Assembly (NCBI RefSeq): GCF_015207655.1
Contig: NZ_JADEWN010000108.1
Span: forward strand, 1 to 8,911
Direction of reading: 5' to 3'
From: Gloeocapsopsis crepidinum LEGE 06123
Lineage (GTDB): Bacteria; Cyanobacteriota; Cyanobacteriia; Cyanobacteriales; Chroococcidiopsidaceae
Length of the DNA: 8,911 nucleotides
Part shown: in pieces, positions 1-8,911 of the stretch
How the letters are laid out: the number at the start of each line of letters is the position of its first letter
Position numbering within the stretch: position 1 is the first letter of the stretch
Made by a program: the position numbers and the translations under genes
The notes under the pieces: model-generated
Seen by the model: only the letters and a program-made list of their open reading frames with translations
The model's database searches: none
What the model was told of the DNA's origin: nothing

Positions 1-62
1 TGCTTGCCATTCTGATGGCCATCTTTGCGAAGATTAGAGGAGTCGCACTGTGGACACTTCAT
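1..62 (-). CDS. IS1-family-like transposase, N-terminal zinc-ribbon part; 5' partial CDS that runs off the left edge of the window
   Basis: The reverse complement of 1..62 reads ATG AAG TGT CCA CAG TGC GAC TCC TCT AAT CTT CGC AAA GAT GGC CAT CAG AAT GGC AAG = MKCPQCDSSNLRKDGHQNGK. The M-x-CPxC-x-S-x(3)-RK(N/D)G-x(3)-GKQ pattern is how IS1-type (InsA-like) cyanobacterial transposases start, as I remember them. Only 20 codons are visible. Confidence 0.4.
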   Translation of the reverse strand, partial: MKCPQCDSSNLRKDGHQNGK

Positions 63-132
63 CTAGACTGACCGAGTTTTGTTAACTCTTTCTTTTTTAG
101 CATATCCACTACTTATTCAGCAACGCCAAACT

Positions 133-351
133 ATGAACCAATTTACAATTGAACTTCCGCCTACGATCTCTAACGACGAAGCAAGACTGCTACTTGCTGC
201 CAAACTGTACGAAGTGGGTAAGCTTTCACTTGGCAAAGCGGCTAAACTTGCAGGTTATTCTAAAGAAACTTTTATCGAACTGATCAGCAAAATGAACATT
301 GCTGTCATTAACTATCCAGCAGCAGAATTGGATCGAGAAATCAGCTTATGA
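133..351 (+). CDS. UPF0175-family antitoxin-like protein, partner of the downstream DUF3368 PIN-like protein
   Basis: From ATG 133 the ORF reads MNQFTIELPPTISNDEARLLLAAKLYEVGKLSLGKAAKLAGYSKETFIELISKMNIAVINY. This carries the UPF0175 hallmark (LA..LYE.GKLSLGKAA.LAG.S...F..L....I.V.NY). Its stop overlaps the next start as ATGA at 348-351. The track's TTG at 79 adds 18 hydrophobic residues and would sit in the end of the adjacent IS, so I prefer ATG 133. Confidence 0.85.
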   Translation: MNQFTIELPPTISNDEARLLLAAKLYEVGKLSLGKAAKLAGYSKETFIELISKMNIAVINYPAAELDREISL

Positions 352-803
352 GTCACCCTGCTGTCACTGATAGCACCTGTCTTATTGGATTAGAACGAAT
401 TCAACGACTTGATATTTTGCCACAGGTATTCTCACCTGTGATGATTCCGTTTGCTGTTCAGGCTGAAGTTGGAATTACAACAACTTGGCTTACGGTTTTA
501 ACAGTAAAAAATCGGGCAGTTGTCGCCGCGCTCAACACGCAAATAGACAATGGAGAGGCTGAAGCAATTGCCTTAGCCTTAGAAATTGGCAACGTTTTTG
601 CGATTTTAGATGATTTGACGGCTCGTCGCGTTGCAACTCAACTGGGTTTAAAAGTCATTGGCACGATTGGAGTGTTACTCCGCGCCAAACAACAAGGGAT
701 AATTTCGGAAATCAGACCGTTGCTGATTGCCCTTGATCAAGCCGATTTTCGGGTTTCTGTGGCGCTAGTTCATCGGGCGTTGGAGATTGCAGGTGAATTA
801 TAA
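348..803 (+). CDS. DUF3368 PIN-like nuclease domain protein (VapC-like toxin candidate)
   Basis: The 151-aa ORF has an N-terminal VTDSTCLIGLERIQRLDIL, a central GEAEAIALALE and LDDLTARRVATQLGLKVIGTIGVLLRAKQQG. This is the typical DUF3368 layout, and the family is regularly paired with UPF0175. It shares a 4-nt ATGA overlap with the upstream gene. Confidence 0.85.
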   Translation: MSHPAVTDSTCLIGLERIQRLDILPQVFSPVMIPFAVQAEVGITTTWLTVLTVKNRAVVAALNTQIDNGEAEAIALALEIGNVFAILDDLTARRVATQLGLKVIGTIGVLLRAKQQGIISEIRPLLIALDQADFRVSVALVHRALEIAGEL

Positions 804-846
804 ATTTCCACTTTTTTGCAACACCTTAAAACAATCAAAGTGACAT

Positions 847-873
847 TTGACAAATTTGCGGGTTTACTAGAAT
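847..873 (+). promoter_or_regulatory. Possible sigma70-type promoter for the RelE-helicase operon
   Basis: TTGACA at 847-852 and TAGAAT at 868-873 are separated by a short 15-nt spacer, about 25 nt upstream of ATG 898. This is a consensus match only. Confidence 0.25.
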
Positions 874-897
874 AAGGCTGCCCACAGATATATCGTA

Positions 898-2973
898 ATG
901 CACTTTGAGATTATCCATAAGCCCACTTTTACCAACCAATTGCTCGCGATTCCCAAAGAGCGAGTGATGCAAATTTTGGAAAAGATTGAGGTTTTACGCA
1001 ACGATCCCAAACCGCACGGTAGCTTAAAGAAAAAACTGCACGGATACAAAGGCGATATTTACCGCCTGCGTTCTGGCGACTACCGCATTATTTATACTTA
1101 TGGTGACGGTTGGGTGGCGCTGCTAGGCGTGGATGCGCGTAAAGACATTTATAAAGGTGACAAACTGATCGCCGAAACAACAGAAATTGATGTCACGGCT
1201 TTTGCAGATCTCGATGAACTACTCACGCCGGAAAAAGCACCTGCAATTGCATTGCAATCATCGCCGGCAGAAATTTTACCCGTTGAACTCACCGCAGAAT
1301 TACTCGAACGTTTATTGATTCCCAAAGCTTGCTTTGCCGCATTGCTCGGCTGTCGTACTTTTGATGACTTACTTCTTGCCAATATTCCTGATGCGGTACG
1401 CAATCGCCTCTTTGACTGTATCACCGCACCCAACTTTGACCGAGTTCTCGACCAACCAAGTTTTGTTACAGGCGACGCGGATGCGTTACTGCGCTTCAAA
1501 GAAGGAGATTTGTTAGGTTTTTTACTCAAACTCAATCCCGAACAAGAAAAATTTGTCACTTGGGCAATCAAGGCATCAGGTCCTACACTGCTTAAAGGCA
1601 GCCCTGGCACGGGTAAAAGTACCGTTGCGCTCTACCGTACTCGTGAAATTCTACAACAGCTACAAGCAAATGGCGTGCATCGTCCGCGCATTCTGTTTAC
1701 AACTTATACCAATGCTCTCGTTACTTTCTCGGAGCAACTGCTACAACAGCTTTTAGGCAACAATGTGCAGTTTGTTGAGGTGAAAACCGCCGATGCGTTG
1801 ATGTACGCGCAGGTTTGTGCGGCGACAGGACAGCCAAAGATTGCTACGAATAAAGATTTGCTCAAATTGATTCGTCAAGCGATTGGCGACGCGATCGCCA
1901 CATTAGAAGGAAATGTCTTGCAACAGCAAGCGCAACGATTAACATTGCAACGGCTACAGCCAGAATATCTACTTGAAGAACTCACCGAAGTTATTGATGC
2001 TAGAGGAATTGACACACTAGAAGCGTATCAAGCAACTCCGCGTATAGGGCGTAGCATTCCGCTCAACAAAATTCAGCGACAAGCAATTTGGAATTTACGC
2101 CAGCACTGCAATCGCGCGATTGCAAGTCAAGGTATTGAAACCTGGGCGCAACTGAGATCGCGTGCGCTCTCAATTTGGCAAAGTCAGCCAACGTTGCTTT
2201 ACGATGCAGTAATTGTCGATGAGGCGCAAGACCTCAGTCCGGTGGCACTGCGGTTTTTGGTGCAACTGTGTCGCGAACCCAATCGTTTATTCGTTACTGC
2301 TGATGCGAATCAATCAATTTACGGTAGTAGTTTTCGCTGGAGTGAGGTTCATCAATCGCTTAGCTTTGTGGGACGCACGGGCATTCTCAAAATCAATCAC
2401 CGCACCACCAAAGAAATTGCCGAAGCAGCGCATTCTTATTTGCAAGAGGGCAAACTCGATGAAGACGACATCCAACAACAATACATCCATACCGGACCAT
2501 CTCCGGCAGTACGCGCAGTGAGCGATCGCGCGGCGGAGGGCGAACTATTGGCGCAATTTTGTCGCACAGCAGCGCGGGAATTTCGCCTCGGTTTAAGCGC
2601 TTGTGCGATCTTGGTTCCTACTGAAAAAATCGGTAAAAACATTGCAGGGCAATTAAGCTACCTAGGAATTGCGGCTCAGTTTATGACGAGTAAAGACCTC
2701 AATCTCAATTACAACGGAGTCAAAGTGCTACCGATCAAAGCTGCCAAAGGATTAGAGTTTCCGATAGTGGCGATCGCAGGCTTTTTAGATTCGTATTCTG
2801 CGATTCCTAAAGGTACACCAATGGAAGCCTCTGCAGAAATTCTGACTCGCGAACGGCGATCGCTCTATGTGGCAATGACAAGAGCAATGCGCGCGCTTTT
2901 GGTAATCGTGCCAGCGCAGCAACCCTCATTGCTCTTACAAAATTTCGCTCCTCATCTGTGGAATCTCGTATGA
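898..2973 (+). CDS. RelE/ParE-fold toxin-like domain fused to a compact UvrD-like (SF1) helicase / P-loop ATPase
   Basis: In the 691-aa ORF, aa 1-~88 show RelE/ParE/HigB hallmarks (KKKLHGYKGDIYRLRSGDYRIIYTY...GVDARKDIYK). Walker A GSPGTGKST is at 1597-1623 and motif II VIVDEAQDL at 2209-2235. Also present are FVTADANQSIY, a KINHRTT motif and a C-terminal SF1 motif, YVAMTRA, at 2866-2886. The stop overlaps the next ATG (ATGA at 2970-2973). Confidence 0.85.
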   Translation: MHFEIIHKPTFTNQLLAIPKERVMQILEKIEVLRNDPKPHGSLKKKLHGYKGDIYRLRSGDYRIIYTYGDGWVALLGVDARKDIYKGDKLIAETTEIDVTAFADLDELLTPEKAPAIALQSSPAEILPVELTAELLERLLIPKACFAALLGCRTFDDLLLANIPDAVRNRLFDCITAPNFDRVLDQPSFVTGDADALLRFKEGDLLGFLLKLNPEQEKFVTWAIKASGPTLLKGSPGTGKSTVALYRTREILQQLQANGVHRPRILFTTYTNALVTFSEQLLQQLLGNNVQFVEVKTADALMYAQVCAATGQPKIATNKDLLKLIRQAIGDAIATLEGNVLQQQAQRLTLQRLQPEYLLEELTEVIDARGIDTLEAYQATPRIGRSIPLNKIQRQAIWNLRQHCNRAIASQGIETWAQLRSRALSIWQSQPTLLYDAVIVDEAQDLSPVALRFLVQLCREPNRLFVTADANQSIYGSSFRWSEVHQSLSFVGRTGILKINHRTTKEIAEAAHSYLQEGKLDEDDIQQQYIHTGPSPAVRAVSDRAAEGELLAQFCRTAAREFRLGLSACAILVPTEKIGKNIAGQLSYLGIAAQFMTSKDLNLNYNGVKVLPIKAAKGLEFPIVAIAGFLDSYSAIPKGTPMEASAEILTRERRSLYVAMTRAMRALLVIVPAQQPSLLLQNFAPHLWNLV

Positions 2974-5132
2974 AGATTATCAAGCTTCCAGCAATTTTAC
3001 CTGGCGATCTGGACTTGGCAATTGTTAATCAACAGTTGCGCTCACGCACTGCCCAACTCGACTGGAGCGCTGTAATTTCAGCCCCAGAACAGTATCTTGC
3101 TGTATTGCTGGCAGGATTGGATCTTGATGACGATGCCGAAGTTCTCGACTGTGAAACTAGCACGTTATCCGATACGATTGCGCAGAAAGTTGCGCAGGTA
3201 CTGCTATCATCTGGTCAACCTCATATCGAATCCAAACCAACGGTTAATGCGATCGCACCGGCGCTTTGGCAGCAACCCAAATCGATTCCGCAACAAGATA
3301 ACGTTGCAGTGCCAAGTGTTTTTGAGGTTGAACACAACAATGAGCCAATTCTCCAACCACCTTCGTACTACCAAATTCGCGCCGAACTCGAACAAGCGGT
3401 ATTAGCAGATCTTTTAGGTCCCGCAGGCGGGGAATACGAAGAAATTGATGAAGCACGAGTGAGCGATCGCTATTTGGTTGGCTTAATAGCTCCTTTACAC
3501 CGCCGCCAGCGTTTGGAACAATCAGATGATGATGCGTTACAAACCGAGGAACTTACGACGGATCAAACCGGAAGCGTTGATCTTAGTATTGAACAACTCG
3601 ACGAACTTGCCGTAAATGGCGTAGGCACAAGCGACGATGGGACAACCGAACCCACCAATCCAACAGCTGAAACGATGTTTCCGTCTTCGATGGGGATGAG
3701 CTTTTGCGTGAGTGGAACTGCCACAGCAATGAGAATCACAGCCGGATGGGGACAATACAAGCGGATTGAAAGTGAATATCTAAAAAACGCAGCAGGGAAA
3801 GCAAAACAAATTTGGCGCAGACATCCAATTGTGGGGCAGTCACCAGCGATTTCGCTCACCGCTGGCAAAATTGCGCCTTGGCGCATCGATCCCGAACACG
3901 AGGTATATGTGCGCGGTCAAATTCGGGCGTGTGGTGATGATTGGATCGTGAGTTTATTTTTAGTCAATGAGCAACGCGAACCGCAGCGATCTCGCGATCA
4001 AGCATGGTTGTTTCAGCCTGAACTGAGCGTCGAATCGGCGACAAATCAAAAAGATATTTTTATTCGTAGAGTGCAAGTGCGATCACCAGGCAAATGTGAC
4101 CCTGGGCAGTATGCCGAAGAACAACTTATGGAGATGCTTTACCGACGTCACGTTGAATTTGCAATAGGACATGGAATCGGCGTTCATGCAGAGGTAGCTG
4201 CTGGAAGGACAGACCGCGCAGTTCGTCTTTGTACTCGCGTTGTTCCTGCATATGAGGTTCCTAAAACTGATGCACCGACATTCGATGAAGCTGGAACTGA
4301 ACTCGTTTTAGATATGAAGGAGTTAGCCAATTCCACGGCTGCGGAGTTGCTCGCAAAGCTAAATCCGCTTGTGCGTGCCTATGCAGATTGGATTGCCATA
4401 CAGAAAAATCGCGTTGCTCAGCTGCACGAATATGCGGACACTGCTAACGATGCCCTTGCAAATTGCGCTCGTGCCAAGGCGCGAATTCAGTCAGGGTTAG
4501 ATTTATTGCAAGCGGATGCGAAAGCACTTGCCGCCTTCCAATTTATGAATCAGGCAATGTGGCAGCAACGAGTTCATTCGCTGTATGCCGAACAGAAGCG
4601 ACGCGGTGAAGACGTGGAAATTAGCATAATTGACGTTGCTCAAAATCGTTCTTGGCGACCGTTTCAAGTTGCATTTATCTTGCTGAATTTACCAAGTATT
4701 ACAGATTTAGCGCACCCAGATCGCTGTCACGAAACTGCTGCGATCGCCGATCTGCTTTGGTTCCCGACAGGAGGTGGTAAAACCGAAGCTTACTTAGGTT
4801 TAACTGCTTACACAATTGGACTGCGACGATTGCAAGGAGCGATCGCCGGACGTTCGGGAGAATCAGGCGTAGCTGTATTAATGCGCTATACATTACGCTT
4901 GCTTACCCTCCAGCAATTCCAACGCGCAACCGCGCTGATTTGTGCCTGCGAAGCGATTCGCCGCGAACATCCTACCAAGTGGGGTAATGAACCATTTCGG
5001 ATAAGCTTATGGGTCGGTCAAAAAACAACTCCTAACCGCACCGAACAAAGCGAGGAATTTCTCAAACAAAAACTCGGACAATACCAATCAACGAGCAGCG
5101 GCTCTCCGCATCAAGTTTGGACGTATTGGTGA
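2970..5132 (+). pseudogene. N-terminal ~60% or less of a large SF2 helicase (DrmA/DruE-like, DUF1998-associated type), 3'-truncated by an IS630 fragment
   Basis: The frame is open from GTG 2958 or ATG 2970, and the ATGA overlap with the upstream stop favours 2970. About 590 aa of non-helicase sequence precede motif I, FPTGGGKTEAYLG (4761-4799), and a motif Ia-like MRYTLRLLTLQQFQRA. No DExH motif II or later helicase motifs follow. At about 5110 a different frame becomes IS630 transposase sequence, and the terminal residues VWTYW-stop are IS-derived. The family name is recalled from motif shape, not searched. Confidence 0.7.
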
Positions 5133-5601
5133 AGTGAGACGGGCATGGGTTCCCCCTGGGATTCGTCCAAGTGTTGCCAAGCAAATCGTGCGAGAATATA
5201 TTTATGCTTTTGTGGCGGTTGCACCTGCACTGGGAGAAATGACTGCTTTGGTGCTACCTTATGCCAACACTGAGATGATGAATCTGTTCTTGGAGCAGGT
5301 GGCAATTGAGTTTGCTGACTACTTCATCATTATTCAGGTAGATGGAGCTACTTACCATCACTCTGCTGGGCTAGTTGTACCTGAAAATATCCGGCTAATT
5401 GAGCAGCCTGCTCGTTCTCCAGAACTCAATCCAACTGAGCACATTTGGGAAGAGGTTAGAGAGAAGCATTTTTACAACAAAGTCTTCGACTCACTTGATG
5501 CTGTTACAGATGTCCTTTGCCAAGGCTTGCAGGAGTTAATGCTAGCTCCTGCAAAGCTGTCTTCCATGACCTACTTCCCTCATCTGAGAATTGTTCTTTA
5601 G
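5110..5601 (+). pseudogene. IS630-family (Tc1/mariner-like DDE) transposase, C-terminal fragment only
   Basis: Frame +1 reads IKFGRIGEVRRAWVPPGIRP continuously across the nominal GTG at 5134. It is followed by IIIQVDGATYHHS and QPARSPELNPTEHIWEEVREK, the classic IS630 DDE_3 C-terminal signature (SPELNP.E..W). The HTH N-terminal half is absent and no upstream start exists. Confidence 0.85.
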
Positions 5602-5604
5602 AAC

Positions 5605-5632
5605 GCGGTTTAGTATGAGTTAGCTAAACCGC
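5605..5632. terminator. Hairpin between convergent genes (possible bidirectional terminator or IS630-end structure)
   Basis: GCGGTTTAG (5605-5613) pairs perfectly with CTAAACCGC (5624-5632) around a 10-nt loop. It sits between the IS630 fragment stop (5599-5601) and the end of the minus-strand nuclease ORF, overlapping that ORF's last codons. There is no clear U-tract. Confidence 0.3.
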
Positions 5633-6083
5633 TCTTTAGCAATTCTTCCTGCAAAGACTTTTCTTGACCATCTTTCAGGGCTACGAATACTTCCGCCACC
5701 GTTCGACCGTAACGATCCTTTTCAATCGGCATCAGTATAATATTGTTACCCGCAGAAGCAACGAGCGATCGCGCGAAGTCGCGGCTTTCATAACCTAGCG
5801 GCTGATCCAGTTCGGGCGCATCAATGCCACACAATCGAATTTTTTGCTTCCCCCAATTTCCCTGAACTGTAAGAGTATCGCCATCGTGAATGTTAATAAC
5901 TTGGTACTCCTCAGATTGAGGAAGTTCTCGCCTTTCAGGAGCATTAACTATTTTATTACTACGTTCTTCACCATCTAACTTTGCACTAGGAGCAACAAAC
6001 TTTGGATAAATAACAAAGGCAATAACAAGAGCGATCGCTACGAGGGGTAAACCATTAACTAAATACCTTATCAAACTCTTCAT
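5610..6083 (-). CDS. Staphylococcal-nuclease (SNase/thermonuclease)-like protein with an N-terminal membrane anchor or signal; possibly 3'-truncated
   Basis: The 157-aa ORF has a hydrophobic N-terminus (LPLVAIALVIAFVIY). The SNase core motifs IHDGDTLTV, KIRLCGIDAPE and DRYGRTVAEV are present. The ORF ends at GLANSY-stop, whereas homologues as I recall them continue for roughly 30 more residues after GLA. Confidence 0.8.
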   Translation of the reverse strand: MKSLIRYLVNGLPLVAIALVIAFVIYPKFVAPSAKLDGEERSNKIVNAPERRELPQSEEYQVINIHDGDTLTVQGNWGKQKIRLCGIDAPELDQPLGYESRDFARSLVASAGNNIILMPIEKDRYGRTVAEVFVALKDGQEKSLQEELLKSGLANSY

Positions 6084-6306
6084 ATTTAAATCCGTATCTT
6101 CCGTAGTGTCGCAGGAGTGAGTGCAGCGTTAGTTTGGTGGAGGCTGCTGAGGGATTGAATGTGCAGTAGCAGCCTCGCTAAGTAAATTATTCCCTTCTGG
6201 TAAGAAATCAAATCATCGTGAACAATAAAAAAAGGGTGTGGTCAAAACCAGTTGGTAGAGAGGCAAGCTGCATTGGAAATAGCTAGGAGGTTGAAACTGC
6301 TTCTTT

Positions 6307-7005
6307 TTGTGGCAGTGTCACAGAAGGACTATTGCTCAACTACCAAAAGCCGCCATGAAGACCGGATATACTGATATAGTTGTTGAAATGAGCCAGAAGC
6401 TGTGCCAAGCGCTGTTGAAAAAAGAATCAGACTTAGCGCAAAAAGTCCATGAACTCGATGGCGAAGTTAACAAAATACTGCGGCGGGTAGGATTTTTTGT
6501 CGTCTCTCTAGTTTTAGCCGAACTTAGCACTTAGGTGACAAAAGAGGCAAGGGCAACAGGTCTAACCATACATCGAGCGTCTCGAATAAAATACTCTTCC
6601 CTGTTTGGCGTTAATGATAAACTCCACGCAACTGATAAAGGACTCGTAAAGCTAGTCATTTGGCAACTCAATAGCTATCACGGTCAAGGGCAAGAGCGCA
6701 TTGCTAATTTGTCTGGGTATTTAAAACGTTTCTCTAATGCCGTGCATTATGAAAAATTCCGCGCCCAAGGTCTTCCCATCGGTTCGGGGGAAGTTGAAAG
6801 CGCTCACCGCTATATTCCCCAAAAGCGCCTCAAAATTCCAGGAACCACTTGGCATCCAGATACAGTTAATCCGATGCTGGCTTTACGCATATTCGGGCTA
6901 ATGATTGGTGGGAGGATTTCTGGACGAAACAATCAGCTTCCTACTAGAACCCTATTCTACGAAAAGCCCTTTCGTGTAGTTTGTCCTACCTGCGTTACTG
7001 CTTAA
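6307..7005 (+). pseudogene. ISKra4-family transposase pseudogene (in-frame stop, internal deletion, frameshift)
   Basis: Two ORFs share one frame and are separated by TAG at 6532-6534. The C-terminal part carries the ISKra4 signature GLPIGSGEVESAHRYIPQKRLKIPGTTWHPDTVNPMLALR. The expected ending RANDWWEDFW is readable only in another frame from 6894, with a stop at 6945-6947. The combined length of about 230 aa is roughly half a normal transposase of this family, so the catalytic core is deleted. Confidence 0.7.
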
Positions 7006-7096
7006 AAAGCGTATTATAGATTTCACCGGAAAATCCGGAAAACTGTACAGTAGGGTTGTATATTATTCTGTCACTACTAAGTTTAAGTGTGAGCTT

Positions 7097-7555
7097 ATGG
7101 TAGAACCTCTAACGGCAGCAGTCATTGTCTCTTTATTTTTCTCAGAGGCAATTAAAGAAGGTGGAAAGGCTTTAGGTAAGGGCGTTGCTGATAAATTTAC
7201 TGAACTGGTAAATGCCATCCAGGAAAAATTGAGGGCAGAGGGAACAGAAGGGCTGCTGCTCCGAGCAGAAAACCAACCAACAGAAGCAAATAAGGCAAAG
7301 CTACAGGATGAGCTACAAACCCAAATGGATGCTGATGAGCGGTTTGCTCATAAACTCAAGGAAATAGTCGAGCAACTACAAGCACAAGATGAAAAGGTAC
7401 GTCAGGTAGTGCTGAGTGAGATTGAATTAACTGGCGATTTGGAAGCAAAAGACATCAGCCAGAAAGCAACGCGGAGTGGTTCAGTCGAGCAGGAAATGGT
7501 TACAGGAGTAAAAGCTCAAAACATTGATGTGGGCAACTTAAACCAAGAAGCTTAA
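7097..7555 (+). CDS. 152-aa helical protein with a hydrophobic N-terminal helix and a C-terminal G/N/Q-rich motif; candidate effector/adaptor of the downstream NB-ARC protein (Bell/HeLo-like hypothesis)
   Basis: This clean ORF ends 4 nt before the NB-ARC start. The N-terminus is MVEPLTAAVIVSLFFSEAIKEGGKALGKGV, followed by charged coiled-coil-like sequence. C-terminal VKAQNIDVGNLNQ matches VQAGNITVGNITQ at the N-terminus of the next protein. Confidence is for it being a real gene. The functional call is hypothesis-level. Confidence 0.65.
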   Translation: MVEPLTAAVIVSLFFSEAIKEGGKALGKGVADKFTELVNAIQEKLRAEGTEGLLLRAENQPTEANKAKLQDELQTQMDADERFAHKLKEIVEQLQAQDEKVRQVVLSEIELTGDLEAKDISQKATRSGSVEQEMVTGVKAQNIDVGNLNQEA

Positions 7556-7559
7556 AGCG

Positions 7560-8789
7560 ATGGCTAGCCAGCAAGATCCTCAATTAGTTGTCCAAAAAAT
7601 CTTTGAGAATGTTCAGGCAGGTAATATCACAGTCGGGAATATTACTCAGATTTATCAAATCATTAGCAATTTGGGTAATCTTCCTCAACCAACAGGGTTT
7701 CCTCAAAATATTCCCCCCAGTAACACAGATAAGTTTGTTGGGCGCGGAAAAGAATTAGAACGCCTCCACCAACAGCTACAACGAAATAATGAGGTAATAA
7801 TTGCTGCTGTTGAAGGCATGGGGGGAGTTGGGAAAACAGAGCTAGCCATCCAGTATTCGCTGCTCCACTTACAGTTGGACTCTTACCCAGGCGGAATCTG
7901 CTGGCTAACAGCAAGAGAGGAAGATATTGGTCTGCAAATCGTAGAATTTGCTAGGACAGATTTGGGTTTGCAACCTCCAGGAGATTTAGAGTTACCTCAA
8001 CGCGTCCGTTGGTGCTGGAAGCATTGGCATCAGGGGAATAAGCTAATAGTTGTGGATGATGTTAAGGATTACGGACAAATTAAGCCTTTCCTACCACCAC
8101 AACCATCCCAATTTAAGGTACTTATTACAACCCGACTCAAGCTAGATTTAGCTGGTTCTCTGTTTCTGGAGCTTTTGGATGAGACAGCCGCATTAGAACT
8201 ATTAGCTCAATTGGTTGGAGAAGAAAAGCTCAACCAAAAGTTAGCAACAGGAAAAGAACTTTGTCAGCGTTTGGGCTACTTGCCCCTAGCGTTGCAATTG
8301 GTAGGGCGATACGTGCAGAAACGAAGGATAACTTTAGCTGAAATGCTGCGCCGATTGGAGTCGAAAGGGCTGGAGCATAGTTCTTTGGTAGTAGATAAAA
8401 ATGACCGCACTTGGACGCTAAATATCAAACAGGGGGTAGCAGCAGCCTTTGAGTTAAGTTGGGAAGAGTTAAATCAGCCAGCCCAACAGTTAGGGTGTTT
8501 GCTAAGTTTATTCGCTTTGACTCCGATTCCTTGGTCACTAGTAGAAAGCGCTGCTTTTGAGCAAGGCTCAGAAGTACTGGAAGATGCCAGAGTAGAATTA
8601 GAAAATTTGCACTTGCTACAGGGTGAGGATACTTATCAATTACATCAGCTAATTCGAGATTTCTTGAGAAATAAGCAAAAGGACTTAGCTGCTGCGAACG
8701 AACAGAAGTATAACTTTTGCCAAGCAATCGTAGAAGTGGCGAAGGAAGTTCCTCAAAGCCCTACTCAGCAAGAAATTACTACACTATAG
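7560..8789 (+). CDS. NB-ARC (STAND/NLR-type) NTPase with an N-terminal short motif and no C-terminal sensor repeats (probably truncated by IS630 insertion)
   Basis: FVGRGKELERL precedes the P-loop GMGGVGKT (7815-7838). Walker B LIVVDDV is at 8043-8063, KVLITTR is RNBS-B-like, and the GLPL-type motif GYLPLAL is at 8274-8294. The ORF stops at 8787-8789, in the region where related cyanobacterial NB-ARC-TPR proteins continue into TPR repeats. Confidence 0.9.
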   Translation: MASQQDPQLVVQKIFENVQAGNITVGNITQIYQIISNLGNLPQPTGFPQNIPPSNTDKFVGRGKELERLHQQLQRNNEVIIAAVEGMGGVGKTELAIQYSLLHLQLDSYPGGICWLTAREEDIGLQIVEFARTDLGLQPPGDLELPQRVRWCWKHWHQGNKLIVVDDVKDYGQIKPFLPPQPSQFKVLITTRLKLDLAGSLFLELLDETAALELLAQLVGEEKLNQKLATGKELCQRLGYLPLALQLVGRYVQKRRITLAEMLRRLESKGLEHSSLVVDKNDRTWTLNIKQGVAAAFELSWEELNQPAQQLGCLLSLFALTPIPWSLVESAAFEQGSEVLEDARVELENLHLLQGEDTYQLHQLIRDFLRNKQKDLAAANEQKYNFCQAIVEVAKEVPQSPTQQEITTL

Positions 8790-8848
8790 CCTTACACAAT
8801 CAGATTAGGACGTTATTATAGGGGCAGAGGAGAGTTGAGGAAGTGCCC

Positions 8849-8911
8849 ATGCCCGCCCCCTACAGTTACGACCTGCGCCGCAAAGCGCTGGCGGCAGTGA
8901 AACACGGCGAA
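8849..8911 (+). CDS. IS630-family transposase, N-terminal 21 codons; partial CDS that runs off the right edge
   Basis: ATG at 8849 gives MPAPYSYDLRRKALAAVKHGE. The YS.DLR.K...A...G start is typical of the IS630-family HTH N-terminus. The segment is 41/63 G+C, far richer than the flanking DNA. Confidence 0.6.
   Translation, partial: MPAPYSYDLRRKALAAVKHGE

What the first reader, a model, noticed from the sequence alone, without database searches (positions are those of the whole stretch)
898..2973. RelE/ParE-fold toxin domain fused in one polypeptide to a UvrD-like SF1 helicase, with no cognate antitoxin gene
Seen directly: the first ~88 aa (MHFEIIHKPTFTNQLLAIPKERVMQILEKIEVLRNDPKPHGSLKKKLHGYKGDIYRLRSGDYRIIYTYGDGWVALLGVDARKDIYK) have the length and conserved positions of a stand-alone RelE/ParE/HigB toxin. 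These include the basic cluster KKK, the RLR-x-GDYRIIY strand and the C-terminal ARKDIY, which correspond to where RelE places its catalytic Lys, Arg and Tyr residues. A ~140-aa linker then runs into a minimal SF1 ATPase/helicase (GSPGTGKST, DEAQD, VAMTRA). The gene immediately upstream is a DUF3368 toxin with its own UPF0175 partner, not a RelB/ParD-like antitoxin. Inference: the RelE-like module is either an effector controlled in cis by the helicase (nucleic-acid sensing coupled to translation shut-off) or a ribosome- or protein-docking domain. I do not recall this architecture among named defence systems.
Basis: partly seen in the sequence, partly recalled or inferred. Interest (0 to 1): 0.75.

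Follow-up and report, generated by a model that had tools for sequence, protein, structure and literature searches.

The report
RelE-tipped helicase of a DISARM operon
This cyanobacterial gene really does fuse a RelE-type toxin domain to a UvrD-like helicase with no antitoxin, but it is the accessory helicase of a DISARM anti-phage operon and resembles the ArmD protein described in 2025, so the architecture is not unknown.

Summary
ORF 898-2973 is intact (691 aa). Residues 1-86 form a RelE-family fold, and the arginines and tyrosine at RelE's active-site positions are conserved. A disordered linker and a small helical domain follow, then a GajB-like UvrD ATPase/helicase. No antitoxin is conserved next to it.

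It is not a stray toxin-antitoxin gene. Its stop codon overlaps the start of drmA. In orthologous loci the order is drmD, drmMI, this gene, drmA, drmB, drmC, which is canonical class 1 DISARM. More distant relatives precede Druantia- or ARMADA-type YprA helicases or a second UvrD helicase. One lies inside a BREX-1 cluster and one is solitary.

The architecture is already published. [quoted passage not shown] ArmD is only 25-29% identical to this family. I found no description of the placement in DISARM.

A ~80-aa, weakly STAS-like module starts almost every partner helicase. It may be the docking or neutralising partner.

In this window the operon is decayed: drmA is cut at codon 716 by an IS fragment. 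The role of the RelE domain remains untested.

The parts
898..2973 (+). Gene for the RelE-like/UvrD-like fusion protein (691 aa plus stop)
   Evidence: ORF list. Pfam and PADLOC domains. The 120 best homologues listed, nearly all full length. NCBI's gene model starts at M24 (668 aa, P0001) and cuts off a conserved N-terminus.
898..1155 (+). RelE-family (BECR-fold) domain, aa 1-86. Conserved R56 (nt 1063-1065), R58 (1069-1071), R63 (1084-1086), R81 (1138-1140), Y85 (1150-1152).
   Evidence: profile and PDB sequence hits; model and Foldseek; in 39 diverse sequences R56 37/39, R58 38/39, R63 39/39, R81 35/39, Tyr at 85 or 86 36/39.
1156..1272 (+). Variable, predicted disordered linker (aa 87-125)
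   Evidence: Poorly conserved, gap-rich columns. pLDDT below 50.
1273..1452 (+). Conserved small helical domain (aa about 126-185), fold unassigned. Together with the RelE domain it forms an N-terminal cassette.
   Evidence: Helices 133-184 at pLDDT about 80-85. Conserved columns. No Pfam hit. Collinear weak match to the same region of ArmD.
1531..2970 (+). GajB-like UvrD/SF1 ATPase-helicase core (aa 212-691). Walker A nt 1597-1623, DEAQD nt 2218-2232, motif VI nt 2869-2886.
   Evidence: PF00580 and PF13361 above threshold. PADLOC GajB and NERD+UvrD models. 28% identity to E. coli ArmD over aa 190-669, E 2e-32.
2970..5117 (+). drmA (DISARM helicase), 5' 54% only. Its ATG 2970-2972 overlaps the helicase stop TGA 2971-2973.
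   Evidence: NCBIfam DISARM_DrmAS E 1.2e-178, profile positions 1-592 of 1165. PADLOC DrmA. Sequence read directly. Homology to L001 DrmA ends at aa 716 of the window protein, equal to aa 753 of 1333.
2970..3209 (+). N-terminal ~80-aa module of DrmA (weakly STAS-like) that accompanies RelE-UvrD genes
   Evidence: Shared motif in DrmA, DruE-like, ArmC-like and UvrD partners. Weak STAS_2 and DUF4325 hits in 6 of 16 members. Absent from the aligned part of Serratia DrmA.
5134..5601 (+). 5'-truncated IS630-type (DDE_3) transposase fragment that ends the operon in this window
   Evidence: PF13358 DDE_3, profile 17-144 of 146, starting at residue 2 of the ORF. drmA homology stops at about nt 5117.
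79..803 (+). UPF0175 (79-351) plus DUF3368 PIN-like (348-803) pair directly upstream. It is a separate TA-like or candidate defence pair (PADLOC PDC-S70), not a RelB-type antitoxin.
   Evidence: The same pair sits in the same position in L007 and L008 (28-35% identity).

Best explanation
The gene encodes the accessory SF1 helicase subunit of a methylation-based anti-phage system. Here that system is class 1 DISARM (drmD, drmMI, this gene, drmA, drmB, drmC). The protein is the DISARM-context counterpart of ArmD from ARMADA type II.

Shown here: the protein has a RelE-family domain, a flexible linker, a small helical domain and a GajB-like UvrD ATPase. It is translationally coupled to drmA. The same family precedes other YprA-type helicases (DruE-like, ArmC-like) or a second UvrD helicase. 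Those partners almost always begin with a shared ~80-aa module.

Inferred: the helicase core uses ATP on invading DNA together with DrmA-DrmB, as the Walker A requirement of ArmD suggests. The protein probably docks on its partner through the partner's N-terminal module. The RelE-like domain keeps the arginines and tyrosine that RelE uses to bind and cut mRNA on the ribosome. It is therefore most likely an RNA-directed effector or sensor, performing ribosome-dependent mRNA cleavage or at least RNA or ribosome binding. It would be held inactive by the rest of the protein or by the partner until the system is triggered, which would explain why no antitoxin gene is needed.

In this particular window the system is probably dead, because drmA is truncated by an IS fragment and drmB and drmC are missing.

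My confidence is about 0.8 that it is a subunit of DISARM-type systems related to ArmD. It is about 0.35 that the RelE domain is an active RNase.
For: Context. drmA follows with an ATGA overlap. RelE-UvrD followed by DrmA, DrmB and in most loci DrmC is seen in L001-L009 and L012-L014. It is also seen in 20 of 21 metagenome loci retrieved through the DrmA N-terminus. An SNF2 helicase and a large methyltransferase lie upstream in L007, L008, L009 and L012. L007 proteins pass the NCBIfam equivalog cut-offs for DrmD, DrmA, DrmB and DrmC. L001 DrmA matches Serratia class 1 DrmA 7s9v at 1163 bits.

Other partners. DruE-like helicases in L015 and L016. An ArmC-like helicase on a Pseudanabaena plasmid. 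A second UvrD helicase in L103 and L104.

Link to ArmD. Same architecture, and 25-29% identity running nearly full length. That is far better than any solved helicase (best 49 bits). ArmD is essential for defence and needs its Walker A lysine (PMC12458937 sections 5-6; PMC13463889).

RelE site. See the fold and residue conservation. Cami1 (CARF-RelE, PDB 8phb/8phj) appears among the structural matches; that it works without an antitoxin gene is from my own knowledge of the literature, not checked here.

Self-restraint. One homologue (L017) is solitary among housekeeping genes with no antitoxin.
Against: No experiment addresses the RelE domain in any member, and the ArmD papers mutated only the ATPase motifs. 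ARMADA II acts directly, without abortive infection or metabolic shutdown (PMC12458937), which fits poorly with a global translation-shutoff toxin. RelE K52 aligns to a hydrophobic residue (I54), and the register of the R81/Y85 match to RelE R81/R83/Y87 is ambiguous by one or two residues. Pfam and NCBIfam scores for the domain are below the curated cut-offs. The N-terminal cassette (aa 1-185) has been swapped between subtypes without a matching change in the partner's N-terminal module (P0116: 40% identity in the cassette against 66% overall). That argues against tight co-evolution of the two. The docking idea rests on co-occurrence only. The structure model of the partner module was uninformative (pLDDT 47.7).
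Confidence: 0.6

Rival explanations
1. The RelE-like domain is catalytically silent. It is a co-opted toxin fold used only as a protein-protein or nucleic-acid docking module. For example, it could bind the STAS-like N-terminal module of DrmA, DruE or UvrD partners, much as a toxin binds its antitoxin, so that two helicases assemble into one machine.
For: The partner N-terminal module co-occurs tightly with the gene. ArmD's RelE-like domain lacks the first conserved arginine (its motif reads VHSVRIDQTYRGIV) yet ArmD is essential (PMC12458937). ARMADA II defence is non-abortive (PMC12458937). Bell et al. left open whether the RelE-like domain of CnuH is active (PMC11090510).
Against: R56, R58, R63, R81 and Tyr85/86 are kept in 35-39 of 39 sequences drawn from clusters at 50% identity or less. 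Those are the positions RelE uses for RNA binding and catalysis, and a pure docking surface need not preserve them. Members in BREX (L107), next to a nuclease-helicase pair (L011) and solitary (L017) have no partner carrying the module yet keep the motif.
Confidence: 0.3
2. The gene is an autonomous single-gene abortive-infection or toxin system (helicase sensor plus RelE effector) that merely sits in defence islands next to DISARM.
For: It occurs solitary in L017. It occurs next to unrelated systems: BREX in L107, and a nuclease-helicase pair in L011.
Against: Gene order is fixed and the stop/start overlap with the YprA-type partner recurs in several loci from different phyla. All four ARMADA II genes including armD are required for defence (PMC12458937; PMC13463889). 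The gene lies inside the operon, between drmMI and drmA.
Confidence: 0.07
3. It is a housekeeping DNA-repair or RNA-polymerase-recycling helicase (UvrD, PcrA or HelD-like) with an incidental N-terminal extension.
For: There are weak NCBIfam matches to PcrA, UvrD, HelD and HelR.
Against: All of those scores are far below the equivalog cut-offs (for example 78 against 911 bits). The neighbourhoods are defence islands.
Confidence: 0.03

Closest known systems
ArmD of ARMADA type II (E. coli WP_000218177.1; Bell et al. 2025, PMC12458937; EHEC O-island 172, PMC13463889)
   Same: Same domain order: RelE-like domain, helical region, GajB-like UvrD helicase, about 700 aa. Encoded next to a YprA-family helicase together with an SNF2 helicase and a PglX-like methyltransferase. 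No antitoxin. The helicase region is 28% identical (E 2e-32), and L007 against ArmD aligns over 722 columns.
   Different: Only 25-29% identical. ArmD's RelE-like domain is barely detectable by sequence (E 0.008) and lacks the RLRSGDYR motif. ArmD follows ArmC as the last gene, whereas this gene precedes the YprA helicase. The partner here is split DrmA plus DrmB with a PLD nuclease, not fused ArmC with Vsr nucleases. ArmC lacks the N-terminal STAS-like module.
Class 1 DISARM (drmD, drmMI, drmA, drmB, drmC; Serratia system, PDB 7s9v; bioRxiv 10.1101/2021.12.28.474362; PMC9142583)
   Same: Orthologous loci carry all five genes above the NCBIfam cut-offs where models exist. DrmA is closely related to Serratia DrmA.
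   Different: The canonical description has no UvrD-like gene. Here an extra RelE-UvrD gene sits between drmMI and drmA, and DrmA carries an extra N-terminal module that lies outside the region aligned with Serratia DrmA.
GajB of Gabija
   Same: The UvrD-like ATPase core matches many PADLOC GajB models (best 4.7e-20).
   Different: There is no GajA (OLD-family nuclease) partner. GajB has no RelE domain. No solved GajB chain appeared among PDB sequence matches at E<=1e-5.
RelE/StbE type II toxins (E. coli RelE, archaeal RelE 1wmi, T. thermophilus RelE 2khe)
   Same: Same fold, with conserved equivalents of RelE K54, R56, R61, R81/R83 and Y87.
   Different: Not a ~90-aa stand-alone protein. No RelB-type antitoxin. 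RelE K52 is not matched. Activity is untested.
Cami1 (CARF-RelE, type III CRISPR ancillary effector) and the RelE-like domain of CoCoNuT CnuH helicases (PMC11090510)
   Same: In both, a RelE-fold domain is fused to a larger defence protein (a sensor or a motor). Cami1 appears among the structural matches (8phb, 8phj). That these proteins lack an antitoxin gene is from my own knowledge of the literature.
   Different: The partner domains differ: CARF for Cami1 and a UPF1-like helicase with other domains for CnuH. There is no detectable sequence relationship beyond the fold.

Membership tests
RelE/ParE superfamily (BECR fold) | [quoted passage not shown] | tested here: met
   The AF2 model has that topology at pLDDT about 77-82. 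Top Foldseek PDB hits are RelE, YoeB and YafQ, with target-normalised TM 0.72-0.84.
RelE/ParE superfamily (BECR fold) | Score above the curated profile threshold (Pfam PF05016; NCBIfam TIGR02385) | tested here: not met
   21.6 bits against a cut-off of 23. 21.8 bits against 27.9. Significant E-values, but below the curated cut-offs.
RelE-type ribosome-dependent mRNases | Catalytic constellation (E. coli RelE K52, K54, R61, R81, Y87) | tested here: inconclusive
   R56, R58, R63, R81 and Y85 are conserved in 35-39 of 39 diverse members and align to K54, R56, R61, R81/R83 and Y87. The HMMER alignment to T. thermophilus RelE 2khe supports the motif match.
RelE-type ribosome-dependent mRNases | Ribosome-dependent mRNA cleavage | not testable with these tools
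   Needs biochemistry.
Type II toxin-antitoxin module | Adjacent cognate antitoxin gene (RelB, ParD, HigA or similar) | tested here: not met
   The only neighbours are the UPF0175/DUF3368 pair and drmA. No conserved small upstream ORF was found across 13 loci, apart from that separate pair in 3 of them. L017 is solitary.
UvrD/Rep SF1 helicases | UvrD N- and C-terminal helicase domains with Walker A, DExx and motif VI | tested here: met
   PF00580 75.8 bits and PF13361 61.9 bits, both above cut-off. The motifs are invariant in 25 homologues.
Gabija (GajA + GajB) | GajB-like helicase encoded next to a GajA OLD-family nuclease | tested here: not met
   GajB models match. No GajA is present in the window or in the related loci examined.
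ARMADA type II (ArmA-ArmB-ArmC-ArmD) | ArmD architecture: N-terminal RelE-like domain plus GajB-like UvrD helicase | tested here: met
   compared with the description in PMC12458937.
ARMADA type II (ArmA-ArmB-ArmC-ArmD) | Strict order ArmA, ArmB, ArmC, ArmD with a fused YprA-DUF1998-Vsr helicase (ArmC) | tested here: not met
   Here the gene precedes the YprA helicase. That helicase is split DrmA plus DrmB and is followed by a PLD nuclease.
DISARM class 1 | drmA present | tested here: met
   NCBIfam DrmAS E 1.2e-178, but the score of 596 bits is below the 950 cut-off because the gene is truncated at profile position 592 of 1165.
DISARM class 1 | drmB, drmC, drmD and drmMI in the same locus | tested here: not met
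   They are absent from the 8.9-kb window: an IS fragment follows drmA and the contig starts 900 nt upstream of the gene. They are present in orthologous loci: DrmD, DrmB and DrmC pass the cut-offs in L007, and a methyltransferase is present in L002, L005, L007-L009 and L012.

The most novel reading that the evidence does not exclude
The RelE-like domain is an active ribosome-dependent mRNase. Its 'antitoxin' is not a gene but the ~80-aa STAS-like module at the N-terminus of whichever partner helicase follows it (DrmA, DruE-like, ArmC-like or a second UvrD). When the partner engages unmethylated foreign DNA, the module lets go. DNA sensing by DISARM, Druantia or ARMADA-type machines would then be wired directly to local or global translation shut-off. 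That would be a toxin-antitoxin pair split across two helicases.
Probability: 0.15. Interest if true: 0.8.

Novelty: new variant of a known kind. Interest (0 to 1): 0.45.

Why it matters
DISARM's mechanism is still poorly understood. Canonical class 1 systems tolerate loss of several genes, and their nuclease DrmC is dispensable. A widespread DISARM variant that carries an ArmD-like helicase shows that this accessory protein is a portable module shared by DISARM, ARMADA and Druantia-like systems, and apparently BREX, rather than a peculiarity of ARMADA.

In this family the RelE active-site residues are much better preserved than in E. coli ArmD. That makes it the better model for asking whether these DNA-targeting systems also act on RNA or ribosomes. 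The partner's N-terminal module gives a concrete, testable candidate for how an antitoxin-less RelE domain is kept harmless.

There is also a practical point. NCBI's gene model for this protein starts at Met24 and removes part of the RelE domain, so automated annotation can hide the fusion.

Tried and rejected
1. Frameshift or assembly artefact: rejected. The ORF is intact, and the fusion is conserved in the close homologues (nearly all of the 120 listed are full length) and in 384 clusters.

2. ParE-type gyrase poison: not favoured. Structural and sequence matches rank RelE, YoeB and YafQ mRNases above ParE, and the RelE-type residues are conserved.

3. UPF0175 as a cryptic antitoxin for the RelE domain: rejected. 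It pairs with DUF3368 (PADLOC PDC-S70), and the pair is present at only 3 of 13 loci.

4. RNA antitoxin or repeats upstream: Rfam and TRF found nothing.

5. Promoter in the 95-nt gap upstream: the scan reported nothing there, and overall counts equal chance. A TTGACA at 847-852 with a 15-nt spacer to TAGAAT is visible by eye but is not evidence.

6. Fold of the DrmA N-terminal module: the AF2 model has pLDDT 47.7 and is unusable, so I ran no fold search on it. A profile search against PDB sequences found nothing. Only weak Pfam STAS_2 and DUF4325 hits remain.

7. The search for homologous proteins with the DrmA N-terminus returned only 12 short fragments.

8. hhalign of the N-terminal cassette against ArmD was collinear but weak (E 0.0046, probability 7.6%).

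9. The original DISARM paper (Ofir 2018) is not held, so I could not check whether it mentions extra helicases. The stored part of Bell et al. Table S1 covers only ARMADA type I.

10. In alignment A3 I mistyped the last residues of the L015 row. The true sequence is, and that row's C-terminus was not used for any claim.
Full report
**Observation**

The window carries an uninterrupted 691-codon ORF at 898-2973 on the + strand. An identical protein from residue 24 onward is annotated in Gloeocapsopsis crepidinum on an 8,911-base contig (P0001). The window is therefore that cyanobacterial contig, and NCBI's gene model starts at Met24. The 23 residues it omits (MHFEIIHKPTFTNQLLAIPKERV) are conserved in all aligned full-length homologues. 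The ATG at 898 is thus the real start.

**Domain anatomy**

The C-terminal 480 residues pass the Pfam thresholds for UvrD-helicase and UvrD_C. They match many PADLOC GajB models and a 'NERD+UvrD' model. Walker A (GSPGTGKST, aa 234-242), DEAQD (441-445), TADANQSIY, NHRTT, KGLEFP and VAMTRA (658-663) are present, and their core residues are invariant across 25 homologues.

Residues 1-98 scanned alone give these matches:
- ParE_toxin, E 3.4e-4.
- RelE_StbE, E 2e-4.
- Archaeal RelE 1wmi, E 3e-5 by phmmer.

The profile scores are significant but just under the curated cut-offs.

An AlphaFold2 model of aa 1-215, built on 17 sequences, shows three regions:
- A low-confidence stretch (aa 83-124).
- A confident helical domain (aa 133-184).

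Foldseek against the PDB returns RelE proteins first: 1wmi at 5.6e-7, then 2khe, 9g12 and 3g5o, with target-normalised TM 0.77-0.84. YoeB and YafQ follow, and ParE ranks lower. The CARF-RelE effector Cami1 is also matched. The only correction is that the 'linker' is a short disordered stretch plus a conserved helical domain.

**Active-site positions**

The HMMER alignments to 1wmi and 2khe and a MAFFT alignment with E. coli RelE give this mapping:

| This protein | E. coli RelE |
|---|---|
| R56 | K54 |
| R58 | R56 |
| R63 | R61 |
| R81 | R81/R83 |
| Y85 | Y87 |
| I54 (hydrophobic) | K52 |

I searched 1.84 billion cluster representatives with a profile of aa 1-215. It found 2,704 proteins at E<=0.001, 384 at 1e-10 and 112 at 1e-30. 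Nearly all carry the module at their N-terminus, and complete members are about 690-750 aa. Conservation in 39 sequences (38 diverse representatives plus the window protein) is as follows:

| Residue | Conserved in |
|---|---|
| R56 | 37/39 |
| R58 | 38/39 |
| G60 | 37/39 |
| R63 | 39/39 |
| Y66 | 38/39 |
| R81 | 35/39 |
| Tyr at position 85 or 86 | 36/39 |

This is what purifying selection on an RNA-binding or catalytic site would give. It does not prove activity.

**Genomic context, which changes the reading**

The next ORF is DISARM DrmA: NCBIfam DrmAS E 1.2e-178 covering profile positions 1-592 of 1165, plus PADLOC DrmA. Its ATG (2970-2972) overlaps the helicase stop codon (2971-2973).

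In related loci from cyanobacteria and Chloroflexota the order RelE-UvrD, DrmA (about 1,300 aa), DrmB (MZB/DUF1998), DrmC (PLD) recurs, in several loci with overlapping gene boundaries. Upstream lie an SNF2 helicase and a 1,400-1,600-aa methyltransferase related to ArmA/ArmB and DrmD/DrmMI.

In L007 the proteins pass the NCBIfam curated cut-offs:

| Protein | Score (bits) | Cut-off (bits) |
|---|---|---|
| DrmD | 1377 | 610 |
| DrmA | 1426 | 950 |
| DrmB | 716 | 240 |
| DrmC class I | 218 | 133 |

L001 DrmA matches the solved Serratia class 1 DrmA at 1163 bits. The gene is therefore an extra member of a canonical class 1 DISARM operon, as that class is defined in bioRxiv 10.1101/2021.12.28.474362. 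It is inserted between drmMI and drmA.

**State of the operon in this window**

In the window itself the operon is decayed. Similarity to DrmA ends at codon 716 (about nt 5117), which corresponds to residue 753 of 1,333. A 5'-truncated DDE_3 transposase ORF (5134-5601) follows. drmB and drmC are absent, and the contig begins only 900 nt upstream of the gene.

**Wider family**

| Locus | Identity to window protein | Context of the RelE-UvrD gene |
|---|---|---|
| L007, L010, L011, L012 | 46-55% | L007 and L012: DISARM operon. L010: DrmA-like gene that starts with the shared N-terminal module. L011: see its own row. |
| L015 (Gammaproteobacteria), L016 (Desulfobulbaceae) | 38-39% | Precedes a DruE-like YprA helicase; L015 also has a PD-(D/E)xK nuclease downstream and McrBC upstream |
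| L017 | 35% | Solitary among housekeeping genes |
| L106 (Pseudanabaena plasmid) | 36.5% (tblastn) | SNF2, [Phd/VapC], methyltransferase, RelE-UvrD, ArmC-like helicase |
| L103, L104 (metagenome) | not computed | Followed by a second UvrD helicase |
| L011 (Chlorohelix) | 46% | Followed by a Cas4-like nuclease and a UvrD helicase |
| L107 (Deinococcus plasmid) | 33% | Sits between brxC and pglX of a BREX-1 cluster |

The protein is thus a portable accessory module of methylation-based defence systems.

**What is already known**

Bell et al. 2025 (PMC12458937) describe ARMADA type II. [quoted passage not shown] Deletion of armD or the Walker A mutation K266A abolishes protection. D454N reduces it. 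The system protects directly, without abortive infection.

An independent study in EHEC confirms that armD is needed (PMC13463889). The same group earlier noted a RelE-like domain in CoCoNuT CnuH helicases (PMC11090510). Gerdes' 2025 survey of multidomain RelE/ParE toxins does not mention helicases or UvrD anywhere in its main text (PMC11980606).

I located ArmD (WP_000218177.1) in an E. coli O157 genome using a published primer. Comparison with the window protein gave these results:
- 28% identical over aa 190-669 (E 2e-32).
- Weak collinear similarity in the N-terminal 190 residues.
- L007 and ArmD align over 722 columns at 25%.
- No solved helicase comes close; the best is 49 bits.

ArmD's RelE-like domain is much more diverged. 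It reads VHSVRIDQTYRGIV where this family has YRLRSGDYRIIY.

I found no paper describing a RelE-UvrD gene in DISARM, Druantia-like or BREX contexts. Bell et al. mention only 'many uncharacterized DISARM-like classes'.

Almost every gene that immediately follows a RelE-UvrD gene starts with a shared ~80-aa module. Its consensus is M..IKLP..L...LDL..VN.QLR....QLDWSAV......L..LL.GLDL..DA..LG. This holds whether the gene is DrmA, a DruE-like or ArmC-like helicase, or a second UvrD.

Further observations on this module:
- Serratia DrmA aligns only from its residue 135 onward, so it shows no counterpart of this N-terminus. E. coli ArmC lacks the module.
- I searched metagenomes with this module and retrieved 21 loci. 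Twenty have RelE-UvrD directly upstream, and the remaining contig is too short to tell. That sample is dominated by the same operon family, so it is not an independent test.
- Six of 16 diverse copies give weak Pfam hits to STAS_2 (best 5.6e-4) or DUF4325, a STAS-like family (best 0.0029). The structure model was uninformative, and PDB sequence profiles found nothing.
- Exceptions exist. The genes downstream in L011 and L107 lack the module.

Co-occurrence suggests that this module is where the RelE-UvrD protein docks. Whether it contacts the RelE domain is unknown. One point counts against tight pairing. P0116 has exchanged its whole N-terminal cassette (40% identity over aa 1-215 against 66% overall), yet the only DrmA fragment recovered from its genome (P0273, Leptolyngbya sp. 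NIES-3755) still carries the usual module (62% identical to the window's).

**Mechanism**

Shown:
- The architecture.
- Conservation of the ATPase motifs and the RelE-site residues.
- Operon membership and translational coupling.
- Absence of an antitoxin.
- Existence of a solitary copy, which implies the protein is not intrinsically lethal.

Inferred: the helicase acts with DrmA-DrmB on foreign DNA. The RelE-like domain is an RNA- or ribosome-directed effector or sensor kept off in cis or by the partner.

The main rival is a catalytically silent docking domain. It gains weight from ArmD's degenerate site and from the non-abortive behaviour of ARMADA II.

**Verdict**

What remains new is threefold:
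- The placement of an ArmD-like helicase in class 1 DISARM and other systems.
- A subfamily with a well-preserved RelE site.
- The partner's N-terminal module.

I rate it a new variant of a known kind, of moderate interest.

Noticed in passing
window 5117-5601: drmA is cut at codon 716 (of about 1,300). It abuts a transposase ORF that itself lacks its 5' part (DDE_3 profile 17-144 of 146). drmB and drmC are missing, so the DISARM operon at this locus is decayed while the RelE-UvrD gene is still intact.
   Followed up: partly
window 2970-3209; also L010:2861-, L015, L016, L103:5001-, L104:5001-, L106:12079-: A ~80-aa N-terminal module (LDWSAV...LL.GLD motif, weak STAS_2 and DUF4325 hits) heads the DrmA, DruE-like, ArmC-like or UvrD gene that follows a RelE-UvrD gene. 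It lies outside the region aligned with Serratia DrmA and is absent from E. coli ArmC.
   Followed up: partly
window 79-803; L007:8276-9029; L008:8490-9252; L002:9110-9610; L106:3923-4628: A PIN-type TA-like pair recurs inside these operons, just upstream of the RelE-UvrD gene or between the SNF2 and methyltransferase genes. It is UPF0175+DUF3368 here and in L007 and L008 at only 28-35% identity, a PIN protein in L002, and Phd/VapC in L106. It may be an addiction module for the island or a functional part of the system.
   Followed up: partly
window 898-966: The public NCBI gene model (668 aa) starts at Met24 and removes the first beta-strand and helix of the RelE domain. JGI's automated names for homologues already say 'SF1 helicase/RelE'.
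   Followed up: yes
L107:9974-11995 (Deinococcus sp. NW-56 plasmid): A full-length family member (33% identity) lies between brxC and pglX of a BREX type 1 cluster. That cluster also holds an HNH endonuclease and a DarT-family gene.
   Followed up: partly
P0116 (Leptolyngbya sp. NIES-3755) compared with window 898-1452: Mosaic protein. The N-terminal RelE plus helical cassette belongs to a different subtype (40% identity) while the rest is about 66% identical. The cassette appears to be exchanged as a unit.
   Followed up: partly
window 7097-8789: A 152-aa protein with a weak, sub-threshold Pfam DUF4164 hit (7097-7555), possibly coiled-coil, is followed by a 409-aa NB-ARC (STAND) NTPase (7560-8789). 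It may be another defence gene pair in the same island. There are no PADLOC hits.
   Followed up: no
window 5610-6083 (-) and 6535-7005 (+): A staphylococcal-nuclease-like protein with a hydrophobic N-terminus lies on the minus strand. A 156-aa ORF with no Pfam match lies downstream of the IS fragment.
   Followed up: no
L007:3444-8252: The DrmMI-like methyltransferase (1,603 aa) carries an inserted DUF559 (Vsr-like endonuclease) domain at aa 680-782.
   Followed up: no

Follow-up and report, generated by a model that had tools for sequence, protein, structure and literature searches.

Related amyloid-signalling systems

In the fungal HET-S/NWD2 system, the NLR carries one N-terminal motif of the HRAM type, and the partner effector, which has a pore-forming HeLo domain, carries two C-terminal pseudo-repeats of about 21 aa. 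The pseudo-repeats of HET-S stack as a two-rung beta-solenoid, and the hydrophobic helix at its N-terminus is freed for attack on the membrane. A similar arrangement is found in bacteria, where Bell-type effectors are paired with NLRs by shared BASS motifs; 91% of such pairs are collinear and 57% are separated by no more than 10 bp (Dyrka et al. 2020, 10.1101/2020.01.06.895854). In the BASS4 class (bass_04 / cya_02 and nlr_13 of the same study), collinear genes a few nt apart encode the Bell protein and an NB-ARC partner in Nostocales hosts, and a repeat of the motif on the Bell side has already been noted (PMC8086366).

Experimental proof that a Bell-type effector/BASS pair acts in antiphage abortive infection comes from Bab/Agp of E. 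coli (BASS11; PDB 9H9V; Ibarlosa et al. 2024, 10.1101/2024.11.07.622273). Bab is a small helical effector with a MEPIS-type first helix and a C-terminal motif that matches the N-terminus of the adjacent sensor, and the pair is located in a defence island. The MEPIS motif has been reported for Bab, Bell and Avast2, and as functionally important in Bab and Avast2 (10.1101/2024.11.07.622273).

The gene pair described here was found in a window of 8,911 nt (the whole stretch of DNA analysed). It very likely belongs to the BASS4 class of Bell-effector/NLR amyloid-signalling pairs already published for filamentous cyanobacteria. Its own NLR gene has been cut by an IS630 insertion at about nt 8785, probably leaving a remnant.

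The gene pair and its shared motif

The features of the locus are listed in Table 1. The two genes are on the same strand; as described in the initial annotation, the gap between them is 4 nt and the second encodes an NB-ARC domain (Pfam PF00931, E 1.1e-17, NLR aa 64–272). A scan of nt 6900–8911 for promoters and terminators returned nothing exceeding shuffle expectation.

Table 1. Coordinates of the effector gene, the NLR gene, their motifs and the inserted element within the window.
Feature	Position (strand)	Description
Effector gene	7097..7555 (+)	152-aa Bell-type protein; helical domain ~aa 1–97 and C-terminal BASS4 region aa 101–150
Hydrophobic helix 1, 'MEPIS'-type start MVEPLTAAVIVSLFFSEAIK	7097..7156 (+)	Presumed membrane-inserting element
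BASS4 pseudo-repeat R1, effector aa 101–122 VRQVVLSEIELTGDLEAKDISQ	7397..7462 (+)	Hydrophobic pattern as in R2 and the NLR motif
BASS4 pseudo-repeat R2, effector aa 130–150 VEQEMVTGVKAQNIDVGNLNQ	7484..7546 (+)	10/21 identical to the NLR motif
NLR gene, truncated	7560..8789 (+)	409 aa; BASS4 motif, NB-ARC NTPase and helical ARC region, TPR repeats gone
NLR-side BASS4 motif, NLR aa 10–30 VVQKIFENVQAGNITVGNITQ	7587..7649 (+)	Orthologues' NLR-side strings in Table S2
IS630-family element, 5' end	8786..8911 (+)	Supplies TAG stop 8787–8789; transposase ORF from 8849 (MPAPYSYDLRRKALAAVKHGE...)

Effector aa 133–150 (EMVTGVKAQNIDVGNLNQ, nt 7493–7546) align, as had been reported, without gaps to NLR aa 13–30 (KIFENVQAGNITVGNITQ, nt 7596–7649); 8 of 18 residues are identical. 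Three more positions on the N-terminal side belong to the match (V130/V10, Q132/Q12), and over this longer stretch the hydrophobic/polar pattern is identical. Comparing the final 40 aa of the effector with the initial 40 aa of the NLR gave a best ungapped BLOSUM62 score of 46, a value reached by none of 3000 composition-preserving shuffles (mean 20.6, sd 4.2, maximum 42). All eight identical residues are encoded by different synonymous codons, and the motif DNA is identical at 25 of 54 nt, or 19 of 39 nt in the 13-codon core (earlier counted as 20/39). Because the codon differs at every identical residue, the similarity lies at the protein level rather than the DNA level, in agreement with the original reading that it does not reflect a recent duplication.

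[quoted passage not shown] Compared with most orthologues, the NLR motif of the window lacks one residue (AGNIT versus AEGNIT), which accounts for its gapless register with R2. I-D-V-G-N-L-N, the core of R2, and I-T-V-G-N-I-T, that of the NLR motif, resemble the (I/V)-Q-(I/V)-G-x-x-N pattern of RHIM, fungal PP and BASS3 motifs, but lack the central Q of the RHIM tetrad, and published clustering places the orthologues of the window pair in BASS4 rather than BASS3.

The effector protein

Homologues of the effector (n = 215) are mostly 152 aa long and mostly from Nostocales, and the family comprises 259 representatives at 50% identity. The family domain also occurs fused with TIR_2, CHAT, EAD4 and serine-esterase domains. 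Searches of the effector against Pfam, NCBIfam and PADLOC assigned it to no family, the sole match being a sub-threshold one to the DUF4164 coiled-coil. The consensus N-terminus, MEPxTxxAxxIxxLxFxEAxKExGK, corresponds to MVEPLT... in the window protein, and the Kyte–Doolittle maximum (15-mer) falls at aa 5–19, bearing out the hydrophobic first helix noted at the outset. The protein combines the attributes of Bell effectors, namely a helical bundle of about 100 aa, a hydrophobic helix 1 and an acidic residue at position 2–3 (MEPIS-type), and its orthologues are in the Bell set of the original authors.

Two AlphaFold2 models of the effector were compared. With 33 close homologues in the alignment, aa 110–152 were disordered (pLDDT < 50), while with 81 diverse sequences this tail was ordered into strands. 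The latter model has five helices across aa 7–97, helix 1 being aa 7–19, followed by three strands in R1 (101–104, 114–117 and 120–123; block-mean pLDDT 79–88) and three in R2 (130–133, 142–145 and 148–151). The strands of the two repeats are at equivalent positions and in register (block-mean pLDDT 74–90 over R1 and R2). The stacking of R1 and R2 as a two-rung unit is a prediction for the monomer and says nothing about fibrils; the low pLDDT of the same region in the shallower alignment indicates that the order comes from co-evolution and need not describe the resting protein.

Foldseek searches of the PDB with the two models gave nothing at E below 1 (best E 2.7 and 1.1), the second model returning generic helical matches only; no HeLo, MLKL 4HB or Babybell domain was among the matches, and a profile search of PDB sequences with the effector was empty. 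The locus has the HET-s-type layout, with two effector pseudo-repeats and one NLR repeat of common pattern, predicted to stack in register. It differs from HET-S/NWD2 in its bacterial host, in the partner architecture (NB-ARC and TPR versus NACHT and WD40) and in a helical domain without detectable sequence or Foldseek similarity to HeLo; the R1–R2 linker is 7 aa, compared with 6–15 aa in HRAM motifs. The differences from Bab/Agp are the motif family, the length of the helical domain (~97 aa here, ~80 aa in Babybell) and the single motif copy of Bab.

Orthologous pairs and assignment to BASS4

Orthologous pairs with published motif annotations come from Scytonema NIES-4073 (BAZ20404.1/BAZ20405.1) and Nostoc 'Peltigera membranacea cyanobiont' 232 (OYE01065.1/OYE01066.1), whose effectors are 80–82% identical to that of the window. 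Both pairs are listed as bass_04, member motif cya_02, in Supplementary Table 2 of the 2020 preprint (10.1101/2020.01.06.895854). The motif strings and positions determined here for these two loci were the same as in that table, and the window motif differs from theirs at a few positions only. By orthology to these entries, the window pair almost certainly belongs to BASS4. The proposal of a Bell-type effector/NLR pair with matched BASS-type termini therefore stands, while the suggestion that the motif might represent a new family does not. The published HMMs also match an R1-type repeat in BBD58559.1 and BAZ86411.1 (Table S2, 10.1101/2020.01.06.895854).

Matched termini were kept in related pairs, of which 27 are Nostocales-like and 5 more distant, and the pairs of Pseudanabaena, Phormidesmis, Microcoleus and Calothrix were each matched to their own version of the motif. 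R1 was retained in all orthologues. Partner-specific similarity was seen for R2, which scored 40.3 against its own NLR partner and 34.5 against non-partners (0/20000 permutations). This was unchanged when the most extreme pair (L042) was left out (0/20000), and in the Nostocales-like pairs alone the count was 51/20000. In the same comparison, R1 showed no partner-specific similarity to the NLRs.

Some of the orthologous NLRs have an extra N-terminal segment, GGMQAIQGDNN, which is absent from the published BASS table; its one other match was weak and lay inside a pentapeptide-repeat protein.

Truncation of the NLR gene

The window pair has the shared terminal motif, collinear adjacency and NB-ARC partner of Bell/BASS–NLR pairs, but its NLR lacks the C-terminal TPR or WD repeats, and no TPR was found by Pfam in the 409-aa ORF. 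Full-length orthologous NLRs checked with Pfam consist of NB-ARC and TPR, and NLR aa 1–409 align to orthologues of 750–1100 aa that carry on into TPR_10/TPR_12 arrays. Both DNA and protein homology to the orthologues stop at about nt 8785, where the IS630-family element begins. The 21-aa transposase peptide encoded from nt 8849 is 81–86% identical to annotated IS630 transposases, and the inserted DNA (8786–8911) has a GC content of 65%, compared with 44% for the gene pair. The contig of an independent assembly ends at nt 8839. As the break in the NLR coincides with the insertion, the TPR repeats were lost secondarily in this copy, a difference from the published BASS4 pairs.

Another IS630 fragment lies at nt 5134–5601. 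No terminal inverted repeat common to it and the element start at 8790–8911 was found, and the two are probably different members of the family. A search for the second IS630 in 45 loci found no copy.

The surroundings of the pair are decayed defence genes (a truncated DISARM DrmA and a GajB-like helicase) and IS fragments, with a PDC-S70 pair and a nuclease as further neighbours. PADLOC had no model for either gene of the pair, and comparison of the whole window with plasmids gave drmA in Oscillatoria as the sole match.

With the TPR sensor missing from its ORF, the NLR is most likely an inactivated remnant beside an intact effector gene, and this copy of the BASS4 pair is probably inactive. 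The remainder of the NLR might continue past the IS, outside the window, and for this reason we infer the loss of function rather than observe it. That the pair still works is unlikely, although it has some points in its favour. The BASS4 motif and NB-ARC domain without a sensor could serve as a seed, either primed or active constitutively at a low level, or could act with a TPR part encoded past the IS or elsewhere. The effector retains an undamaged ORF of the family's usual 152 aa, the NB-ARC domain has a readable and intact P-loop (GMGGVGKT) and Walker B motif (LIVVDD), and short NLR ORFs are also present at several orthologous loci (L004, 566 aa; L005, 532 aa; L017, 574 aa). Against this, the repeat domain of known NLRs gives both sensing and autoinhibition, and the full-length orthologues carry TPR arrays. 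A constitutively active seed beside an intact killer should be counter-selected, and the surrounding genes are visibly decayed.

Proposed mechanism

By analogy, HET-S/NWD2 and Bab/Agp suggest how the intact orthologues may work. A cue, probably from phage or another non-self source, would be sensed by the NLR's TPR array, upon which the NB-ARC domain would oligomerise and bring its N-terminal BASS4 motifs together as a cross-beta template. This template would turn R1 and R2 of the effector into a two-rung, beta-solenoid-like fold. Such refolding would detach helix 1, hydrophobic and of MEPIS type, from the rest of the bundle, and the freed helix would go to the membrane and kill the cell, by abortive infection or regulated cell death. 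Amyloid templating by BASS4 is reasonably likely on this analogy; the membrane attack and the trigger are likewise read across from the two model systems, and may be similar here. The analogy is needed because the tests found in the literature, which showed the amyloid mechanism, concern BASS1 and BASS3 (10.1101/2020.01.06.895854) and BASS11 (10.1101/2024.11.07.622273), and not BASS4.

The same gap in coverage leaves some room for a stoichiometric, non-amyloid interaction, in which the resting effector already holds R1 and R2 as a two-rung unit and the NLR motif docks as a third rung, giving an adaptor-like recruitment. The ordered, in-register strands of the second effector model would fit such docking, but the low pLDDT of this region in the first model does not. 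Every BASS and fungal motif tested so far forms fibrils and propagates as a prion, and the enrichment in Q, N, G, V and I with alternating hydrophobic residues is typical of these amyloid motifs, making simple docking quite improbable.

Two further variants, likewise improbable and not favoured by the evidence, are that R1 and R2 form an intramolecular unit in advance that is capped or extended by the NLR motif in place of classical prion templating and, separately, that IS-truncated NLRs persist as regulators of an intact effector, whether as seeds or as dominant-negative caps. The AlphaFold2 monomer model, the intact effector next to a cut NLR and the recurring short NLR ORFs at orthologous loci are compatible with these variants. 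If true, either one would break with the HET-S/NWD2 paradigm.

A short motif rich in N, Q, G and V could arise by chance or as low-complexity sequence, or be left over from recent duplication of DNA or gene conversion between neighbours, and would then carry no signalling meaning. These readings are refuted by the shuffle test, by the differing codons and by conservation of the arrangement across Nostocales and in the pairs of Pseudanabaena, Phormidesmis, Microcoleus and Calothrix, each with its own matched motif version.

Significance

Animals (RHIM), fungi (HET-S/NWD2) and bacteria (BASS) all use amyloid templating to signal from an immune receptor to a pore-forming executioner, so that each well-defined bacterial pair is a useful point of comparison. 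The family, the motif class, the Bell-side repeat and the orthologues of the present pair have all been published, and the locus therefore adds nothing categorically new. The common register of R1, R2 and the NLR motif, together with the predicted two-rung model, provides a concrete basis for the design of peptides and proline-scan mutants. The NLR gene cut by IS630, next to an intact effector gene in an eroded defence island, offers a small natural example of the decay of a cell-death module.

A shared motif in adjacent genes

The small Bell-type effector (Bell being a small helical, membrane-targeting domain) is followed directly by an NLR with an NB-ARC domain at aa 64-272 (Pfam PF00931, E 1.1e-17), in which the P-loop GMGGVGKT and the Walker B sequence LIVVDD are visible by eye. 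The alignment of effector aa 133-150 with NLR aa 13-30, proposed in the initial annotation, is present, with 8 of 18 positions identical, and extends three residues further N-terminally (V130-Q150 against V10-Q30, 10 of 21 identical) with an identical hydrophobic/polar pattern. When the last 40 aa of the effector were compared without gaps with the first 40 aa of the NLR, the highest BLOSUM62 score was 46; composition-preserving shuffles gave 20.6 +/- 4.2 and none of 3000 reached 46, ruling out a chance match. Every residue identical between the two motifs is specified by a different codon, as had been claimed, which rules out a recent duplication, and identity at the nucleotide level is just 25 of 54 (19 of 39 in the 13-codon core, rather than the 20 first reported). 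The similarity is conservation at the protein level, in agreement with the earlier reading.

Features of the gene pair, its surroundings and related loci
Feature	Position	Strand	Details
UPF0175 + DUF3368 overlapping gene pair	79-351, 348-803	+	PADLOC candidate system PDC-S70, E 2e-38 for larger protein
UvrD-type helicase, 691 aa	898-2973	+	best PADLOC matches NERD+UvrD and GajB
DISARM helicase DrmA, truncated	2958-5132	+	NCBIfam DISARM_DrmAS E 1.2e-178; PADLOC DrmA E 1.4e-129
IS630 transposase, C-terminal half (3' part)	5134-5601	+	profile 161-298 of 299
SNase-type nuclease with N-terminal hydrophobic segment	5610-6083	-	Pfam match stops at profile position 76/107
ISKra4-family transposase, C-terminal fragment	6535-7005	+	profile 341-414 of 422; ends 91 nt upstream of effector gene
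Effector ORF	7097-7555	+	152 aa
R1	effector aa 101-122	+	VRQVVLSEIELTGDLEAKDISQ; same hydrophobic register as R2 and NLR motif
R2	effector aa 130-150	+	C-terminal BASS4 copy
NLR ORF	7560-8789	+	409 aa; collinear with effector ORF, gap 4 nt
IS630 transposase start	8849-8911	+	ORF begins MPAPYSYDLRRKALAAVKHGE; 81-86% identical to N-termini of annotated IS630-family transposases
Extra NLR N-terminal segment	L008 3429-3515; L009 7579-7665; L010 7864-7950; L038 5169-5255		Q/N/G-rich

Assignment to BASS4

The effector has 215 homologues at E <= 1e-3; nearly all are 152 aa long and come from Nostoc, Tolypothrix, Scytonema, Brasilonema and relatives. An exhaustive profile search gave a family of 259 representatives at 50% identity, in which conservation is strongest at the N-terminal MVEPLTAAVIVSLFFSEAIKEGGK and in the C-terminal motif. 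Among 44 genomic loci encoding an effector relative (L numbers), the effector gene is followed within 400 nt by the start of a long ORF in 33, at a gap of exactly 4 nt in 15 cases, and 31 of these 33 ORFs look like an NLR whose N-terminus bears a matching motif. Two of the examined loci, including L010 (BAZ20404.1/BAZ20405.1 of Scytonema sp. NIES-4073), are listed in Supplementary Table 2 of Dyrka et al. 2020 (bioRxiv 10.1101/2020.01.06.895854) as bass_04, member motif cya_02, one of the bacterial amyloid signalling motif (BASS) families. The effectors of these tabulated pairs share 82% and 80% identity with that of the window. Since the two loci show exactly the motif strings and residue numbering that the table gives, the window pair can be assigned by orthology to the published BASS4 class. 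The initial interpretation as an amyloid-signalling effector/NLR pair was correct, its orthologues being tabulated as bass_04 Bell/NLR pairs; the suggested new motif family was not borne out, as these orthologues already belong to BASS4. The Bell/NLR pair is already known, orthologues of both genes appearing in the 2020 paper.

Two repeats in the effector tail

In BBD58559.1 and BAZ86411.1 the BASS4 profile is tabulated at aa 97-122 or 103-122, not at the extreme C-terminus (10.1101/2020.01.06.895854). The window effector carries two BASS4 pseudo-repeats, R1 and R2, separated by a linker of 7 residues (KATRSGS). R1 has few identities (3/21 with R2, 4/21 with the NLR motif), with the hydrophobic register exactly equal, and it is kept in all orthologues. 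The pair has this arrangement, a doubled pseudo-repeat in the effector and a single copy in the NLR, in common with HET-s, and frequent repetition of BASS4 in the Bell protein, comparable to HET-s, has already been remarked on (PMC8086366).

The effector tail was disordered (pLDDT below 50) when AlphaFold2 (AF2) was supplied with 33 close homologues. With 81 diverse family members, aa 101-151 were predicted as short strands at equivalent positions in R1 and R2 (101-104/130-133, 114-117/142-145 and 120-123/148-151), and 10-residue block means of pLDDT across the strand region were 74-90. This predicted tail would fit a two-rung solenoid. For the helical domain, the fold comparison proposed in the initial annotation did not bring out a relation to HeLo, MLKL or Babybell: Foldseek searches with both AF2 models gave nothing with E below 1, and searching PDB sequences with a profile returned no match. 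In the MEPIS region the family consensus is MEPxT, and the window reads MVEPLT.

Partner-specific similarity

Every effector tail was scored against every NLR N-terminus in 32 pairs, which are phylogenetically related and so represent fewer than 32 independent events. The mean score of R2 was 40.3 against its own partner and 34.5 against non-partners, and none of 20000 permutations reached the observed mean, so that R2 favours its own partner within orthologous pairs, a check proposed at the outset. The excess persisted when the most extreme pair was removed (L042 from Microcoleus; still 0/20000) and within the 27 Nostocales-like pairs alone (51/20000). R1 showed no excess of own-partner over non-partner scores across the 32 pairs.

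The Microcoleus pair, with an effector terminating in ...GASLKDVQITGGDSSSFNVGNTTQNN and an NLR that opens with ...GASLQDVQVTGGDSSIFSIGNTIQHN, has a score of 104, the mean of its row being 25. Together with L040 (Calothrix), L036 (Pseudanabaena) and L037 (Phormidesmis), it belongs to the same Bell subfamily and has a diverged or different C-terminal motif, matched in each case by its own NLR, which illustrates how the motif is swapped between pairs as a module.

Fusions and unusual relatives

At the family level, fusions occur in the family-search proteins P0188, P0175, P0257, P0258, P0127 and P0128: the helical-plus-BASS4 module is fused behind TIR_2, DUF676 serine esterase and EAD4 domains, a CHAT domain is followed on its C-terminal side by a partial helical-domain match (profile positions 30-99), and the Bell part alone is fused ahead of GUN4-like domains. 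P0188 is possibly a mis-called fusion of two genes, because an internal MEPIT opens its Bell part. P0208 (5768 aa), with 22 separate stretches matching profile positions 86-141 (the helical-domain end and R1), is either a giant repeat protein or possibly an artefact of coiled-coil sequence. In some orthologous NLRs the BASS4 motif is preceded by an additional Q/N/G-rich segment of ~30 aa (QQQAENSTLSGGMQAIQGDNNIQLQGN); this segment is absent from the published Dyrka table and may represent a second, tandem signalling motif. A related string occurs within a 662-aa pentapeptide-repeat membrane protein of L038 (1434-1499, minus strand).

Truncation of the NLR

Over its whole length, the 409-aa ORF aligns to residues 1-409 of longer orthologues. 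The two full-length orthologues checked by Pfam (from L001 and L006; 907 and 1035 aa) have NB-ARC and 9-14 TPR_10/TPR_12 units. The window NLR ends ...PTQQEITTL at the point where orthologues run on ...TPVIPHLAEVA, the TPR array following ~60 residues later. DNA similarity to the orthologues ends at ~nt 8785, where IS630 sequence takes over; the TAG stop (8787-8789) is therefore foreign sequence, and the window copy keeps the BASS4 motif and NTPase but has lost the sensor from this ORF. GC content is 65% in the IS630 start, compared with 44% in the gene pair and a window average of 46%. As no terminal repeat was found in common between this start and the other IS630 fragment of the window, it is probably a different element, perhaps recently acquired. 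A 3274 bp NCBI contig (GCA_051861225.1, JBHYDD010000246.1) is 100% identical to window 5566-8839 and ends within IS630-related sequence at both sides, as expected of assembly breaks at repeats. In L002, L026 and L031 the downstream NLR ORF is just 171-208 aa, so NLR decay beside an intact effector recurs in the family.

Genomic setting

Upstream of the pair lie, in order, the UPF0175/DUF3368 genes, which look like a toxin-antitoxin pair, a UvrD/GajB-like helicase with a weakly ParE-toxin-like N-terminus, DrmA with its IS630 part, the SNase-type nuclease and the ISKra4 fragment. The helicase stop overlaps the drmA start by 16 nt, suggesting that both form one operon. DrmA is cut at profile position 592/1165 and runs straight into the IS630 part; the junction does not coincide with an IS end, making a deletion or rearrangement likely. 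The Pfam match of the nuclease breaks off at the C-terminal end of the protein, right beside the IS630 fragment, and this gene is probably also truncated. The surroundings are an eroded defence island, consistent with an immune role and with decay of the window copy.

Comparison with known systems

BASS1 and BASS3 show prion behaviour and form fibrils, the Bell side being seeded by the NLR side (10.1101/2020.01.06.895854). The BASS11 pair Bab/Agp of E. coli is an abortive-infection system, the killing activity of which is abolished by the helix 1 mutation G11K (10.1101/2024.11.07.622273). In the literature covering BASS1, BASS3 and BASS11, no experimental test of BASS4 was found. By analogy, the published amyloid-signalling mechanism is the best-supported one for intact BASS4 pairs: the TPR array would sense a cue, NB-ARC oligomerisation would bring the BASS4 motifs at the NLR N-termini together as a cross-beta template, R1-R2 of the effector would be converted by it, and this refolding would free the MEPIS-type helix 1 for membrane attack. 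To the known family, the present analysis adds the partner-specific similarity of R2, the two-repeat anatomy of the window protein with its predicted in-register AF2 model, the truncation of the NLR by IS630 and the location of the pair in a decayed defence island.
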